DNA from: Patescibacteria group bacterium
Lineage (GTDB): Bacteria; Patescibacteriota; Patescibacteriia; UBA9934
Direction of reading: 5' to 3'
Assembly: GCA_041666145.1 (NCBI GenBank)
Contig: JBAYHK010000001.1
Location: 67,810 to 131,809, forward strand
Length of the DNA stretch: 64,000 bases
Shown here: one piece after another, positions 1 through 64,000 of the stretch
How positions within the stretch are numbered: the first letter of the stretch is position 1
Layout: the number at the start of each line of letters is the position of its first letter
Translations under genes and position numbers: made by a program
Notes under the pieces: generated by a model
Databases searched by the model: none
The model's input: the letters and a program-made list of their open reading frames with translations, nothing else
Told to the model about the DNA's origin: nothing

Positions 1-1893
1 AATCGCAGAAAGAAGTGTATCTGAAGCCTTTTGCAAAGCACTTTCCTGGTCAACTTTTGCTTGCGAAGCTTTTCCAACATCATCACCCTTTGCAATTGGC
101 GCCAACACATCGGCGTACGCAATGTAGCCACGAGCAAGGTCGACAGAGTATCGAGGATTATTCGGAGCGAGAAGAACAGCCTCTTGATATGCAGCGATTG
201 AAAATGACGCAGCATCTGCAACAAGCGGCGAGACTTCGCGATAAATATCTCCACGCAATTCCCAGTTTGTTACGTTCGTCGGCCCAAGCTCAGTCGCACG
301 AATCGATGCATTTACCGCAGCACCAATGAGCGATTTGATGAGCTCAGGATTTACATCTGTTTCTTTTGCAAGCGCAGTCACCTTCTGTAACAAGGCACTT
401 CCGAGATTTCTGTAATACACGTCGCTCCACCTGTTCGCCGATGCCGCACCATCAAGAGCAATGATCACGTCATCAATTCGTCCACCTCCAGCGCTCAACG
501 CAACGGCTCGAGCGAAAATAATATCGGCACGATATTTTGAAACCGTCGTAAATGCTACCGTTAAAATAAATACTGACGTCACTACAAAAATAAGTGCAGC
601 AATAAAACTTGCCCGTGGAGAACGATCCAATGAAAATGTCCTACGAGAAAAAACGATCGAACGAAGCGTTAATGCGAAAAGGATCCAGAAAAGAACGGTC
701 AATGTAAAATTCTGCGGATACACAAACCATGCGGCAAAAATAACCAGCCAGCCAATTAACCCTGGCAAATCTTCTGGATGTTGCGTTCGACGATATGCCA
801 AAATCGCAAGAATCGATACGGCACCGAATCCAAGAATAAATGCGATAGTCGCAAGAACACCAAATGTTGGAAGCGTTGTAAGCATTCCAGAAGATGCGCG
901 ATCAAAACGAGTGTCCCAAAATGATGTTGTGTTCAAATCTGCGCTATGAAACTTTGCAAAATCTGCAACATACGTTCCTGGACCAGTGCCAAAAAGCCAA
1001 TGCCCGTCCTGTAATGTTTCCGTTGCAATCTTCCAAGAACTTGATGTGTTCAATGAAACTTCAGAAACAAAAGGATTACTTACTAGGGTTGGAAGAATAG
1101 AAAAAAACAACCCGCTTACCAAAAGAATCATCGGAAGAATGAAACGTGTAGGGCGCGTTAAGAGCACCGGGTGGACCAAAGCGAGCGCGAAAAGCGCAGC
1201 ACTCCCAAAAATGGCAAGCCCCCAAAGCACAACATAATCAACTGCAAGCAATGTCATCAACGCCGTTATCGAAACAATTACGGTGGAGACAATCGCCAAG
1301 GTTCGCTGCAATGGAGAATCATAATTTCCAATCATGACCGCGGCAGAACCAACCAAAGACATTACAATAAGATAAACTGCCAATGCGTTTGGCATGCCAA
1401 CAAGATTCATCGGCAATACGTCAGAAGAAATACCAAAAAATGTTAAAGATGCAATAAAACCTACAAACGCCGCTCCAGCTACTGCAGCAATAGTCATTCG
1501 TCGAACTGTGCGGCTATCGAGCATCTGCGAACCAACATACGCAAGCGCTATTCCAAAAAATATCGTCACAACGCTTGTGTATTCCTGATTTGCCTGACCA
1601 AAAATACTCGTATACGAATCTGGAGAAAACACTGCGGAAAGTACTGCGCATCCAAAAAAGATTACACACGGAATCCATACCTTCCCAAAATTTACCTCAA
1701 CAGTTCGAACGAGCAGCGCTCGGCCAAGCCACGCCAAAATTGCGATAGTCGCAAGAAAATAAAAGAGTGCCTGTTTGTTGATTTCGAGCGGACTGACCGT
1801 CCACGGAAGAACAAGGACGGGTACAAGGAATGCAATCCCCTCAAATGTACGTAAAACAATAGCCCGAAGAAGAGACGGAAAATCAATTCGCAT
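1..1893 (-). CDS. Polytopic membrane protein, O-antigen-ligase/Wzy_C-like with soluble C-terminal domain; partial, runs off the window start
   Basis: Minus-strand frame is open from the ATG at 1893 to position 1 (not in the ORF track because there is no in-window stop). Translation begins MRIDFPSLLRAIVLRTFEGIAFLVPVLVLPWTV and shows more than 10 hydrophobic helices. The plus-strand ORFs here (461..1588) are low-complexity shadows. Confidence 0.6.
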   Translation of the reverse strand, partial: MRIDFPSLLRAIVLRTFEGIAFLVPVLVLPWTVSPLEINKQALFYFLATIAILAWLGRALLVRTVEVNFGKVWIPCVIFFGCAVLSAVFSPDSYTSIFGQANQEYTSVVTIFFGIALAYVGSQMLDSRTVRRMTIAAVAGAAFVGFIASLTFFGISSDVLPMNLVGMPNALAVYLIVMSLVGSAAVMIGNYDSPLQRTLAIVSTVIVSITALMTLLAVDYVVLWGLAIFGSAALFALALVHPVLLTRPTRFILPMILLVSGLFFSILPTLVSNPFVSEVSLNTSSSWKIATETLQDGHWLFGTGPGTYVADFAKFHSADLNTTSFWDTRFDRASSGMLTTLPTFGVLATIAFILGFGAVSILAILAYRRTQHPEDLPGLIGWLVIFAAWFVYPQNFTLTVLFWILFALTLRSIVFSRRTFSLDRSPRASFIAALIFVVTSVFILTVAFTTVSKYRADIIFARAVALSAGGGRIDDVIIALDGAASANRWSDVYYRNLGSALLQKVTALAKETDVNPELIKSLIGAAVNASIRATELGPTNVTNWELRGDIYREVSPLVADAASFSIAAYQEAVLLAPNNPRYSVDLARGYIAYADVLAPIAKGDDVGKASQAKVDQESALQKASDTLLSAI

Positions 1894-1902
1894 ACAGAAA
1901 AA

Positions 1903-4900
1903 TTATAGAGCACCCTCGACAGAAGGAGAAACCGGATCAATATTGCTTGAAGTTTCTGGTGCAACAGGATCGGCAACAATAGGAGCTATAGGAGCTTGCG
2001 ATTCTTCATGAGACAAAATTTCCGACTCGACAACTTCAGAATCGACGACTGGGACAACCGCGTCTTCGCCAATAACACCATCAACAACTCCGTCATCAGC
2101 AACCGCAGGAGACTCTACAGCGTCATCAATCCCGTCCTCTGGCTCGGGAATCGGATTCGCCTCTCCCGATGTATTCGCTCCACCGGTCTCAATAACGGGA
2201 GCAGGAACTATCTCGTCAACTTCATCCTGCAAATCTTGAGACGGCGCAAAATCTCGACGATACGCAATGACTATCCAATCAACATCAACTCCGCTTGATG
2301 CCGTACCAGATTCAACAATATCAAATCCATCGACTGTTCGATTCGTAACATAAAGAGATCCAGTTGCTCCGTATGGTGTTACCAAGGCTCGATATGTTGG
2401 GTTGATGTCGATAATAGATACGAACTTCGGATCGATGTCGGAGAATCGAACAGAAGCACGGCCATGATCGAGTGCGACTGTGCCAGAAAGCTGCACAGTC
2501 ATTTCTCGAGATGCCGCAGCGTACGTCTCAACATTTTCGCCAGATACAGACTGTACTAACTGAATTAAACGCCCAGACGTTACAAGATCGCCGCTCGACT
2601 CAAGTCGCCACGAACCAGAAGATCCAGCCAATGATCCAATTGCAAGAAGTTGACCGCCATTAAAATTCAACACTCCAGACGTATCAAAATTCTCAATATC
2701 TTGAGTAAGCTTAGAAATAGAATTTTCTGCGCCTGGTCCTTCTTCAACTGGTGTACCGGCGTAATATGAAACATTGACGTAAACAACGATCGATCCAGTT
2801 ATGCCAGAGAATGATTCAGCTGCATATCCAAGAATTGGCCCGGCTTCGGTAGCTCTCATTGCAAAGCCTGGCATAGATGCTGTTGTGAGTGGGTCACCAA
2901 TGTGAATCGCGCCATTTTCTGTAGAGACAAATGTTGGCACACGACCGGCCAATGCAATAGGATAACTACCAGCGCGATTTTCTCCAGCAAGGAATCCTGG
3001 CTTTGTAGAAACAATTCCAGCGACTATTTGGCTATACGTCTCACCAGTCGATCGTTTTACATACTGGCCCTCATCACCAAAAACAACGACTTCTCCTGGC
3101 TGGAGTCCATCTCTTGAGGCAAACATTTCAGCGAAGTCATATGAACCCGTTGCCCAGCCAGAAGAATTTGTTCGCATGAAACTTCCACCAATACCAGCTG
3201 AACCATCGTAATAAATATATGCAGAATCCTGGACTGCCCCACGATCTGAAGGATAAAATTTCCCCGCGAGTGACAAATCTCCGGAATGACTAATCGAGGC
3301 GACTTCAATTCCATCATTATTCGTTACAGACAGCCGATAATCATCTGCCGCAGCAACCGTAGTGCGCAATGACATTTCCCGCGTCTCCGCAAATGCCCCG
3401 GTCCATGCAGATCCTCGAAGTTCAAGATTCGCCGAGTTCATGGCAGAAGTCGCGCTCGTTGCTGCCGTTACTGCAGCAATCGCAAGACTTCCAGAAACCT
3501 GAGTCGCGGATCCATTCTTGGTAAAAACATCTCCCGCATACCAATGCGGCTGAACAAGAACACGAATTGTTCCGGAACCGCTCAAAAGCGACTCAAGAGC
3601 AAAACCAATAATGCGTGTTGGGCCATTTGCTTTAGCGCCATATCCCTCAACTGTCGTTGATACTGCAATTGGATCGCCAACAGAAATCGCGCCATGATCT
3701 GTATTCACCTTTGTATCAATCTGCCCAACAAGACCAACCAAGCGATACGCAGGATTATTTCGCAAGTCTTCTGCTCCATCTCCAACAATATTTCCAATAA
3801 ATGCTGGATTTGTAGAAATAACACCAAGAACATTTTGCGCTCCTAAAGAACATCTCTCAACATGACTCGGATTTAACGAATCTGTACAAGCGAGCAATGA
3901 CGCCTGTAGCAATCCATCTGTTGTTGAAAAGTATTCAGCAAAGTCAGCACCAGCACCAGAAAATGCACCATCTGCATACACATCACCAGCACTTGTTATG
4001 CGGAATTCAGTGTCTGACGCAGCCCCGCCACTCGCAATACCAGAACGAAGTATTACCGCGTCATCCGCACTAGGATCTTCAAAAATGTCTATAACCAAAG
4101 CGTTATTGCCAGTATCATCCGCAACATGTGCACTTGTAGTATTTTGAGTAATAATAAGGCCAATTGAACCCGTTCCACCTTTATTACTAATCTTGAGTAC
4201 ATCTCCAGAACCACCGCTCGTATCCAAATTCTCCAATGAAACCAATGTTCCGGAATATTCTGTGGGACCAAGGTCGTCGCCTCGAGTAATGTTTAACGCA
4301 GAGCCAGACGTTAATGAATTCAACGTCCACTCCGATGCATTCTCTGTAGTAACAGCGGAAGTAAAAGAAATCTCAGAAAAGCTGCTTGCACTTCCAAGCG
4401 TTAACATTCCTTCTGCATCTAAAGAGCCAAGAAACATCGCATCTCCTTCGGCATCAACGGTAAATCTATCCACGCTACTCACACTAACACCAAAAAGCAT
4501 TTCATTAGCCACAACTCCAGCGACGTCTGGATTTACAGATAATGAAGCACCAGTTCCCGCCGAAGTCTGCGGCGCACCTGTAATGACTAAATTACCAAAA
4601 CTATTAAATGCAGGAATCATCTTCACCGTAGATCCAATAATAGTAGAATCCATTCCGTCAAGAACATCGGCGTTCATTGCGTATGGCGTAGCAAGCATTT
4701 GCTTGCGCGGCAGCAATGATTCTCCGTTAACCGTTACCTGTAAATAAACGCTTGCGTTCTCTGAAAAAACTTCAGAGCCTATGGCCGCATAGTCCCCGCC
4801 ACCAAGCGCCTCAGAAAATAATCCGGCATTAAGTGTTACGTTTCGGGCAGCAACAGACGCGCAAGTTGCAGAATTATTCGACCATAAACACGTTCCTGCC

Positions 4901-5139
4901 GTTGGGTCAGTATAAAACGCAAACGACATAAGCATCGAGGTATCAGACAAAGGAACGTTATTGCTATTCAATAAACGCCCTTGATACATCACGATGCGCG
5001 GTGGAGCAGCGGGAGTCGCCTGAACACGCGCAATGCCAACATATCCACCCGCCACAAGAACACATGCAAAAATAAAGCTTGCAAAGAGACGCTTTGCAAA
5101 CATTGAAAAGGAAAAAATCTTCACATCCCCCCTGGTCAT
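1903..5139 (-). CDS. Large secreted surface protein (1078 aa): signal peptide, G/S/T/A-rich, two internal ~130 aa repeat modules, acidic C-terminal tail
   Basis: N-terminal signal peptide (FAKRLFASFIFACVLVAGG). Internal repeats GVISTNPAFIG...GAISVGDPI...YAG and GIVSTKPGFLAG...GAIHIGDPL...YAG, each preceded by a D[FY]AE[YM]F motif. Last gene of a 4-gene operon, with ATGA overlap to the upstream gene. Confidence 0.75.
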   Translation of the reverse strand: MTRGDVKIFSFSMFAKRLFASFIFACVLVAGGYVGIARVQATPAAPPRIVMYQGRLLNSNNVPLSDTSMLMSFAFYTDPTAGTCLWSNNSATCASVAARNVTLNAGLFSEALGGGDYAAIGSEVFSENASVYLQVTVNGESLLPRKQMLATPYAMNADVLDGMDSTIIGSTVKMIPAFNSFGNLVITGAPQTSAGTGASLSVNPDVAGVVANEMLFGVSVSSVDRFTVDAEGDAMFLGSLDAEGMLTLGSASSFSEISFTSAVTTENASEWTLNSLTSGSALNITRGDDLGPTEYSGTLVSLENLDTSGGSGDVLKISNKGGTGSIGLIITQNTTSAHVADDTGNNALVIDIFEDPSADDAVILRSGIASGGAASDTEFRITSAGDVYADGAFSGAGADFAEYFSTTDGLLQASLLACTDSLNPSHVERCSLGAQNVLGVISTNPAFIGNIVGDGAEDLRNNPAYRLVGLVGQIDTKVNTDHGAISVGDPIAVSTTVEGYGAKANGPTRIIGFALESLLSGSGTIRVLVQPHWYAGDVFTKNGSATQVSGSLAIAAVTAATSATSAMNSANLELRGSAWTGAFAETREMSLRTTVAAADDYRLSVTNNDGIEVASISHSGDLSLAGKFYPSDRGAVQDSAYIYYDGSAGIGGSFMRTNSSGWATGSYDFAEMFASRDGLQPGEVVVFGDEGQYVKRSTGETYSQIVAGIVSTKPGFLAGENRAGSYPIALAGRVPTFVSTENGAIHIGDPLTTASMPGFAMRATEAGPILGYAAESFSGITGSIVVYVNVSYYAGTPVEEGPGAENSISKLTQDIENFDTSGVLNFNGGQLLAIGSLAGSSGSWRLESSGDLVTSGRLIQLVQSVSGENVETYAAASREMTVQLSGTVALDHGRASVRFSDIDPKFVSIIDINPTYRALVTPYGATGSLYVTNRTVDGFDIVESGTASSGVDVDWIVIAYRRDFAPSQDLQDEVDEIVPAPVIETGGANTSGEANPIPEPEDGIDDAVESPAVADDGVVDGVIGEDAVVPVVDSEVVESEILSHEESQAPIAPIVADPVAPETSSNIDPVSPSVEGAL

Positions 5140-7079
5140 ACGGGCTTTTTCCGCTCAAGCGGAACATCAACTACCATCGGCTCAGGCTCACGCTTCTGTC
5201 GGTAATCAATCGGACGAACAGTCCGCTCTTCATATCCGGCCTTATTCGTAGTCACGAAATATTCGTTTGGACCAACAATGAAACTATACCGACCAAGCGC
5301 ATCAGAAATCGTTGATTCCACAAGTTTATTATACTTTGGTTCAAAGAGTCGAATGATCGCATTGCCCACAGGACGCCTTGTTTTCACATCATAAACAACG
5401 CCCCAACCTCGAGGCTTCTTTGGCCGAGCAAGGCGCCAGAATAAAATGAAAACTATAACCTGAAGAACAACGAGCCCGATGGTGAACAATGAGGGCGACA
5501 AGAAACAGGCAACAATGGAAAGAAACGAACCGGAAAGTGAAAAAACAAACTGTAATCTTCGCAAAAGCCTTCTACGGAAAATGTATTTTGGCTCTTGTAT
5601 TTTCTGATCTTGCGCAACGTCAAGCGGAATGTTCGCTGCAATCGTCGCGTCTCTATCAGTAACTTCAACAATTTGACCCGTATAGACATCAAGAAAAACG
5701 CCGTCATCCTTCACTCCAGTTAAATACGTACTCGGAAAAATAAATCCGTTTCTCGTAACGGCAACCCTATACTGTCCGGGGCTCGCAACGAAAAAATATT
5801 TTCCGTCAACGCCAGTAACCATTGAGTTCAAAAGGCGTCCTGTAGCAATATTGTATAAACGAACGATTGCAAGATCGACAGGAACTTTTGTCACCGCATT
5901 GTAAACAATACCAAAAGCCCTTCGTCTCCTACGAGAAATGAACAGGAATGGCGAAGTGAAAAGAAATTGCAAATACGAAAATAAATTAAACGACGTTGCA
6001 AGAATTGCTATTGTTGCGACCGCGGCAGCAAGCCCCAAGGGAACTGCAACATCTACTACTGCAGTTCTGATATCTAACAAAACACGATCTTCTTGCACTT
6101 CCTCTACAGTTACCGATTCTACTATCGGCGGCAGAGAAAGCTCTGGCTCTTCTGACTCAAAAATAGGCTCCTCTATTGGCAACACCGGAAGAACTTCTGT
6201 TCCCTCCTCTTTAACAACGTCAATAACCTCATTACCGACGTCTTCCAAAAAATCCTGTAAAACATCTGGAACGTAAGCACTGCCTTCAGAATTATCTGAA
6301 GGTGATTCCTCATAAAAGTTATCTGGCGGATAGCCAGGGACTTCCGGAACCACAGGAATCTCTGCTACAGGCTCTTCGTCTATTGGTACCTCTGGTACAA
6401 CAGGAACAACAGGAACCTCGGGCCCCTCATCCGATTCTTCTTCTGGAAATGGAACATATCCGCCGTCTGGGCGGTCTCCTCCACCGCCACCAGGAGACAA
6501 CTGGGTTGGCACAGTCGCACCAACCGTCGGTCCTCCAGTTGATGTTATCTCCAAAATAAGAGAACCATGATTTCCGATCAAACCACTTTCGCCTTCTTTT
6601 AGTTTTATAAAATAGGAATTCACCACTGACGGGTTTGTAATCCGGTTTATTCCGGAACCAAAAGTGTGAGCATTCGTTCCGACTTCAATAGTCACGACGC
6701 TTCCTGTCGCTATAGACCCCCCATCCCCAGCACATATTCCCAAGCTCAGATTCTGACCCGTGACTGTTACGGAAACATTATCAGACGCAAGGCAATCAGA
6801 AGCTGTTGTGAGTTGAATATAGTCATCTGCAATGTCAACGTCATCTTCGGTTATTGCCGCTAAGTCAAACCCCACAGGAAAGGTAAACAAGACGGAAGAT
6901 CCCTCGGGAATGTTCGTGACTGTAGTAAAAACAAATTTATGGTTTGATCCCATCGATGCCTGCATGCTCGTTGGCTGATCTGTAAAGTCTATAACGGTAG
7001 CAGCGAAAAGCTTACACGGAAAAAATGCGATAAAAATCGCAAAGAAGAAAATAACATTTTTAAAAATAATCCTCCGCAT
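5136..7079 (-). CDS. Membrane-anchored surface protein with Pro/Glu-rich linker and two carboxypeptidase-regulatory-like (CarboxypepD_reg / PEGA-like) domains
   Basis: Signal peptide MRRIIFKNVIFFFAIFIAFF. Linker PEVPVVPVVPEVP. Two TM segments, each followed by the pattern G.VY...T..PV..A.V.L.......T..DG.Y.F....G.Y.V...K.G. Confidence 0.7.
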   Translation of the reverse strand: MRRIIFKNVIFFFAIFIAFFPCKLFAATVIDFTDQPTSMQASMGSNHKFVFTTVTNIPEGSSVLFTFPVGFDLAAITEDDVDIADDYIQLTTASDCLASDNVSVTVTGQNLSLGICAGDGGSIATGSVVTIEVGTNAHTFGSGINRITNPSVVNSYFIKLKEGESGLIGNHGSLILEITSTGGPTVGATVPTQLSPGGGGGDRPDGGYVPFPEEESDEGPEVPVVPVVPEVPIDEEPVAEIPVVPEVPGYPPDNFYEESPSDNSEGSAYVPDVLQDFLEDVGNEVIDVVKEEGTEVLPVLPIEEPIFESEEPELSLPPIVESVTVEEVQEDRVLLDIRTAVVDVAVPLGLAAAVATIAILATSFNLFSYLQFLFTSPFLFISRRRRRAFGIVYNAVTKVPVDLAIVRLYNIATGRLLNSMVTGVDGKYFFVASPGQYRVAVTRNGFIFPSTYLTGVKDDGVFLDVYTGQIVEVTDRDATIAANIPLDVAQDQKIQEPKYIFRRRLLRRLQFVFSLSGSFLSIVACFLSPSLFTIGLVVLQVIVFILFWRLARPKKPRGWGVVYDVKTRRPVGNAIIRLFEPKYNKLVESTISDALGRYSFIVGPNEYFVTTNKAGYEERTVRPIDYRQKREPEPMVVDVPLERKKPV

Positions 7080-7083
7080 GAAA

Positions 7084-7899
7084 TTATCGTCGACGAAGTA
7101 CCAAGATCACGCCACCGACCGTACCAGCAAAGAAAACGAGCGGAATCCAACGGATGCCAGCATCAACGTCTGAACATGACGATGATAAAAAATCTGTCTC
7201 AAAGGAAAAATGCATCGGACCAAATGCCCACCACGGCACCGATAGTTCGTCACTCGTCCAAGAACGTGTCTGGCCAGCAAGTACACGACGGTGAAGAGGA
7301 TTGCTTTCTATCGCTGAAAACGCAATGTCGAATGGCCCTTTAAGCACGATTTTACCCTCATCGTACAGTATACCCTGGCCCTCATTTTGCAGCGTAATAT
7401 TAAAAGATCCATTTTGATTTTTAGAAAAGCTTTTACAGATAATCAATGGAGCTGGAGACCCGACCGTGATAAAGACTAAAGTCGCAGTGCCGTGTGCAAA
7501 AGAAATTGCCCCCTCTATTACATTAGTAACAAGGATTGCAAATACATATGACCCAGATTGAACGCTCGAATCAGGGTTCACGATAAACACAAGATCGCTA
7601 AAAGTCTCCGACTCAATATTCGCATTTGACTTCGAAAACGAGATCCACGAAACATCATCAGCGGCCGAACCAAGATTCGGAGATCCGTCTTCCGCAAACG
7701 AAACATGAACAATCGAAAACCTTGCATCAGTAGACTTCAAAATGGTCTTTTCAACAGGTAGCGTAAAGGTCTTCTGATCACCCTGAAAAACACTAACGTC
7801 TATCGCCGAAGGAGCAGGGGAAGCTAACACCAAACCTGGAAAACCCAAAAAAATAAAACACGTCAACACGATAGTTTTAATAAATCGCTCAAAGCGCAT
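7084..7899 (-). CDS. Secreted hypothetical protein with C-terminal TM helix plus RRR anchor
   Basis: ORF-track 7084..7992 trimmed to the internal Met (MRFERFIKTIVLTCFIFLGFPGLVLASPA, a signal peptide), which avoids overlap with the upstream gene. C-terminus ...IPLVFFAGTVGGVILVLRRR. Confidence 0.6.
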   Translation of the reverse strand: MRFERFIKTIVLTCFIFLGFPGLVLASPAPSAIDVSVFQGDQKTFTLPVEKTILKSTDARFSIVHVSFAEDGSPNLGSAADDVSWISFSKSNANIESETFSDLVFIVNPDSSVQSGSYVFAILVTNVIEGAISFAHGTATLVFITVGSPAPLIICKSFSKNQNGSFNITLQNEGQGILYDEGKIVLKGPFDIAFSAIESNPLHRRVLAGQTRSWTSDELSVPWWAFGPMHFSFETDFLSSSCSDVDAGIRWIPLVFFAGTVGGVILVLRRR

Positions 7900-7903
7900 A
7901 TCC

Positions 7904-8833
7904 CTAGTACTCTCCAACAAAAATCGCCGTAAGAACCTGACTATATCTTCCGCCTGCTTGCGACGAAGAAATCCCAACCTTAAGCGTAACAAAACCTGGA
8001 ATTACAAACGGGTGAGCAGATTCGCTAGCAACGAGAAGCGGAGTCGATGAAAAGGCCGTATCCTGAGTGTCGAATGTCGACAATGATAATGAAGGATCCG
8101 AGGAACGCCCTCCATATTCGCTCGACCCCGATGAAACTGATCCATCTGTAACTCCGGGAATAAAATCCGAATCGGAACGAAGGTCTCCGTCGGAAAAAAT
8201 ATAAACAGAATAGCCATCATCTACGTCCGCAGTTGCTGTCCATCCAATCGTGTGAGTGGCGACGCTGGAATTCAATAAAGTACCAAAATTAATGGACGAA
8301 GAAGTCCCCATTCGGTAAACATAGTCGTTTACGCCATCAATAGTAGGGATAGGACCAGCTAATGGAACTGGGATTGTAATCACCGGACTAGAAATCCCAG
8401 AAGCCTGAACCATTGTCGTCACCTGGTCTTCCCCCTCATCCTGAACAACTAAAATATAATCGCCTGCAGAAAACTCTGAGGTTGAAGTAACAGTAATCTC
8501 TCCTCCTCCTACCAGTGGTGTGTACCGAAGAGCGGCGACCTGCGTGCTCCTATCTTGAATATAAGGGATATAGCTAATAACGCGATTGTAAACGCCAGCC
8601 CGAAACCCCTGAGAAATTGAATAACTGTCAGAGGAAGCCGTACTCGATGCCGAATCCGAAATGCTCCCCCGTAAATTATAAGAAGTCGACGAAGAGTCTC
8701 CTCCTCCTGAAGAAATCTCATCCCATTGAATCTGATAATTCGTAGAAGTCATTCCAGCTAAAACAAAGCTAGATCGAAAAGTGCAAAATATTGCAAATAT
8801 AAGCAAAATAAATACTATCTTTTTTCTAAACAT
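7904..8833 (-). CDS. Secreted hypothetical protein (first gene of surface-protein operon)
   Basis: 309 aa ORF with signal peptide MFRKKIVFILLIFAIFCTFRSSFVLAG. Ser/Thr/Gly-rich. No recognisable catalytic motif. Confidence 0.6.
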   Translation of the reverse strand: MFRKKIVFILLIFAIFCTFRSSFVLAGMTSTNYQIQWDEISSGGGDSSSTSYNLRGSISDSASSTASSDSYSISQGFRAGVYNRVISYIPYIQDRSTQVAALRYTPLVGGGEITVTSTSEFSAGDYILVVQDEGEDQVTTMVQASGISSPVITIPVPLAGPIPTIDGVNDYVYRMGTSSSINFGTLLNSSVATHTIGWTATADVDDGYSVYIFSDGDLRSDSDFIPGVTDGSVSSGSSEYGGRSSDPSLSLSTFDTQDTAFSSTPLLVASESAHPFVIPGFVTLKVGISSSQAGGRYSQVLTAIFVGEY

Positions 8834-9018
8834 AATCTTAGCCGTTCTCTATAAACTCCATAATGCGTCATGTGAGAATTGAAAACAACGCAAAAGAACA
8901 CACTCTGTGGATAAAGTATGGATATCCCTGTTTATATTCGGTGTCTATGTTAATAATACATATTTGTCTACACCTTTGTAGACAAACTTATTCGATGAAA
9001 TCGGAGTTTATCAACAAG

Positions 9019-9032
9019 GTTTCACGTGAAAC
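9019..9032. promoter_or_regulatory. parS: parS site 1 (perfect palindrome GTTTCACGTGAAAC; matches ParB-binding consensus tGTTNCACGTGAAACa)
   Basis: Exact 14 bp palindrome, extended gGTTTCACGTGAAACat. Confidence 0.7.
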
Positions 9033-9243
9033 ATCGAAAATATAACTCTCTCTCCGGCCTTGCAGCCGGGGTTTCTCGTGCTAATCGATCGTTCGTTCTC
9101 GCTACTCATCTTGAAGCGAGCTCGAATGGAGACTGCATCCTCGACCTAACGGTACGAGGCTTTACGCTGGACGAATAAAAACTAAACGAGAAATCCAGGA
9201 GCAAAATTGCCCTAAGGCGCCATTTTCACAAATCCTAAAAACT

Positions 9244-9257
9244 GTTTCACGTGAAAC
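9244..9257. promoter_or_regulatory. parS: parS site 2 (TGTTTCACGTGAAACA)
   Basis: Exact 16 bp match to the firmicute-type parS consensus. Confidence 0.7.
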
Positions 9258-9466
9258 ATTAAAATCGGATGACGGCAAATCTCTAGACGGCAAACCAATT
9301 CAAAAATCTCCTTTTAAGGGTTTTCCTCGCAGCTTGCTGCGTTTCCACTCTTAGGCAGAAGAAGCTAATCAATTGAGCCCCGATGCCTCGCCGAAGCTCT
9401 GCGAGGGCACAGCTTGCTGCGAGGAGGTTCATCGATAATTTCCGAACAAATCAATTCAACCCATTT

Positions 9467-9480
9467 TGTTTCACGTGAAA
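9467..9480. promoter_or_regulatory. parS: parS site 3 (core of 22 bp perfect palindrome TTTTGTTTCACGTGAAACAAAA)
   Basis: Exact palindrome lying between an intergenic spacer and the tRNA-Ala 3' end. Confidence 0.7.
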
Positions 9481-9512
9481 CAAAACACCCGCACTTTACA
9501 TGCGGGTGTTTT

Positions 9513-9588
9513 GTGGTGGACCTGAGCGGATTCGAACCGCTGGCCTCTGCAATGCGAATGCAGCGCTCTACCAACTGAGCTACAGGCC
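9513..9588 (-). tRNA. tRNA-Ala (anticodon CGC)
   Basis: Reverse complement reads GGGCCTGTAGCTCAGTTGGTAGAGCGCTGCATTCGCATTGCAGAGGCCAGCGGTTCGAATCCGCTCAGGTCCACCA. G3:U70 Ala identity pair, cloverleaf folds cleanly, CCA encoded. Confidence 0.9.
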
Positions 9589-9684
9589 CAAATTTTGACC
9601 TTAGGCGAGATTTAAATCTCGAACTCCTTTCTTTTTCAGAACCAAATCTGAAAATCAATAGTCTCGAAGCCCATTCCAAGATAT

Positions 9685-9698
9685 GTTTCACGTGAAAC
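9685..9698. promoter_or_regulatory. parS: parS site 4 (core of 22 bp perfect palindrome ATATGTTTCACGTGAAACATAT)
   Basis: Exact palindrome between tRNA-Ala and tRNA-Arg. Confidence 0.7.
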
Positions 9699-9745
9699 AT
9701 ATCTTTACATCCAATTCTTCAACTAAAAAATTTCAGATCAAAACC

Positions 9746-9822
9746 TGGTGACCTCGGCGGGAGTTGAACCTGCAACCTTGTCCTTAGGACGGACCTGCTC
9801 TATCCAGTTGAGCTACGAGGTC
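9746..9822 (-). tRNA. tRNA-Arg (anticodon CCT), with one mismatch each in anticodon and T stems
   Basis: Reverse complement reads GACCTCGTAGCTCAACTGGATAGAGCAGGTCCGTCCTAAGGACAAGGTTGCAGGTTCAACTCCCGCCGAGGTCACCA. Perfect acceptor and D stems. Anticodon loop GTCCTAA. Confidence 0.65.
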
Positions 9823-9925
9823 TTAATCCACGCCTATGTGTCGTAAAATACTTTTACGAAGCGTGCTATACTTATCAAACACGGAAAAAGTATAAACGTG
9901 GAGGACCCCACAGTCAAACAAAAAT

Positions 9926-11041
9926 ATGGACTATTCATCACTTCTCATAATGGCAATCGGCTTTGCCGCAACCATCGGAATATTAATCTGGCTCCAAACT
10001 CGCAAACAAGACGATTCTGGAGTGTCGCAAAATCTTATAGCCGAAATAGCCCGTATTCGTGAAGAATTTCTTCGTGTTTCAACAGAACAGCGCCAAGAAA
10101 CACAACAACGCCTTGATCGCGTTAACGACCAGCTCTACCGAGGCATCGCCGACTCACAAAAAACCATGCAAGATCAATTCAGCCAAACCTCACGCATCAT
10201 CCAAGAGGTAACAACGAAACTAACAACTCTCGATGCAACAAATAAACAGGTCCTTGATTTCTCTTCACAACTAAAAAATCTTCAAGATATTCTCAAGAAT
10301 CCAAAACACCGCGGAATCCTTGGAGAATATTATCTTGAAACACTTTTAAAAAATGCGCTCCCACCAGAGCACTATGCAATGCAATATCGGCTAGGAAAAG
10401 ACGAGGAAGGAAAAGATTTAATTCCAGATGCGGTTGTTTTTGTAAAAGAAAAAATCATTCCGATTGATTCGAAGTTTTCTCTTGAAAATTACAACCGAAT
10501 CACCGAAGAACAGGACGCGACGGAGCGAGGAAGACTTGAGAAGCTCTTCGTAAATGATCTGAAAAATCGAATTGTCGAAACATCAAAATACATTCATCCA
10601 GAAAAAGGAACCATGGACTTTGCATTCATGTTTATCCCTCATGAAGCTATTTATTACGATCTTCTCGTGAATAAAATTGGCGGGTCGCAAGAAGATAACG
10701 AGAACCTTATCCAGCGCGCTGCAAGCAAATATCACGTCATTATCGTCTCTCCAACATCATTTCTTGCGTATCTTCAAACTGTCCTACAGGCCCTACATGC
10801 AATGAAAATCGAGGAACGCGCACAAGACATTATTAAAAATGTCTCAGACCTTGGAAAGCATTTCAGAGCGTACTCCGAATTTCATCTCAAAGTAGGGAAC
10901 AATCTCACCACTGTCGTGAACCAATACAATCTCTCAAGCAATGAACTAAAAAAGTTCACGAAGGATATGATAAAAATAACGAACAGTTCGAGCGACGAAA
11001 TCATCGAAATCGGAATGCTGGAAAAACCACAGATTGAATAG
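9926..11041 (+). CDS. rmuC: DNA recombination protein RmuC
   Basis: N-terminal TM plus coiled coil. Conserved block GILGEYYLETLL...PDAVVFVKEKIIPIDSKFSLENY...FAFMFIPHEAIY is typical of the RmuC family. Confidence 0.8.
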   Translation: MDYSSLLIMAIGFAATIGILIWLQTRKQDDSGVSQNLIAEIARIREEFLRVSTEQRQETQQRLDRVNDQLYRGIADSQKTMQDQFSQTSRIIQEVTTKLTTLDATNKQVLDFSSQLKNLQDILKNPKHRGILGEYYLETLLKNALPPEHYAMQYRLGKDEEGKDLIPDAVVFVKEKIIPIDSKFSLENYNRITEEQDATERGRLEKLFVNDLKNRIVETSKYIHPEKGTMDFAFMFIPHEAIYYDLLVNKIGGSQEDNENLIQRAASKYHVIIVSPTSFLAYLQTVLQALHAMKIEERAQDIIKNVSDLGKHFRAYSEFHLKVGNNLTTVVNQYNLSSNELKKFTKDMIKITNSSSDEIIEIGMLEKPQIE

Positions 11042-11105
11042 TACAACTCAACCAACCCAGACAACACAAAATCGAGCCATGAGCTCGATTTTGTTTATTG
11101 AGAAA

Positions 11106-11381
11106 TTATTTCTTTGCCGCGATTACCTTGTTCAAGGCAATCATTGTGCGCGACTTTACACGAGAAGCCGTATTCGCCTTCACAATTTTCTTCGTAACCG
11201 ACTTATCGATTGCTTGATTCAGCTCGCAAACTAACTTCTGCGCCTCTTCAATGCTTCCAGCTTCTAGAAGCTTTTTGAATGCACGGCGCATGCTGTCGAT
11301 ATGAGCCTTAACATTGGCGTTTCGCACGGCACGAACGTTGCTTTGCTTGAGCGCTTTCTTCGCGTTTTTGAGATTTGGCAT
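11106..11381 (-). CDS. rpsT: 30S ribosomal protein S20
   Basis: MPNLKNAKKALKQSNVRAVRNANVKAH..., 91 aa, basic, S20 signature. Confidence 0.9.
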   Translation of the reverse strand: MPNLKNAKKALKQSNVRAVRNANVKAHIDSMRRAFKKLLEAGSIEEAQKLVCELNQAIDKSVTKKIVKANTASRVKSRTMIALNKVIAAKK

Positions 11382-11410
11382 ATAAGAATGCGCAAATATT
11401 AGCGGAATCT

Positions 11411-12397
11411 TTATGAAGCGTCAAGCAATGCCGCTACAAGACGATCTACTGCGATTTCTGGAGCAACTCCACGCTTCATCCCAACATCTAACTCTGCCGC
11501 AAGCAGATGCCAAGCTTTAATCTTCGCAAAATCATGTCGTTTTGCTTCTGCAAGAATCTTTTGCGCGACGAATGGATGAATTCCAAATTCTGTCGCAATG
11601 TCCTGTTTTCCTGCGTTTGGCCGATCTTCAAGAAGCGCCTTAACCTGCAGTAACAACCGAATCTGCCGAACAAACATGCCAAAAAGAGGGAAGTCTTCTG
11701 CTCCAGCCGATCGCTCCTGCGCCAGCTTTCGCAAAGCAAATTCTGGCCTTCCGCCCGAAACAGAATCAATCATTCCAAAAATGTCCTCAGAATATTCAGA
11801 AACAACGATCATCCGAATCATGTCCTCATCAATCGGAGCGTCCCCTGCATGCGCTGCAAGCTTCGCAATCTCTGTCTCTAACCGCCATGTGTCATTTCCG
11901 ACTCGGTTTATAAGAGAATCAGCAACGTCCGGGACAAGAACGGCCCCGTGCGTCTTTGCCCGCTGCTGCACCCAAGTTCGCAATTCCGATCCTGTAAGCA
12001 TCGAAATGGGATAGAGATGTACGTCTGATAATCCAGAAAGTCGTTTAAACAACTCTATTTTTTCGACTTTCTCCGTTCCCACTACGTCAACAAGAACTAC
12101 AATAGTTGACGAAGGGATCTTCGAAAAAACATTCGCCCACGGCTCTGCGTCTGGTTTTGTTGTTACAAATGAAAAAATTCCGTCGACTCTAACCATCCGC
12201 TTATCGGACAAGAATGGGGAAGCAGTAACAACATCGGCAACATGAGGCAAATCAAGATCATCTTTTTTGCTAAACACAATTTCATCAACGTTCATCCGCG
12301 CTGGATCGTATTTCTCAACAAATTTTGTGACGAATTCTCTTCCGCGCTCTTTCACCCGAAATGCATCGCCGCCATATACAATTAACAACATATTCAT
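11411..12397 (-). CDS. holA: DNA polymerase III delta subunit
   Basis: 328 aa protein of HolA length and motif pattern (LLIVYGGDAFRVKE...), immediately downstream of polA and overlapping its stop. Confidence 0.75.
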   Translation of the reverse strand: MNMLLIVYGGDAFRVKERGREFVTKFVEKYDPARMNVDEIVFSKKDDLDLPHVADVVTASPFLSDKRMVRVDGIFSFVTTKPDAEPWANVFSKIPSSTIVVLVDVVGTEKVEKIELFKRLSGLSDVHLYPISMLTGSELRTWVQQRAKTHGAVLVPDVADSLINRVGNDTWRLETEIAKLAAHAGDAPIDEDMIRMIVVSEYSEDIFGMIDSVSGGRPEFALRKLAQERSAGAEDFPLFGMFVRQIRLLLQVKALLEDRPNAGKQDIATEFGIHPFVAQKILAEAKRHDFAKIKAWHLLAAELDVGMKRGVAPEIAVDRLVAALLDAS

Positions 12398-15051
12398 TCC
12401 ATGTCACCCCAAGATTGTTTACACGCCACGTCAACAGTAAGAGGAACTTCCAGCATCGATGCGAGCTTCATGTGTTCCTTTACTCCAGCAGACAAGGCGT
12501 CTACATCACCGTCTGCCACATCAAAAACTAATTCATCATGCACCTGAGCAATCATCTTTGCATCAAGACTGGTCGAACGAAGCCACACGTCGATAGCAAT
12601 CATCGCTTTCTTGATGACGTCCGCTTGAGTTCCCTGAATTGGCATATTAATCGCCATCCGTTCCGCAGCAGCGACCAACTGCGGCATGCCGGAATTGATA
12701 TCCGGAAGATATCGTCGCCGACCGTATAAAGACGTAACAAATCCCTCCTCATGCGCCTGCAGCTTCATCGCATCCAAATAGATTCGAATCCCCGGATGCG
12801 CAACAAAATATCGATCAATAAAATCCTTTGCCTCTTCAATTCGTACTCCTGCACTCCGTGAAAGTGCTCTGGCTCCAATCCCATAAAGAATCCCGAAATT
12901 AATCGCCTTTGCAGCTTGACGCTGCTCCTTTGTTACTTCTCCCTCTGAAATGTCCCACATTTCCGCCGCAGTACGCTTGTGAATGTCTGCACCATCTTTA
13001 AACGCATCAATAAACGAAATATCTTTCGCAATAGACGCCACAAGTCGAAGCTCAATTTGAGAATAGTCGGCGCTCACCAATTTTCGACCTGACGGAGCAA
13101 TGAATGCTTTTCGTATTTCTCGTCCAAGGTCTGAACGAATGGGAATATTCTGCAAATTCGGGTCAGAAGATGAAAGTCGGCCAGTCGCCGCAATACATTG
13201 ATTAAATCTCGCATGAATCCTGCCGGCCCCATCAACAAGCCTCGGAAGCGTATCTGCATACGTTCCTTTCAACTTCGCAAGTTCACGATACTCAGAAATC
13301 TTTTCAATAATTGGATGGACATCCACGATCTTCTCAAGCTCTGGAGCTGCTGTAGAAAATCCGCTTTTTGTCTTTTTAATCCCCTTTGTTGGAATCCCAA
13401 GATCTTCAAACAAAATCTCCGCAAGCTGCGATGGGGAATTCACATTAAACTCACGGCCCGCATCAATATAAATTGACTTCGTAAGTTCCTGAAGACGATC
13501 GTCAAATTTCTTTGCAAGTGCACCAAGTCGATCACTATCAACCGCGAATCCAGACTCTTCCATTCGAAATAAAACTGGAATCAATGGCATCTCGATCTCT
13601 TCCGAAAGAAGTTTCATGCCCTCCACCTCAATTTTTCGCTCAAGCGTTACCGCTAATGGAAGGAGTGCGCCGATGCGGTCGCCAGCGCTTCCGTCGATAG
13701 GAACATTCGCGCCAAGATACATCTGCACAACATCTTCATACGCAAACTCACGATCGCCAGATGCTAAAAGATACGCAGCAACTAACGTATCAAACATCGG
13801 CACAATTAAAAGATTCTCAATCGCAATATCGGCCTTGGCAAAAACATGAAACATCGACTTTACATCATGCCCAACATAAATCTTTGACGCTGAAAGAAAC
13901 TTCACAATCTTTTCAATGTCACTTTTCGAAGGATCTTTTATTGAAAACGTATTTCTTCCGTCCGTCACCGCAATCGATGCAATCCCACCACCAAAAAGAT
14001 CTTGTGCTTTTGTTTCGATCAATACTCCAACGCGATCAAGCGAAAGGTCACCGAGTGAAGCGTGAGGCAACGAAGCATGACGCTTTGACGTAAATCCAGT
14101 GCCCGTCGATTTCGGCTGAGCCACGCTTCGACTCTCGCGTCTTTCCTCTGGCGACTTTTCATACTTTCTTAACAACGTCTTAAACTCAAAATCTCGCAAC
14201 ATTGGAAGCAGCTCTTCTTCTTTTACTTCTCGAACCTTTGCATCATTAACCAAGAAATCCTTCAACGGCACATCTCGAACCACCGTCACCAGTCGCTTCA
14301 TCTGCGCCGCATTCTTTTCTTGCCCTTCAAATTTTCTTGCAAACTTTTCCAACAGTTCGCCACGCTTTAACGCAGCAAAAATTCCATCGACTGTTTCATG
14401 CTTCAGTAAAAGCTCAAGCGCGGTCTTCTCACCAATCCCAGCAATGCCCGGAAGATTGTCCGACGTATCTCCGACTAATGTTTTGTAATCAATAAGTTGC
14501 GTTGGCAGCAATCCATATCGCTCTTTCACTGCGTCGATGGTGTATCGCTTGGTCACCGAAAGTCCTTTCACGAAAAATACAACCTCTGTGTTCTTTGAAA
14601 CAAGCTGCAGCGAGTCCAAATCCCCGGTCACGATTAACGTCTTCATTCCATTCTTTTCATTCATCGCGCTGATGGTTCCCAAAATATCATCGCCCTCGAA
14701 CCCCGGCACCGATAGTGATGGAATACCGTACGGCTTCAATAATTCTTGAATCATCGGAATCTGGTCATAGAGCTCCTGGGCCTTCTTTTCCCGCGTTGCT
14801 TTGTACGGTTCGTATTCCTCATGCCGAAACGTCCCGCCTGGTAAGTCCCATGCCACAGCCATGAAATCCGGCTTCAATTCCACTCGCATCTTTTCCAAAA
14901 CCATCGCAAATCCATATACCGCATTCACTACTCGTCCATCTGCAGTCGACAGTGGCGGTATGGCATGCCAAGCGCGATGCAAAAGCGCATTTCCGTCTAA
15001 AATAACAAAGATTTTTTGGTCCGTAGACATATGCCGCCATTGTATCGGCAA
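12394..15051 (-). CDS. polA: DNA polymerase I (5'-3' exonuclease + 3'-5' exonuclease-like + polymerase domains)
   Basis: 5' nuclease N-terminus (ILDGNALLHRAWHA). Polymerase motif A (ADYSQIELR), motif B (RRAAKAINFGILYGIGARALS) and motif C (QVHDELVFDV). Confidence 0.95.
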   Translation of the reverse strand: MPIQWRHMSTDQKIFVILDGNALLHRAWHAIPPLSTADGRVVNAVYGFAMVLEKMRVELKPDFMAVAWDLPGGTFRHEEYEPYKATREKKAQELYDQIPMIQELLKPYGIPSLSVPGFEGDDILGTISAMNEKNGMKTLIVTGDLDSLQLVSKNTEVVFFVKGLSVTKRYTIDAVKERYGLLPTQLIDYKTLVGDTSDNLPGIAGIGEKTALELLLKHETVDGIFAALKRGELLEKFARKFEGQEKNAAQMKRLVTVVRDVPLKDFLVNDAKVREVKEEELLPMLRDFEFKTLLRKYEKSPEERRESRSVAQPKSTGTGFTSKRHASLPHASLGDLSLDRVGVLIETKAQDLFGGGIASIAVTDGRNTFSIKDPSKSDIEKIVKFLSASKIYVGHDVKSMFHVFAKADIAIENLLIVPMFDTLVAAYLLASGDREFAYEDVVQMYLGANVPIDGSAGDRIGALLPLAVTLERKIEVEGMKLLSEEIEMPLIPVLFRMEESGFAVDSDRLGALAKKFDDRLQELTKSIYIDAGREFNVNSPSQLAEILFEDLGIPTKGIKKTKSGFSTAAPELEKIVDVHPIIEKISEYRELAKLKGTYADTLPRLVDGAGRIHARFNQCIAATGRLSSSDPNLQNIPIRSDLGREIRKAFIAPSGRKLVSADYSQIELRLVASIAKDISFIDAFKDGADIHKRTAAEMWDISEGEVTKEQRQAAKAINFGILYGIGARALSRSAGVRIEEAKDFIDRYFVAHPGIRIYLDAMKLQAHEEGFVTSLYGRRRYLPDINSGMPQLVAAAERMAINMPIQGTQADVIKKAMIAIDVWLRSTSLDAKMIAQVHDELVFDVADGDVDALSAGVKEHMKLASMLEVPLTVDVACKQSWGDME

Positions 15052-15160
15052 TCGATAGAAAGCGGAACGAGCTTTACAAATCTCTCTCTTTTGCTTATAT
15101 TTACCCGTCGAAAGACAAAACTCAACGACTCAAAAACCACACTTCCGCAGGAGAAACATC

Positions 15161-15772
15161 ATGATCGTACAAAAGTTCGACTACCGTGACCCAAGTTCGA
15201 TTCCTCAAAAGAAAATGTTCATTCACATAGCGTTCGGAGACGCAATTCCACAAATTCTTTTCTACAACAGCCAAAACTCCGAACCCTCGAAACAAGACTT
15301 GACGATGATCGGAAGGGCTTTCTTTCCCTCAGGAACAGAACTCTACGGTCGCGTCCTTACTATCCCCCACGATCCCGCCGAGGGCCGACCGCCGCGACGT
15401 GGCTTGAAAAGCTTCAACGTCATCTGCGTCATTCATCCAAGCGCGATTCACTACGAATTCACGCTCGAAGATGGACGAACCTGTCATCTTCTTCAGGCGA
15501 GTTCTGAGATGTTGGGTAGTATCAACTTCATGGACCTCTGGGGTCCAAGCCCGCAGGATCCGATGGGAGAAGTCGATTTGAGTGGTCTCAATGTGGATGT
15601 TATAGTCATGGCCCATGGCGAAGGAGGCCTCGTGCCAACGGAGAGGTTCAACAACTTCGCGTCCGTCGACAACGTTCGGACGCCAGAACCTAAGGGTCCT
15701 TCGCCCTCCGAACCGCCTCGTGCAAACTGGTTCGCGCGAATGATCGCATGGATCCTCGTCGGGACCGGATAA
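15161..15772 (+). CDS. Hypothetical protein in a GC-elevated ~0.7 kb segment; coding strand uncertain (a competing 180 aa ORF lies on the minus strand, 15329..15871)
   Basis: Overlapping long ORFs on both strands. Composition differs from neighbours. No recognisable motifs. Confidence 0.3.
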   Translation: MIVQKFDYRDPSSIPQKKMFIHIAFGDAIPQILFYNSQNSEPSKQDLTMIGRAFFPSGTELYGRVLTIPHDPAEGRPPRRGLKSFNVICVIHPSAIHYEFTLEDGRTCHLLQASSEMLGSINFMDLWGPSPQDPMGEVDLSGLNVDVIVMAHGEGGLVPTERFNNFASVDNVRTPEPKGPSPSEPPRANWFARMIAWILVGTG

Positions 15773-15980
15773 CAACTCGAGCGTGTTCGGCAAGGAACAG
15801 AAAAGAGCGCCCCGGCGCCATTCTGCTCCTGCCGGATGCGCTCTTTTCTTTTGAGCTGATTCACTTCTCATTTCCCAAAAAAACTGCTAAACTCTCCCGG
15901 AAAAGAAAGTCGGTGCCGTGTGGCAAAAGGTATTAAGTTTGGTTAGCGACTACGAGGCTAACCAAACTTGGATACCTTTT

Positions 15981-16057
15981 GCCCTGGTAGCTCAGTTGGA
16001 TAGAGCAGGGGACTTCTAGGCCCAAGGTCAGTGGTTCGATTCCACTCCAGGGCACCA
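15981..16057 (+). tRNA. tRNA-Arg (anticodon TCT) with a defective anticodon stem (only 3 Watson-Crick pairs); possibly a pseudo-tRNA
   Basis: GCCCTGGTAGCTCAGTTGGATAGAGCAGGGGACTTCTAGGCCCAAGGTCAGTGGTTCGATTCCACTCCAGGGCACCA. Perfect acceptor, D and T arms. Anticodon arm GGGGA/CTTCTAG/GCCCA has mismatched terminal pairs. Confidence 0.6.
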
Positions 16058-16104
16058 GACTTTCTACACAAACAAAAAACCTCCCGAATAGGGAGATTTT
16101 TTAA

Positions 16105-16179
16105 TGGGGCGACTAACGGGGATCGAACCCGTGTAGCCGGGACCACAACCCGGTGCTCTACCATTGAGCTATAGCCGCC
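16105..16179 (-). tRNA. tRNA-His (anticodon GTG) with encoded G-1
   Basis: Reverse complement reads G-GCGGCTATAGCTCAATGGTAGAGCACCGGGTTGTGGTCCCGGCTACACGGGTTCGATCCCCGTTAGTCGCCCCA. Extra 5' G pairs with discriminator C. Terminator hairpin aaaaacctcccgaatagggagatttttt lies between this and the convergent tRNA-Arg. Confidence 0.85.
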
Positions 16180-16224
16180 ACAATCGTCGAACGAACGGCA
16201 AAATACCACGAACAATACACTCAA

Positions 16225-17199
16225 TCAAGCTTTTGTAGCTCCTTTGTCATGAAACTTCTGATGAACTCTCTTCAATTCTTTATCCGTAACATGCGTATAA
16301 ACCTGTGTCGTAGTAATCGACTCATGGCCAAGGAGCGACTGGACAGAGCGAATATCGGCGCCATTTCGGAGAAGATCGGTAGCAAAAGTGTGACGAAGGG
16401 TATGAGGGGTGACAGGTTTCGTAATGCCGGCAAGTCGCGCGTAGCGGTCAACAATACGCTGCACCGATCGAGGAGTAAGCGGAGCCGCTTCTGGTGCCTG
16501 ATTCTTTGCTCGATCGTGACGAACAAAAAGAAACTGCGAAACGTCATGACGGTGATCGATATAAGCTTTCAGGGCTCGCTTCGCTGCGTCGGAAACAAAA
16601 ACAATTCTGTGCTTGCTTCCTTTTCCTTTGATTGTGAATTCATCACGTTTTAAGTTCACTTGTTCTATCAGAAGCCCTGCACATTCAGAAACACGAAGAC
16701 CCGTTGAAAACAAAAGTTCAAGGATCGCCTTGTCGCGCAGTCCAACGATCGTTTCATCTTCACTCGGCCCAGACAAGAATCGAGCAAGCTCTTCTGGTTC
16801 AAGAAACATCACGTGACGTGATCCTTGTTTTGCGAGTTCGATTTTATCTGCAGAAAGCGTCTTTATGTCTCGTTTTGCAAGATATTTCAAGAATGCTCGA
16901 AGAGCGATGAGATGATAGTTCTGTGTGTTTTTCTGCAGCGACTCTTCATCTCTTCCCGCGATTTCGCGATTCAAATACAGCCGATACTTTCGAACCATCT
17001 CTAGTGTTATTTCTCCCGGATTTGGGTCTTTTGCCCAAGTAGCAAATCGATCGAGATAGAAATGATAGTTCCGCGTGGTTTTTTCACTCCTTCCGCGCTC
17101 AATCTCAAGATACTCACAAAATTCCTTCATTAACGTTCGCATTCCCTTTGCCATATTCTCTATTGTACCGCTTTTGCGACACAAAGTAGACGAAGCCAT
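16225..17199 (-). CDS. Tyrosine site-specific recombinase, XerC/XerD family (probable start at internal Met near 17154)
   Basis: N-terminal SAM-like core-binding domain (FCEYLEIERGRSEKTTRNYHFYLDRF). C-terminal catalytic motifs HTLRHTFATDLL and LLGHESITTTQVYTHV. Confidence 0.85.
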   Translation of the reverse strand: MASSTLCRKSGTIENMAKGMRTLMKEFCEYLEIERGRSEKTTRNYHFYLDRFATWAKDPNPGEITLEMVRKYRLYLNREIAGRDEESLQKNTQNYHLIALRAFLKYLAKRDIKTLSADKIELAKQGSRHVMFLEPEELARFLSGPSEDETIVGLRDKAILELLFSTGLRVSECAGLLIEQVNLKRDEFTIKGKGSKHRIVFVSDAAKRALKAYIDHRHDVSQFLFVRHDRAKNQAPEAAPLTPRSVQRIVDRYARLAGITKPVTPHTLRHTFATDLLRNGADIRSVQSLLGHESITTTQVYTHVTDKELKRVHQKFHDKGATKA

Positions 17200-17280
17200 T
17201 GATCAATATAGGCATTTTGTGCTAATCTCATCCGTCCTCATGACTCCAACATACAACACGAACAGAGAAAGGAAGGAACA

Positions 17281-17685
17281 TTGGGAGAAAAGACCATTGT
17301 CACCCATGAGCTTTATAAAGAAAGGCGCGTGGCTATCTTTTCCGGCGTAAAGCTCAACAACCACAACGGAATAGTCAGAATAGGAATACAAAGAGTCACT
17401 CAAGACAAACTCTGTGGCATAAGAATACTCGCCCCGGGCTGCAGCAAGGAACATGACATCGCCTTCGAAAAAGTAAGAATTGATCGCGGACTAATCGACG
17501 GAAGGTGCCACTTCGACCTAACCGGAGCCAAAAACCTCGATGACCCATACACCTGGGCGATTAACTTCATTGGAACGCTTGTCTTCTGTATAAAAGATGG
17601 TGAAATAGCAGCAAAATTCACTATCTTTAGAACAGAGTTCTGGCTTAAAAGTCCAGAATTTGAAGAGTTCTTGGCCCGGACCTGA
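17281..17685 (+). CDS. Hypothetical protein
   Basis: 134 aa ORF between the integrase and the toxin-antitoxin pair. No motif recognised. Confidence 0.4.
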   Translation: MGEKTIVTHELYKERRVAIFSGVKLNNHNGIVRIGIQRVTQDKLCGIRILAPGCSKEHDIAFEKVRIDRGLIDGRCHFDLTGAKNLDDPYTWAINFIGTLVFCIKDGEIAAKFTIFRTEFWLKSPEFEEFLART

Positions 17686-17792
17686 TCCTGTGACAAGCGA
17701 GGAAGTGCGGGGAAATAAAATCCACCGTCACAACGCAACGCGTCCAACTGCAGAAGCTACTACGGCTTCACGGTCTGGGCGCGTTTCTGTTT

Positions 17793-18128
17793 TTAAGAAA
17801 GGTCTGACATTCCGAAAATTTGATGGAGATTTTGATGAATTGTTTTACGATATTGATCTTCGACAGTTCCGATTCGACCGATGGCACAGCGAGTATCAAG
17901 TGTAGAAAGTTTTGAAAGGCAGAGAACGGAATCTACTCGTAAGCCGTTTTCTTCAGACTTCAGAATGCTCACATCAAACTCGCCAATCTTTTTCACCTTC
18001 GACGTCAAAAATGCCACCACCATGTCTCCCTGTTTTTCGTCAACGAATAAGACGAGCGCCGGTCGAACTTTCTGGCCAGAAAGATCGGAAAAGGGAAATG
18101 GAGTCAGTACAATGTCCCACCTAAACAT
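17793..18128 (-). CDS. Type II toxin, PemK/MazF-family mRNA interferase
   Basis: Characteristic PemK-like segment VRPALVLFVDEKQGDMVVAFLTSKV. 111 aa. Start overlaps the stop of the upstream antitoxin. Confidence 0.75.
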   Translation of the reverse strand: MFRWDIVLTPFPFSDLSGQKVRPALVLFVDEKQGDMVVAFLTSKVKKIGEFDVSILKSEENGLRVDSVLCLSKLSTLDTRCAIGRIGTVEDQYRKTIHQNLHQIFGMSDLS

Positions 18129-18372
18129 AAGCCTCTTTTACATCGTCACGCGAATACAGGTCTGGTTCGTCCTTAAGAAAGTCGAAACTCGACGAATTCG
18201 CGTTAATATTTGTAATATCGCTCAAAGATTTATTGTAATGTTCCGGGAATCTGATAATGATCGCATCGTGATGACTGTGCCTGCCAACAACAAAGACTTC
18301 GTTTTCATGCCTAACCTCGTCAATGATCTGTTTAATATTTTTTCGAGCAACTGTTGTGCTGACAACTTTCAT
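18121..18372 (-). CDS. Type II antitoxin, Phd/YefM family
   Basis: MKVVSTTVARKNIKQIIDEVRHENEVFVVGRHSHHDAIII is the canonical Phd/YefM N-terminus. 83 aa. Translationally coupled to the downstream toxin. Confidence 0.75.
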   Translation of the reverse strand: MKVVSTTVARKNIKQIIDEVRHENEVFVVGRHSHHDAIIIRFPEHYNKSLSDITNINANSSSFDFLKDEPDLYSRDDVKEAYV

Positions 18373-18373
18373 A

Positions 18374-18388
18374 TGTACAAAATGTACA
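18374..18388. promoter_or_regulatory. Tandem TGTACA motifs abutting the antitoxin start codon; candidate YefM-type operator
   Basis: Sequence TGTACAaaaTGTACA. TGTACA hexamers form the core of the E. coli yefM-yoeB operator palindromes. Confidence 0.4.
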
Positions 18389-18523
18389 AAAGAATGAAAC
18401 CAATGTCAAATCCTTGCGCCTTTTCCATTTTTCCGCTACCCTTAGCCGCGTCAATCATATCGTTCGCCTAGGTTTGAGGATTGAGCTCCTCGTTCTCAGA
18501 CGATCGAATAACTTTTCACTACT

Positions 18524-18790
18524 ATGCTCGACAAGTCAGCGAAGGAAAAACTTATCAAGAAGTTCCGCACTCATGACTCAGACACTGGATCGCCACAGGT
18601 ACAGATCGCGATTCTCAGTGCTGAAGTGAAGGAGCTTACCAAGCACTTAAAGACTCACCGCAAGGACTTTAGTTCCCGCCGCGGCTTGGTCAAGAAAGTT
18701 GCAGAGCGCCGTCGTTTGCTCAAGTATCTCGAGCGTGAAAACGCCGTAGCGTACGCAGAGCTCATTGAAGCGCTTGGATTGAAGAAGTAA
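18524..18790 (+). CDS. rpsO: 30S ribosomal protein S15
   Basis: HDSDTGSPQVQIAILSAEVKELTKHLKTHRKDFSSRRGLVKKVAERRRLLKYL is the S15 signature. Confidence 0.95.
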   Translation: MLDKSAKEKLIKKFRTHDSDTGSPQVQIAILSAEVKELTKHLKTHRKDFSSRRGLVKKVAERRRLLKYLERENAVAYAELIEALGLKK

Positions 18791-18886
18791 CATTTTCCCC
18801 GTGCCGATGGCGTCGTGATACGATGTTCAGCGGCACGGGTTTTCAGTAACATTCACCATTTTTTATTATCTTTTTGCCAATTTTTT

Positions 18887-19618
18887 ATGGCACTCCTTGA
18901 TACCTCGTCTCGCCGCGTCGGCGTTTTCATCGACGTTCAAAACATGTATTACAGCGCACGAAATATTTACGCCGCAAAAGTAAATTTCGGCGCGATTGTG
19001 CAGTCTGTCGTCGGTGATCAAAATCTTATTCGGGCAATCGCCTACACAATTTCTACCAAAACTGGAGAGGAACGTCCCTTTTTTGAAGCGTTGCAAAACA
19101 TCGGTCTTGAAGTCAAAACCAAAGAGCTCCTTGAATACGATAGTGGCCACAAAAAAGGGGACTGGGACGTTGGAATCACCATCGACGTCGTTCGTATGCT
19201 GGACATGCTCGACGTTGTTGTGATGGTTTCTGGAGATGGCGATTACTGCGCGCTTGCTGAATATGTTAAAAATCACGGCCGGATTTTCCACGTAGCCTCA
19301 TTCCGTGAATCAACATCAAGCATGCTCGTAGAGGCTGCAGACATTTACACAAACCTTTCTGCGGAACAAAAAGTCTTCCTTCTGCGCGACGTCCATCATC
19401 GAACTCCGGAACGACGCATCGGCTCAACAACAGACACCTTCGACGATGTCATTGCGGAACAATTCGCGAATAAAGCCATTCTCGTTCCAAAAGTCGAACC
19501 AAAAAAATCCCCATCCACATCAACGGCGCCAATATTCACTCATTCATTCAAGAAAGGTTCGTCAGAAACAAAACGTCGTGGTCGACCGCGAAAACAAAAC
19601 AACCAAAATCAAGGGTAA
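18887..19618 (+). CDS. NYN-domain (LabA/YacP-like) putative RNase with basic AT-hook-like C-terminal tail
   Basis: VGVFIDVQNMYYSA and VVMVSGDGDY match NYN/PIN-like nuclease patterns. C-terminus KRRGRPRKQNNQ. Inserted between rpsO and pnp. Confidence 0.7.
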   Translation: MALLDTSSRRVGVFIDVQNMYYSARNIYAAKVNFGAIVQSVVGDQNLIRAIAYTISTKTGEERPFFEALQNIGLEVKTKELLEYDSGHKKGDWDVGITIDVVRMLDMLDVVVMVSGDGDYCALAEYVKNHGRIFHVASFRESTSSMLVEAADIYTNLSAEQKVFLLRDVHHRTPERRIGSTTDTFDDVIAEQFANKAILVPKVEPKKSPSTSTAPIFTHSFKKGSSETKRRGRPRKQNNQNQG

Positions 19619-19792
19619 CGCTTGAAATGGTCGAAGGATCTCGAACGCGCCCACCGTATGAAGCGGGAGCGCTCGAGATCCTTCCTCACGTGAGGACGTC
19701 ATCTCTATTCTTTAATTCTTCCGGCATAAAACATCGAGTACTTCATCGCCAAGGCGCGATTGAGTCCTTTGGTTTTTTGCCGGCATCACAAT

Positions 19793-22000
19793 ATGACACA
19801 ACACCCAACGTTCACCGTTGACTTCGGCGGCAAGCCACTCACTATTCAGATCGGAAAGTTCGCACGCGCATCAAATGGAAGCTGCACCGTGCAGTACGGA
19901 AACACCGTTGTTCTTGCAACCGTAGTCATGAGCAAAGACATTCGTCCGGGAATGGATTTCTTTCCGCTCATGGTCGAGTTTGAAGAAAGGCTCTACGCCG
20001 CAGGACGCATTAAAGGCTCCCGCTTTATTAAGCGCGAAGGCCGTCCAACCGACGAGGCCGTTTTAAACGCACGATTTATTGATCGTGCCATTCGCCCGCT
20101 CTTTGACGAACGCATACAAAATGACATTCAAGTCATCGTCACTGTTCTTGCATTCGACGGAGAGAATGACGCAGACATTCCTGGCCTTATCGCAGCATCA
20201 TGTGCATTGCATATTTCCGACATTCCGTGGAATGGCCCAATTGCTGCCGCTCGAGTAAATAGCATCGAAGGTCAACTCATCGTAAACGGCTCATATGCAC
20301 AACGTGAACTCTCAACATTCGACGTTGACGTTGCCGGTACGCCAGAAAAACTTCTCATGATGGAAGCAAGTGCAAACCAAGTCCCAGAGGCAGAAATTCT
20401 TTCCGCTATCGAGTTTGGCCAAACACAACTTGGTGGCATTATCGACTTATTAAATAAAATTCGCGCAGAGGTCGGAAAAGAGAAGATAGACCTGTTCACA
20501 CCAAAAACTGAAGCTGCAATTGCCGCATTGGCACACAAAGACGACATCATCGCCAAAGCAAAGACGATGACACTTCCTCTCATCGATGAACTTTTCTACA
20601 GCGCACCAAAAGCATCAAAGCTAGAGCGCGCAATCGCAAAAGATGAAATGAAAAAACGGCTCATCGACGCATGTAAAATCGCTGGAATGAACGATGACGA
20701 TATTCTCATCGCGAAAGGCACGGTTCGCAACACACTCGACGAAGAAGTCTCTCGACGAATCTTGGAGGAAGGGAAGCGTGTGGACGGACGAGGACTTGAT
20801 GAGATTCGTCCGCTTCTCTCTGAAGTCGCACTCCTGCCATGCGTTCATGGAAGTGGTCATTTTATGCGCGGCGAGACACAAGTTCTCTCGGTATGCACCC
20901 TCGGCGCTCCTGGAGACAAACAAACACTCGATGGTATGGAGCTGACTGGAGAAAAACGGTTCATGCATCACTACAATTTCCCTCCATTCTCCGTTGGTGA
21001 AGCAAAACCACTTCGTGGAACAGGTCGACGGGAAATTGGTCATGGCGCACTGGCGGAAAAAGCTATCGAGCCAGTTCTTCCAGACGCAGCAACATTCCCA
21101 TACTCAATCCGCGTTGTTTCGGAAGTTCTTGGTTCGAACGGATCAAGTTCAATGGGCTCAACTTGCGGAACAAGCCTTGCGCTTATGGATGCCGGCGTTC
21201 CGATCACAGCTCCAGTTGCAGGTATCGCTATTGGTCTTGCAAGCAATGGGAAGAAATACCAAGTGATTACTGATCTTCAAGATCTTGAAGACGGCATTGG
21301 TGGAATGGATTTCAAAGTCACCGGAACCGAGGCCGGAATCACCGCGATCCAGCTCGACACAAAAACCGACGGACTTCCACGCAACGTCGTTATTGAAGCA
21401 ATAACAAAAGCGCGAATCGCGCGCGTACAGATTCTCGATGTCATGAAGTCTGCAATCGCAGCTCCACGCCCAGAACTCGCACCAAATGCGCCAAGAATTC
21501 TTAGTCTTCGCATCAATCCAGAGCGCATTCGTGACGTTATTGGCTCTGGCGGAAAAGTCATTAATGAAATCATCGCAAAGACCGGCGTTACTGCCATCGA
21601 TATCGAACAAGATGGCTTAGTGATGATCACCGCCATAAATGGCGAAAGCGGAAAAGCTGCATATGACTGGGTTTTCAATCTCACCCGAGAAGTCGTCGCA
21701 GGCGAGCTTTTCGACGGAGAAGTGGTTCGTCTTATGGACTTTGGTGCATTCGTTCAAATCCTTCCGGGAAAAGACGGCATGGTTCACGTATCTGAGCTTG
21801 CGCCGTGGAGAGTAGAAAAGGTTAGCGACGTGGTAAACGTTGGTGACAAGGTGAAGGTTAAAGTTATCGAGATCGACGAGAAGGGTCGCGTGAACCTATC
21901 AATGAAACAGGCCGAAGGAAATAACTATACCGACGAAATGCGCGCAAAGGCGGCGCAGAAACCACAAGGCGCAAAACCAGCAGCAGCTCCACGACACTAA
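19793..22000 (+). CDS. pnp: Polynucleotide phosphorylase
   Basis: Two RNase PH domains, KH and S1 domains (GEVVRLMDFGAFVQILPGKDGMVHVSEL). Typical rpsO-pnp synteny. Confidence 0.95.
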   Translation: MTQHPTFTVDFGGKPLTIQIGKFARASNGSCTVQYGNTVVLATVVMSKDIRPGMDFFPLMVEFEERLYAAGRIKGSRFIKREGRPTDEAVLNARFIDRAIRPLFDERIQNDIQVIVTVLAFDGENDADIPGLIAASCALHISDIPWNGPIAAARVNSIEGQLIVNGSYAQRELSTFDVDVAGTPEKLLMMEASANQVPEAEILSAIEFGQTQLGGIIDLLNKIRAEVGKEKIDLFTPKTEAAIAALAHKDDIIAKAKTMTLPLIDELFYSAPKASKLERAIAKDEMKKRLIDACKIAGMNDDDILIAKGTVRNTLDEEVSRRILEEGKRVDGRGLDEIRPLLSEVALLPCVHGSGHFMRGETQVLSVCTLGAPGDKQTLDGMELTGEKRFMHHYNFPPFSVGEAKPLRGTGRREIGHGALAEKAIEPVLPDAATFPYSIRVVSEVLGSNGSSSMGSTCGTSLALMDAGVPITAPVAGIAIGLASNGKKYQVITDLQDLEDGIGGMDFKVTGTEAGITAIQLDTKTDGLPRNVVIEAITKARIARVQILDVMKSAIAAPRPELAPNAPRILSLRINPERIRDVIGSGGKVINEIIAKTGVTAIDIEQDGLVMITAINGESGKAAYDWVFNLTREVVAGELFDGEVVRLMDFGAFVQILPGKDGMVHVSELAPWRVEKVSDVVNVGDKVKVKVIEIDEKGRVNLSMKQAEGNNYTDEMRAKAAQKPQGAKPAAAPRH

Positions 22001-22014
22001 ACTCAGCATTCTTT

Positions 22015-23238
22015 GTGGAACAGTTCCTTCATATCGCGCTCGCACAAGATCCCACCCGCCAAACATTCTGGCGGGTGGTTCGCGTTTTTGGTGCTATTTT
22101 CTGCGTCTGGATTGGCGTAATTGGCATATATCGCCTTCTATTCACTTGGAACGCCGTTGTTCCAATAGAACGCTCAACCCACATTCGAATCATAAAAACC
22201 GAAAAGAACATCGCAAATTCTCGAATTGTTACAAGAGGACTTGAGGTTATTCCCGGCATTCCCACGTCTATAACCGATTTTCTCAACCAAAGCTCACGAG
22301 TACTAAACATCAGCGTTGCCCATGACGGCACAGTCACCGTAATCCTCGATCGAAAAATCTCAGAAGCTGAAAGCGCTGCATTCGTCGGGTTTGGCGCGAG
22401 TGTATCAACGAGAAATAACGAAACGATTCTCACGAATGCATCGACAATTCCGGAGATTCGTCACAGCTTCTTTTCAGGTCTCGTTTCAACGCTGTTTCTC
22501 AATGACGATGGAATCATCACAACAACAGAAGGATCGTCAAATATCTCCGTCGACACAAATACAATTACCATCGATCATCTTGTTGCGCTTACTCCACCAG
22601 AGATCGACACGGTCATAACTGCAGACACGCTGTTATTCGCATCCTTCTCCCCGAAAGACATCGAGGGGCTAACAAGTAAAGTCTTTACGCAAAATACGCC
22701 AGGACTTCTTTCGCTCTTCACCGCGGCAACGCACAATGGCCTTTCCGCAATACTCCGCGGAACAACAGACTCTCTCCGTTACACATTTGCATTTCCAATA
22801 ACTGAAAACTCTCGAGAATACGTTAGCGAGATGTCACTTCGTGCTGCAGCAAAAGAACTTGTAGAAATTCCTTCCATTAACGGAATCGTCGACTATCTTA
22901 GCGACGGAAGCAGAACCATTGCACTTCGATCACGAGAAGAGGCGACTCTTGTTTTCCGAGATGAGTCACCATATCGATTCCTTACCGCTACGTCATTAAA
23001 CAACTCGGTGACTATGACAGAAACTCCTGCGTTCCTCACAATAAGCAACGACGCTTCTGCAACAAATCTCGCGACGCAACCACAGTGTCTCTCGAATGCG
23101 GTCGCATTTGTCACTCCAAAAGCACTACAAACTCTCTATCCAGAACAAATACTTTTTACTCCACAAACTTTTTTTAAGCTTTTTTCTCGCGCATCAGCCA
23201 TTGCGAGTTCGACGTCGATGACGCGCATGTGTTTATAA
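22015..23238 (+). CDS. Hypothetical membrane-anchored protein
   Basis: 407 aa. N-terminal TM (VVRVFGAIFCVWIGVIGIY). Ser/Thr-rich extracellular part. Confidence 0.5.
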   Translation: MEQFLHIALAQDPTRQTFWRVVRVFGAIFCVWIGVIGIYRLLFTWNAVVPIERSTHIRIIKTEKNIANSRIVTRGLEVIPGIPTSITDFLNQSSRVLNISVAHDGTVTVILDRKISEAESAAFVGFGASVSTRNNETILTNASTIPEIRHSFFSGLVSTLFLNDDGIITTTEGSSNISVDTNTITIDHLVALTPPEIDTVITADTLLFASFSPKDIEGLTSKVFTQNTPGLLSLFTAATHNGLSAILRGTTDSLRYTFAFPITENSREYVSEMSLRAAAKELVEIPSINGIVDYLSDGSRTIALRSREEATLVFRDESPYRFLTATSLNNSVTMTETPAFLTISNDASATNLATQPQCLSNAVAFVTPKALQTLYPEQILFTPQTFFKLFSRASAIASSTSMTRMCL

Positions 23239-23679
23239 ATAAAATGTGTATAAAGAAATCGCGTATACTAAAAGCAGCTCTTTCTACAATCCCTTTGAAT
23301 GATGAGGGGGAAATCTTCCGAAGCTTCATAAAGTTTCGGGAGGTACCTCACTGCTGTACGAGCATAAGAAGCATTGGGTGTCCGTGGTGAGACTGGAATG
23401 TACATTGCCAACCCACGCTAACCCGTTTGCTGGTAGAGCAGACAACTATGGAGAACGTCATTGCATGACGTCTGTGCGGTGTTGAGCACTGTTGATCATC
23501 CTTGTTATGATCGACCAATGCCCAACGCCCCCACAAGACCGATTCTCAATCTCCAACTCCCAAGCGGGCGTACCCAGGAATAAACTCTGCATCTTATGCA
23601 ATGTTCACAAGCCTGAAGGACGCCCTCTTGCTATTTTTACTCATCTTCTCTATCGTAAATAGATATTGTTAATAAACGT

Positions 23680-24048
23680 ATGAAAGCTGCATTCTTGAAA
23701 GAAATGGAAACCACTCTTCGAACAGAGCTTGAAAAGCTAACTGGCGAGCTTGAACGTGTTGCGCCTCAAGTCACAAAAACTGATGCTTTTGATGCAGACT
23801 ACAACACTCTCGGCGACAAAGAAGATGAGAGCGCAGACAAGGCCGCAGAGATTGGCGACAATCTTTCCTTAGAGAATGAACTTTCTTCCGCAGTTCGAGA
23901 TATTCATTCCGCACTGAAGGCAATCCAAAACGGAACATACGGAACGTGCAAATACTGCAAGCAACTCATCGATGAAGCGCGCCTAAAGGTAAGACCAACA
24001 TCAACATCGTGCGTCGCCTGTAAAAAAACTCTCACCCAAGAAATCTAG
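23680..24048 (+). CDS. DksA/TraR-family C4 zinc-finger protein
   Basis: Coiled-coil N-terminus. C-x2-C-x17-C-x2-C (CKYCKQLIDEARLKVRPTSTSCVACKK). Confidence 0.65.
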   Translation: MKAAFLKEMETTLRTELEKLTGELERVAPQVTKTDAFDADYNTLGDKEDESADKAAEIGDNLSLENELSSAVRDIHSALKAIQNGTYGTCKYCKQLIDEARLKVRPTSTSCVACKKTLTQEI

Positions 24049-24088
24049 ATTTCACCACACATCGAGCGAAGAGCTCGATGTTTGATCT

Positions 24089-24547
24089 ATGCGAAAGAGC
24101 ACTGTCGTTCTCACACTTGGTGCAATATCTACCATCGCGCTCATCGATGGCGCCTGTAAATATTTCGCGCTCACAACGTTCTCCGATGGCTCTACGCGGA
24201 ATACACAATCAGTGATCGCCTTCGTTCTGCACAAAAATCCAGGCATTACATTCGACATTCCTATTTCCATTTTTATTCTTGCTCCGATAACTTTAGCGAT
24301 TCTCTTTGTTCTTGCAAAAAAGGCTCTGGAACTCAAAAAAGAACAGCCACTCATAGCACTTTCGATCGTATCGATAATCGTTGGCGCGACAGACAACTTC
24401 ATTGACCGAATCATTCATGGATTTACTACTGATTACATCATGCTTTTTCAAACATCCATCATCAATCTCGCAGATATACTCATTCTTGTTGGGGCGATAA
24501 TTATTCTCGTGTACTATAAAAATACTCCCCAAAAGCGACCCGCCTAA
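24089..24547 (+). CDS. lspA: Lipoprotein signal peptidase (signal peptidase II)
   Basis: 4 TM helices. Conserved GATDNFIDRIIHGFTTDYIML...NLADILILVGA motifs. Confidence 0.8.
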   Translation: MRKSTVVLTLGAISTIALIDGACKYFALTTFSDGSTRNTQSVIAFVLHKNPGITFDIPISIFILAPITLAILFVLAKKALELKKEQPLIALSIVSIIVGATDNFIDRIIHGFTTDYIMLFQTSIINLADILILVGAIIILVYYKNTPQKRPA

Positions 24548-24564
24548 ATCCAAAGCTCCCCGCT

Positions 24565-26091
24565 TTGATTATGGGATCATTTTGCACACATTCAGCAGCG
24601 CTCTTTGGCTTATCCGTTACACCAGTAACCGTTGAAGCAGACATTTCTTCAGGACTACCGCGATTTCATATTGTCGGGCTTCCAGACGCTGCAGTCTCGG
24701 AAGCAAAAGAGCGCGTAAGAGCGGCATTGAAAAATTCTGGATTCAGTTTTCCGCGCACATCCGTTGTTATTAATCTCGCACCGGCAGACACCAGAAAACA
24801 AGGACCAGCATACGACCTTGCAATTGCGCTCGCGATTCTTGGAGCCCAAGGCGCGCTTCAAAACTCGGAGGCGATAGAGAAACACATCGTTCTTGGTGAG
24901 CTAAGTCTTGACGGCAGCATTCGCTCAATTCGCGGGGCGCTCCTTGCTTCTGCAATGACGAAACGCGAAGGATTTTCTGGCATCATCGTTCCGGAAGTAA
25001 ATGTCCTGGAGGCGCATCTCGTTGAACACGTGCCCGTCTTTTCCGCATCAACGCTCCATTCGCTCGTGGAATCTATCGAGTCTCGATCTTTCATCGAAGC
25101 TCCGAAGTCACATTCTGTCGCATTAGAGTCCATCGATACCGGTACTGATGACTTCTCGTTCATCGCAGGGCAAGCGCAAGCAAAGCGTGCTCTTGAAATT
25201 GCCGCGGCAGGAGGACATAACATCCTTCTTTCTGGCCCACCAGGAAGCGGAAAAACCATGCTCGCTCGAGCTTTTCGCTCCCTTCTTCCTCCTCCAACCA
25301 TCGAAGAGTCACTTGAAATTACTGCGATTCATTCTGTTGCGGGACTTTTGCCACGCACCGGTCGAATTGCAACGCGCCCCTTTAGAGCACCGCATCACAC
25401 CACAAGCGGAAGTGCACTTGTTGGCGGAGGTGCACAACCAAAGCCTGGAGAAATTTCACTCGCACATAGAGGAGTTTTATTTCTCGACGAATTTCCAGAA
25501 TTTTCTCGTGCTGTTTTAGAAAATTTACGACAACCGCTTGAAGACGGAACTATCACCGTATCGCGTGCAGCAGGAAGCGTAACGTTCCCTGCACGCTTCA
25601 TGCTCATTGGATCAATGAATCCCTGTCCATGCGGCTTTGTAAGCGACCCGGCAACCGCATGCACCTGCACACCAGGAACAATTCTTAAATATCAACAAAA
25701 AATCTCTGGCCCGCTTCTTGATCGTATTGATCTACGAGTCGACGTGCCCCGCGTCGCGTTCGACGAGCTTACTGCTTCGAAAGCTGAAGAATCATCGGCG
25801 GTAATTCGAGAACGAGTAACACGTGTTCGACTGCTTACCACTGAGCGCTATAAAGAATTCGGCATTTTTACAAACGCAGAAATCCGCACAAGCACACTCA
25901 AAAAATTCTGCATGCTCACCAACGATGGCCTTGCACTTATGAAGTCTGCCATGGATCGCATGCGACTTTCTGCGCGCTCTTACGGACGAATTCTAAAAGT
26001 TGCACGAACCATTGCTGATCTTTCACAAAACGAGATGATCCTTGCGGACCATCTCGCCGAAGCACTTCACTACAGAATTATCACAACCTAA
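24565..26091 (+). CDS. comM: YifB/ComM family Mg-chelatase-like AAA+ ATPase
   Basis: Lon-like N-domain. Walker A GPPGSGKT. LFLDEFPEF, sensor and zinc-ribbon CPCG motifs. Confidence 0.9.
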   Translation: MIMGSFCTHSAALFGLSVTPVTVEADISSGLPRFHIVGLPDAAVSEAKERVRAALKNSGFSFPRTSVVINLAPADTRKQGPAYDLAIALAILGAQGALQNSEAIEKHIVLGELSLDGSIRSIRGALLASAMTKREGFSGIIVPEVNVLEAHLVEHVPVFSASTLHSLVESIESRSFIEAPKSHSVALESIDTGTDDFSFIAGQAQAKRALEIAAAGGHNILLSGPPGSGKTMLARAFRSLLPPPTIEESLEITAIHSVAGLLPRTGRIATRPFRAPHHTTSGSALVGGGAQPKPGEISLAHRGVLFLDEFPEFSRAVLENLRQPLEDGTITVSRAAGSVTFPARFMLIGSMNPCPCGFVSDPATACTCTPGTILKYQQKISGPLLDRIDLRVDVPRVAFDELTASKAEESSAVIRERVTRVRLLTTERYKEFGIFTNAEIRTSTLKKFCMLTNDGLALMKSAMDRMRLSARSYGRILKVARTIADLSQNEMILADHLAEALHYRIITT

Positions 26092-27551
26092 CGAATGTAT
26101 TCCAATGGATTTCGATAATCACTTGAGCCATTCGGACCAATAACTTCAAAATGCAGATGTGTGCCGCTTGACCATCCTGTTGACCCACATCGCGCAATCG
26201 GTGTTCCCGCAGTAACAATCTGACCAGTGGTGACATAAAGTGAGTAATTGTGGCCGTATCGCGTCTGAAGACCATTGCCATGGTCGATAATAACCAGATT
26301 TCCGTATCCACCATTTGGGCCAGAGAACCTTGGACCAGCGAACGTCACAACACCGTCTGCTGCAGCATAATTATCGTCAGTCGATGTGCCATTTGCGTGA
26401 CCATTACAGTCAAGATCAACACCGGTGTGATACCAGCTCAGCCCCCGAACAACATAATGAGCGTCACTTGGCCAGAACATACGAGACGACGAGCTAACCG
26501 GAGCGGTTCCCGCTGTTTTTGGAGCTGGAACAAAAACATTTCGAATACTTGATGATGTCGGCTTCGCCGGAATAACTGCCGGAGGCGTCCCGCCAGGAAT
26601 CATTAACTTTTGCCCCACAACGATCGCGCTTGAGTCACTCAACAAATTCGCCGCAAGAATTGCAGATGACTCTGCGTGATACGTACTCGAAATCTTCGTA
26701 AGCGTATCTCCGCTCTTTACGGTATGTACAACTCCGGAAGTTTGAAGAATCGTTAATTCTTGTCCGAGCTTTAACACACTTCTCACCGACAAATTGTTTG
26801 CCCAGAGAACGGTGTTCACAGAAATTCCAAATCGAGAAGCAATGGTAGAGATCGTATCTCCCTCAGCAACAACGTATGTTTCAATTCCTTCACGAGGAGC
26901 AATACTTGCACTTGCGCTTGCAATAATCGGCACAGCTAAGGCGCCTCCACCAGCCAACGACGCCGAACTTGATATTGACGATGCATCATTGTCCATTGCA
27001 CCAAGCGGAACAGATAACGACGCAGAAGAAAGATAGCTCGTTGCACCGCTACGAAGCGAAGCCACGTCTGTATCTGCATATTCCTCAACAATAGGAGAGT
27101 CTTGTTGCGTAACCACCGCGTACGCAAGACTCTTATTAAACGCATCCAAAGTTTCCGCACGAACCGTATCCATGGAAAGGTTAATAACGGCAGTGCTCAT
27201 AACTACCGCAGCAATCGCAACGTGCATTACCGCACGATTCGTAAGAAAAAACATGACCCGATTTTTCGCCGGCCCATACCACGACGTCGCCTGACGACGA
27301 AACGCAAATCCAAGGCGATACACCGGAATAAAAACAACTGACATGACTACTTTCGCAATTGGCCGAAATACGACGGAGAAAAGCCGTAAAAATCGGAATG
27401 CAGACGCCTTCGCCCAAACAAGGGCGCGTACAACGAGCAATCCGCATCGCACAAAAAATTGAGAAAATTGGCTACTCACAGCAAGCGCATCATACCGTCG
27501 CCGCTCATTCAAGACAAGAAAATTTACACGTTTTTCGCAAATATTGGCCAT
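26088..27551 (-). CDS. LysM-domain M23-family murein endopeptidase
   Basis: Two LysM repeats (YVVAEGDTISTIASRFGISV..., HTVKSGDTLTKISSTY...). M23 motifs HTGVDLD and GTHLHFEV. Confidence 0.85.
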   Translation of the reverse strand: MANICEKRVNFLVLNERRRYDALAVSSQFSQFFVRCGLLVVRALVWAKASAFRFLRLFSVVFRPIAKVVMSVVFIPVYRLGFAFRRQATSWYGPAKNRVMFFLTNRAVMHVAIAAVVMSTAVINLSMDTVRAETLDAFNKSLAYAVVTQQDSPIVEEYADTDVASLRSGATSYLSSASLSVPLGAMDNDASSISSSASLAGGGALAVPIIASASASIAPREGIETYVVAEGDTISTIASRFGISVNTVLWANNLSVRSVLKLGQELTILQTSGVVHTVKSGDTLTKISSTYHAESSAILAANLLSDSSAIVVGQKLMIPGGTPPAVIPAKPTSSSIRNVFVPAPKTAGTAPVSSSSRMFWPSDAHYVVRGLSWYHTGVDLDCNGHANGTSTDDNYAAADGVVTFAGPRFSGPNGGYGNLVIIDHGNGLQTRYGHNYSLYVTTGQIVTAGTPIARCGSTGWSSGTHLHFEVIGPNGSSDYRNPLEYIR

Positions 27552-27606
27552 ATTATTGACCTTTTTTCACCAAACGCTATACTGTGCAAACTTGAATCAA
27601 CCCCCT

Positions 27607-28896
27607 ATGGCACACACCATTGAAACGACCGGCGAAAACATGGTTAAAGTCACAGTAACGGTTTCAAAAGAAAAGGTGGCGGAAGCAATGCAGGAAGCTG
27701 CAAAACATATTGCCGCAACAGTAAACATGCCAGGATTTCGTCCAGGAACTGCCACGTACGAAGTAGTAAAACAACGCGTTGGCGAAATGAAAATCCTTGA
27801 AGAGGCCGCAGAAGACCTTATTCGCGCATCCTTTGCGTCTGCAATGATCGACGAAGACCTCGACGCTGTTGGGGCACCGCATTTCAGCATGGACGTTATG
27901 GTTCCGGGCGAAGACCTCATTTACAGCGCAGAAGTTGCGCTCATGCCAAAAGTAAAAAAACTTGCAGACTATACAGCGCTCACCGTTACAAAAGAACCGA
28001 CCGAACCAACGCCAGAAACTATTGAGCAAGCAAAGGCGGACATTGCAAGAATGCAAACCAAAGAAACTCGCGCGCTTGCCGGGCACACACTGCAAAAAGG
28101 AGACAAAGCTGTTCTCAATCTCACCATGAAAAAAGGCGGAGTCGTTCTTGAAGGTGGCGAGAGCCAAAATCACGGCGTGTACACCAACGAATCTTATTAC
28201 ATCGACGGATTCGTCGAACAGATTCTTGGCCTTGCAGAAGGCGCAGAAAAAACATTCGCGCTCAAGTTTCCAGCAGATCATTATCAAAAACATCTTGCCG
28301 GCTCAGATGTCGACTTTACCGTGCGCCTCAACGAAATCTTTACTCTAGAAATTCCTTCAATCGATGATGAATTTGCAAAGCGCCTCGGACTAGACAACGT
28401 AGCAAATCTTGAAATCAAACTCAAAGAAAATCTTGCGCTCGAAAATGTCACAACAGAAAAGCGAAGACAAGAACGTGCATGTCTTGATCTTCTTGCAAGC
28501 AAATCCGAGTTCGATCAAATCCCAGACGTGCTCGTCAACCAAGAGATCGAACGAATGCTTCAAGAGCTTGAACATTCAATCGGTGAAAATGGGATGGAAT
28601 TAAAAGAATATCTGAAGTCCATCGGAAAGAGCGTTGCAGAAATAAAGCTCGACTTTACGCCAACTGCGCTTACTCGCGTAAAAATTGCTCTCCTCATTCG
28701 CGAAATCAGTAAAAAAGAAAACGTCACCATCGATGCAGCTCTAGTCGATGCCGAACTCGACAAGATTGCAGAACGCATGGGTGAAAACAAAGAATATCGT
28801 GATCGAGTTTACGAGCCAGAATATCGTGAGTTTGTAGAGTTCCAAATGCGTAACCGCGCAGTCGTCGACAAAATCATGGCAGCAATGGTGAAGTAA
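27607..28896 (+). CDS. tig: Trigger factor
   Basis: N-terminal ribosome-binding domain with GFRPG motif, FKBP-like middle domain and C-terminal arm. ORF-track start trimmed to MAHTIETTGENMVKV. Confidence 0.85.
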   Translation: MAHTIETTGENMVKVTVTVSKEKVAEAMQEAAKHIAATVNMPGFRPGTATYEVVKQRVGEMKILEEAAEDLIRASFASAMIDEDLDAVGAPHFSMDVMVPGEDLIYSAEVALMPKVKKLADYTALTVTKEPTEPTPETIEQAKADIARMQTKETRALAGHTLQKGDKAVLNLTMKKGGVVLEGGESQNHGVYTNESYYIDGFVEQILGLAEGAEKTFALKFPADHYQKHLAGSDVDFTVRLNEIFTLEIPSIDDEFAKRLGLDNVANLEIKLKENLALENVTTEKRRQERACLDLLASKSEFDQIPDVLVNQEIERMLQELEHSIGENGMELKEYLKSIGKSVAEIKLDFTPTALTRVKIALLIREISKKENVTIDAALVDAELDKIAERMGENKEYRDRVYEPEYREFVEFQMRNRAVVDKIMAAMVK

Positions 28897-28910
28897 CCCA
28901 GACATCAAAC

Positions 28911-28939
28911 GGCCCCGACTCTCGTGTAGAGTCGGGGCC
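28911..28939. terminator. Bidirectional intrinsic terminator hairpin GGCCCCGACTCtcgtgtaGAGTCGGGGCC (copy 1 of 4 near-identical copies)
   Basis: 11 bp perfect stem with 7 nt loop, followed by gtgagttt. Serves tig (+) and the convergent small gene (-). Confidence 0.8.
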
Positions 28940-28979
28940 GTGAGTTTGTCGAAACGCTTCAATGGCCTCGACAGACGTC

Positions 28980-29186
28980 CTAATTTAGAGGAGTTGTTTT
29001 AGAAACAAGACCCGCGATACCAATTTGCAGGACCAAGAGCCCGAAAACTGGCAAGGACACGGATACGCATCCAAAAGACGCGATACTAGTTGATACGTCT
29101 CTTGGATCATAGACCCAGGAGCAGAAGATAAACGCGGCTAATCCAAGAAACACTAACGCCCAAAAACCGATTCTCTTGACCGTCAC
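28980..29186 (-). CDS. Small two-TM membrane protein, cassette-array paralog 1 (68 aa)
   Basis: Start codon, basic N-terminus, two hydrophobic helices. RBS agagaggtg upstream. Paralogous to the next three ORFs. Confidence 0.6.
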   Translation of the reverse strand: MTVKRIGFWALVFLGLAAFIFCSWVYDPRDVSTSIASFGCVSVSLPVFGLLVLQIGIAGLVSKTTPLN

Positions 29187-29471
29187 TATTCACCTCTCTT
29201 TTCATTACGAAGCTTGGTGGTTGTTTTCAGATCAAGCGCATCTTCGCAGTTTGTGCTTGAACGGGGAATAATGGCACAAATTAGCCAAAAGAACAAGACG
29301 ACGATTTGGGTGAAATATTGATCAGTTCCCAGAAGATTTCATGTTTGAGCTTACCGTAAACGAGTTGGAATCTTAAGGTGCCAAATTGGTACCTCAAGTT
29401 GGGGCGGTCAACGATTGCTCATTGATGATTCAGAAAAGCCGAAAATCGGTTTCAAGAAAAGATAATCAAAC

Positions 29472-29500
29472 GGCCCCGGCTCTCGCGTAGAGTCGGGGCC
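29472..29500. terminator. Terminator hairpin copy 2 (GGCCCCGGCTCtcgcgtaGAGTCGGGGCC)
   Basis: Near-identical to copy 1, immediately 3' of the minus-strand small ORF 29545..29739. Confidence 0.75.
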
Positions 29501-29544
29501 GTGAGTTTTTTGGGCGTGCCGAAGGCCTCAATGGAAACCCTGAC

Positions 29545-29739
29545 TCATCTCCTTGGGGGGGAAAGGCAGAAACCCAAAAGACCAACAGCGATGCCCATGA
29601 GTCCGCCGAAAATGCCGATTACTCTCGTAACAAAGATCACCGCTGCATCAGAACTACCTACTGGCTCGTAAAAAGCGAAAGATACGAGCAACACGAGCCC
29701 AAAAAGAATCACCAGCAAATAACGGAATCTTCGACTCAC
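29545..29739 (-). CDS. Small two-TM membrane protein, cassette-array paralog 2 (64 aa)
   Basis: MSRRFRYLLVILFGLVLLVSFAFYEPVGSSDAAVIFVTRVIGIFGGLMGIAVGLLGFCLSPPRR. Confidence 0.6.
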   Translation of the reverse strand: MSRRFRYLLVILFGLVLLVSFAFYEPVGSSDAAVIFVTRVIGIFGGLMGIAVGLLGFCLSPPRR

Positions 29740-29876
29740 AGTTCACCTCTCTCTTTCCACGGAGTTTGAAGGTTATTTTCAATTCAAGCCCATCTCCGTA
29801 GTTTGTGCTTGAACGAGGAATAATGGCACAAGTTAGCCAAAAGAACAAGGCTAAAATCATTCGAATGACATCAAAC

Positions 29877-29905
29877 GGCTCCGACTCTCGTGTAGAGTTG
29901 GGGCC
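29877..29905. terminator. Terminator hairpin copy 3 (GGCTCCGACTCtcgtgtaGAGTTGGGGCC)
   Basis: Same hairpin with compensatory C/T and T/G changes, 3' of ORF 29952..30143. Also forms the 3' end of a conserved plus-strand 27-codon ORF (29823..29909, MAQVSQKNKAKIIRMTSNGSDSRVELGP). Confidence 0.75.
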
Positions 29906-29951
29906 GTGAGTTTTTTGAAGCGTTTCGAATCTCTCGATAAGCACCCTGACC

Positions 29952-30143
29952 CTATCTTCTCGAACGAAACAGGCCGAAAAGGCCAACGGCAATGCCTACC
30001 AGCGAACTGAAGACGCCGAATACTTGCACGACATACATCGTCGCCACATCAGCCGAGCCATCTTTTGGCCCATAAAAACCAAAGAAGATAAGACACGCCA
30101 ATCCGCAAAGAATCAGCAACAAAGAACGGATTCCTCTAAACAT
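29952..30143 (-). CDS. Small two-TM membrane protein, cassette-array paralog 3 (63 aa)
   Basis: MFRGIRSLLLILCGLACLIFFGFYGPKDGSADVATMYVVQVFGVFSSLVGIAVGLFGLFRSRR, about 50% identical to paralog 2. Confidence 0.6.
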   Translation of the reverse strand: MFRGIRSLLLILCGLACLIFFGFYGPKDGSADVATMYVVQVFGVFSSLVGIAVGLFGLFRSRR

Positions 30144-30281
30144 TATTCACCTCTCTCTTTTTTGCGAAGTTTGAAGGTTGTCTTCGAATCAAGCGCGTCT
30201 CCACAGTTTGCGCTTGAACGAGGAATAATGGCACAAGTTAGCCAAAAGAACAAGGCTAAAATCATTCGAATGACATCAAAC

Positions 30282-30310
30282 GGCTCCGACTCTCGTGTAG
30301 AGTTGGGGCC
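30282..30310. terminator. Terminator hairpin copy 4 (degenerate downstream T-tract)
   Basis: Same stem-loop. The flanking ~110 bp is about 95% identical to the copy-3 region. Confidence 0.6.
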
Positions 30311-30335
30311 GTTCGTATTTGCTGGGAACCTATTT

Positions 30336-30581
30336 CTAATTCGGATGTTTCAAGCTCCTCTGTCTGCAAAACGTCCGAACTTCTTCAAATCCAGCCGCCA
30401 TGGCCAGAAGCCAAACAACGGACAAGAGAACACAGAGCGCGATTGCAACAAATGGATGCTCCCTCCACAGTACAAAACGGCTCCTCGTTCCATGATCGAG
30501 CAAAATCGCCATCACAAAAAAGCTCGTGACGCTCAATGCCGCATAGAAAAACACCCTCAACCAAAGTAGCCGACTGGACAC
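30336..30581 (-). CDS. Small membrane protein, divergent cassette-array member 4 (81 aa)
   Basis: MSSRLLWLRVFFYAALSVTSFFVMAILLDHG...VAIALCVLLSVVWLLAMAAGF. Two TM helices. Same position and orientation as the other array members. Confidence 0.5.
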   Translation of the reverse strand: MSSRLLWLRVFFYAALSVTSFFVMAILLDHGTRSRFVLWREHPFVAIALCVLLSVVWLLAMAAGFEEVRTFCRQRSLKHPN

Positions 30582-30752
30582 GAATCACCTCCATGTAAAT
30601 TTGTCACCCACGTCATCAAGCTCGCCTCGCTGGCGTTCGCCTGAGTAAAGGACGGTGACATAAATTAGCGAGGAAATCAAGCCTACAATGCAAAAATCAG
30701 GCAACGTGGAAGTGAACCACGACGCCTGATTCGTTAAGAATGGCTTGAATAA

Positions 30753-31313
30753 CTAGAGTCTTGGTATCCAACTAAAGCCAACGAGCGCCTTCGGCGATCT
30801 CGACTCTAAGTCGTAAAGCGGAGCTGCCCAGACATCGAGACTCGGCCTCGACAAGGAGTAGCCGATTCGAGGGCCGATGCCGTCGAAACGCTGCGCAAGC
30901 ACACCGATCGTAACGGGTTCCGCCTTGTACGAGGCCGAAACTTTGTACCAGGGCCCGCTTCCACCGTACTCAGCAATGCCGAGGAAGCTGAGCTTTTTGT
31001 TACTTATCGACGAATAGGCCATTACTCTCCATGGAGCATCGGCGGACTCGATCCCGCCGGCGATGCCGAGAGAGATGCTCTTTTTTGGGCTCCAGGTCGG
31101 GCCGACATACGCCTCGCTCCAATTAGGCGACACAACGAACGTCGCAGTCACCGAAAGATCATGAACGGCCGGAATGTCGACGATCGCCTTGGCTCGCGGG
31201 GTTACGGCTCCCGCAACATCGATCTGATTCTCTGAGGCAAGAAGGACGAAGGGATCGGAAGCGGAGGCGGAAGCAATAACGAGAGAAGCGACGGTGACGA
31301 CGAGAGCGGACAT
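30753..31313 (-). CDS. Secreted hypothetical protein (beta-rich, signal peptide)
   Basis: MSALVVTVASLVIASASASDP signal peptide. GC-elevated. C-terminal ...ALVGFSWIPRL. Confidence 0.55.
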   Translation of the reverse strand: MSALVVTVASLVIASASASDPFVLLASENQIDVAGAVTPRAKAIVDIPAVHDLSVTATFVVSPNWSEAYVGPTWSPKKSISLGIAGGIESADAPWRVMAYSSISNKKLSFLGIAEYGGSGPWYKVSASYKAEPVTIGVLAQRFDGIGPRIGYSLSRPSLDVWAAPLYDLESRSPKALVGFSWIPRL

Positions 31314-31398
31314 GAAAGTCTCCTATATTGTTCAAGTTTCCTGCCGACAATCGGCGATCACTCTCGAACAAACAAGAATAGCAAAAATTGCACATTCT

Positions 31399-31415
31399 GT
31401 CCACAAGCTGTGGAC
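31399..31415. promoter_or_regulatory. Perfect inverted repeat GTCCACAagcTGTGGAC (two inverted DnaA-box-like TGTCCACA half-sites) upstream of the TrmB-like regulator gene; a second TTGTCCACAA lies at 31478..31487
   Basis: Seen directly in sequence. Candidate operator or DnaA-titration site. Confidence 0.35.
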
Positions 31416-31505
31416 TCTTTAAGCTCTGGAAGCCCGTATCATAAGGCATTTTCTGCTGTTGATGAGTTATTGACAACTTGTCCACAATGTTGATATTGTC
31501 GCTCA

Positions 31506-32267
31506 ATGTCTCGAGCAATGCTTGGAAAACTTGGATTCAGCGAAAAAGAAATCGAGGTCTATCTCGTGCTTCTTCAACATGGGAAAATGTCACCGGCGGA
31601 AGTCGCTAAGCTCACAAGAATCAGCAGACCAACGGTGTATAGCGTCGCGAAGGAATTGGTAAGAAAAGGCGTCGTCCTTGAAGATCTGGGCGGATCATCA
31701 CGTTCGCTCATCGCAAAACAACCAGAAGACCTCGCAATACTCGTTAATCGAGAACAAAAGGTACTCGATGCGAAAAAGACGCTCGTCGAATCTGCAATCA
31801 CAGAACTGCAAAAAGTCGCACAAAGCTCAAAATATTCAATCCCAAAAATCGTTTTCATTCCAGAAGAAGAAATCGATAACTATCTCTACAAACAAACTCC
31901 TATCTGGGACGCAAGTATTAAAAAAACGAAAACGTTTTACTGGGGCTTTCAAGATCCAAGTCTTGTTGAACACTACCAAACCTGGATTGACTGGTACTGG
32001 CAACGACCGGAAACGGCGGCATTGCGACTTCTTACAAATCAATCAAATATCGAAGAAACAATGTCGACAAAAGGGTACGCGAAACGTGAAATTCGACTCT
32101 GGTCTGGGGCGTCCTCATTCACTGCAACAACGTGGGTCATGGGGGATTATGTTGTTATGATCAACACAGGAAATCATCCTTTCTATCTCGTCGAGTTCCA
32201 TGATGCAATGATGGCGGAAAACTTACGGCAACTCTTTAGCGGAATTTGGAACACGCTTAACACATAA
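31506..32267 (+). CDS. TrmB-family transcriptional regulator
   Basis: N-terminal wHTH LGFSEKEIEVYLVLLQHGKMSPAEVAKLTRISRPTVYSVAKELVRKGVV is typical of the TrmB family. C-terminal effector-like domain. Confidence 0.7.
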   Translation: MSRAMLGKLGFSEKEIEVYLVLLQHGKMSPAEVAKLTRISRPTVYSVAKELVRKGVVLEDLGGSSRSLIAKQPEDLAILVNREQKVLDAKKTLVESAITELQKVAQSSKYSIPKIVFIPEEEIDNYLYKQTPIWDASIKKTKTFYWGFQDPSLVEHYQTWIDWYWQRPETAALRLLTNQSNIEETMSTKGYAKREIRLWSGASSFTATTWVMGDYVVMINTGNHPFYLVEFHDAMMAENLRQLFSGIWNTLNT

Positions 32268-32270
32268 TCT

Positions 32271-33116
32271 ATGCGTTTTGGAGCACATGTGTCTTCATCT
32301 GGTGGACTTTGGAAGGCGGGGCTGGCGGGAAAGAAGCTTGGGTGCGAAGTCATTCAGATCTTTTCTCGTTCACCACAAATGTTCGCCGTTAAACCCATAT
32401 CGGACGAAGACGCGAAAAAGTTTCGAATCTCAATGAAGGAAAATGGAATAAAAGAGGTTTATATCCATGCGCCGTATATCATCAATCTTGCCTCTGCAAA
32501 AAACACTACTCGATTCGGCTCAATAAAAATTCTTCGAGAAGAACTTGATCGCGGAACACAGATCGGAGCAAGGGCGCTTATGTTTCACCCGGGCTCTGCA
32601 AAGGAGCTCGGACAAAAAGAAGGCGCAGATGCTGTGATCGATGGGCTCGATCGAATTCTAGATGGCTACAAAGGAACATGCCAACTTCTCATCGAAATCA
32701 GCGCCGGGGCAGGAGAAGTAATGGGAGATACGTTCGAAGAAATCGCCGACTTCATCAAAGGCGCAAAACGTGGGAAGGAAATCGGAATCTGCCTAGACAC
32801 TCAACACGCGTTCGCCTCTGGCTACGATTTGCGAACGAAGAAAGCAGTCGATGAAACGTTAAAACGATTCGACAAACTTATCGGTCTCAAAAAACTCATC
32901 GTCATTCACTGTAATGATTCAAAAACCGAACTCGGAAGCCACAAAGATCGCCATGAGCATATCGGGCGGGGCCTCATCGGCGCCGAAGGATTCGAGGCCA
33001 TTGTTCAGCATCCGAAACTCAAACACGTCGATTTCATTATTGAAACGCCTCTTGATAAATCGGGAGATAAAAATCGAAAAGCGGATCTTGTGCTCCTGAA
33101 AAAATATTACAAATAG
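32271..33116 (+). CDS. nfo: Endonuclease IV (AP endonuclease family 2)
   Basis: HAPYIINLAS, HPGS, ICLDTQHAFASGYD and HCNDSK...DRHEHIG metal-binding motifs. Confidence 0.9.
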   Translation: MRFGAHVSSSGGLWKAGLAGKKLGCEVIQIFSRSPQMFAVKPISDEDAKKFRISMKENGIKEVYIHAPYIINLASAKNTTRFGSIKILREELDRGTQIGARALMFHPGSAKELGQKEGADAVIDGLDRILDGYKGTCQLLIEISAGAGEVMGDTFEEIADFIKGAKRGKEIGICLDTQHAFASGYDLRTKKAVDETLKRFDKLIGLKKLIVIHCNDSKTELGSHKDRHEHIGRGLIGAEGFEAIVQHPKLKHVDFIIETPLDKSGDKNRKADLVLLKKYYK

Positions 33117-33119
33117 AAC

Positions 33120-33416
33120 CTACGCGTCTACCGTTGCTCCGTCGTCAAAATAAGGAACGCCCGGTTTGATCTCACAAAAACCGGTCTCTTCATTGTAAAT
33201 AAGCGGCACCTTGAGCGGCTCTTCACGATAGGGAATGGAAGGGCAAATACACCCTCCGTCAATAAATGTTCCGCCTGTCATTCTACAAAACGTGCCCATT
33301 TTTCCGCTCTCCTCCTCATCAAAATTCTTGTCAAAATGCGGAATGCAAAGCCAGACAGCAATAATAGCCAAGAGGAGAATAAGGATGGTAACTCCGACAA
33401 TGAAGATTCGTTTCAT
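33120..33416 (-). CDS. Small Cys-rich membrane-anchored hypothetical protein
   Basis: 98 aa. N-terminal TM (IFIVGVTILILLLAIIAVWL). Six Cys. Confidence 0.45.
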   Translation of the reverse strand: MKRIFIVGVTILILLLAIIAVWLCIPHFDKNFDEEESGKMGTFCRMTGGTFIDGGCICPSIPYREEPLKVPLIYNEETGFCEIKPGVPYFDDGATVDA

Positions 33417-33437
33417 AGACTTTTTTCAGTATACGCT

Positions 33438-33674
33438 ATGAAAAGCTCAAAGATATTCGTAGAAATAGAAGTAAAAACGAATGGCAAGGAGCAGAAGGTC
33501 GAACTGGTCGAATCGCAAATCAAAGTCTCTCTCAAGTCGTCACCAATAGACGGGAAAGCAAACATCGAGCTCATTCGACTTCTTGCGAAACATTTTCATG
33601 TGCCGCAAAATCGAATCATCATCAAACAGGGAATAACGAACAAGAAAAAACGTATCGAAATTCTAGAAAGTTAA
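33438..33674 (+). CDS. DUF167/YggU-family protein
   Basis: IKVSLKSSPIDGKANIELIRLLAKHFHVPQNRIIIKQGITNKKKRIEI matches the YggU pattern. ORF-track start trimmed to MKSSKIF. Confidence 0.75.
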   Translation: MKSSKIFVEIEVKTNGKEQKVELVESQIKVSLKSSPIDGKANIELIRLLAKHFHVPQNRIIIKQGITNKKKRIEILES

Positions 33675-33689
33675 TTACGACATCGATTC

Positions 33690-33929
33690 TCACGGCTTAT
33701 CGATTCCGCCCTTTACCCACGGATGGCACCGAAGAACGCGCCACGTTCCTTTCAAAATTCCTCGAACAACGCCGTCTTTCACAATAGATTGTCGACAGTA
33801 TTCAGAACAACTCGGATAAAATGGGCAGAATCCGTATGGATACATGCGCTTCATTGGCCCATGATCGTAAGAAAGCGTTTTTTGATAAAGAACAATCGGC
33901 CATGTCGCGATATCACGAAGGCGGATCAT
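33690..33929 (-). CDS. yidD: Membrane protein insertion efficiency factor YidD
   Basis: YPYGFCPFYPSCSEYCRQSI...VLRCHPWVKGGIDKP. Confidence 0.9.
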   Translation of the reverse strand: MIRLRDIATWPIVLYQKTLSYDHGPMKRMYPYGFCPFYPSCSEYCRQSIVKDGVVRGILKGTWRVLRCHPWVKGGIDKP

Positions 33930-34264
33930 AATAACTTTGCTCGATAAAGCGCACTTCGAAGTTTTTTTTCTTTTTCTGCGTAATCTAAACCGAGCGCTGG
34001 CTTTGCTGTAAGAAGTAAAACATCAAAACCTGGTTTTATTTCTTGTATCGACTTCTGCAAAATATCCCTGTACTGCCGACGAATGCGATTTCGATCAACC
34101 GCCTTTTTACTTACTTTTATTCCAACAACCACAGCAAATCTCGACACATCCAATCCATTCTTCGCCATCTTTACCCCGCACGCCGAATCAAAAGCACCAA
34201 GCTTTGATTTCAAAACTCTCGCAATCTCCATTGATTTTCGTAACCGATATTGGGCCGAGAGCAT
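33926..34264 (-). CDS. rnpA: RNase P protein component
   Basis: RLRKSMEIARVL...RFAVVVGIKVSKKAVDRNRIRRQYRDIL signature. Lies between rpmH and yidD. Start trimmed from ORF-track 34354 to MLSAQYRLRK. Confidence 0.85.
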   Translation of the reverse strand: MLSAQYRLRKSMEIARVLKSKLGAFDSACGVKMAKNGLDVSRFAVVVGIKVSKKAVDRNRIRRQYRDILQKSIQEIKPGFDVLLLTAKPALGLDYAEKEKKLRSALYRAKLL

Positions 34265-34576
34265 AAAAGAGATCAAATTGAGACCGGACAAGACAAGGTC
34301 AAGCTGTACAAGGCTACTGAAGCGACGAGATGAAAGCGAGACAGGAAAGGACAAGACGCGGTGAAGCGTTTATTTTCGGTCAGTTTCGGTGCGCGACCAG
34401 CGAAGCTCGCGATCCCACTTCACTAAAGTTTCGTGGGATGCCTCCGAAGCTTTAGCGGAGGGGCAAACGTACTTAACGGTACGTTGAACGAATTTGCGAT
34501 GACGCAAGCCGAAAATGGCCAAAATAAACGCTTCACTCATCATAACAAAAATCCGACACTCGTCGGATTCTGTTTT

Positions 34577-34729
34577 CTAACGCGGGCGTGCAGTGACGGT
34601 AAGACGCTTCCGGCCCTTTGCACGGCGACGCTTGAGAACAATGCGGCCGTCCTTAGACTTCATGCGCTTGCGGAACCCGTGCACTTTCGCGCGCTGCCGC
34701 TTTTTCGGCTGGTACGTTCGCTTAGGCAT
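34577..34729 (-). CDS. rpmH: 50S ribosomal protein L34
   Basis: Minus-strand translation [50 protein letters not shown] (50 aa; not in the ORF track because it is under 60 aa). Confidence 0.9.
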
Positions 34730-34904
34730 ATGTGGCGAAAAGGGTACGCGCAACCGTTTGACATGTCAATAAAACAGCGAAGACTAGAAGAAAAAATGCG
34801 TCTTTGAGAGACCCAATTTTTTAGAAACGGCTTCAGACATCCACACCAAAAACAAAAACCGAACACGAAGGTCTTTTCTAGAAAATGTGCACAAGTACCC
34901 CCGC

Positions 34905-35002
34905 TTATCCACTCTTTTTGCCACCTTATCCACACTTTCATCCACTTTTCGACAAAATTGACGGCCTTTACACCTGTGGACAATTGGCTATGCTGTGGCC
35001 AA
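34905..35002. promoter_or_regulatory. DnaA-box cluster in rpmH-dnaA intergenic region (TTATCCACT, TTATCCACA, TCATCCACT, TGTGGACAA, TGTGGCCAA)
   Basis: Five boxes within 100 bp, including one perfect consensus. Classical oriC / dnaA promoter context. Confidence 0.7.
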
Positions 35003-35056
35003 TCGTCACGTCTGTCAGGGGATTTACGCCCTGTCACGTTGGTTGCCATCGAGACT

Positions 35057-36448
35057 ATGAATACCCACGAGCTTTGGGAGGCTGTTCTAGGAGAATTGGA
35101 GCTTGTTGTTAGCAAGGCGCATTTCACTACGTGGTTCAGACATACGTTCATCTGTGACTACAAGAATGGGGAAGTTGTTATTGGCATTCCGAATACCATT
35201 ACCCAACAATGGATCAGCAAAAAGCATCATCGAGACATCATTGAGAGCATCCAAAACATCACCAACCAATCCGTTCGTAGTCTTACCTATCGTGTCGCGA
35301 TAAAAACAAACGCTACGCAGCCACTCATTATTGAAGAAAAGAAGCCGCTCATTCCAGAGGCGCACGAAGATTACGGATTCATCCCAACCGGAGGCTCTGC
35401 GGAGGGCGCCACAGGAACAGGAACGATCACAGTAAATCCTTCATACACATTCCAGACCTTCGTTGTTGGCAAACAGAATGAGCTCGCTCATGCAGCCGCA
35501 CAAGCAGTGGCAGCACAACCAGGCGGCGCCTATAATCCGCTGTTCATCTACGGAGGCGTCGGGCTCGGCAAAACGCATCTTCTTCACGCCATCGCAAACG
35601 AAATGCGCCGCCGCAATCCAAGCGTTCGAATTCTTTACGTCACCTGTGAACGCTTCACCAACGACTTCATCAACGCGATTCGTTCAGGAAAGGGAAAAGA
35701 ATTCAAAGACCGCTACCGCAACGTCGACCTTCTTCTTATTGATGACATTCAGTTCATCACAGGAAAAGAAGGAACACAGGAGGAATTTTTCCACACATTC
35801 AACGCGCTTCACCAAGAACAGCGTCAAATCGTCATTTCGTCAGACCGTCCACCAAAATCCATAGCAAGTCTTGAAAAGCGACTGCAGTCACGACTCGAAT
35901 GGGGAATGCTTGTAGATATTGGAATGCCAGATCTTGAAACGCGCATCGCCATTTTGCAAAAGAAATGCATGGAGAAAGCCTTTCAACTCGATCGTGAAAT
36001 TCTTCATTACGTCGCATCGAACATCTACTCGAACATTCGCGAGCTTGAAGGCGCACTGAACAAAATCATCGCCATCCACCAATTCCGCAACATCGAACCA
36101 ACTCTCGAAAGCGTAAAGCCGATCATTACAAGCTTTGAATCTGAAAATGTTCGGAAGACCGTTACTCCACGCCAGCTCATCTTAGTAGTCTCTGAATATT
36201 TCGACATCACCATTGAAGACATCCTTGGAAAGTCTCGCGAAAAAAAGCTCGCCTTTCCACGCCAGATCATCATGTATCTCATGCGTGAAGAGATGAAAAC
36301 GTCATACCCTGCGATCGGAAACGAACTTGGCGGACGCGACCACACCACTGCAATGCACGCCTACGGCAAAATCGCGAACCTCTTAAAAGAGGATGAAAAA
36401 CTTCAAAAGGATCTCGAACTTATAAAACAGAAACTTTACGCGGGATAA
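35057..36448 (+). CDS. dnaA: Chromosomal replication initiator DnaA
   Basis: AAA+ Walker A GGVGLGKTHLL. Box VII and C-terminal DNA-binding domain. ORF-track start trimmed to MNTHELW. Confidence 0.95.
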   Translation: MNTHELWEAVLGELELVVSKAHFTTWFRHTFICDYKNGEVVIGIPNTITQQWISKKHHRDIIESIQNITNQSVRSLTYRVAIKTNATQPLIIEEKKPLIPEAHEDYGFIPTGGSAEGATGTGTITVNPSYTFQTFVVGKQNELAHAAAQAVAAQPGGAYNPLFIYGGVGLGKTHLLHAIANEMRRRNPSVRILYVTCERFTNDFINAIRSGKGKEFKDRYRNVDLLLIDDIQFITGKEGTQEEFFHTFNALHQEQRQIVISSDRPPKSIASLEKRLQSRLEWGMLVDIGMPDLETRIAILQKKCMEKAFQLDREILHYVASNIYSNIRELEGALNKIIAIHQFRNIEPTLESVKPIITSFESENVRKTVTPRQLILVVSEYFDITIEDILGKSREKKLAFPRQIIMYLMREEMKTSYPAIGNELGGRDHTTAMHAYGKIANLLKEDEKLQKDLELIKQKLYAG

Positions 36449-36734
36449 ATTGTGCATACATTGTGACAGTGCTGTGAACTGTGGATGCAGTGGGGAAAAG
36501 GCAGTGGAGTGATGGGTGTATTTCCATGTGGAAGAGGGTAGGATAAACAGTGATCAAAAACAGTAAACAATGAGGTCGACAAAATACTCCACACCAACGT
36601 CACCGACGTCGCCTCAATTCATCCACGGAAGGAAATTCAAAATCGCACTGGCACTAACCGCAATAATCGCTTATCCCCGCCATCCACACCCCTTACTGTT
36701 ACTACTGTTTGGAATAAAGAATTAAATCCTGAAT

Positions 36735-37868
36735 GTGAAGCTCTCTTGTACGCGAGAAAACTTATATCAAGGTCTTTCCATTACCAGTCATACCGGAGGA
36801 AAGAATGCGAACCTTCCGATTCTTAATAACATTCTTCTTCGAGCAGACATCGGCGGCTTAAAGCTCACCGCGACAAACCTCGAGTTAACGATTACCTGTA
36901 CGATTCGAGGGAAGGTAGACCAGCCTGGCGAATACACGCTTCCAGCAAAACTCTTTGTTGATTACGTTTCCCTTCTTCCAAATGAGCGCGTTGATCTTGA
37001 TCTTCTTGACCATGCGCTTTCAGTAACGTGCGATAAAACAAAAACAAAAATCAACGGACTTCCGGCGAATGAATTTCCACTCATCCCTCCAGTCACGGGA
37101 GGGGTCAGGTTCGTTGTTCCGGCCTCTGCGTTCGACGCAGCGCTCGGAAACGTTCTCTTTGCCGTTGCGACGAATGAAGCGCGTCAGGCGCTCACTGGAG
37201 TCTTCATGCATTTTGACGGGCTGAATGATCAAGTCGTTCTTGCTGCAACGGATAGTTATCGACTTGCAGAAAAAATTATTCCTCTCGCAGAGCGTGTAGA
37301 GGGCGAGCGCAAGACGATCGTTCCGTCGCGAACGCTTGCAGAGCTTCGTCGTATTTTGAGCGTGCTTCGAGACAACGCAGACGCGCCAGAGAACGTAGAT
37401 ATTGAGCTTACGGAAAGTCAGATTGTCTTTCGATATGGAACCGTTGAGCTTTCATCTCGTACTGTTGAAGGCGTGTACCCAGATTATCGACAGATTATCC
37501 CGAAGTCGGCATCAACAGAGATCACGGTCGATAAGGGCGCCTTTGCTCAGGCAATTAAGCGAACAAGTCTTTTTTCTAAAGCTGGACTTTTCGATGTGAA
37601 GCTTGAAATTAATCCAGTCGATAAAAATATTACACTTTCTGCTGCAGATGTCGGACGTGGCGAGAACACGGTTTCGATCGAAGGCGACGTCACGGGGATT
37701 GCGAGCGCCGCTGTTCTGAACTTTCGCTATTTACTCGACGGTGTGAATGCGATGTTGTCAGATCGAGTGGTTTTGAAGTTTATCGACGCGATGAATCCTT
37801 GCGTGGTGGTTCCTGAGAATCGTCCAGGAGATAAATATCTTTACATTGTGATGCCAATTCGGCAGTAG
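36735..37868 (+). CDS. dnaN: DNA polymerase III beta subunit (sliding clamp)
   Basis: 377 aa. Three-domain clamp pattern. Follows dnaA. Confidence 0.9.
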   Translation: MKLSCTRENLYQGLSITSHTGGKNANLPILNNILLRADIGGLKLTATNLELTITCTIRGKVDQPGEYTLPAKLFVDYVSLLPNERVDLDLLDHALSVTCDKTKTKINGLPANEFPLIPPVTGGVRFVVPASAFDAALGNVLFAVATNEARQALTGVFMHFDGLNDQVVLAATDSYRLAEKIIPLAERVEGERKTIVPSRTLAELRRILSVLRDNADAPENVDIELTESQIVFRYGTVELSSRTVEGVYPDYRQIIPKSASTEITVDKGAFAQAIKRTSLFSKAGLFDVKLEINPVDKNITLSAADVGRGENTVSIEGDVTGIASAAVLNFRYLLDGVNAMLSDRVVLKFIDAMNPCVVVPENRPGDKYLYIVMPIRQ

Positions 37869-37920
37869 GGATTAAAAAACGTCCTAATTCTCTTTCGAGT
37901 TTTGGGACGTTTTTGTTATT

Positions 37921-38012
37921 TCGTCATTGCGAGGAAGGTAATCCTGACGAAGCGATCCAGGCCAGGCTCACATAAAGATTGCTTCGTTAGGATTACCTTC
38001 CTCGCAATGGCT
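37921..38012. repeat. REP/MITE-like element copy A: 29 bp inverted repeat CATTGCGAGGAAGGTAATCCTGACGAAGC / GCTTCGTTAGGATTACCTTCCTCGCAATG with 27 nt spacer
   Basis: Seen directly. The same about 40 bp motif recurs at 52401 and 60240, always just after a terminator. Confidence 0.7.
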
Positions 38013-38034
38013 GACCTCTAATCAGTGAGCGAGT

Positions 38035-40920
38035 TTATTGTATTGCTGGAATGCTTGTTGATACTGGTGTCGTAACAGTGACGAGAGCAGGATTTGCTTC
38101 GACGGTTGTGCCGTCTGGCTTCGATGCTCTGGCGGTGAGTTGATATTCCGCGTTGCTTCCCATGACCCAGTTTATTGTGGTTATCGCGGTTGGATTTGTG
38201 GTGTTGCCAATGACCGTTGTTTCGCCAGTCCAGAGATTTTTGGCGGTTACCTCAAGATAGGTAATGTCTGAAGCACTCGGAACCTCGATAATTACCATGT
38301 AAGTAGCCCCGGTATTTTCGATGGTTTGATTCGGGAACGGATTTGTTATGTGAAATGCCGCTTCATTTCCTGATGATTCAGACACTGAAATCGACACAGC
38401 GTCTTCGCCTTTGTTTTCGTTGCTGTCGTAAATGGTGGCGGTGAGCGTGTGCATTCCGGTTGTGACCCATGTTGGGAGCGTGAGTGTATTACCATTCATG
38501 CTTTCTCCAGTCGCAATGTAAGCGCCGTCAATTGCATAGTCGACTCGTGAGAACGATCCATGAACTTCGCTTTCAAGTTCTGTTGTGAATGTTCTGCCAA
38601 GAGATTGATTATTATTCGGCGATCGGAATCGAATTGAAGGTGCCGAATCTGCAGTATGCGAATCGTCGTATTCGGTTGGGATGTCTTTGCAGGTTATGAA
38701 TTCAGTCTCGCCATCTTTAAGTGACGCATTGTGATTCGTGATCCATGCTTGAACCGCATCTTCCCATGGTTGATAGTACGAATCTGATTTTGGATCTGTC
38801 GGAACCTCGCCTCGAGGGTCGTCTTTGTTTACGTACGTAAGAATTGTGTGATATTCGCCGCATGTTTTGGTTTCTCTGTAGCGTTCCGGTGTATATTCTG
38901 TGGCTAATTTCCCGCTTGTGGAATCGATGGTGTATGTGGTTGTTGGAATGTTTCCATCGAGCATCGCCTTGCCGGTCATGTCGATTGTTGGCGTTGGAAA
39001 GTTTTCGACCGGCGTTCCTTCAAGCGCTTTCTGCATGTATTCCTTCCAGATTGGCGCAGCAATAAATACAGCTTCTGCATTTTTGTTCATTTGTGTACCG
39101 TCCGTATTTCCCACCCAGACGCTTGTGGCGAGTGACGGTGTGTAGCCCATGGTCCACGCATCATTGAAATCGTTTGTGGTTCCGGTTTTTGCTGCCACTG
39201 GTCGGCCTCCAAGCTGAAGTGCGCTTCCGGTTCCGAAAATGTATGCACGGGCATTATTGTCGGAAAGAACATTGCTTACTGTTGCGGCAAGATTTGATGA
39301 GATGGCCTGATTGCCAAGATGTTCTTCCGCCTTCCATTCTTGGAGCACGACACCCTTCGGATCTTCAACCTTAAGGATTCCGGTTGTTTCCTGCTGTAAT
39401 CCATTGTTTGCAAAGGTTCCGTATGCACGAAGATGGTCTGCCATTGTGACTTCCGCGCCGCCAAGAACAAGCGAGAGACCGAAGCGAGATCGGTCGCCGA
39501 GCGTGGTGTATCCCATGCGTTCTGCAAATGTTATTGCGCTATCGATACCAACCAGATACATGGTTTTTACCGCTGGAATGTTTAACGATCCTTGAAGTGC
39601 CTTTCGCATGGTGACGTATCCATGCTCGCCATTGTCGTAGTTTCTTGGTGAGTACACGCCGGTTTCTGTGGAGAATGTAGTATTTACGTCCCAAAGAATT
39701 GAATTTGGAGTGTAGCCCTTTTCCCATGCTGCAGCGTAGATAATCGGTTTCATACTGCTGCCAGGTTGGAGCGGCTGTTGCGTGACATTCACCTGTCCTT
39801 GGATTTCGTCATTGTTGTAGTCGACGCTGCCTACCATGGCGAGAATTTGTCCGGTCTTTGGGTCGATCGAAAGAAGACCAGCGTTATTGAATCCGTATAC
39901 TTCTCCCTTCCCATCGATTCCAGTTGCTATTGCCGCTTCTGCTGCCATCTGTTTTTCGTAGTCGAGCGTGGTGATGACTTTAAGTCCACCAGTTTCCACT
40001 TCGCGTTCCGTGTATTCGCTTTCAAGCTGTTCTTTTACCCAGAGAACGAAGTGTGGCGCGGTAATGTTGCTCAGTTTTACGACGACTGGAGTTTCTTGGG
40101 CGAGCGCTGCAGCAACTTCGTCTGATGTGGCGTATCCGAGTTCTCCCATGTTTGTCAGGATCCAATTGCGCCGTGCCTTGAGGAGCTCTGGGTCGCGAAG
40201 ATATCGGCTTGGCTGTTTTGGCATCGCAGCAAGCGTTGCGGACTCTGCAAGTGTTAATTGCGAAACTGTTTTTCCGAAATATGCCTGACTTGCAGACTCG
40301 ACGCCGTAATTTGTAGATCCGTATCCGATTTGGTTGAGATAAAGCTCGAGGATCTGGTCTTTTGTGAACTTGTCTTCGACTGCATAAGACAAGAGAACCT
40401 CTTTGATTTTTCTTGTATATGTTTTATCGAGCGTCAAAATGACGTTTCTGACCATCTGTTGCGTAAGTGTCGAGGCGCCTTGTGCCTTGCAGCCGCATTT
40501 GATGTCTTCGTAGATTGATCTGGCGATGCTGAGATAGTTAATTCCGTGGTGGTTATAGAATTGGCGATCTTCTGCGGTGATTGTTGCGTTGATAAGGGTT
40601 TGTGGCATCGAAGAAATGGGGACAATGGTCCGTTTTTCGTTTTCCGCGATTTCGTAGAGGAGATGTTCACCAGTTCGGTCGAAGATTTTTGTGGATTGTG
40701 CGACATCGCGATTATTGATGTCGTCGGCGCTTGGAAGTGTGCTCGCGAACCAGAGATATCCAAGAAAAATGACGAGCGCGCCAAGAAGCCCAACGGCAAT
40801 AAGGCCGAGGAGAAGGTTTTTGAAGAGTGATCCGCCGGTAATAGCTTTTACTCGATGAATGATCGCGGCAATAAAGCGATTCTTATGAAGCGTCGATCGA
40901 TAATGTCCGTATTGTTGCAT
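38035..40920 (-). CDS. Class A penicillin-binding protein (PBP1A; GT51 transglycosylase + transpeptidase) with ~300 aa C-terminal extension
   Basis: N-terminal TM. GT51 motifs (EDRQFYNHHGIN, GASTLTQQ). Transpeptidase motifs SxxK (SSMKP), SLN and KTGT. Start at MQQYGHY. Confidence 0.9.
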   Translation of the reverse strand: MQQYGHYRSTLHKNRFIAAIIHRVKAITGGSLFKNLLLGLIAVGLLGALVIFLGYLWFASTLPSADDINNRDVAQSTKIFDRTGEHLLYEIAENEKRTIVPISSMPQTLINATITAEDRQFYNHHGINYLSIARSIYEDIKCGCKAQGASTLTQQMVRNVILTLDKTYTRKIKEVLLSYAVEDKFTKDQILELYLNQIGYGSTNYGVESASQAYFGKTVSQLTLAESATLAAMPKQPSRYLRDPELLKARRNWILTNMGELGYATSDEVAAALAQETPVVVKLSNITAPHFVLWVKEQLESEYTEREVETGGLKVITTLDYEKQMAAEAAIATGIDGKGEVYGFNNAGLLSIDPKTGQILAMVGSVDYNNDEIQGQVNVTQQPLQPGSSMKPIIYAAAWEKGYTPNSILWDVNTTFSTETGVYSPRNYDNGEHGYVTMRKALQGSLNIPAVKTMYLVGIDSAITFAERMGYTTLGDRSRFGLSLVLGGAEVTMADHLRAYGTFANNGLQQETTGILKVEDPKGVVLQEWKAEEHLGNQAISSNLAATVSNVLSDNNARAYIFGTGSALQLGGRPVAAKTGTTNDFNDAWTMGYTPSLATSVWVGNTDGTQMNKNAEAVFIAAPIWKEYMQKALEGTPVENFPTPTIDMTGKAMLDGNIPTTTYTIDSTSGKLATEYTPERYRETKTCGEYHTILTYVNKDDPRGEVPTDPKSDSYYQPWEDAVQAWITNHNASLKDGETEFITCKDIPTEYDDSHTADSAPSIRFRSPNNNQSLGRTFTTELESEVHGSFSRVDYAIDGAYIATGESMNGNTLTLPTWVTTGMHTLTATIYDSNENKGEDAVSISVSESSGNEAAFHITNPFPNQTIENTGATYMVIIEVPSASDITYLEVTAKNLWTGETTVIGNTTNPTAITTINWVMGSNAEYQLTARASKPDGTTVEANPALVTVTTPVSTSIPAIQ

Positions 40921-41110
40921 AGAATCCTTTGAAAATTTTTCGTTATTTGCATGATACGTCGACCTTGAAAAAGTCGCAAAAAATGCCACCGTAAAAATGG
41001 CTAATATTGGCGAAAAAACGTTGAAAACGCGTGACAAAAAGGCTAAAAAATGGTATCATTCTTTGCGTGAAATACTTCGGCGCGAGCCGATGTTTTTATT
41101 TCCGAGCCCT

Positions 41111-41626
41111 ATGAAGAATTCTCTTAAAACTTTGGTCAAGCGTTCGCCGTTTGAGGTTGCTACTCTTGGCGCCATTGTTGCCCTTAGCCTTTTCTTCGTG
41201 CTCCCAACTGCTGCCCGAGCTACTGCCGATGCTTTTGTTGTGACTCGTGCAACGGAACTTGAAGTCGCTGCAGCACAAAATAGACATAAGCCGTTTGGTG
41301 CGCTTCCGGTTGCTGGTTTGGGTGACCCAACATATACAATGACCGTGACTGCGACTGCCTATAATAGCGACCCTGCACAAACAGACGACACGCCGTTCAT
41401 TACGGCTTCTGGAACTCATGTTCGTCAGGGTGTTCTTGCGGCAAACTTCTTGCCAATCGGTACCTTGGTTAAAATCCCGTCACATTTTGGAGACCAGATT
41501 TTTATCGTGGAAGACCGTATGAATCCACGATATGACAAGCGTATCGACATTTGGATGGAAGAGGGCCCAGAGGCCCGTCAGTTCGGTGTTCGAACGGTTG
41601 CCATTGAAGTCTATAAAGCGAAATAA
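41111..41626 (+). CDS. 3D-domain cell-wall-binding protein (MltA/YabE-like)
   Basis: TATAYNSDPAQTDDTPFITASG...IVEDRMNPRYDKRIDIWM is the 3D domain. N-terminal TM anchor. Confidence 0.75.
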   Translation: MKNSLKTLVKRSPFEVATLGAIVALSLFFVLPTAARATADAFVVTRATELEVAAAQNRHKPFGALPVAGLGDPTYTMTVTATAYNSDPAQTDDTPFITASGTHVRQGVLAANFLPIGTLVKIPSHFGDQIFIVEDRMNPRYDKRIDIWMEEGPEARQFGVRTVAIEVYKAK

Positions 41627-41713
41627 TCATTCAATCACCCCGCGAGCAATCGTGGGGTGATTGTTTTTTTGAAGCCTTTTCCAATCCTCGATTTCCCATT
41701 ATGCTCCTGACAT

Positions 41714-42256
41714 ATGAAGAATATCTTTGTCTCTTTGGTTCTTGGCGTTCTTGTTTTGACCGGCGCCGGTTGTGCGGCATCCGGAGTGCTTTCATCACTA
41801 TCGGGAGATTCGAATGTTGAGGGGAAGTGGAAGTTGGCGTTTGACCTTCCAGAAGGATGGGCGATGGTAAAAGAATATGACGAGCCTCGAACAGATGCGG
41901 TAACGCCTTCTCAAGAAATAACGCACGACATCTCTACGGTCATCCTTCAAAATACAAGCAAGGCGATTGTTGAGGGTGGGCTGCCAAAGGATTCCGTTGC
42001 TCCAGATACGTACGTTACATCGGCGTACACCATGATTCGCGTTGATCGTCTTGATCCGCGACGAGTTATCTCGAAGGATGCAGAAGACCTTGGAAACGGC
42101 TTTTCTGTTGCAGAGGGAAAGTATTATTTTCAGTCATCAACCGGAGAGAAGTATCAATTTGTTGTAACGAACAATGGAGGTAGCGAAGAAACAGCGAAGG
42201 CGATTATTCTCTCTGCAAAAGTCGTGACTGTTTTTACTGACGTGAAGGCGAACTAA
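41714..42256 (+). CDS. Putative lipoprotein
   Basis: Signal peptide ending LTGAGC. Confidence 0.5.
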   Translation: MKNIFVSLVLGVLVLTGAGCAASGVLSSLSGDSNVEGKWKLAFDLPEGWAMVKEYDEPRTDAVTPSQEITHDISTVILQNTSKAIVEGGLPKDSVAPDTYVTSAYTMIRVDRLDPRRVISKDAEDLGNGFSVAEGKYYFQSSTGEKYQFVVTNNGGSEETAKAIILSAKVVTVFTDVKAN

Positions 42257-42352
42257 GTTAGTCACTAACTTAGTTTCGCGTGTTTCTAGCCCCGTGCCAC
42301 GGCACGATTCTGAGACGATGAAAAAAATACCTCGATTGCTCGAGGTATTTTT

Positions 42353-42428
42353 TTGGAGGCCGTGGCCAGAGTCGAACCGGCGAATCGCGGTTTTGCAGAC
42401 CGCTGTGTTAACCACTTCACCACACGGC
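42353..42428 (-). tRNA. tRNA-Cys (anticodon GCA)
   Basis: Reverse complement reads GGCCGTGTGGTGAAGTGGTTAACACAGCGGTCTGCAAAACCGCGATTCGCCGGTTCGACTCTGGCCACGGCCTCCA. Discriminator U. Terminator hairpin aaaatacctcgattgctcgaggtatttt immediately 3'. Confidence 0.85.
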
Positions 42429-42497
42429 CAAAAGTTGCGAAGAGAATGTATCAGAAAGGTGTGTTTCAGGCAAAAATCCTTACGATATACTTGGCGC

Positions 42498-44273
42498 ATG
42501 AAAAAGGAGGGGAAGAGACTTTCATGGGCGGTATTTTGGTCTATTGTCGGCCCAGCATTTCTTGGAACGCGATGGCGATATGCGCTCATTATATTTTGTA
42601 TTGTTGTTACTGCGCTTGCTCAGGTTGCCGAGCCGGTACTTTTTGGAAGGATTATTGATGAGATCGGGTTCGGAACGGCAACATTACTCGAGCGCGTCAC
42701 CCCGATACTTCTTTTTTGGGTCAGTGCTTTTGTAGTGAAAATTGTTGTTGGGCAGGGTGCTATGTGGTTGAGCTGGGAAGCTGGAAATGTTGTCGACCTT
42801 GCATTCCTTCGTATTATTTTGCGTCGGATGATTTTTTGGGATCCGGATCGTTTTGGCAAGGAATCGAGTGGGGCGATTGCAAAAAGAGTAGACCAGGTCT
42901 GGGACAAGATGGATGATTTTTCAGGAAGAATGCTCGTTGACGTGTTGCCGCAGGTTATAGGATTTGTAGCAGTTTTTATTGCAGGAATGGTGATTAATTG
43001 GAAGATGACGCTTGCATCGCTTGTGGTCATTCCTATTATCGCTCTTGTGACATTGGTTGTTTATACAAGGACGCATGAGAAGCAAGAAAAGTTGGCCGTC
43101 TTTTGGGAGGGGCTTTCCGCACAAGTTTATGAGACCTTGTCGAACATTCTTCCGATCAAGATTTTTTCTGGTGAAGAACGAGTGTTAAAAGATCTTGATT
43201 CGCGTGCTGAAAAAGTAATTCGACAACAGAATGAGCTTAATCGTGTTTGGGGAGCTTTGGAAACTGGATCGGGGCTTCTTCGGCTTTGCGCACGGATCAT
43301 TGTTATTGGTTTTGGTATTTATCTTATTAGCAATGGGGAGATCACGCTTGGTGTTCTTACGACGTTCCTGGGGATGCTTAATCAAATGCTTTCTCCATTT
43401 GATTATCTTTTGGCTGATGTTTTACGAAGAGCGCGAAAAATTCAAGGAGCCTTTGGACAGTTGTCGAAAGACTGGGATGAAAAGAATCTTATTGAAGAAG
43501 TTCCTTCGCCGGTGCGACTTCAAAATGCGGCAGGAGCGATTTCGTTTAAAAATGTTTCGTATACATATCCCGGAAAGTCGCAGTATGCATTGAGGAATAT
43601 TTCATTGACTGTTCCTGCTGGAAAGAGCTTGGCTCTGGTTGGTCGATCGGGAAGTGGAAAGTCGACGTTGGTAAAGTTTGTGAATCGTTTCTTGGATCCG
43701 TTGTCTGGAGCTGTCACTATTGACGGCGTTGATCTGCGACGGGCGAAGATTCAAGATGTTCGTCGATCGGTTGGTGTTGTGCAACAAGATACGGTGTTAT
43801 TCAATGACACGATTTTTAATAATATTCGTTTCGCGAATCCGAAGGCGACGAGGAAAGAGATTGAGGCGGCGTGTAAATCAGCCCAAGCGCATGAGTTTAT
43901 TTTGAAATTGCCAAAGGGATATAACACGCTGGTCGGAGAACGCGGTGTGAAGCTTTCTGGTGGCGAACGTCAGCGATTAAGTCTTGCTCGTGTATTCTTG
44001 GCAGATCCCCCAATCTTGATTCTTGATGAGTCGACAAGTGCGCTCGATTCTGAAACAGAAGCGAATGTGCAAGGGGCGCTCGCGAAGGCGATGAAGCAAC
44101 GAACAACGATTGTGATCGCGCATCGATTGTCGACGGTGTATTCGGCGGATAGGATTGTTGTGCTTGATCAGGGAAGGATTGTTGAGCAGGGAACACACGA
44201 AGAATTGCTGAATGACGGTGGGGTTTATGACAAACTTTGGCGGCTGCAGTCAGGCGGATATTTGCCGGAATAA
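42498..44273 (+). CDS. ABC exporter, fused permease/ATPase (MsbA-like)
   Basis: 6 TM N-domain. Walker A GRSGSGKST. Signature LSGGERQRLSLAR. Walker B ILILDE. The ORF-track N-terminal extension overlaps tRNA-Cys and is rejected. Confidence 0.9.
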   Translation: MKKEGKRLSWAVFWSIVGPAFLGTRWRYALIIFCIVVTALAQVAEPVLFGRIIDEIGFGTATLLERVTPILLFWVSAFVVKIVVGQGAMWLSWEAGNVVDLAFLRIILRRMIFWDPDRFGKESSGAIAKRVDQVWDKMDDFSGRMLVDVLPQVIGFVAVFIAGMVINWKMTLASLVVIPIIALVTLVVYTRTHEKQEKLAVFWEGLSAQVYETLSNILPIKIFSGEERVLKDLDSRAEKVIRQQNELNRVWGALETGSGLLRLCARIIVIGFGIYLISNGEITLGVLTTFLGMLNQMLSPFDYLLADVLRRARKIQGAFGQLSKDWDEKNLIEEVPSPVRLQNAAGAISFKNVSYTYPGKSQYALRNISLTVPAGKSLALVGRSGSGKSTLVKFVNRFLDPLSGAVTIDGVDLRRAKIQDVRRSVGVVQQDTVLFNDTIFNNIRFANPKATRKEIEAACKSAQAHEFILKLPKGYNTLVGERGVKLSGGERQRLSLARVFLADPPILILDESTSALDSETEANVQGALAKAMKQRTTIVIAHRLSTVYSADRIVVLDQGRIVEQGTHEELLNDGGVYDKLWRLQSGGYLPE

Positions 44274-44340
44274 TGAAGAAGGTTAGGAAAAATATCATCA
44301 AAGACTTGATGATATTTTTGTTGTAGTATGCAAAGTACTT

Positions 44341-46068
44341 ATGCTGCAAATCGATGCAATCGACATTCTCAAAACTGGCGCAAATGTTTTTCTTACCGGC
44401 GAACCTGGCGCTGGGAAAAGTCATACCGTTCGTGAATACGTGAAATATCTTCGCGCTCATGATGTTTCGATTGCGCTAACAGCCTCGACTGGAATTGCTG
44501 CAACACACATCGGTGGTATGACGATTCATTCGTGGAGTGGAATTGGAATTCGAAAATTCATTACACGGCGTGAATGCAAGGAGCTTGCAACGAACAAGAA
44601 TCTTCGTCGACGTGTTTGCAATGCATCGGTACTCATCATTGACGAGATTTCAATGCTTGATGCTGCGACGATTGATGCAATCGACATGATTTGCCGCGTG
44701 CTTCGAGAAGATGATCGTCCGTTTGGTGGTGTGCAGGTGGTTTTCGTTGGTGACTTTTTTCAGTTACCGCCAGTTTCTCGTCAGGGCGAGGCGCCAACAA
44801 GATTCGCTTTCGATTCTCGTGCCTGGGCCGATGTTGATCCAACGGTTTGTTATCTTTCAGAACAATATCGGCAGGAAGACCCCGCATTTCTTGAAATTCT
44901 TTCTGCGCTTCGTTCCGGCACCATCGACCAAGAACATGCTGATCGACTGCATGCCCGTCGACTCACAACAGATTCGCATGACATCACAAAGCTGTATTCG
45001 CATAACATCGATGTTGATCAGATGAATACCAAGAAATTGCGCACGCTTCTTGGAAAAGAAAAAACATATACCATGACAAGTTCTGGAAATCCAAAGCTTG
45101 TTGAACAAATGAAGCGCGGGTGCCTTTCTCCGGAAAAGCTTGTATTGAGAATTGGCGCTCGAGTGATGTTTACACGAAATAATCCTATCGAAGGGTATGT
45201 GAATGGGTCGCTTGGGGACGTGGTCGACTATGACCAAGAAACAAAGTTTCCGATCGTTCAATTGACGTCTGGTCGTGTGATTACTGCCGAGCCTGGAATG
45301 TGGAGCGTTGAAATTGACGGAACTCCGCTAGCGACTCTTCGTCAGCTTCCGCTTCGGCTCGCCTGGGCAATGACCGTGCATAAAAGTCAGGGCATGACGC
45401 TCGATTCCGCGTTTATTGATCTTGGCCAGGCCTTTGCGTATGGGCAGGGATATGTGGCGCTTTCTCGGGTTCGATCGCTTGAAGGACTTTTTCTTGGCGG
45501 TTTGAATTCTCGAGCGCTAGAAGTTGATCCTGTTGTTTTGCGAAACGACGAAATTTTTCGTACAAAATCTCTTGCGACTGAATCGGCATTTTCGTCTCGT
45601 CTTGCAGAAGACCGCGCCGAACGCGCGCTTGAGTTTATTCGAGCGTGTGGCGGAAAGAAGGAGGCGAGAGTTATTGAAACCATCGATGCCTTATCTGCTT
45701 ACTTTCCAACGAAGCCGGCAAAGAAAGCGAAAGAGCCGAAGTGGGCACCAACAGTCGCGCTCATCATTGAAGGAAAATCGATCATGCAAGCTGCAAAGGA
45801 ACGCGCTCGAACCGTTGGAACTATCGTCGACCATCTTGCGGAAGCTCAATTGCTCGAAAAGCTGCCGAGTAGTGCATTCGATCGATTACGCGACGCAGCA
45901 AAAGACATTTCAAATGTTGTTCATCCGGTTATGCGTGAATTAAAAACAAAAGGCCGATTTTTGCGGCCAGTGTTTGATGCATTCCAGGGAAAATATTCGT
46001 ACGATGAGCTGAGAATCGCGCAGTGGTTGTTTGACGAGGAGAAAGGGAAGAAGAAAAAGTCAGTTTAA
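44341..46068 (+). CDS. PIF1/RecD-like 5'-3' DNA helicase (AAA_30 family)
   Basis: Walker A GEPGAGKS. VLIIDEISM. DFFQLPPV motif. C-terminal UvrD_C-like domain. Confidence 0.8.
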   Translation: MLQIDAIDILKTGANVFLTGEPGAGKSHTVREYVKYLRAHDVSIALTASTGIAATHIGGMTIHSWSGIGIRKFITRRECKELATNKNLRRRVCNASVLIIDEISMLDAATIDAIDMICRVLREDDRPFGGVQVVFVGDFFQLPPVSRQGEAPTRFAFDSRAWADVDPTVCYLSEQYRQEDPAFLEILSALRSGTIDQEHADRLHARRLTTDSHDITKLYSHNIDVDQMNTKKLRTLLGKEKTYTMTSSGNPKLVEQMKRGCLSPEKLVLRIGARVMFTRNNPIEGYVNGSLGDVVDYDQETKFPIVQLTSGRVITAEPGMWSVEIDGTPLATLRQLPLRLAWAMTVHKSQGMTLDSAFIDLGQAFAYGQGYVALSRVRSLEGLFLGGLNSRALEVDPVVLRNDEIFRTKSLATESAFSSRLAEDRAERALEFIRACGGKKEARVIETIDALSAYFPTKPAKKAKEPKWAPTVALIIEGKSIMQAAKERARTVGTIVDHLAEAQLLEKLPSSAFDRLRDAAKDISNVVHPVMRELKTKGRFLRPVFDAFQGKYSYDELRIAQWLFDEEKGKKKKSV

Positions 46069-46523
46069 AGTTCGATTGTTGCATTTTTTGCGGTGACATT
46101 TCCAGAAAGGACTTCGCGGACATGATCGCTACACTGTTCGAGGTATGCGCGAAAATGCGGAGAGAGATTGAGTTTGAGCGCATCGTCGAACGTGAACCAG
46201 TCAAGCCGCTGCCCTTCACTTGCGAGACGAACTTGGCTGTACTCCGTCTTGTTGAGGTGGGCCGCGAATCGATGGACGACTTTTCTGTCTGTATACACGT
46301 CTATCCCTATTGATTCGAGCTTGCCTGGCACGATGTCGAGCTCTTCTTTAAGCTCTCTAAATGCTGCATTGAGCGCGGATTCATTTTCTTCAATCCCTCC
46401 ACCTGGCATATTCCAACAATTTGGATATGGAATATTGGGATTGTTGTCGCGTTGAACGAGTACAAACTTTTTTTCAAAAATGACGAAAACTTTGGCTCCC
46501 GGCTTGGCCATATTAGCTTTCAA
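46065..46523 (-). CDS. NUDIX hydrolase
   Basis: Nudix box GGGIEENESALNAAFRELKEELDI. Confidence 0.85.
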   Translation of the reverse strand: MKANMAKPGAKVFVIFEKKFVLVQRDNNPNIPYPNCWNMPGGGIEENESALNAAFRELKEELDIVPGKLESIGIDVYTDRKVVHRFAAHLNKTEYSQVRLASEGQRLDWFTFDDALKLNLSPHFRAYLEQCSDHVREVLSGNVTAKNATIEL

Positions 46524-46923
46524 GCAAAATTCGCATTACAACGGGCAGATCCATGGCACAGAGATTTTTTGGAATGATTGAGGCGCAGCGAGAAACGATT
46601 GAATGGTCCATTGCCGCGATGAGCTGTTCGCGATTTACTTCTGGGACGCAGACCGTGACAACGGTGAAGCCCTCTTTTTTTAATGCGAGTTCAATTCGTT
46701 TTGAAACTTTTTTTCCGAGCGCAGAAAGCTGTGAAGCCTTGAGTGCATCAAAGTCGTTCTGTTCCGGAACTGTTACGCGGATATCGTCGATTTCCTCTAC
46801 GTTTCGATTGAATGCCGAAAGAATCCGAGCGCGTTCAGTATTTGTGAGCACAATGAGTGTTTTTTCTGTGAATGGCGAATAGTGCTCCGAGAACTCCATA
46901 TACGCAGATTTTAGCACGATCAT
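46513..46923 (-). CDS. Host-attachment-protein family (PF10116-like, bacterial eRF1-like fold) protein
   Basis: KTLIVLTNTERARIL resembles the family N-terminal wIVvaDgsrARlf motif. Start chosen at MIVLKSAY. Assignment tentative. Confidence 0.45.
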   Translation of the reverse strand: MIVLKSAYMEFSEHYSPFTEKTLIVLTNTERARILSAFNRNVEEIDDIRVTVPEQNDFDALKASQLSALGKKVSKRIELALKKEGFTVVTVCVPEVNREQLIAAMDHSIVSRCASIIPKNLCAMDLPVVMRILLES

Positions 46924-47647
46924 GATAAAATACCTGCATATGTTAGGAGGAGTTTGGAGGAAATTGCGAGAAAATGTGCGAGACGTTGTTTTTGGCTTAG
47001 AAGATAGCCTTGTTTCGACGTTGGGAACCATTACGGGGGTTGCGGTCGGTACGCATGACGTTTTTTACGTTGTTCTTACCGGCGTGGTTTTGGTCTTTGT
47101 TGAGGCCATTTCTATGGCGGCGGGGAGCTATTTGTCATCAAAATCAGCTTATGAGCTTTATCGCGAAAGGGCGAAACAAGACCATTCCCGAGTTTTACAT
47201 GAACGCGTTTCTGATAAAGAGTCACTTGCGGAGCTTTTTTTGCGAAAAGGATTTTCAAAACAAGACACCGCTTTTGCGGTCGAGGCTATTGGTAGGGAGC
47301 GAGCATTATGGTTGAAGGAAGTCGCACGTTGTGAGTACCGTCACACACCAAATCCGAGCGCAACACCGATTACCGCAGGGATATTCATGGGGGGCTTTTA
47401 TCTTTTGGGTGGATTTTTTACGTTTTTGCCGTATCTTTTTGTTTCAATTGAAATTGCAATTCCGCTGACTGTCGTTGCCACGCTTATTGCGCTTTTCTTT
47501 GTTGGCGCACTTAAGGCAAAACTTACGGGAGTGAACGTTTTACGTTCCGGATTTGAAATGTTTGCCGTTTCTACGGCGGCCGCGGCCATTGGTTATGGTC
47601 TTGGAGCTTTCGTTCCGATGGCATTTCACGCTGTAGCAGCTATGTAG
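46922..47647 (+). CDS. VIT1/CCC1-family iron/manganese transporter
   Basis: GLEDSLVSTLGTITGVAVGT plus C-terminal TM bundle. Confidence 0.75.
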   Translation: MIKYLHMLGGVWRKLRENVRDVVFGLEDSLVSTLGTITGVAVGTHDVFYVVLTGVVLVFVEAISMAAGSYLSSKSAYELYRERAKQDHSRVLHERVSDKESLAELFLRKGFSKQDTAFAVEAIGRERALWLKEVARCEYRHTPNPSATPITAGIFMGGFYLLGGFFTFLPYLFVSIEIAIPLTVVATLIALFFVGALKAKLTGVNVLRSGFEMFAVSTAAAAIGYGLGAFVPMAFHAVAAM

Positions 47648-47650
47648 TTT

Positions 47651-48646
47651 ATGCGAATGTCGACGTTAAGAAAAAAAACCGCACCAGAATTTCCAGATGG
47701 ACTTACTTGGATGAATTCTGGCGTTCGAACCATGGCGGCGCTTCGGGGCAAGCCTGTTCTTGTTGATCTTTGGACGTATTCCTGTGTGAACTGCGTTCGT
47801 TCGGTGCCACGAATTCAAATGTGGCATGAAAAATATAAAAAAGCTGGACTAACAGTTATTGGCATTCATTCTCCGGAGTTTGATTTTGAAAAAGATGAAA
47901 AGAATGTCGCTCGTGCCATCTCTGCGCTTGGAATAACGTATCCCGTTGTTCTTGATCCGGAATTCATAATGTGGGAAGGCTATTCAAATAAATACTGGCC
48001 GCACACGTTTCTCATCGACCATCACGGCGCGATTGTTTACGATCATGCCGGAGAAGGCGCGGCGAGCGAAACGGAACAGGCAATTGTGTCTGCGCTCCAG
48101 GCTGTTGGCGCAACAAAGCTTCCGCCGATTGCTCCAGAAGTGTCGCTGCATGACGGTTCTTGCTATCGACCAACGCCAGAACTTTATCTTGGATATCTTC
48201 GTGGCAGCATTGGAAACGCAGTCAATGTATTACCAGAAACTGAAGAGGCTCTTACTGATTCCGGCAAACATGAAGACGACATTCCTTATCTTCATGGCCA
48301 TTGGAGAATTTCCGGTGAATATATTGAACATACGCGAAGTCTTCCTGTTGCATCTGAATATATTGCGCTGAAATATCATGCATTTTCTGTAAACCTTGTT
48401 CTTGGAGCGCTCGATGATCGCGAAGTTGTTGTCGACGTGACGTTGGATGGAGCGCCGATTCCTGCGAATATGGCGGGTAAGGACGTTGTTATTGATCGTT
48501 CTGGAAACACGCATCTTCATGTCTCCGTGCACCGCATGTACAACATTATTCACGCAGACAATTACCACAACGCCGCTCTTAAGCTTTTGGTGAAAAATGC
48601 GGGAGTGAAATGTTATGTGTTTACTTTTGGTGGCTGTAAAGCGTAA
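47651..48646 (+). CDS. Thioredoxin-fold thiol:disulfide oxidoreductase (TlpA/DipZ-like) with C-terminal beta-domain
   Basis: WTYSCVNC CxxC in a redoxin-type context (GKPVLVDLWTYSCVNCVRSVP). About 150 aa extra C-terminal domain. Confidence 0.7.
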   Translation: MRMSTLRKKTAPEFPDGLTWMNSGVRTMAALRGKPVLVDLWTYSCVNCVRSVPRIQMWHEKYKKAGLTVIGIHSPEFDFEKDEKNVARAISALGITYPVVLDPEFIMWEGYSNKYWPHTFLIDHHGAIVYDHAGEGAASETEQAIVSALQAVGATKLPPIAPEVSLHDGSCYRPTPELYLGYLRGSIGNAVNVLPETEEALTDSGKHEDDIPYLHGHWRISGEYIEHTRSLPVASEYIALKYHAFSVNLVLGALDDREVVVDVTLDGAPIPANMAGKDVVIDRSGNTHLHVSVHRMYNIIHADNYHNAALKLLVKNAGVKCYVFTFGGCKA

Positions 48647-48648
48647 TT

Positions 48649-49791
48649 ATGTCTCGTATTTATCTTGATTACGCCGCGGCAACTCCGCTTTCGCCTTCTG
48701 CCTGGATGGCGATGGAGCCATTTTTGTTAAATGAATACGGGAATCCGTCGAGTCTGCACTTAGAAGGCGTTCGAGCACGAAGGGCGCTAGACAAGGCGCA
48801 CGCCGTTGTTGCTGAGTGCATTGGCGCTCATGCCGACGAGATTATTTTTACATCTGGAGCGACAGAGTCAATAAACTTAGCAATTTTTGGAGCACTAAAG
48901 GCCGGTGCTATAAAAGGGAAGCATGTTGTAACTATCGCAACAGAGCATGCTGCGGTTTTGAATGTTTTTCGTGCTGCCGGGGCTGACGTTACTTTGGTTC
49001 CGGTTGATGAGTATGGCCGAGTATTGATTGCTGATGTTGTAGAGGCGATTCGTAATAATACTGTGCTCATTTCGCTCATGATGGTGAATAATGAGATTGG
49101 TGTTGTTCAGGATATTCATGAGATCGGGAAAGCGGTTGATGCGTGGAGAAAATCTAACGGCGCGGTGTATCCGTTGCTGCATACTGACGCGAGCCAGGCT
49201 CCAAATTATCTCGTTGTTGATGTTGAAAAACTTCACGTTGATTTATTGACTCTGTCGAGTCCGAAAGTTTACGGACCAAAAGGAATGGGCGCGCTGTATA
49301 TTCGGAGGAATTCGCCGTGGGAGTCGGTGTTTAGTGGTGGTAAGCAAGAAGGCGGTAGGCGGCCGGGAACAGAAAACGTAGCAGGAGCTGTTGGATTTGC
49401 TTCGGCGCTTTTGGAAACAGTGAAGATGCGCGAAAGAGAGTCGTCTCGTGTTTTTGCGCTTCGCGAACAGTTTATTGAAGGTCTTATTGCGATTGAAGGT
49501 GTGAAATTAAATGGAGATCGCATTCATCGTGTTGCGAATAATGTGAATGTGTCTTGCGCTGGGATTGATGCGGAGGAATTGGTGCTTCGTCTTGATGCTG
49601 CCGGGATTGCAGCATCGACTGGTTCGGCTTGTGGTCACGGCGATGAGCCAAGTCATGCGTTGTTGGCGTTAGGGCTTCCTCTTGACGATGTTCGATCGAG
49701 CATTCGTTTTTCGCTTGGGCGTTTGACGACAAAAGAAGAAATTGAGAAAACTATTAGCACCGTTCAGGAGATCATTGCCGCCATGCGGTAA
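48649..49791 (+). CDS. Cysteine desulfurase (NifS/IscS family)
   Basis: PLP-lysine region SSPKVYGPKGMGALYIRR. Active-site Cys loop SACGHGDE. Class V aminotransferase. Confidence 0.9.
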   Translation: MSRIYLDYAAATPLSPSAWMAMEPFLLNEYGNPSSLHLEGVRARRALDKAHAVVAECIGAHADEIIFTSGATESINLAIFGALKAGAIKGKHVVTIATEHAAVLNVFRAAGADVTLVPVDEYGRVLIADVVEAIRNNTVLISLMMVNNEIGVVQDIHEIGKAVDAWRKSNGAVYPLLHTDASQAPNYLVVDVEKLHVDLLTLSSPKVYGPKGMGALYIRRNSPWESVFSGGKQEGGRRPGTENVAGAVGFASALLETVKMRERESSRVFALREQFIEGLIAIEGVKLNGDRIHRVANNVNVSCAGIDAEELVLRLDAAGIAASTGSACGHGDEPSHALLALGLPLDDVRSSIRFSLGRLTTKEEIEKTISTVQEIIAAMR

Positions 49792-49824
49792 GTTCGGTAC
49801 GCTCTTTCCAGTAATTTTTCTTCT

Positions 49825-50088
49825 ATGAAGCTTCGAATCGTTGTGGATCCAGATTTGTGTATTGGTGCAGCAAGTTGCGTGACTATTGCTTCAGATACTT
49901 TTGTCATGAACACGGAGAATAAGGCTGAAGTCATCGACCATGGCGAGGCGATCGGTGCTTCGACCAATGAGCGCACTATCGAGGTGACCGAAGAAGAAAA
50001 GGCGAACATTCTTTTAGGCGCTCAGTCCTGTCCAACGCTTGCAGTATCGATTTTTGATGAAAACGGAACGCAAATTTATCCGGCATAA
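49825..50088 (+). CDS. Ferredoxin (mono-cluster, 3Fe-4S/4Fe-4S type)
   Basis: VVDPDLCIGAASCVTIAS...CPTLAI pattern. 87 aa. Confidence 0.75.
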   Translation: MKLRIVVDPDLCIGAASCVTIASDTFVMNTENKAEVIDHGEAIGASTNERTIEVTEEEKANILLGAQSCPTLAVSIFDENGTQIYPA

Positions 50089-50091
50089 CGT

Positions 50092-51273
50092 ATGGAAAAT
50101 GTTGTCATTCTTGGCGGCGGCATTGCAGGAACAAGCGCGGCAGAAGAGCTTCGGAAGCTTGATGTTGATGTGAACATAACACTCGTTGAGCAAGAACATC
50201 ATCCGCTCTATTCTCGAGTCATTCTTGGGCACTATGTCATGGGAAAGGTTCCACGGGAAAAGGTTTTTTTGAAAACATGGGAGTGGTATGAAAATCAGCG
50301 CATTGATGTCATGCCAAGCGTTCGTATCGAGGCCATTGATTGTGTAAACCGCTTTGTGAAAACGAGCGAAGGGCGTGAGCTTCCGTTCGATGCTCTTGTC
50401 ATTGCAGCGGGAAGTGAGTTGAACACGATTGGTGGTGAACCGCGTGGCGTTTCGTATTTACGAGGAATTGATGATGCGGATGAATTGATTGCATTGATTC
50501 GTGAAGTAAAGATGCGGCCGAAGGAAGAACAACGAGCTGTAGTCATCGGCGGAGGATTTATTGCTTTTGAATACATCAACATTTTTGCGCACTTCAATAT
50601 TCCTTGTGACGTTGTTTTGCGCGGGAAAGGATTTTGGTCGCATGTATTGTCTGAGCATGCGCAAGATGTGCTTATGAAGAAAGCGAAGGCGAATGGCTTG
50701 GCTATTCATACGAACGTAAAAGAGTTTGAACTTATTGGAGCGAAAAATATCGAAGGCGTGAAGCTCGCCGATGGCACGTTTTTGCCAGCGGCGATTGTTG
50801 GCGTTGGCATTGGCACACATCCAGAAAAGTCGTTCTTTAAAGAACAGGGATTCGATGTCGAGCGCGGCATTTTGACGAATGAATATCTTGAAACAAAGTA
50901 TCCAAGTGTTTACGCGGTCGGAGATAGCGCAGAATTCTTTGATGTGCTTGCTGGTCGATCTGTTTGCTACGGAAACTGGATGAACGCGCAGATGCAAGGA
51001 AGAGCTGTTGCAAAAGCGATAGCGGGGGAGCGCTCTGTGTTCGAACTTGTTTCAAGTTATTCGACGAACCTTTTTGGTCTGCAGATGGTGTTCGTTGGTG
51101 ACCTTGATCGTGCCGCTGCTGAAGAGACAAAAATGATCAAGGCGACGGGCGATGCTTCAGTTGAGGTATTCTTGAGAGGAGGAAAAATTGTTGCGGCAAT
51201 TTTGATTGGAGACGTGTCTGAACGTGCTGCAATTACAGCGCAAATTCGTGAAAATCATTTTTTGCGAATGTGA
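50092..51273 (+). CDS. FAD-dependent pyridine-nucleotide-disulfide oxidoreductase, ferredoxin/rubredoxin reductase-like
   Basis: VVILGGGIAGTSAAEEL (FAD GxGxxG). VVIGGGFIAFE (NAD GxGxxG). AVGDSAEF. Confidence 0.8.
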   Translation: MENVVILGGGIAGTSAAEELRKLDVDVNITLVEQEHHPLYSRVILGHYVMGKVPREKVFLKTWEWYENQRIDVMPSVRIEAIDCVNRFVKTSEGRELPFDALVIAAGSELNTIGGEPRGVSYLRGIDDADELIALIREVKMRPKEEQRAVVIGGGFIAFEYINIFAHFNIPCDVVLRGKGFWSHVLSEHAQDVLMKKAKANGLAIHTNVKEFELIGAKNIEGVKLADGTFLPAAIVGVGIGTHPEKSFFKEQGFDVERGILTNEYLETKYPSVYAVGDSAEFFDVLAGRSVCYGNWMNAQMQGRAVAKAIAGERSVFELVSSYSTNLFGLQMVFVGDLDRAAAEETKMIKATGDASVEVFLRGGKIVAAILIGDVSERAAITAQIRENHFLRM

Positions 51274-51286
51274 TAGGATAATCCAC

Positions 51287-52351
51287 ATGAACCTCGATCA
51301 CAACAAAACATACGCAACGTTGGATGCTACAGACATCCGTTTTGGCATTGAACATTTGCCAGAGCAAATTCGTATTGCGTGGCACGAAACGCGAGAACTC
51401 ATTCTCCCGGAATCATTTCGTCGTGCATCGAATATCGTCGTTGCCGGGATGGGCGGCTCTGCACTTGGTTCGCACATGTTGGCGACTGCATTTTCTGATC
51501 GTTTGAGCGTTCCCATTTCTATCGTCAATGACTACCACCTGCCAGCATGCGTCACAAAAAAGACGTTGGTGATTCTGTCGAGTTTTTCTGGAACAACTGA
51601 AGAAGTTCTCGCATGTTCTTTTGAAGCAGAAAAAATCGGCGCGATGATTGTGGTTATTGCTTCAGGAGGTGAGCTCGCAAAACGAGCAACGAAAAAGAAG
51701 TGGCCACTTTATCAATTTGATCCAGGAGAACTTGCTCGTCAGCCGCGCATGGGAACGGGTTTTTCACTTGCTGGAGTGCTCGGCATTCTTGAGCGCGCAA
51801 GGCTTATGAAGATTTCAGATGCAGAAATCGACAGGATGGTTATTGCGATGGACGAGGTTATTGATACATGCGCAGTGGATGTTCCAGCAAAAGAAAATCC
51901 AGCAAAGACTGTTGCAAAGTCCATGAAGGATTCAGTGGTTTTTCTCATAGCCGCAGAGCATCTTGTTGGTGTTTCTCACATGTTTACAAACTGTATTCAT
52001 GAAACTGCAAAACAATTCGCTGTACATTTCCCGCTTCCAGAATTGAATCACCACTTACTTGAGGGATTGACGTATCCAAAGTCTTTCTCATCAAAAGCGG
52101 TTGCATTCATGATGCAATCGTCGCTGTATAGCGAGCGCATTCAAAAGCGCATTGTTGTGACAGCAGACTCTCTTGAGCGCCAAGGCTTAACGGTCATTGA
52201 TTACGAAGCGCACGGAACGGATCGTTTAGAAGAGGTGGGTGAAATGTTGCAGTTTGCCAGCTTTGTTGCGTATTACATGGCCATGCAAAACGGCGTTCAT
52301 CCAGAAGAGATTCCATTCGTCGATGCATTCAAGAAAGAAATGGCGAAATAA
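51287..52351 (+). CDS. Bifunctional phosphoglucose/phosphomannose isomerase (SIS domain, archaeal-type PGI/PMI)
   Basis: VAGMGGSALG and ILSSFSGTTEE SIS motifs. Size and architecture of PGI/PMI family. Strong terminator at 52353..52392. Confidence 0.75.
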   Translation: MNLDHNKTYATLDATDIRFGIEHLPEQIRIAWHETRELILPESFRRASNIVVAGMGGSALGSHMLATAFSDRLSVPISIVNDYHLPACVTKKTLVILSSFSGTTEEVLACSFEAEKIGAMIVVIASGGELAKRATKKKWPLYQFDPGELARQPRMGTGFSLAGVLGILERARLMKISDAEIDRMVIAMDEVIDTCAVDVPAKENPAKTVAKSMKDSVVFLIAAEHLVGVSHMFTNCIHETAKQFAVHFPLPELNHHLLEGLTYPKSFSSKAVAFMMQSSLYSERIQKRIVVTADSLERQGLTVIDYEAHGTDRLEEVGEMLQFASFVAYYMAMQNGVHPEEIPFVDAFKKEMAK

Positions 52352-52400
52352 AAAATTCCCTCTCAGAAAGTGAGAGGGAATTTTTTTTATTTCGTCCTTT

Positions 52401-52494
52401 GTCATTGCGAGGAGGTAATCCGACGAAGCAATCTTGGTTTGTTCGTGTAAAGATTGCTTTCTGGCCATGCTGGATGCTGCGCTCGCGATGACGG
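52401..52494. repeat. REP/MITE-like element copy B (GTCATTGCGAGGAGGTAATCCGACGAAGCAATCTTGG plus degenerate inverted arm)
   Basis: Same motif as copy A. Follows the PGI/PMI terminator. Confidence 0.65.
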
Positions 52495-52520
52495 ATAAGT
52501 ATCTTTTTGTGAGCTAATAG

Positions 52521-52760
52521 CTACTTGAAAAGTTCGTCTCGTTTTACTTTCGCGATAGCGAACAGATAAATGATTTCTAGAATTCCCATCGTGTTTACAA
52601 GAAGAAGCACGATGAACCACCACGGCTGCTTTCGTTTTGCAGAGTGCCAGAGTGCGAGGCCTTTCCAGAAGAAGGACCACACAAGAAGAATAATAAATGG
52701 CCCAGTAATCGCAACCGGAAGTCCAAACCCCACGTTGAGTGACTGAAGAGTGTTCATCAT
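52521..52760 (-). CDS. Small two-TM membrane protein
   Basis: 79 aa, two hydrophobic helices. Confidence 0.45.
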   Translation of the reverse strand: MMNTLQSLNVGFGLPVAITGPFIILLVWSFFWKGLALWHSAKRKQPWWFIVLLLVNTMGILEIIYLFAIAKVKRDELFK

Positions 52761-52855
52761 ATGGTGTAAGCATGCACTTTTTCAAAAGACTTGTCGATCA
52801 TGCATTCTTTCTCATTTGCATAATATAATGCATACTTTGTTCGATCTTTATCCTG

Positions 52856-54121
52856 ATGATTTTTATGAATTTTATTGCTTGGATACGCCGTTTTTCTCTT
52901 TCATGTTTTCTCATTCTTTCACTATTCGGATTCGCGGCCGCTCCGATGTCTGTCTTTGCAGTATCGCTGGAAGACGCTCGAATTGTTGACGCGTACTTTT
53001 TTTGGGGTGACGGATGCCCACACTGTGCAAAGGAGGAGATTTTTTTGTCACAGTTGGAGGATGAATATCCAACATTGGCAATGCATCGATTTGAAATCTT
53101 TTATAGCCGAGAAAATGCAGCGTTATTACAGAGTGTTGGGTCATTGCTAAAAAAAGATGTTACTGGGGTTCCGTTCTTGGTCATCGGTAATGAGTCATTT
53201 GCTGGATATTCAGAAGGATCCTCCGATCGTCTTATCGAGGCGCGTATTCAAGAATGTGCTCAGTCATTATGTTCAGACTCTGTTGCTGCAATTGTTTCGC
53301 CAACCGATTCTGCAAATATTCCACATTCGATTGACGCCGAACCCACACTCGAGCATTCGATAAACGATTCTGCGAGTTCGGTGAGCGTGCCTTTTTTTGG
53401 AGATGTTTATCTGACCGAGCTTTCGCTTCCGATTCTTTCGATTGTTCTTGGCGTACTTGATGGTTTTAATCCGTGTGCAATGTGGGTGTTGATTTTTCTT
53501 ATTAGCATGTTGATTGGAATGAAGAATCGTTCGCGAATGTGGGCGCTGGGCGGAGCCTTTATTGTTGTCTCTGCTGCGGTTTACTTTCTTTTCATGTCTG
53601 CATGGCTTGAGCTGATTCTTTTCTTAGGATTCATTAGTGCCATTCGAGCGATTATTGGCCTGGTGGCGTTGGTTGGTGGTGGATACAGCCTTCGAGAATA
53701 TTTTGTGAATAAAGAAGCGGTCTGTAAGGTCGGTGACGCGCAAGGACGGAAAAAGACGATCGATCGAATAAAGGAAATCGTGAGCGAACGATCATTTCTT
53801 GTTGCGCTGGTTGGCATTGTTGCGCTCGCATTTGCCGTCAATCTTGTTGAGCTTGTTTGTTCGGCGGGATTCCCAGCAGTCTTCACGCAGATCTTGTCGG
53901 AGAATGACCTTCCACGATGGCAATATTACGGCTACATCTTTCTTTACATTTTCTTCTTCATGATAGACGACCTCTTTGTTTTCTTTGTTTCGATGATTAC
54001 GCTGCAAACAACAGGACTCACAACGAAATACATTCGTGCCTCCCGTCTTATCGGCGGAGTTCTCATGTTGGTTATTGGTCTTCTTCTTTTGTTCCGTCCA
54101 GAATGGTTGATGTTTGGTTAG
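52856..54121 (+). CDS. Thioredoxin-domain fused to CcdA/DsbD-like transmembrane disulfide transporter
   Basis: N-terminal signal-anchor plus Trx domain WGDGCPHC. Membrane domain with conserved Cys in LDGFNPCAMWVL and VELVCSAGFP. Confidence 0.75.
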   Translation: MIFMNFIAWIRRFSLSCFLILSLFGFAAAPMSVFAVSLEDARIVDAYFFWGDGCPHCAKEEIFLSQLEDEYPTLAMHRFEIFYSRENAALLQSVGSLLKKDVTGVPFLVIGNESFAGYSEGSSDRLIEARIQECAQSLCSDSVAAIVSPTDSANIPHSIDAEPTLEHSINDSASSVSVPFFGDVYLTELSLPILSIVLGVLDGFNPCAMWVLIFLISMLIGMKNRSRMWALGGAFIVVSAAVYFLFMSAWLELILFLGFISAIRAIIGLVALVGGGYSLREYFVNKEAVCKVGDAQGRKKTIDRIKEIVSERSFLVALVGIVALAFAVNLVELVCSAGFPAVFTQILSENDLPRWQYYGYIFLYIFFFMIDDLFVFFVSMITLQTTGLTTKYIRASRLIGGVLMLVIGLLLLFRPEWLMFG

Positions 54122-54788
54122 CGTTACAATGTTTGCATATTCTTTCTCATCTTTTATGTCGCGATTCGCTTCACCGTTTCGAGATTATCTTTTAATGGAT
54201 GCCAATTGGGTTATTAAGTTTCTTACAATTTCTGACATCTTTCTCACCGGCGCTCGAGGATTTCTTACTCCAATCTTTGCAATCTTCGCGGTCGAAGCAA
54301 TCTCTGGAGCGACTGTAGAAACCATCGGTATCGGTACGACGATTTTTCTTGTAACAAAGAGTCTTTTTCAGGTTCCAGTTGCTTCGCTCATGGATAAGAT
54401 TCGGGGGGAGCGCGATGATTTTTTGATGCTGATTATTGGATCGCTCGTTTCCTCATTATTACCTTTGTTGTTTTTGGTCATGAAGACGCCGGCGCATTTT
54501 TATACAATTCAGTTTTTTGTTGGCATCTCATATGCGTTCATGTTCCCGTCGTATATGGCGATTTTTACTCGACATATTGATCGAGACAGGGAGAGCACAG
54601 AATGGGGAACGTATTTTACGTTGGTCGATCTTGGTTGTGCGATTGCGGCTGCGATTGGTGGCGTTCTTGCTGTTACGGTTGGATTTCCAATTGTGATTAT
54701 TATGACGTCAGTGATTTCATTTTTAGGAACCATTCTTATTCTGCCAATCAGGAAACACATGAGAATGCCGGAGAAGGCGAAGAGATAA
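54114..54788 (+). CDS. Six-TM membrane protein resembling the C-terminal half of an MFS transporter
   Basis: 224 aa, about 6 TM helices. Overlaps the upstream gene by 8 nt. Possibly a half-size transporter or a fragment. Confidence 0.45.
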   Translation: MVSVTMFAYSFSSFMSRFASPFRDYLLMDANWVIKFLTISDIFLTGARGFLTPIFAIFAVEAISGATVETIGIGTTIFLVTKSLFQVPVASLMDKIRGERDDFLMLIIGSLVSSLLPLLFLVMKTPAHFYTIQFFVGISYAFMFPSYMAIFTRHIDRDRESTEWGTYFTLVDLGCAIAAAIGGVLAVTVGFPIVIIMTSVISFLGTILILPIRKHMRMPEKAKR

Positions 54789-54847
54789 ACAAAAGCACAT
54801 CCGGAGAGCGGCGAGCCAGATGGCTCTTGCCGCGCGGATGTGCGCGT

Positions 54848-55585
54848 TTACTCGACCTCGACGACTTCGACCTCGACCCGTAGGTCTTCGAGGACGTCGT
54901 AGGTAGTGATTCGTTCTCCAGAAACTGGGTCTGTCCAGACCAGGTTTTCAACTCGTACCAACAGGCTCGTTCCGGGTGGCGTTCCCGTGCTGTCCCACGT
55001 GATCTTTACTCTGCGCTCTTCGATCGCAGGAACGGTTACTGTCGGAATCGTGATTGGACAAGGGGCCCCTGATCCATCGTCCCAACAGTATCCAATCGTC
55101 CTATCTTCGGCGCCGGTCATAATAGGGTCATTGCTTCCGAAGTTTTCTGGAGGCTCGAGAATTTCCATCGTGGCGCCACCGAGCATGCTCGGATTTTTCA
55201 TCCACGCATAGTCTTCCTCACTGGAGGGTATTTCTTTGTTCCATACAACCATGTAAGCATGATTGATCTTGATGGGGCCGCATCCGTCATATGACCGAAG
55301 GTCGAACTCGATCACGACGTCGTCGCCAGGGTTGATGGTGACCGTCATTGGGCTCATCAGGATGTAGGACAGGAAGGTGTTTGTGGTTACTCCCACTTGC
55401 ATTCCTTCGTCATCAAACTCTCCGTTCCAAACCCAGAATTCACAGTCTGCTGAGGCTTCGGTCTCGTCGACCGCCTCTTCATCGACAGTTTCTGTTGGCG
55501 TGACCTGCGCTGTGTTGGCGCTGGTGTCTTCTTGTTGCGCTGTGCAGCCCATAAGGAGGGCAAACAGGATTGTGGCAGTGGCCAT
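54848..55585 (-). CDS. Hypothetical lipoprotein
   Basis: Lipobox LLMGC. Acidic linker. GC-elevated. Confidence 0.55.
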   Translation of the reverse strand: MATATILFALLMGCTAQQEDTSANTAQVTPTETVDEEAVDETEASADCEFWVWNGEFDDEGMQVGVTTNTFLSYILMSPMTVTINPGDDVVIEFDLRSYDGCGPIKINHAYMVVWNKEIPSSEEDYAWMKNPSMLGGATMEILEPPENFGSNDPIMTGAEDRTIGYCWDDGSGAPCPITIPTVTVPAIEERRVKITWDSTGTPPGTSLLVRVENLVWTDPVSGERITTYDVLEDLRVEVEVVEVE

Positions 55586-56027
55586 GACTTCCTCTCTTTC
55601 TTGTTTTTGGCGATTATCGCCAGTGGTTAAATCGAACGGTGGAAACTAACAGAGAAGTGTAGCAGAAAATGTTTAAACTTTCAATGTTTCGTTCGAATGC
55701 AAAAGGAGGAACTCAAAAAGTCTAAGAAGGCGATGACGTCGTTGCTCAATGAATTAAGAGAAGCGGTCAAGAAGCCAGGAGTTTTTGGTGGTGGATTACA
55801 GACAGCTGTTAGCGCAATCTTGGAAAGAAAAGGGAAGAAAAAGTAATGGTTGTGCGAGTAATACAAAACGACTCAGTGATGAGTCGTTTTGTAGTTGCAG
55901 CGATTGTTGATTTCTTTGTAAGAGCGAAGTGATGCTACTTTTAGGGAATATGGATGCAGTAGTTTGCGAGCTGAATTAAAAATGCCGCCCGTCGTATGTG
56001 ACGACAAGCGGCAGTATGGGCGAGCTT

Positions 56028-56927
56028 TTATCCGCGATTGAGCCATGTGGCGCATTCGGGGCCGAGTTCACGTGTTGCCGTCGTTTCGTAGCTTGAGATG
56101 TCTTCGGCCGTAAGTATGTCTCGCCAGCGACCATTTGTACCTTTATGCATGAACGTTTGAGCTCCTCCGCTCCAGAGGGTGCCGTTGAGGGGAACTATTT
56201 TTGTGCCGTGTGACTTCATATGGTCAAAGCTGCAGTGCAACAGTATGGAATCCCACGAGGTTGGGTCTATCTGGATTTCTAGAAATTTCGCGACTTGATG
56301 GATTGACTTTGGGAGGTCAGTTTTCAAGTCGTGATAGTGAAGAAGCTGAACGTTCGGAAGGTTCCGGATGTCCCACCACGTTTTAACATTTTCCCAAAAT
56401 GGCCACCAAGGATGTCCATTCTTTTCGAGCCAATCCAGAAAGTATTGTCGTACATCTTTTGTTGGGGACTCGATTGGTGGTCCAATTCGATCTGGAGTGT
56501 CGTTGAGTAGGCTGTAATATGCTTCGTTGCCGCTAGCCTGGTGGTTGTGCATGCTCCACACCACATCTCGTCCGTCTCGAGCAATGTAGAGATACTTCAT
56601 GCACGGCGAAAAAACGAGAGCATCGACTGGCAGGTGGGTCTTCACAAAGCGACGGTGCGTCTGCGCTTCGATTTGTGCGAACTTTTCTTCTTTGGTTGGC
56701 ACGCGAAGGTCGATCCATGGCGACATGTCAGCAACCGGAATATCGTCGGCTCCGGAAAAAATGAGCTGAGCAACGATCTGTTGGAGCCAAGTGGTGCCAG
56801 ATTTGGCATACGACGCGATGCAGATATCGTCTTCTCGGAACGGGAATCCGTTCCACATACGAGAGTCGAAATGGTGGTTTCGGAATTCTCGTGTTTTTTG
56901 CGGCCAGTGAATCGAATTTTCAGACAT
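56028..56927 (-). CDS. Cytosolic-type sulfotransferase (Sulfotransfer_1 family)
   Basis: 5'-PSB motif YAKSGTTW and 3'-PB motif RDGRDVVWS for PAPS binding. Confidence 0.85.
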   Translation of the reverse strand: MSENSIHWPQKTREFRNHHFDSRMWNGFPFREDDICIASYAKSGTTWLQQIVAQLIFSGADDIPVADMSPWIDLRVPTKEEKFAQIEAQTHRRFVKTHLPVDALVFSPCMKYLYIARDGRDVVWSMHNHQASGNEAYYSLLNDTPDRIGPPIESPTKDVRQYFLDWLEKNGHPWWPFWENVKTWWDIRNLPNVQLLHYHDLKTDLPKSIHQVAKFLEIQIDPTSWDSILLHCSFDHMKSHGTKIVPLNGTLWSGGAQTFMHKGTNGRWRDILTAEDISSYETTATRELGPECATWLNRG

Positions 56928-57035
56928 CGGATCCTCCTATTTTGCGAAAGAAATTCGCTGAATGAAGGTACGCGAATGAAATCAGGATGAATTATTGATC
57001 ATAAAAAATATGACTAGTAAATCAATGCAAAACCC

Positions 57036-57785
57036 TTGACTGTTCGCGATTTGGCTGTCATAATTATGATGACTATGCTCGGAATTTATTTGGCCAAGCT
57101 TGGCCTGCCAAAAAACACAACAAAAGTATTTGAATCATTGCTTCTATTGGGTGAAACAAAAGCTTCAGACATTATTAAAAAAACCGGCTTACACCGGCAC
57201 CTCGTTTATGAGGCGCTAAAAGATCTTGAAGCGCGGGGGCTTGCAAAACGTTTAGTCAGAAATGATGTGGCGCATTTTCGTATTCTTAGTGCAGATCCGT
57301 TGATTAAAGAAGCAGAAGATCGATACGCTGCCGCCACGGAGATTGCGAGATTGCTTCGCGAAAAGAAAGAAAAGATAGAAAGTACCGTCACTTTTTTTGA
57401 AGGAGTTGAGGGCGTAAACGCCTTTACTGAGCTTGTTTTAGCACAAGGACAAGATTTGGATGTTTTAGGCGGCAACGCTCGATTCAGACAGTTTTATTCA
57501 GAAATTTTTGATCACTGGAATGATCGCAGAATCGAAAAGAAGATACGTTTTCGAGTCTTGGCGCCTAACGAGGTCACCGATGCTCATTTGTATGGAGCGG
57601 CAGAAGTAATAATTCGACGATATGACGCTCGACTATTCCCGGGCGTGGTTTGGATTTTTGGTGATTATTTAGCGCACATTGTTTGGAAGACCAAACAAAA
57701 TACAGAGATCATTCTTATAAAGCAGCCAGATTTGGCCGAGCAGCATCGTGAACTTTTTTCTGCTCTTTGGAAGGTGGCGAAGTAG
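57036..57785 (+). CDS. TrmB-family transcriptional regulator (paralog of 31506..32267)
   Basis: N-terminal wHTH with TrmB-like spacing (KVFESLLLLGETKASDIIKKTGLHRHLVYEALKDLEARGL). C-terminal domain aligns with the first paralog (WIFGDYLAHIVW vs WVMGDYVVMINT). Confidence 0.65.
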   Translation: MTVRDLAVIIMMTMLGIYLAKLGLPKNTTKVFESLLLLGETKASDIIKKTGLHRHLVYEALKDLEARGLAKRLVRNDVAHFRILSADPLIKEAEDRYAAATEIARLLREKKEKIESTVTFFEGVEGVNAFTELVLAQGQDLDVLGGNARFRQFYSEIFDHWNDRRIEKKIRFRVLAPNEVTDAHLYGAAEVIIRRYDARLFPGVVWIFGDYLAHIVWKTKQNTEIILIKQPDLAEQHRELFSALWKVAK

Positions 57786-57906
57786 CGGACGCTTGATTTG
57801 CAACAAAACGACCTATTAAAAGGTCGTTTTGTTGCCGAACATTTGTCGTTCTTTTTGTTATTTTAGCTCCGTGAGCGATCCCCAACATAGCGCTAAGAGT
57901 GAGGTG

Positions 57907-58000
57907 GGATGGCGGTGCCTATGGGTTTAGTATCAGAATCTCGAGAGTTTTTTGAGGATTTTTCGAATCTTTGTTGAGCGACGATTTTGAGGCACGTAGT
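57907..58000. repeat. Dispersed ~95 bp repeat R1 (GGATGGCGGTGCCTATGGGTTTAGTATCAGAAT...GATTTTGAGGCACGTAG)
   Basis: Related copies at 62066..62160 and 63374..63470. Confidence 0.6.
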
Positions 58001-58004
58001 TTAG

Positions 58005-58583
58005 TTATTTGCTCCTACCATTTTTTGACCGATAGAGGATCAGAATGATGCAGCAATTTGTAGCCGCCCAATACAGGGGAAAGGCAATCGATGAGATAGA
58101 CGGTGTCCGTATTGCTGAAAAACTTGTAAGGGCATTGAACAGGCCCGTGGTATATGCGAGCGGGGTTTCAGACTTGGGATGGGTCCATGCTTTGAGGACG
58201 GTAGGGGCTGTTGCGAACGCGTCACTTAGTATGGCAAATGTGATCGCTACAATCGGCTCCCGCGTGGCGTACCAAAGGATGAGCGCAAGAATGGAGCAAA
58301 GACCGCATAAGTAATCAAAGGTTTCTAGTCTCCAGTAGGCCTGTCGGTTCGTAAAAGATGCAAGCAGAACCAATGCGGCACTCGACCCAGAAATGATCGT
58401 AGGAAGCGCAGCCCAGCCGGCTCCATCCGCCAATGCAGCGACCCCAGCAATTAAGGGGGCGATTGACCACATTAGCCAGGTTACTTTGTTTGGCTTTGTT
58501 TTTCCTTGCAGCGTTTCTTTCAGGTATGCTGCGATACCGACAAGCTGGACGACCGCTCCGAGAAGTACAAGGTATTGCAGCAT
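58005..58583 (-). CDS. Hypothetical polytopic membrane protein
   Basis: 192 aa, 5-6 TM helices. Confidence 0.5.
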   Translation of the reverse strand: MLQYLVLLGAVVQLVGIAAYLKETLQGKTKPNKVTWLMWSIAPLIAGVAALADGAGWAALPTIISGSSAALVLLASFTNRQAYWRLETFDYLCGLCSILALILWYATREPIVAITFAILSDAFATAPTVLKAWTHPKSETPLAYTTGLFNALTSFSAIRTPSISSIAFPLYWAATNCCIILILYRSKNGRSK

Positions 58584-58713
58584 AGCGATTCTATTTTACC
58601 TCAACAAAACAACCCTACGGAGGGTTATTTTACTCATCACTTTTACTCATTGTTCGCGCTCGGAGCTTCGGGGGACCATCCCCCATAGCCCGACAAAGTC
58701 GGGCGACGGGGGA

Positions 58714-58804
58714 TGGCGGAGAGGGAGGGATTCGAACCCTCGATACCCTTTCGGATATACATGATTTCGAGTCATGCGCGTTCGACCAGCTCTGCCACCT
58801 CTCC
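58714..58804 (-). tRNA. tRNA-Ser (anticodon CGA), long variable arm
   Basis: Reverse complement reads GGAGAGGTGGCAGAGCTGGTCGAACGCGCATGACTCGAAATCATGTATATCCGAAAGGGTATCGAGGGTTCGAATCCCTCCCTCTCCGCCA. Confidence 0.85.
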
Positions 58805-58887
58805 AGGTGCTGGTAACGGCAGTAGGATATAGGTTTTTTTCAGGAGAATCAAGGCGGTGGCCGGGGCGCAATGTATACTCGAGACAT

Positions 58888-59361
58888 ATGAAAACATCTC
58901 AAAAAATTCTTCCGTATCTCCTTGGCGTTGTGCTGTGTCAGGCGGCTGGAATCTTCGGTTCGTTTTTTACAATTTCAGAGATTCCAACTTGGTATGCGGC
59001 ACTAAATCAGCCAACGTGGCAGCCGCCGAGTTGGTTGTTTGGTCCAGTTTGGACCTTCCTTTATATATGCATGGGCATCGCTGGCGCTCGGATTTGGATG
59101 AAAACAAAGAGCGGCGACATGCTTCGGAGAATTTTCATTGGGCAGCTTTTCTTGAATGCGCTTTGGACTCCAGTCTTCTTTTTCGCGCACAACGTCGTTG
59201 GAGCCCTGGTGATCATCGTCGCGCTCGATATCTGTGTCGGGATTTTGACCTGGAAGCTTCGTTCCGTTGATAGAACCGCGACGATCCTTCTGCTCCCGTA
59301 TCTCGCCTGGATCCTCTTTGCAACTGCGCTGAATACTGCAATACTGATTTTGAATCCTTAA
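58888..59361 (+). CDS. tspO: TspO/MBR tryptophan-rich sensory protein
   Basis: WYAALNQPTWQPPSWLFGPVWTFLYICMGIAG is the hallmark motif. The ORF-track N-terminal extension overlaps tRNA-Ser and is rejected. Confidence 0.9.
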   Translation: MKTSQKILPYLLGVVLCQAAGIFGSFFTISEIPTWYAALNQPTWQPPSWLFGPVWTFLYICMGIAGARIWMKTKSGDMLRRIFIGQLFLNALWTPVFFFAHNVVGALVIIVALDICVGILTWKLRSVDRTATILLLPYLAWILFATALNTAILILNP

Positions 59362-59373
59362 AACACTGCCGTT

Positions 59374-60189
59374 ATGCAGTACAAGCACGCAACGCTCCTC
59401 CTCTTCATTGTCTTTATTGGCACCGGTATTTTGACGGTTGCCGTTTTTGAGCGTCGTTCTGCGCTTGAAGAGATGGAAGAGCTTGCGGCAATCCAGCTTG
59501 ATGAAACGGCTGCTGGAGACGGTTTGCCTATAACGTATCAATCCTTGGATATCGACTTTAATGGAGACGGAACGAGTGAAAAGGTTGTTCTCACGATTGT
59601 GGAAGATGATATAAACGGGAATGTTGTGACGTTGTCTGTGAACGAATCGAGTGTAGAGGTGGACGGAAATAATTCGCAGGGATATTTCAGTCTTGTTGAC
59701 TTGAACGCTACGGATTCATGGAAGGAGATCGCGATTTCAGATCTTGGTCCAAGCTCCGATTTCAGCACAGAGTTCTACCGGTTCGATGGCTCGAAGTTAG
59801 TAAAGATCGGATCGACTCAGGGGTTGTTTGAAGACATGGTGTTTGATGGAGCGGGGAAGTTAACGACGACCACTCGAGGATCAATTCTTGATACCTGGTT
59901 CTTTGCCGATGATTACATGCTGATTGATGGAGAATTACAGCATGTCGATAAAGACTTTTATCCGCGACTTGATGACATGAAGGTGACGATGTCGTCGGTA
60001 ATGGATTTCCAGATATCGCCAGCAGACCCGTTGATTGCATTTTCTACAGTCGCTAATGACGTCATCACCATTGTTGGTTGCGATAATATCGAGTGGTGTA
60101 AGGCAAAAAATACGTCGAATGTTGAAGGATGGTTTTCGGTAAAGACCACAGATCTCTCTGTGTTCGAAGGACTATCAACCGCGGATTAA
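59374..60189 (+). CDS. Hypothetical membrane-anchored extracytoplasmic protein
   Basis: N-terminal TM. Acidic Asp-rich extracellular domain. Confidence 0.5.
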   Translation: MQYKHATLLLFIVFIGTGILTVAVFERRSALEEMEELAAIQLDETAAGDGLPITYQSLDIDFNGDGTSEKVVLTIVEDDINGNVVTLSVNESSVEVDGNNSQGYFSLVDLNATDSWKEIAISDLGPSSDFSTEFYRFDGSKLVKIGSTQGLFEDMVFDGAGKLTTTTRGSILDTWFFADDYMLIDGELQHVDKDFYPRLDDMKVTMSSVMDFQISPADPLIAFSTVANDVITIVGCDNIEWCKAKNTSNVEGWFSVKTTDLSVFEGLSTAD

Positions 60190-60239
60190 GTAATTGATTA
60201 CGATGAAAAATACAGCTCTACATTTGAGCTGTATTTTTT

Positions 60240-60280
60240 GTCATTGCGAGGACGGTAATCCAGACGAAGCAATCTTGGTT
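60240..60280. repeat. REP/MITE-like element copy C (GTCATTGCGAGGACGGTAATCCAGACGAAGCAATCTTGGTT), single arm
   Basis: Follows terminator aatacagctctacatttgagctgtatttttt. Confidence 0.65.
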
Positions 60281-60935
60281 ACAACGTTGGACTGTCTTGT
60301 TTCAGTGTTTCTTTGTTGACTTCTTTTGCTTGCCAGAGGACTTGAGTGATCGTATGGCCAAGATGCGTGACTCCCATATCGTAATTACTAGGGTTACGAG
60401 GATTGGTAATGGGCTTGATTCTTCCATACTCTTCGGATCCGATGTATTTCGCGGTAGTACTATCGAAATTAAAGACGGGGCTGACGTTTCTTACGGATGG
60501 AAAGCCGTATTCAAATGGAACTGATCCCTGTTTTAATTCAGCGGTGTGTATTTCACACGAATCTTCTCCTGTTGTTAGCGCAAAACCAGGGTATTCCATA
60601 AGCCCCTTTAATTTTTTTACCGCAAGAGGATCAACGAAGAAAATGTGGTTTGCGATCGGTTGCAATTTATACGTATTGTCATCCTCATCATCCATTCCCG
60701 GAAACTTTGGCTGGAATCGCAAGCATGACCCGTCATGAAGAACAAAATAATGTGATCCATTTTCTGTTCGGAATATAGAAGAAAAGCGTTCTTTTTCTTT
60801 AAGCAGCTGCTCAAGAAGCTTGTCGACTCCCTTTTCGTCATAGTCGGATTCGCAGATTTTTTCTTTGAGCCCTTCTCTACTTATTGGAGATAGCTTCGGT
60901 TTTTCTGCGGTGAATTTTTCAAATGAATTCGACAT
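60279..60935 (-). CDS. Hypothetical cytoplasmic protein
   Basis: 218 aa. No motif recognised. Confidence 0.45.
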   Translation of the reverse strand: MSNSFEKFTAEKPKLSPISREGLKEKICESDYDEKGVDKLLEQLLKEKERFSSIFRTENGSHYFVLHDGSCLRFQPKFPGMDDEDDNTYKLQPIANHIFFVDPLAVKKLKGLMEYPGFALTTGEDSCEIHTAELKQGSVPFEYGFPSVRNVSPVFNFDSTTAKYIGSEEYGRIKPITNPRNPSNYDMGVTHLGHTITQVLWQAKEVNKETLKQDSPTL

Positions 60936-60998
60936 ATATTTGTTTCATTGTAACAAAACAACCCCGTAGGAGAGGTTGTTTTGTGGAACGGTCGAGTG

Positions 60999-61343
60999 TT
61001 ATTTCTTATGCGCCTCTTTATGTGCCAAGTTCCAGAGTTCTCCAATGACGTATCCCACGATGTAACCAATGATTCCTGTTACAAGAATGAGGAGGATTGC
61101 ATTGCCGAGTGCGAACGGAAGAATGGAATAGTCCATGGCCATGAAATGCAGACCAAGAATCCAGTCCATGAATGGCTGAGCGACTTTTCCAAGAACCATG
61201 AGCGCCCACATTGCGTGCAAAATAGCGAACGTTCCTCCACACACTAATCCCACTTTATGCGAATGAACTTTGTTCATAGCAATAAAATAAACGTGACTCA
61301 TGAGTGAAGTATATAGCAGGGATGGTGGCTGAGAGCGCGTCAA
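60999..61343 (-). CDS. Small hypothetical membrane protein
   Basis: 3 hydrophobic helices. Confidence 0.4.
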   Translation of the reverse strand: MTRSQPPSLLYTSLMSHVYFIAMNKVHSHKVGLVCGGTFAILHAMWALMVLGKVAQPFMDWILGLHFMAMDYSILPFALGNAILLILVTGIIGYIVGYVIGELWNLAHKEAHKK

Positions 61344-61346
61344 ATA

Positions 61347-61955
61347 TTAGTCGATAATATATTTTCTTACGAAGACAGGTTTGCTCTGCGCGAGTGCCTT
61401 ATCGATCGTGTCTTGAGTGCCTTTGCTTTCATTAACCTGAAACCCGAGAAGTGCGTCTGCGGCTTCGATGACTTTTGTATTTCGTTCGAAATATGTCGTT
61501 GGATCTACGGAGGTATTTAGCGCATTCTCGATGATCGCTGATGGATTGCGTTTCTTCACTTCTTCAAGTTGTTTGATCAACGTTTCGGCCTGATCTTGAG
61601 TAATTACTCCTTCTTCTGCACGCTTTCGATAATGAGTTGCATATCGTTCTAATGTAACAGGAAGAAAGATTTTAATGTGTTCAGCTGTCGGGTCGAGTAG
61701 TAATGCTTCGTCGGTAGCAAAGAAGTCGACAGATAGTGCTCCGCCGGAAACTATTCCGCCGTTGTGAAGATAGATTTCACGAACCGATTCTCTGACGTCG
61801 TGTTCGATCTCTTCATTCGTTTTTGCCCAGGTTCCAGCAATACCGAACCACAAAGTCGATTTTTCTGATTTTCTCTCAAGCTCAGCGAAGAGCTCATTTA
61901 GAGATCGAATTTCTTTTTGCATAGGATGAAATTTTATTAGTCTGATCGGCGTCAC
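61347..61955 (-). CDS. Hypothetical protein (possible Rossmann/SLOG-like fold)
   Basis: 202 aa. GIAGTWAKT...NGGIVSGGALSVD glycine-rich segments. Assignment weak. Confidence 0.4.
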   Translation of the reverse strand: MTPIRLIKFHPMQKEIRSLNELFAELERKSEKSTLWFGIAGTWAKTNEEIEHDVRESVREIYLHNGGIVSGGALSVDFFATDEALLLDPTAEHIKIFLPVTLERYATHYRKRAEEGVITQDQAETLIKQLEEVKKRNPSAIIENALNTSVDPTTYFERNTKVIEAADALLGFQVNESKGTQDTIDKALAQSKPVFVRKYIID

Positions 61956-62065
61956 TCTTGAGAATATACGCCGTGTACATATATTTTGTCATGATAACAA
62001 AACACCCCCTTTCGGAGGCTATGAACTTGTTCCTCTTCGCTCCTCGCTTGCGCTCAGAGCTCCGG

Positions 62066-62160
62066 GGGATGGCGGTGTCAGCGGGTTTGGCACTGGATTT
62101 ACGAAGGTCTTTGAAGGAGTTTTCGACGGCTTCTCTTTGAATGATTTTGAGGCATGTGGG
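62066..62160. repeat. Dispersed repeat R2 (direct-orientation copy immediately upstream of gene 62141..63211)
   Basis: GGATGGCGGTGTCAGCGGGTTTGGCACTGGATTT...GATTTTGAGGCATGTGGG. Confidence 0.6.
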
Positions 62161-63211
62161 TCGGAGGATGTTGCGACATCGTCGTGGTACGATTTATAAA
62201 ATTATTGTGGTGTTTATGAAAATTGGAGAATTTGGTAGCGAATCAAAAGACGGAGGAATGGCGGAAGCTGAACGATGTGAATTTCGCGTCTGGGAGAGTT
62301 TACGTACAGAATCCGCGCGACGCGAATATGAGGCGCTAACGGAAGAAGAGAGGGCGTATATTAACGGAGCATCGGACGTACTCGCGAATCATGCTCTGGA
62401 CATTACTTTTTTCAGTAAGCCTATTGGCGGGTATGTAGATCCAAGAGTATCGAAAACCCCACCCGAATATAACTGGTCGATTAATTTAGGAGACGGGGGG
62501 CATGATCGGAGCATTGTTGATGCCGTAAAATTGTATCGAAAACGAGAGCAAACTCTTGATCCAACCCTGAGAGATCTTCTTGGCAGCAAGCTGCGTTGCA
62601 ACACAGTCTTTATTCTTGGACTTCCCACTTTGACAGATTTTGGACGTTCGGAAGATGATCCACGTTACCAGTCATATAAAGCGTCTTCAAAAGATGAGGC
62701 AATCGTATTGGCAAAGTTGGCTGCTCCGCCTGGATCGCTTGCAAATATTCAAGAGGAAACACGTGGTGTATTCGCTGATTTTTCCTTGCGTGTAAGATAT
62801 CCTGTCGAAGTGCAGAATATTTTTCTCAGTAAAGAGAATGCGTACTTACTCCATTTTGTTCTCCAGCACGCTGCCATGAAATTTGATCCGGCATACACGG
62901 TATATTTTGACGGATCCTTATCGGGAGAAAAGATGTTCGGAGCGGAAAAAGAAGGTCCCACGATCGTTGTTGTAGATGAAATCAAAATGAAAGTTCTCTC
63001 AGGCGAGGAGCGGAAACCGGCAAAAAGGAATGGATCACGTACCGTGGGAGAGATGTATGAACATATTGCACCGATGGTATCAAGCGGAAGGGCACAGAGC
63101 TTTGCTCCTTGGGTTTGGCAAACGAATAGAGGAAAATTCGACTCCGCTGCACGAGAACGGGCGAACGAATATCCTCGTCCTCCAATCGGTCCGGCAGACA
63201 CAAAAAAGTAG
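62141..63211 (+). CDS. Hypothetical protein flanked by direct repeats R2/R3 (probable start at internal Met ~62216)
   Basis: 356 aa ORF. No motif recognised. Confidence 0.45.
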   Translation: MILRHVGRRMLRHRRGTIYKIIVVFMKIGEFGSESKDGGMAEAERCEFRVWESLRTESARREYEALTEEERAYINGASDVLANHALDITFFSKPIGGYVDPRVSKTPPEYNWSINLGDGGHDRSIVDAVKLYRKREQTLDPTLRDLLGSKLRCNTVFILGLPTLTDFGRSEDDPRYQSYKASSKDEAIVLAKLAAPPGSLANIQEETRGVFADFSLRVRYPVEVQNIFLSKENAYLLHFVLQHAAMKFDPAYTVYFDGSLSGEKMFGAEKEGPTIVVVDEIKMKVLSGEERKPAKRNGSRTVGEMYEHIAPMVSSGRAQSFAPWVWQTNRGKFDSAARERANEYPRPPIGPADTKK

Positions 63212-63373
63212 AGCGCGTGAGCATCAATGATTTCGTGCGAAACTTATCGGAAGATGAGCGTCCAGGTGTACACAAAGCAAAACAACCCCGAAAAGGGTTG
63301 TTTTGTAATCGACAAGGCCCTATTGGTCGCGCCGTGTGCTTGAGGTACTCGGGTTGTCCGATAAGACGTTCTC

Positions 63374-63470
63374 GTGGCGGTGTCTGTGGGTTTAGTACCA
63401 AAATTATACCGAACCTTGAATAGGTTTTTGAAGATTCTCACTTTGGCGATTTTTAGGCAGACGGGTTTGT
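63374..63470. repeat. Dispersed repeat R3 (direct-orientation copy immediately downstream of gene 62141..63211)
   Basis: GTGGCGGTGTCTGTGGGTTTAGTACCAAAATT...GATTTTTAGGCAGACGGG. Confidence 0.6.
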
Positions 63471-63488
63471 GACATTGGTATGACATTC

Positions 63489-63965
63489 TCAACCAGTCGT
63501 GGAATTCTTTTTAACGCCCGAAATGAAATAGTCTTCCAATTTTTTTTTGAAGCTTCCAAAATCTATCTCTTCGCTAAGAGGGAATCTTAGAAGCTCAATT
63601 CTGGAACCGGCCTCTTCGGCCTCTATGACAATCTCGCTACCGCTTGTATAGGCAGTAAACCTTGGATAAAACTCCAAATAACCAAGAGCGTTAAAGAGCC
63701 CGAGCCCATTTGTGTACTTTCGATTTTTTGTATCGATGCCATAGCCGCCTTGTTTAGTAGAGAAGGTGACTGGTTTTAACAAAGCTACAACTTGAGCAAG
63801 AACCTCTTTGATAGCCGCGTCTATCTTTTCAAATAACGCGATTAGGTCTTGCAAATATTTATAATCGTGGCGTTGTTGAATTTGGATTTTTAAATCCCCC
63901 AGTTTTTCACCCGCATCCATATTCTCTTTTGGTGTTTTGGCTGTCGCAACATTCGCCAGCTCCAT
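63489..63965 (-). CDS. Hypothetical protein
   Basis: 158 aa ORF. No motif recognised. Confidence 0.4.
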   Translation of the reverse strand: MELANVATAKTPKENMDAGEKLGDLKIQIQQRHDYKYLQDLIALFEKIDAAIKEVLAQVVALLKPVTFSTKQGGYGIDTKNRKYTNGLGLFNALGYLEFYPRFTAYTSGSEIVIEAEEAGSRIELLRFPLSEEIDFGSFKKKLEDYFISGVKKNSTTG

Positions 63966-64000
63966 TTTTAATGACTCAATGGTCTGCCACCTGTCATTTA

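Follow-up and report, generated by a model that had tools for sequence, protein, structure and literature searches.

A REP-like hairpin repeat at three terminator-proximal sites of a CPR genome, with relatives on phages and plasmids

Three convergent-gene gaps beside a replication origin

The DNA analyzed here is a 64-kb stretch, which we call the window. Its DnaN is 72% identical to that of Candidatus Uhrbacteria GW2011_GWD2_52_7, an identical gene is present in the MAG GCA_041660465.1, and more distant DnaN matches (58-66% identity) are labelled 'Patescibacteria group'. We therefore take the host to be a CPR bacterium, Uhrbacteria-like. The sign of the GC skew switches at about 36 kb, beside dnaA (34958-36448) and dnaN, so the window spans the replication origin. 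To the right of this point, a search of the window with the 13-mer GTCATTGCGAGGA found exact matches on the + strand at 37923, 52401 and 60240, as well as a match with one mismatch on the - strand (37999-38011). These matches, together with those of a covariance model, R1, that was built from foreign units only, establish that the sites proposed in the initial annotation carry real copies of a repeat. We refer to these copies as A, B and C. All three sites belong to the right replichore, where the lagging-strand template is the + strand; it is on this strand that the best-preserved units have their sense orientation.

Each site is a gap between convergent genes: dnaN and the PBP1A gene for copy A, the genes of a phosphoglucose isomerase (PGI)-like SIS protein and a DUF5652 protein for copy B, and two ORFs without Pfam matches for copy C. 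It had been claimed that all of the sites lie directly 3' of terminators, and there is indeed a strong terminator-like hairpin at each (Table 1). The hairpin following dnaN is preceded by an A-tract and followed by a T-tract, and could therefore work in both directions.

The window contains four good units and one degenerate unit at the three sites, and a scan of all 64 kb with R1 found no other credible unit. Another candidate (46435-46489) is inside a NUDIX gene and was rejected as a chance match. Copies A and B are dimers in which the tags (see below) are on the outside, and copy C is a singleton. Copy A had been described as a 29-bp inverted repeat with one mismatch; it is an inverted repeat, with slightly different dimensions, in that the arms are 33 nt each, are 94% complementary and are separated by a 19-nt gap. 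Folded as one hairpin, it has a predicted energy of -63 kcal/mol (z = -10.5). The left unit of copy A consists, in order, of a CGTC tag, ATTGC, GA, G, GA, the apical hairpin AGG-TAAT-CCT, GA, C, GAA, GCGAT and a CCA tail. The right unit has the same apical hairpin, and its tag is mutated to AGCC. Copy B has one good and one degenerate arm, as previously described. The apical stem of its left unit (GG-TAAT-CC) is shorter by exactly one base pair, and its right unit, CGTC-ATCGC-GA-...-AGAAA-GCAAT-C, retains the outer parts GTCATCGCGAG...AGAAAGCAATC (- strand) and differs in the middle. Copy C is the single arm that had been reported, with a C·A mismatch within its apical stem, and abuts the stop codon of the convergent ORF (60279-60281). 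The tags in the window are CGTC (left unit of A, right unit of B), TGTC (left unit of B, copy C) and the mutated AGCC, while the tail is CCA in the left unit of A and CTT in the other units.

Table 1. Positions of repeat units, neighboring hairpins and associated extra DNA in the window
Feature	Position	Strand	Basis
Terminator-like hairpin 3' of dnaN	37875..37914	+	-21 kcal/mol, z = -6.1
Copy A, left unit	37922..37959	+	R1 match 37918-37961, 40.1 bits, E = 2.6e-8; fold
Spacer between the units of dimer A	37960..37976	.	Sequence; arms 19 nt apart
Copy A, right unit	37977..38012	-	R1 match 37973-38016, 30.9 bits, E = 6.4e-6
Extra ~22-23 nt, TGACCTCTAATCAGTGAGCGAGT, from dimer A to the PBP1A stop codon	38013..38034	.	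Alignment with L299, L300
Terminator hairpin 3' of the PGI-like gene	52350..52386	+	Terminator scan
Copy B, left unit	52400..52435	+	R1 match 52396-52437, 50 bits, E = 6.8e-11
Copy B, right unit, degenerate	52452..52493	-	Fuzzy match; partial R1 match, E = 0.65
Extra ~27 nt, GGATAAGTATCTTTTTGTGAGCTAATAG, from dimer B to the DUF5652 stop codon	52494..52520	.	Alignment with L459, L460, L461
Terminator-like hairpin 3' of a 271-aa ORF	60203..60241	+	-18.7 kcal/mol, z = -6.7
Copy C, single unit	60239..60276	+	R1 match 60235-60278, 44 bits, E = 2.5e-9; ORFs

The units give rise to spurious short ORF calls. For example, a 127-aa ORF crossing copy B (52402-52785, - strand) has no Pfam match and is apparently a spurious frame made by the repeat; the real gene in this region encodes the 79-aa DUF5652 protein (52521-52760).

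Other repeated sequences were also observed in the window. On the - strand, positions 28900-30350 contain an array of 3-4 small (63-81 aa) predicted membrane-protein paralogues (28980-29186, 29545-29739, 29952-30143 and possibly 30336-30581; period 405-561 nt), and the same strong hairpin, AAACGGCCCCGACTCT...AGAGTCGGGGCCGT, follows each of them. Around the tRNA-Ala and tRNA-Arg genes, there are three occurrences of the perfect palindrome TGTTTCACGTGAAACA (9007-9034, 9232-9259 and 9673-9700), which could be a regulator binding site. Finally, hairpins at 55863-55892, 57803-57832 and 63277-63306 have the stem ACAAAACGAC...GTCGTTTTGT in common and differ in their loops; these could be a second small hairpin family, or just similar terminators.

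The single arm as the basic unit

The initial annotation described the family as palindromic elements. The basic unit is a single arm, which is itself a structured hairpin of roughly 35-40 nt, and the 90-bp palindrome consists of two such units, which may have different apical hairpins. Folds of single arms always contain an unpaired GTC, a 5-bp ATTGC/GCAAT stem, an internal loop with GA in its 5' strand and GAA in its 3' strand, and a G-C pair. Above this closing pair, there is often a tandem GA/GA loop followed by the apical hairpin, and the unit ends in a C-Y tail.

We scanned viral contigs with the pattern GTCATTGCGAG-N(6-26)-CGAAGCAATC, and the matches exhibit dozens of unrelated apical hairpins inside invariant outer parts. 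In evaluating such matches, it is important to consider how many might arise by chance. A control pattern with 17 specified bases, GAAGNNAATC, yielded 109 matches in the viral collection, which reflect only chance, and this number implies that approximately 0.4 chance matches are expected for the real pattern, with its 21 specified bases. The real pattern has at least 120 viral matches. Similarly, R1 detected 237 units in 906 kb of unit-bearing contigs (mean 2.4 units per contig) and 0 units in 866 kb of random viral contigs, which were taken from the matches of the control pattern.

Both helices of the unit covary. For the apical helix, an alignment of 109 distinct units contains 131 double-change cells, compared to 52 ± 5 in column shuffles and 15-57 in slid controls. 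The basal helix is beyond the reach of this alignment because the search pattern fixed it, and its covariation is seen in a comparison of sister families, in which the stem is ATTGC/GCAAT, ATTCT/AGAAT or ATTCC/GGAAT. The second of these, GTC-ATTCT-GA...GA-AGAAT-C, occurs in at least 120 viral contigs and is as abundant as the ATTGC family, and the third version, GTC-ATTCC-GA...GA-GGAAT-C, was found in the contig L364 (5672-5770). Viral contigs with sister families include those of the L305-L381 set, and on some contigs (L027, L036 and L040) sister families occur together with the ATTGC family. The closing pair is a standard pair in 202 of 205 distinct inner segments, which are 5-28 nt in length, and is G-C in 98% of the 109-unit alignment.

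Conserved positions extend into the flanks, which thus belong to the element. Among 252 units, 94% have a pyrimidine at position -1 (T in 54%, C in 40%), 98% have one at position +1 and 87% have C or A at position +2. The pyrimidine content of positions -2 to -10 is 62-75%, and the ten upstream bases are poor in G. When the pattern was relaxed to omit tag and tail, the matches that lack GTC had random flanks and look like chance.

Units often occur in pairs. Among pairs of units within 120 nt of each other, 92 have the tags outside (HH), 14 have the tags inside (TT) and 22 are in tandem (HT). Dimers often combine an arm that has the constant apical hairpin with an arm whose hairpin is variable, e.g., in the MAG JBBUEW01, and their spacers can be as short as 2-20 nt. 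Since tandem units are only 12-20 nt apart, we rejected the possibility of CRISPR or solitary CRISPR-like repeats.

Distribution, orientation and empty sites

The idea of a repeat family would have been undermined had the motif been restricted to the three sites of the window, and it is not: the family spans phyla, phages and plasmids. In addition to the exact matches in at least 120 viral contigs mentioned above, the sub-variant with a GG(G)TAATCC(C) apical hairpin was found in species-representative genomes (24 stretches, mainly from MAGs of Patescibacteria, Uhrbacteria and Moraniibacteria, and also from MAGs titled 'uncultured Gammaproteobacteria') and in 37 metagenome stretches, many of them from Hainich H41 groundwater. 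The CPR MAG JBBUEW01 has 7 stretches with the identical variant. The general unit is present on plasmids of Methylosinus trichosporium OB3b (35/35 match), Methylocystis, Novosphingobium, Legionella lytica and Halomonas, and on plasmids of the Nostocales Calothrix, Aulosira, Trichormus and Tolypothrix. The units on the Methylosinus and Legionella plasmids are also in gaps between convergent genes; context statistics beyond the window and plasmid sites are based on crude ORF calls. The viral contigs are real phages, in that genes for portal, capsid, prohead-protease and tail proteins adjoin the units.

One of the genomes with a gammaproteobacterial title, CAYMYA01 (GCA_964394565.1; L297/L123), has a DnaN that is 87% identical to that of the window's host and a matching gene order. 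Its label looks wrong, and it appears to be a relative of the CPR host; further TPA MAGs that bear this title may also be mislabelled.

Within replicons, units tend to share a strand. Among single units, 112 of 126 are on the majority strand of their contig, where 88.6 ± 3.4 are expected. In L074, L013, L024, L026 and related viral contigs, single units number as many as about ten, and all of those on a contig share one strand. We also observed that, in one phage group, the units are on the strand of the structural genes, directly upstream of the ribosome-binding site (RBS), and that, in another group, they are on the opposite strand.

Orthologous sites in relatives of the window's host enabled a direct comparison of filled and empty states. 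The gap between dnaN and the PBP1A gene is 166 nt in the window, 55 nt in L299 (DnaN 98% identical), 54 nt in L300 (90%) and 110 nt in L295 (86%), which also lacks a unit. Likewise, the gap between the PGI-like and DUF5652 genes is 169 nt in the window, 36 nt in L459 and L460 (PGI 95% identical) and 32 nt in L461 (78%), and here the alignment with the empty sites is base for base over the terminator and the ends of both genes. At A and B, the extra DNA separates the T-run of the terminator from the convergent gene's stop codon. A search of roughly 110 kb surrounding dnaN in six related lineages detected no units. As close relatives do not have the element at the orthologous A and B sites, the insertions at these two sites are recent.

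The inserted DNA does not coincide with the dimer. The left junction, TTATTTCGTC, is common to the filled sites A (37916-37925) and B (52391-52400), and copy B has a further CTTTGTC after this junction and before ATTGCG. Overall, the insertions are 20-40 nt longer than the dimer, and the right-hand extras of ~22-28 nt have only GTGAGC in common and lack a counterpart at the empty sites, so that the mobile unit is not cleanly delimited. A direct repeat, TTATT, flanks copy A, and there is nothing comparable at copy B; there is therefore no consistent target duplication.

Candidate explanations and known systems

The initial annotation assigned the repeats to a family of short extragenic palindromes of the REP type. 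This assignment is right, and fits the anatomy, the dimers, the convergent and terminator-proximal sites, and the presence/absence polymorphism. Going further, we consider it reasonably probable that the three sites carry a REP/REPIN-type repeat of the CGTC/TGTC-tagged REP superfamily that is copied in trans via single-stranded DNA. The element would then be non-autonomous DNA, and we infer that an enzyme supplied in trans copies it by way of a hairpin intermediate that is single-stranded. Recognition by this enzyme would involve the tag together with the basal stem and purine loop, and would disregard the apical hairpin. The likeliest candidate would be a Y1/HUH (RAYT-like) transposase whose single-copy gene resides at another genomic location or on a phage or plasmid. 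Insertions of new copies would be expected beside pyrimidine-rich or T-rich runs, which in the window's genome would mean the T-tracts of terminators between convergent genes, where insertions would be tolerated. Effects on the 3' ends of transcripts, if any, would be secondary.

Our searches for such an enzyme covered the window and the surroundings of other units. Within the window, a Pfam scan of approximately 60 substantial ORFs found no Y1 or other transposase, and the sole recombinase is a XerC/D-like protein (16225-17199). The E. coli RayT protein was compared to 16,615 ORFs from 2.9 Mb of unit-bearing DNA, in a single-sequence search of limited sensitivity, and a single weak relative was detected. 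This RAYT-like ORF (L364, 1167-1817) contains an HVH motif and has no flanking units, and a search of the viral contigs for its relatives found two loci with no link to units. A search for RayT homologues returned only enterobacterial proteins. Among 150 ORFs adjacent to units, no family was enriched and none was common to more than 4, while clusters of ORFs near units corresponded to phage structural genes and revealed no common enzyme.

The lack of a transposase in the window and of a family enriched beside units counts against a REP/REPIN-type repeat. However, the absence of a RAYT from a 64-kb window carries little weight. In Neisseria, a RAYT of Group 2 that is present as a single-copy gene is required by the ATTCCCGC...GGGAATC REPINs (bioRxiv 10.1101/2021.07.10.451892). 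By analogy with these CGTC-1 REPINs, a single-copy RAYT may act in trans on the units studied here. The cognate RAYT-like partner that the initial annotation took the pattern to imply is thus a candidate, which our searches neither support nor refute. Two further observations do not sit easily with a REP/REPIN-type repeat. It is unusual for REPs to be near-identical over ~20 nt in CPR, Proteobacteria, Cyanobacteria and phages alike, and this could instead reflect a conserved cellular function. In addition, the inserted DNA exceeds the dimer in length, as described above.

A conserved function is the premise of a different explanation, which we regard as rather unlikely: that the unit is a functional RNA module, i.e., a hairpin that is transcribed and that uses its GA/GAA and GA/GA loops to bind a protein or to protect the ends of transcripts. 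Such a module might be a 3'-UTR stabilizer or terminator helper, or a phage leader upstream of the RBS, and its function would drive its spread. The three copies in the window are beside the ends of genes, in regions that are probably transcribed, and sheared-GA-type loops in combination with a covarying stem are typical of RNA-protein sites. Moreover, in one phage group, sense units are directly upstream of the RBS and ATG, with an orientation relative to conserved phage genes of 35 same to 8 opposite, and Di Nocera et al. (PMC3733652) argue that many REPs are transcribed. However, in the clusters of another phage group the units are antisense (1:8 and 2:14), and the ratio over all contigs is 90:108. 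This group-dependent orientation argues against an obligatory role as sense RNA and fits a polar process at the DNA level, such as replication. Dimers, in addition, provide a sense unit on both strands, and close relatives lack it at the corresponding positions. Nor is there an asymmetry between G·T and A·C mismatches, whose counts (12 versus 13) do not discriminate.

Comparison to known RNAs also did not favor an RNA module. At the gathering score, Rfam models matched only six tRNAs in the 64-kb window, and the matches around copy A were sub-threshold and to generic miRNA hairpins. The GA/GAA loop, on inspection, misfits the consensus of hammerhead and hairpin ribozymes, k-turns and sarcin-ricin loops, and these readings were rejected. 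A literature search with the unit's sequence strings retrieved only unrelated primers.

We think it improbable that the unit is a DNA-level site for a host factor, or a target, that is not itself mobile. It might, for example, be bound by a nucleoid or topology protein, serve as an uptake signal, or be the target at which some other mobile element preferentially integrates. Precedents exist in the interactions of REPs with gyrase and IHF and in the targeting of REPs by IS110-family elements, and dRS3 repeats have been reported as an integration target of Neisseria filamentous prophages. The extreme conservation of tag, basal stem and loop across phyla would be explained by such a site, as would a location beside terminators between convergent genes, where supercoiling accumulates. 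On the other hand, the presence or absence of the element in near-identical strains and the clustering of copies within genomes look like amplification, and there is no integrated element beside the units of the window. We also know of no single host factor that is common to CPR, Cyanobacteria, Proteobacteria and phages and has so specific a site.

The initial annotation also pointed to MITEs. A classical MITE would be a deletion derivative of an IS with a DDE transposase, and the two arms would be its TIRs. Copy A does resemble two 35-bp inverted repeats around a short core, but we judge a MITE very improbable, given that each arm folds independently and occurs alone, that the arms of dimers often have different apical hairpins and can be as little as 2-20 nt apart, that TTATT at copy A only is no consistent target-site duplication, and that no transposase gene bounded by such ends is present in 2.9 Mb.

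Returning to the REP/REPIN-type repeat, what the window by itself contains is an ordinary non-coding repeat that is probably selfish. The broader distribution raises a more speculative proposal, about which we are doubtful: that the Y-GTC / ATTNN / GA...GA(A) / NNAAT-C hairpin is a cosmopolitan horizontal module that phages and plasmids carry into CPR, Proteobacteria and Cyanobacteria, and whose tag and purine loops are read by a putative widespread enzyme or factor, as opposed to a flanking RAYT. If true, the unit would represent a distinct class of REP-like element, with a spread that is independent of any single host lineage. In the usual view, REPs are lineage-specific and accompany a domesticated transposase, whereas this unit has kept ~20 conserved nucleotides and a two-tier fold in CPR bacteria with minimal genomes, on alpha- and gammaproteobacterial and cyanobacterial plasmids, and in phages. 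The mobilizing factor, if found, would explain the spread of CGTC-type repeats, a question that has been open since 2013.

Among known systems, elements of the IS200/IS605 type (Y1/HUH) show a resemblance only. Like our unit, they have an imperfect hairpin with conserved unpaired nucleotides at its foot, generate no target duplication, have a short preferred 5' sequence and are oriented coherently with respect to strand in replicons. In contrast, the unit has no transposase gene between or beside its hairpins, and no defined cleavage or target sites.

The REPIN-RAYT system (Bertels & Rainey 2011, PMC3116915) is closer. It is also based on an inverted doublet of REPs that is capable of forming a hairpin and is presumed to be the replicative unit, singlets also occur, and copy numbers differ between strains. 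The presence/absence polymorphism at A and B, with empty orthologous sites at flanking-protein identities of 98%, 95%, 90%, 86% and 78%, is the counterpart in our data. However, REPIN-RAYT systems are described as vertically inherited and lineage-specific, and their cognate single-copy RAYT is usually flanked by REPs, whereas the unit is nearly unchanged across phyla and is found in phages and plasmids, and no RAYT was found in the window or beside units elsewhere.

The closest resemblance is to the CGTC-tagged REP superfamily, which comprises the families CGTC-1 to CGTC-4 (Di Nocera, De Gregorio & Rocco 2013, BMC Genomics 14:522; PMC3733652). These repeats share with the window's unit an unpaired CGTC/TGTC tag at the 5' end, a stem starting with A-T pairs (ATT...AAT), a short unpaired tail (CCA or C-Y-N, with CCA as the consensus), a predominance of HH dimers, including heterodimers, and a location 3' of coding regions, in gaps between convergent or unidirectional genes. 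Tandem dimers are commoner in the unit's family than is described there, where they are negligible. The article reports no dedicated transposase linked to the repeats. However, the Neisseria REPIN ATTCCCGCGCAGGCGGGAATC is the dRS3 or CGTC-1 repeat, and decays where the RAYT gene is broken (Bertels and Rainey, bioRxiv 10.1101/2021.07.10.451892), so the statement is no longer true for the whole CGTC class.

Sequence and structure set the unit apart from the four families. The intragenic peptides given in Additional file 3 of PMC3733652 correspond to ATTCCCGC...GCGGGAAT for CGTC-1 and ATTGCCGGG...CCCGGCAAT for CGTC-3. Back-translation of the CGTC-3 peptide VIAGLDPAI gives GTCATTGCCGGGCTTGACCCGGCAATC, which has GTCATTGC...GCAATC in common with the unit. 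None of the intragenic peptides of CGTC-1 to CGTC-4 in that file matches ATTGCGAG...CGAAGCAAT, in a comparison based on the peptides. CGTC-1 to CGTC-4 have uninterrupted stems of 8-9 bp and loops of 4-5 nt, whereas the unit has a 5-bp basal stem and a GA/GAA loop. On account of this bulged, two-tier stem and the inner segment of 5-28 nt, we file the unit under none of the four families. The authors note that bulged elements may have escaped their search. They report CGTC repeats in five phyla, and neither CPR/Patescibacteria nor phage genomes are among the hosts named there. Relative to the literature that we accessed, the new features are thus the two-tier bulged architecture with a free apical hairpin, the presence in CPR bacteria and phages, and the clean recent insertion.

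Follow-up and report, generated by a model that had tools for sequence, protein, structure and literature searches.

The window analysed here, a 64,000-nt stretch of the genome of an uncultured Uhrbacteria member (Patescibacteria), contains two arrays in which three copies of a 95-bp repeat, termed R, stand together with single genes, terminators and tRNA genes (Table 1). Read on the plus strand, array 1 consists of trailer B'', R1, a membrane-protein gene on the minus strand, a terminator, trailer B' and tRNA-Ser(CGA). Array 2 runs from trailer B through R2, the orphan gene gene331, a terminator, trailer A, R3, a kinase gene on the minus strand and a further terminator to tRNA-Ser(TGA), and is followed by galU. 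The two arrays are separated by the segment from TspO to a DprA-like gene, and base composition does not set their units apart. Sequence past the window end was taken from L013 (GCA_041660465.1, JBAZWH010000004.1), the contig containing the window, for which the window coordinate equals the L013 coordinate + 52215. On this contig, the 158-aa open reading frame at the window end is the C-terminus of the 428-aa kinase.

Table 1 Features of the two R-containing arrays (window coordinates unless stated otherwise).
Feature	Position	Strand	Description
Trailer B'' (flank of R1)	57803-57909	-	begins tcccac..ctcttagcgc, B-like; bidirectional terminator 57803-57832
R1	57910-58004	+	95-bp repeat copy; 72.3 bits (sequence-only covariance model)
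Membrane protein, 192 aa	58005-58583	-	cargo of the tRNA-Ser(CGA)-R1 unit; no Pfam match
Trailer B'	58605-58713	-	tRNA-Ser(CGA) 3' trailer and terminator; homologous to R2 flank, more weakly to R1 flank
tRNA-Ser(CGA)	58714-58804	-	3' end CCGCCA, common to the end of every R
Trailer B (R2 flank)	62004-62069	-	minus-strand terminator 62004-62019; resembles the tRNA-Ser(CGA) trailer
R2	62070-62164	+	95-bp repeat copy; left boundary of single-gene unit; 78.6 bits (sequence-only covariance model)
gene331, orphan hypothetical protein	62216-63211	+	cargo of R2 unit; 331 aa (347 aa from start 62168)
Trailer A and bidirectional terminator (63277-63306)	63277-63374	-	after R3 on the minus strand; nhmmer match 63278-63374, E = 3.5e-22
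R3	63375-63469	+	95-bp repeat copy; opens next, tRNA-proximal unit with kinase gene; 76.4 bits
Ser/Thr kinase, 428 aa, 3' part in window	63489-64000	-	cargo of R3 unit; full gene L013 11274-12560
tRNA-Ser(TGA)	64819-64906 (window-equivalent, past window end)		L013 12604-12691; precedes kinase gene

The initial annotation had described three related sequences of about 95 bp, and these are real: all three lie on the plus strand and align with one another without gaps over 95 nt. A degenerate 20-nt pattern of the 5' block (GGCGGTGYCNNNGGGTTTRG, at most three mismatches) has three matches, which are exactly R1, R2 and R3, compared with 0.19 expected by chance. The 3' block (GATTTTKAGGCA) hits the same three sites and one chance match with one mismatch. 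A sequence-only covariance model built from eight copies found no fourth R, either within the 64 kb of the window or over the next 10 kb of the contig. R1 lies between a TrmB-like gene and the membrane-protein gene, as had been stated; on the minus strand it directly follows the latter and ends ...GGCACCGCCA. R2 is indeed situated just upstream of gene331, the gene that R2 and R3 had been said to flank. The gene start previously given at 62141 was not upheld; it is spurious, owing to a frame that stays open across R2, and gene callers place the start at 62168 or 62216. R3 begins 164 nt past the stop codon, behind the terminator and a conserved 68-nt trailer. The gene331 product has no Pfam domain and falls in only two protein clusters among 5.8 billion sequences (one other cluster of relatives).

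R consists of three conserved blocks separated by two variable stretches. Mean identity is 82% at positions 1-25, 71% at positions 42-57 and 79% at positions 74-95, and it is 48% and 37% in the intervening positions 26-41 and 58-73. Pairwise identity among R1, R2 and R3 amounts to 58-63%, while each of them is 69-76% identical to copies of other genomes. Since the window copies are nearer to those of other genomes than to one another, separate acquisitions rather than local duplication are indicated.

Pattern scans of public collections revealed R in three Candidatus Uhrbacteria metagenome-assembled genomes (L002, L006, L007) and in four metagenome contigs (L009, L010, L011/L012), of which L011/L012 represent the same sequence as L007 and were not counted as separate copies. 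In addition, the same neighbourhood was fetched from further relatives using galU as an anchor (galU protein 77-88% identical to that of the window); here, L016 carries two copies and L017 one divergent copy. Altogether, 11 distinct copies from about nine genomes are available, three from the window and eight further ones, all exactly 95 nt long and in register. In the collections searched, the eight further copies occur in Candidatus Uhrbacteria genomes, relatives with the galU locus or unassigned metagenome contigs, and nowhere else. Viral contigs gave no match with the two-block pattern, and BLAST found nothing in phage and plasmid records. A looser pattern returned only chance or coding matches, and the hits of the initial pattern scan in Planctomycetaceae, Nitrosomonas and Opitutaceae are most likely of this kind as well (one inspected). 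Presence/absence variation, which the initial annotation had proposed looking for in the flanked gene, was found for R: in five galU-anchored relatives (L015, L018, L019, L022, L024), which are not isogenic with the window, the tRNA-Ser/galU region is present and R is absent, even with search filters switched off.

At its junction end, each R carries TGGCGG, the reverse complement of the tRNA-Ser 3' end CCGCCA, and the conservation of all 11 copies stops exactly there. On the minus strand, every R ends ...ACAGACACCGCCA, conservation ceasing at the final A, and the tRNA-Ser(CGA) gene of the window ends ...CCTCTCCGCCA. The resemblance of the first bases of the repeat to a tRNA-Ser 3' end, already mentioned in the initial annotation, is real and proved to be the key feature. 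Over the 25 nt at the junction end, R matches the reverse-complemented 3' end of tRNA-Ser(CGA) at 17/25 positions and those of other tRNAs at 12-15/25; outside the hexamer (positions 7-25) the match to tRNA-Ser(CGA) is 11/19, a value reached by 0.2% of random 19-mers from the window. Only CCGCCA is identical between R and the tRNA 3' end, and about 25 nt are tRNA-like. We rejected R as a tRNA pseudogene: it is seen neither by ARAGORN nor by the tRNA covariance model, and the likeness is confined to the last ~25 nt.

Seven loci extend far enough to show the surroundings of R. In every one of them, R has the same orientation as a tRNA gene ending in CCGCCA and lies 0.5-4.7 kb beyond the 3' end of that gene, with unrelated genes in between. 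These loci are the two of the window (R1 with tRNA-Ser(CGA); R2 and R3 with tRNA-Ser(TGA)) and those of L006, L010, L016, L017 and L007, the last with tRNA-Asp.

Past the TGGCGG junction, the sequence is interchangeable across genomes between R and tRNA-Ser genes, and in one case tRNA-Asp. One example is trailer A, a trailer of ~95 nt with its terminator. It adjoins R in the window (R3), L002, L017 and L007, where an insertion of ~80 nt splits it; it follows tRNA-Ser(CGA) in L010, L015 and L016 and tRNA-Ser(TGA) in L017. The window copy also aligns with the trailers of L010, L006 and L002, and an HMM search with trailer A found no copy other than beside R or tRNA-Ser. R3 and the tRNA-Ser(CGA) of L015 even share the first 14 nt past the junction (cgagaacgtcttat) without a difference. 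Similarly, the R2 flank aligns with the trailer of the window tRNA-Ser(CGA) at a score of 35 (null maximum 24), and the R flank of L009 shares 81% identity, with compensatory changes in the stem, with the terminator behind a tRNA-Asp gene of L012, a gene that likewise ends in CCGCCA. In L006, trailer A and the 3' end of tRNA-Ser are separated by a scar-like R remnant of ~35 nt. Two unrelated heads thus share the same tails at a single point with 6 bp in common, which is a signature of site-specific recombination and not of duplication or homologous exchange. Trailer A stands next to R in some loci and next to tRNA genes in others. It behaves like host as well as element sequence, and assigning it to either leaves some loci unexplained.

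Comparison of the loci further revealed a recurrent unit, composed of R, one or more genes, a bidirectional terminator and trailer A up to the next TGGCGG. Its cargo differs from genome to genome: a 99-aa gene in L006, a 268-aa gene in L017, two genes in L010, and a large serine recombinase together with a glycosyltransferase in L016. In the latter genome, the tRNA-proximal unit runs from copy Rb over 272 nt to the recombinase and glycosyltransferase genes, the terminator and trailer A, which abuts tRNA-Ser(CGA); a unit with copy Ra and a NUDIX gene lies outside it and is read as older. The L016 recombinase (L016 5441-6757) is full-length, with Resolvase, Recombinase and Zn_ribbon_recom domains, and the closest phage integrases are less than 30% identical to it. 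L002 carries a truncated homologue of 73% identity, without the catalytic domain, at a distance of 165 nt from its R. Integration at tRNA 3' ends is, as far as is known, uncommon for large serine recombinases. Neither the 64-kb window nor the 10 kb beyond it (L013) contains a serine recombinase homologue; the units of the window can at best be non-autonomous or decayed. The sole recombinase in this range, a Xer-like tyrosine enzyme, lies at a distance of 41 kb. On the downstream side of galU, the same gene order is kept in all relatives (a solute-binding protein gene, then five pilin genes), whereas the pgi-galU region upstream is hypervariable and different in every relative examined.

On balance, these comparative data suggest that R is probably the conserved arm of an att-type site belonging to small integrative elements of Uhrbacteria, which would insert at the CCGCCA end of tRNA-Ser genes. 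The copies are most likely attachment-site remnants of a serine-recombinase mobile element, and not an RNA gene or a regulatory leader. According to the proposed mechanism, the elements would insert at the extreme 3' end of tRNA-Ser, occasionally tRNA-Asp, and a unit on the plus strand would comprise R, its gene or genes, a bidirectional terminator and a trailer, ending at the next TGGCGG, be it another R or a tRNA 3' end. L016 would represent the autonomous form, with the recombinase gene just downstream of R, and this enzyme, together with its L002 relative, is likely the one acting on R, with strand crossover presumably taking place at the TGGCGG junction. The units stacked in the two arrays of the window would be decayed or limited to cargo, and may once have been mobile on their own. 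Each new insertion at the tRNA would push older units outward, and the R copies left behind would be the direct repeats at the edges of single-gene 'cassettes'.

The att-like boundaries considered in the initial annotation are accordingly borne out in part. The sharp TGGCGG junction, the flanks swapped between R and tRNA genes, a common architecture with varying cargo, the recombinase in L016 and the absence of R from relatives all speak for such boundaries. The cassette does not stand free between two R copies, however; 62070-63374 belongs, as a single unit, to a tandem array whose anchor is the tRNA-Ser(TGA) gene just outside the window. Taking junction, flank exchange, tRNA link, cargo, recombinase and patchy presence together, R2-gene331-R3 is best read as a cargo-only unit of this array. 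Against the att-type reading stand the lack of a serine recombinase in the window and the ambiguous place of trailer A; moreover, the sequences compared showed no empty site in an otherwise identical strain, no circular junction and no excision product. Three further observations do not fit. First, the junction lacks the imperfect dyad symmetry typical of att sites of large serine recombinases; the sole symmetry noted about it on inspection is AGAC(N14)GTCT, a 4-bp pair 7 nt to each side, the outer motifs being direct and not inverted. Second, an att site of 40-50 bp leaves the conservation of 95 bp in three blocks with fixed spacing unexplained. Third, the trailers on both sides of the window R1 unit, and likewise of the L016 Ra unit, resemble each other, a pattern not expected from a simple attP x attB event.

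R could also be an independent small non-coding RNA gene whose flanks became tRNA-Ser-like through duplication of the locus or gene conversion, which we consider unlikely. Two versions are conceivable, namely a minus-strand transcript ending in CCGCCA with a tRNA-Ser trailer and terminator, or a G/U-rich small RNA from the plus strand. An intrinsic terminator within 0-80 nt after most copies on the minus strand would suit the former, and a weak closing stem (GGUGUC/GAGGCA), whose U-G pairs are workable on the plus strand only, the latter; the fixed length and the conserved blocks of R agree with both. However, Rfam gave no match to R at gathering thresholds or at E <= 10, returning tRNAs only, and single-sequence folding was no better than that of shuffled sequences (z-scores -1.3 to +2.0). 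The consensus fold weakens with added copies, from -9.2 kcal/mol with three to -5.9 with eight and -1.5 with 11, and contains no compensatory pair at 11 copies; explicit pair counting on the best candidate structure did not exceed column-shuffle and slide controls. Three divergent copies break the closing stem, and no structure is predicted on the minus strand. Moreover, R is missing from half of the close relatives, and R copies from a single genome have their closest relatives elsewhere. Duplication also fails to explain a sharp junction at which the gene bodies are unrelated and the trailers shared.

A rather unlikely variant of a recombinational origin is that R forms a complete, res-like site with several sub-sites, at which a large serine recombinase supplied in trans would bring single-gene units into and out of arrays that are anchored on tRNA 3' ends, the tRNA end serving as a pseudo-site. 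The motif GGGTT/GGGTC occurs as direct repeats in trailer A, the R 5' block and the R 3' block, and it has changed in concert in the L016b/L017 lineage. This recurrence and concerted change hint at a multi-site protein-DNA complex and leave room for such a cassette-shuffling system.

The same motif repeats and their concerted change, together with the three blocks at fixed spacing and the lack of a recombinase in most units, would also fit a non-mobile chromosomal module bound by protein, for example a boundary element or a site of the res or iteron type, that happens to lie in a tRNA-Ser region prone to recombination. Here, the flank exchange would be due to homologous or illegitimate recombination in common trailers and terminators. 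We regard this as quite improbable: the exchange always occurs exactly at TGGCGG, where the 6 bp in common are too short for homologous recombination, a recombinase gene accompanies R in two genomes, and the patchy presence and cross-genome similarity of R are typical of horizontally moving DNA.

The initial annotation had offered a shared leader or regulatory RNA as its other explanation, and a function as cis-regulatory 5' leader or riboswitch is now very improbable, being largely refuted by the gene contexts. Only four of the 11 copies (R2, L006-R, L017-R and L016-Rb) are followed, at a distance of 52-272 nt, by a gene in the same orientation; those genes are mutually unrelated, and a convergent gene points its 3' end towards six of the 11 copies. 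The only promoter predicted 5' of gene331 (GCGACA-18-TAAAAT, 9/12) is located downstream of R2, and the failure of R to show a consensus structure, covariation, folding beyond shuffles or an Rfam match counts against any such RNA. Hardly credible, finally, is a gene, or gene remnant, for a small conserved peptide (AVSVGLVP.L.GSLKGF...ILRHVGR): the copies lack indels, several variable positions of the conserved blocks share one codon phase and six of eight copies begin with ATG, GTG or TTG, but two begin with CTG, R1, R2, L007, L016b and L017 have in-frame stops, all six frames are interrupted in several copies, the codon-phase entropy difference is small (0.79 vs 0.60), and the peptide profile has no match among 5.8 billion protein sequences.

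CPR bacteria (Patescibacteria) have tiny genomes with few characterised mobile elements, and their acquisition of accessory genes is poorly understood. The observation of the R arrays is sound and biologically coherent, and the mobility proposed for their units is putative. The boundary sequence, in combination with tRNA-Ser 3' ends and serine recombinases, offers a searchable marker for genomic islands of Patescibacteria, and R with the L016 recombinase represents a candidate new pair of recombinase and att site. The arrays also offer an explanation for the hypervariable pgi-galU region. If the single-gene units were individually mobile, they would constitute a cassette-exchange system distinct from integrons; if the res-like reading were true, the small CPR genomes would possess a counterpart of the integron cassette system that is driven by a serine recombinase.

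Integron, MITE, riboswitch and known RNA can all be dismissed as descriptions of the array. R does resemble integron arrays (IntI, attI, attC) in its single-gene units, sites of ~60-140 bp, conserved ends with a variable middle and one anchoring primary site. In contrast to integrons, there is no integron integrase near R, R is not an imperfect palindrome, contains no inverted repeat and lacks RYYYAAC/GTTRRRY core sites, and each cargo gene of its units has a promoter and a terminator of its own, with both orientations occurring. A MITE or insertion sequence was rejected on the grounds that R has no terminal inverted repeats, occurs as three clustered copies in 74 kb and never forms a simple 95-bp insertion. 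The res sites of Tn3 and gamma-delta would be comparable in their ~100-120 bp, three sub-sites at fixed spacing, location beside the recombinase gene and use of direct copies as substrate. Their sub-sites are inverted-repeat dimers served by a small recombinase, whereas R has short direct motifs and the associated enzyme is large. With the attP/attB systems of large serine recombinases (phiC31, Bxb1, A118, SCCmec Ccr), the locus shares the Resolvase, Recombinase and Zn-ribbon architecture of the L016 enzyme, the presumed attP-type junction (trailer/R) directly upstream of its gene and a sharp junction with few bases common to the target. The sites of those enzymes measure 40-50 bp and have imperfect dyad symmetry around a central dinucleotide, while no such symmetry was found here and the conserved unit spans 95 bp plus a trailer of ~70 nt.

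The closest known analogues are tRNA-anchored genomic islands that grow by tandem accretion, including cargo-only derivatives of the CIME type and tycheposons. The tycheposons of Prochlorococcus are tRNA-anchored, including at tRNA-Ser(TGA), and a minority of them use a large serine recombinase (bioRxiv 10.1101/2020.12.28.424599). In common with the R arrays, these islands show insertion at tRNA 3' ends, direct repeats bounding the units, an outward push of older units, fragmented recombinase genes, cargo-only units and hypervariability between close relatives. They differ in that R is not a plain partial tRNA: six nucleotides are identical, ~25 nt are tRNA-like, and 70 element-specific nucleotides follow at fixed spacing. 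Furthermore, the R units are very small (one or two genes, 4 kb in the autonomous form), have no replication module, reside in a CPR host and are only putatively mobile. The principle of tandem accretion is already known, and the locus described here would extend it to a CPR lineage and to an unusual, composite boundary sequence.

A conserved sequence of about 65 nt, trailer A, extends to the terminator from the CCA of tRNA-Ser or from R, the 95-bp repeat family. It is partly self-complementary (TATCGGACAA ... TTGTCGAT) and could either be a structure used in tRNA 3' processing or make up one half of the recombination site. Trailer A and R share the motif set GGGTT / GGGTT / GGGTC, with one site in trailer A (as reverse complement) and two in R (positions 14-18 and 89-93), one in each end block of the repeat. 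In the lineage represented by the related loci L016 and L017, this set is replaced by GCGTT / GCGTT / GAGTC, and the change is concerted over three directly repeated sites.

Coordinates of the recombinase gene, tandem paralogues, trailer A copies and changed motif sets
Feature	Locus	Position	Strand	Remark
Xer-like tyrosine recombinase	window	16225-17196	-	Phage_integrase and SAM-like N-terminal domains
Three tandem paralogous genes	window	28980-30143	-	~63-68-aa proteins
Trailer A	window	63307-63374		
Trailer A	L010	11078-11174		
Trailer A	L016	9044-9141		
Trailer A, two copies	L017	7358-7460 and 6252-6348		
Trailer A	L015	5439-5535		
Changed motif set	L016	5074-5168		R
Changed motif set	L016	9044-9141		trailer
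Changed motif set	L017	6252-6443		

The sole recombinase identified in the window, which was scanned against Pfam in part, is the Xer-like tyrosine recombinase. Its gene adjoins genes for tRNA-His and tRNA-Arg and is separated from the R repeats by 41 kb.

In the related locus L012, trailer A behind R is split by a palindromic, GAGCGAGCG-rich sequence of about 80 nt (6431-6515). GAGCG-rich stretches resembling this insert were also observed in trailer B, the other flank type, in the window (62020-62069 and 58640-58713) and in the tRNA-Ser trailers of two further loci, L018 and L022. The GAGCGAGCG-rich sequence may represent a small MITE/REP family with tRNA trailers as its target; if so, this would weaken the earlier argument that R and tRNA-Ser share trailer-B-like flanks through recombination at TGGCGG.

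Other palindromes occur in the window. A hairpin with 33-nt arms (CATTGCGAGGAAGGTAATCCTGACGAAGCGATC and its complement, 94% paired; 37925-38009) has a half-copy (~90%) at 60236-60276, within the variable tRNA-Ser region, and may be a REP-like palindromic repeat. The palindrome TGTTTCACGTGAAACAT, present three times in 700 bp (9007-9700) adjoining genes for tRNA-Ala and tRNA-Arg, looks like an operator. Furthermore, the three tandem paralogues, which repeat with a period of 405-561 nt and whose products look like two-transmembrane proteins, each have a strong GC-rich hairpin (AAACGGCCCCGACTCTCG...) behind them.

On the downstream side of galU, a solute-binding protein gene precedes five tandem T4SS_pilin-family genes (L013, the window's own contig, 15794-17814), whose order is kept in all galU-anchored relatives, in marked contrast with the upstream side, which is variable. 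In L010 (5664-9102), galU and an mgtE-like gene are segmentally duplicated. The extra galU fragment (55 aa) is 96% identical to galU of the related locus L006, whereas the full L010 copy is 75% identical; this difference suggests that DNA from an L006-like lineage was recently imported beside R.
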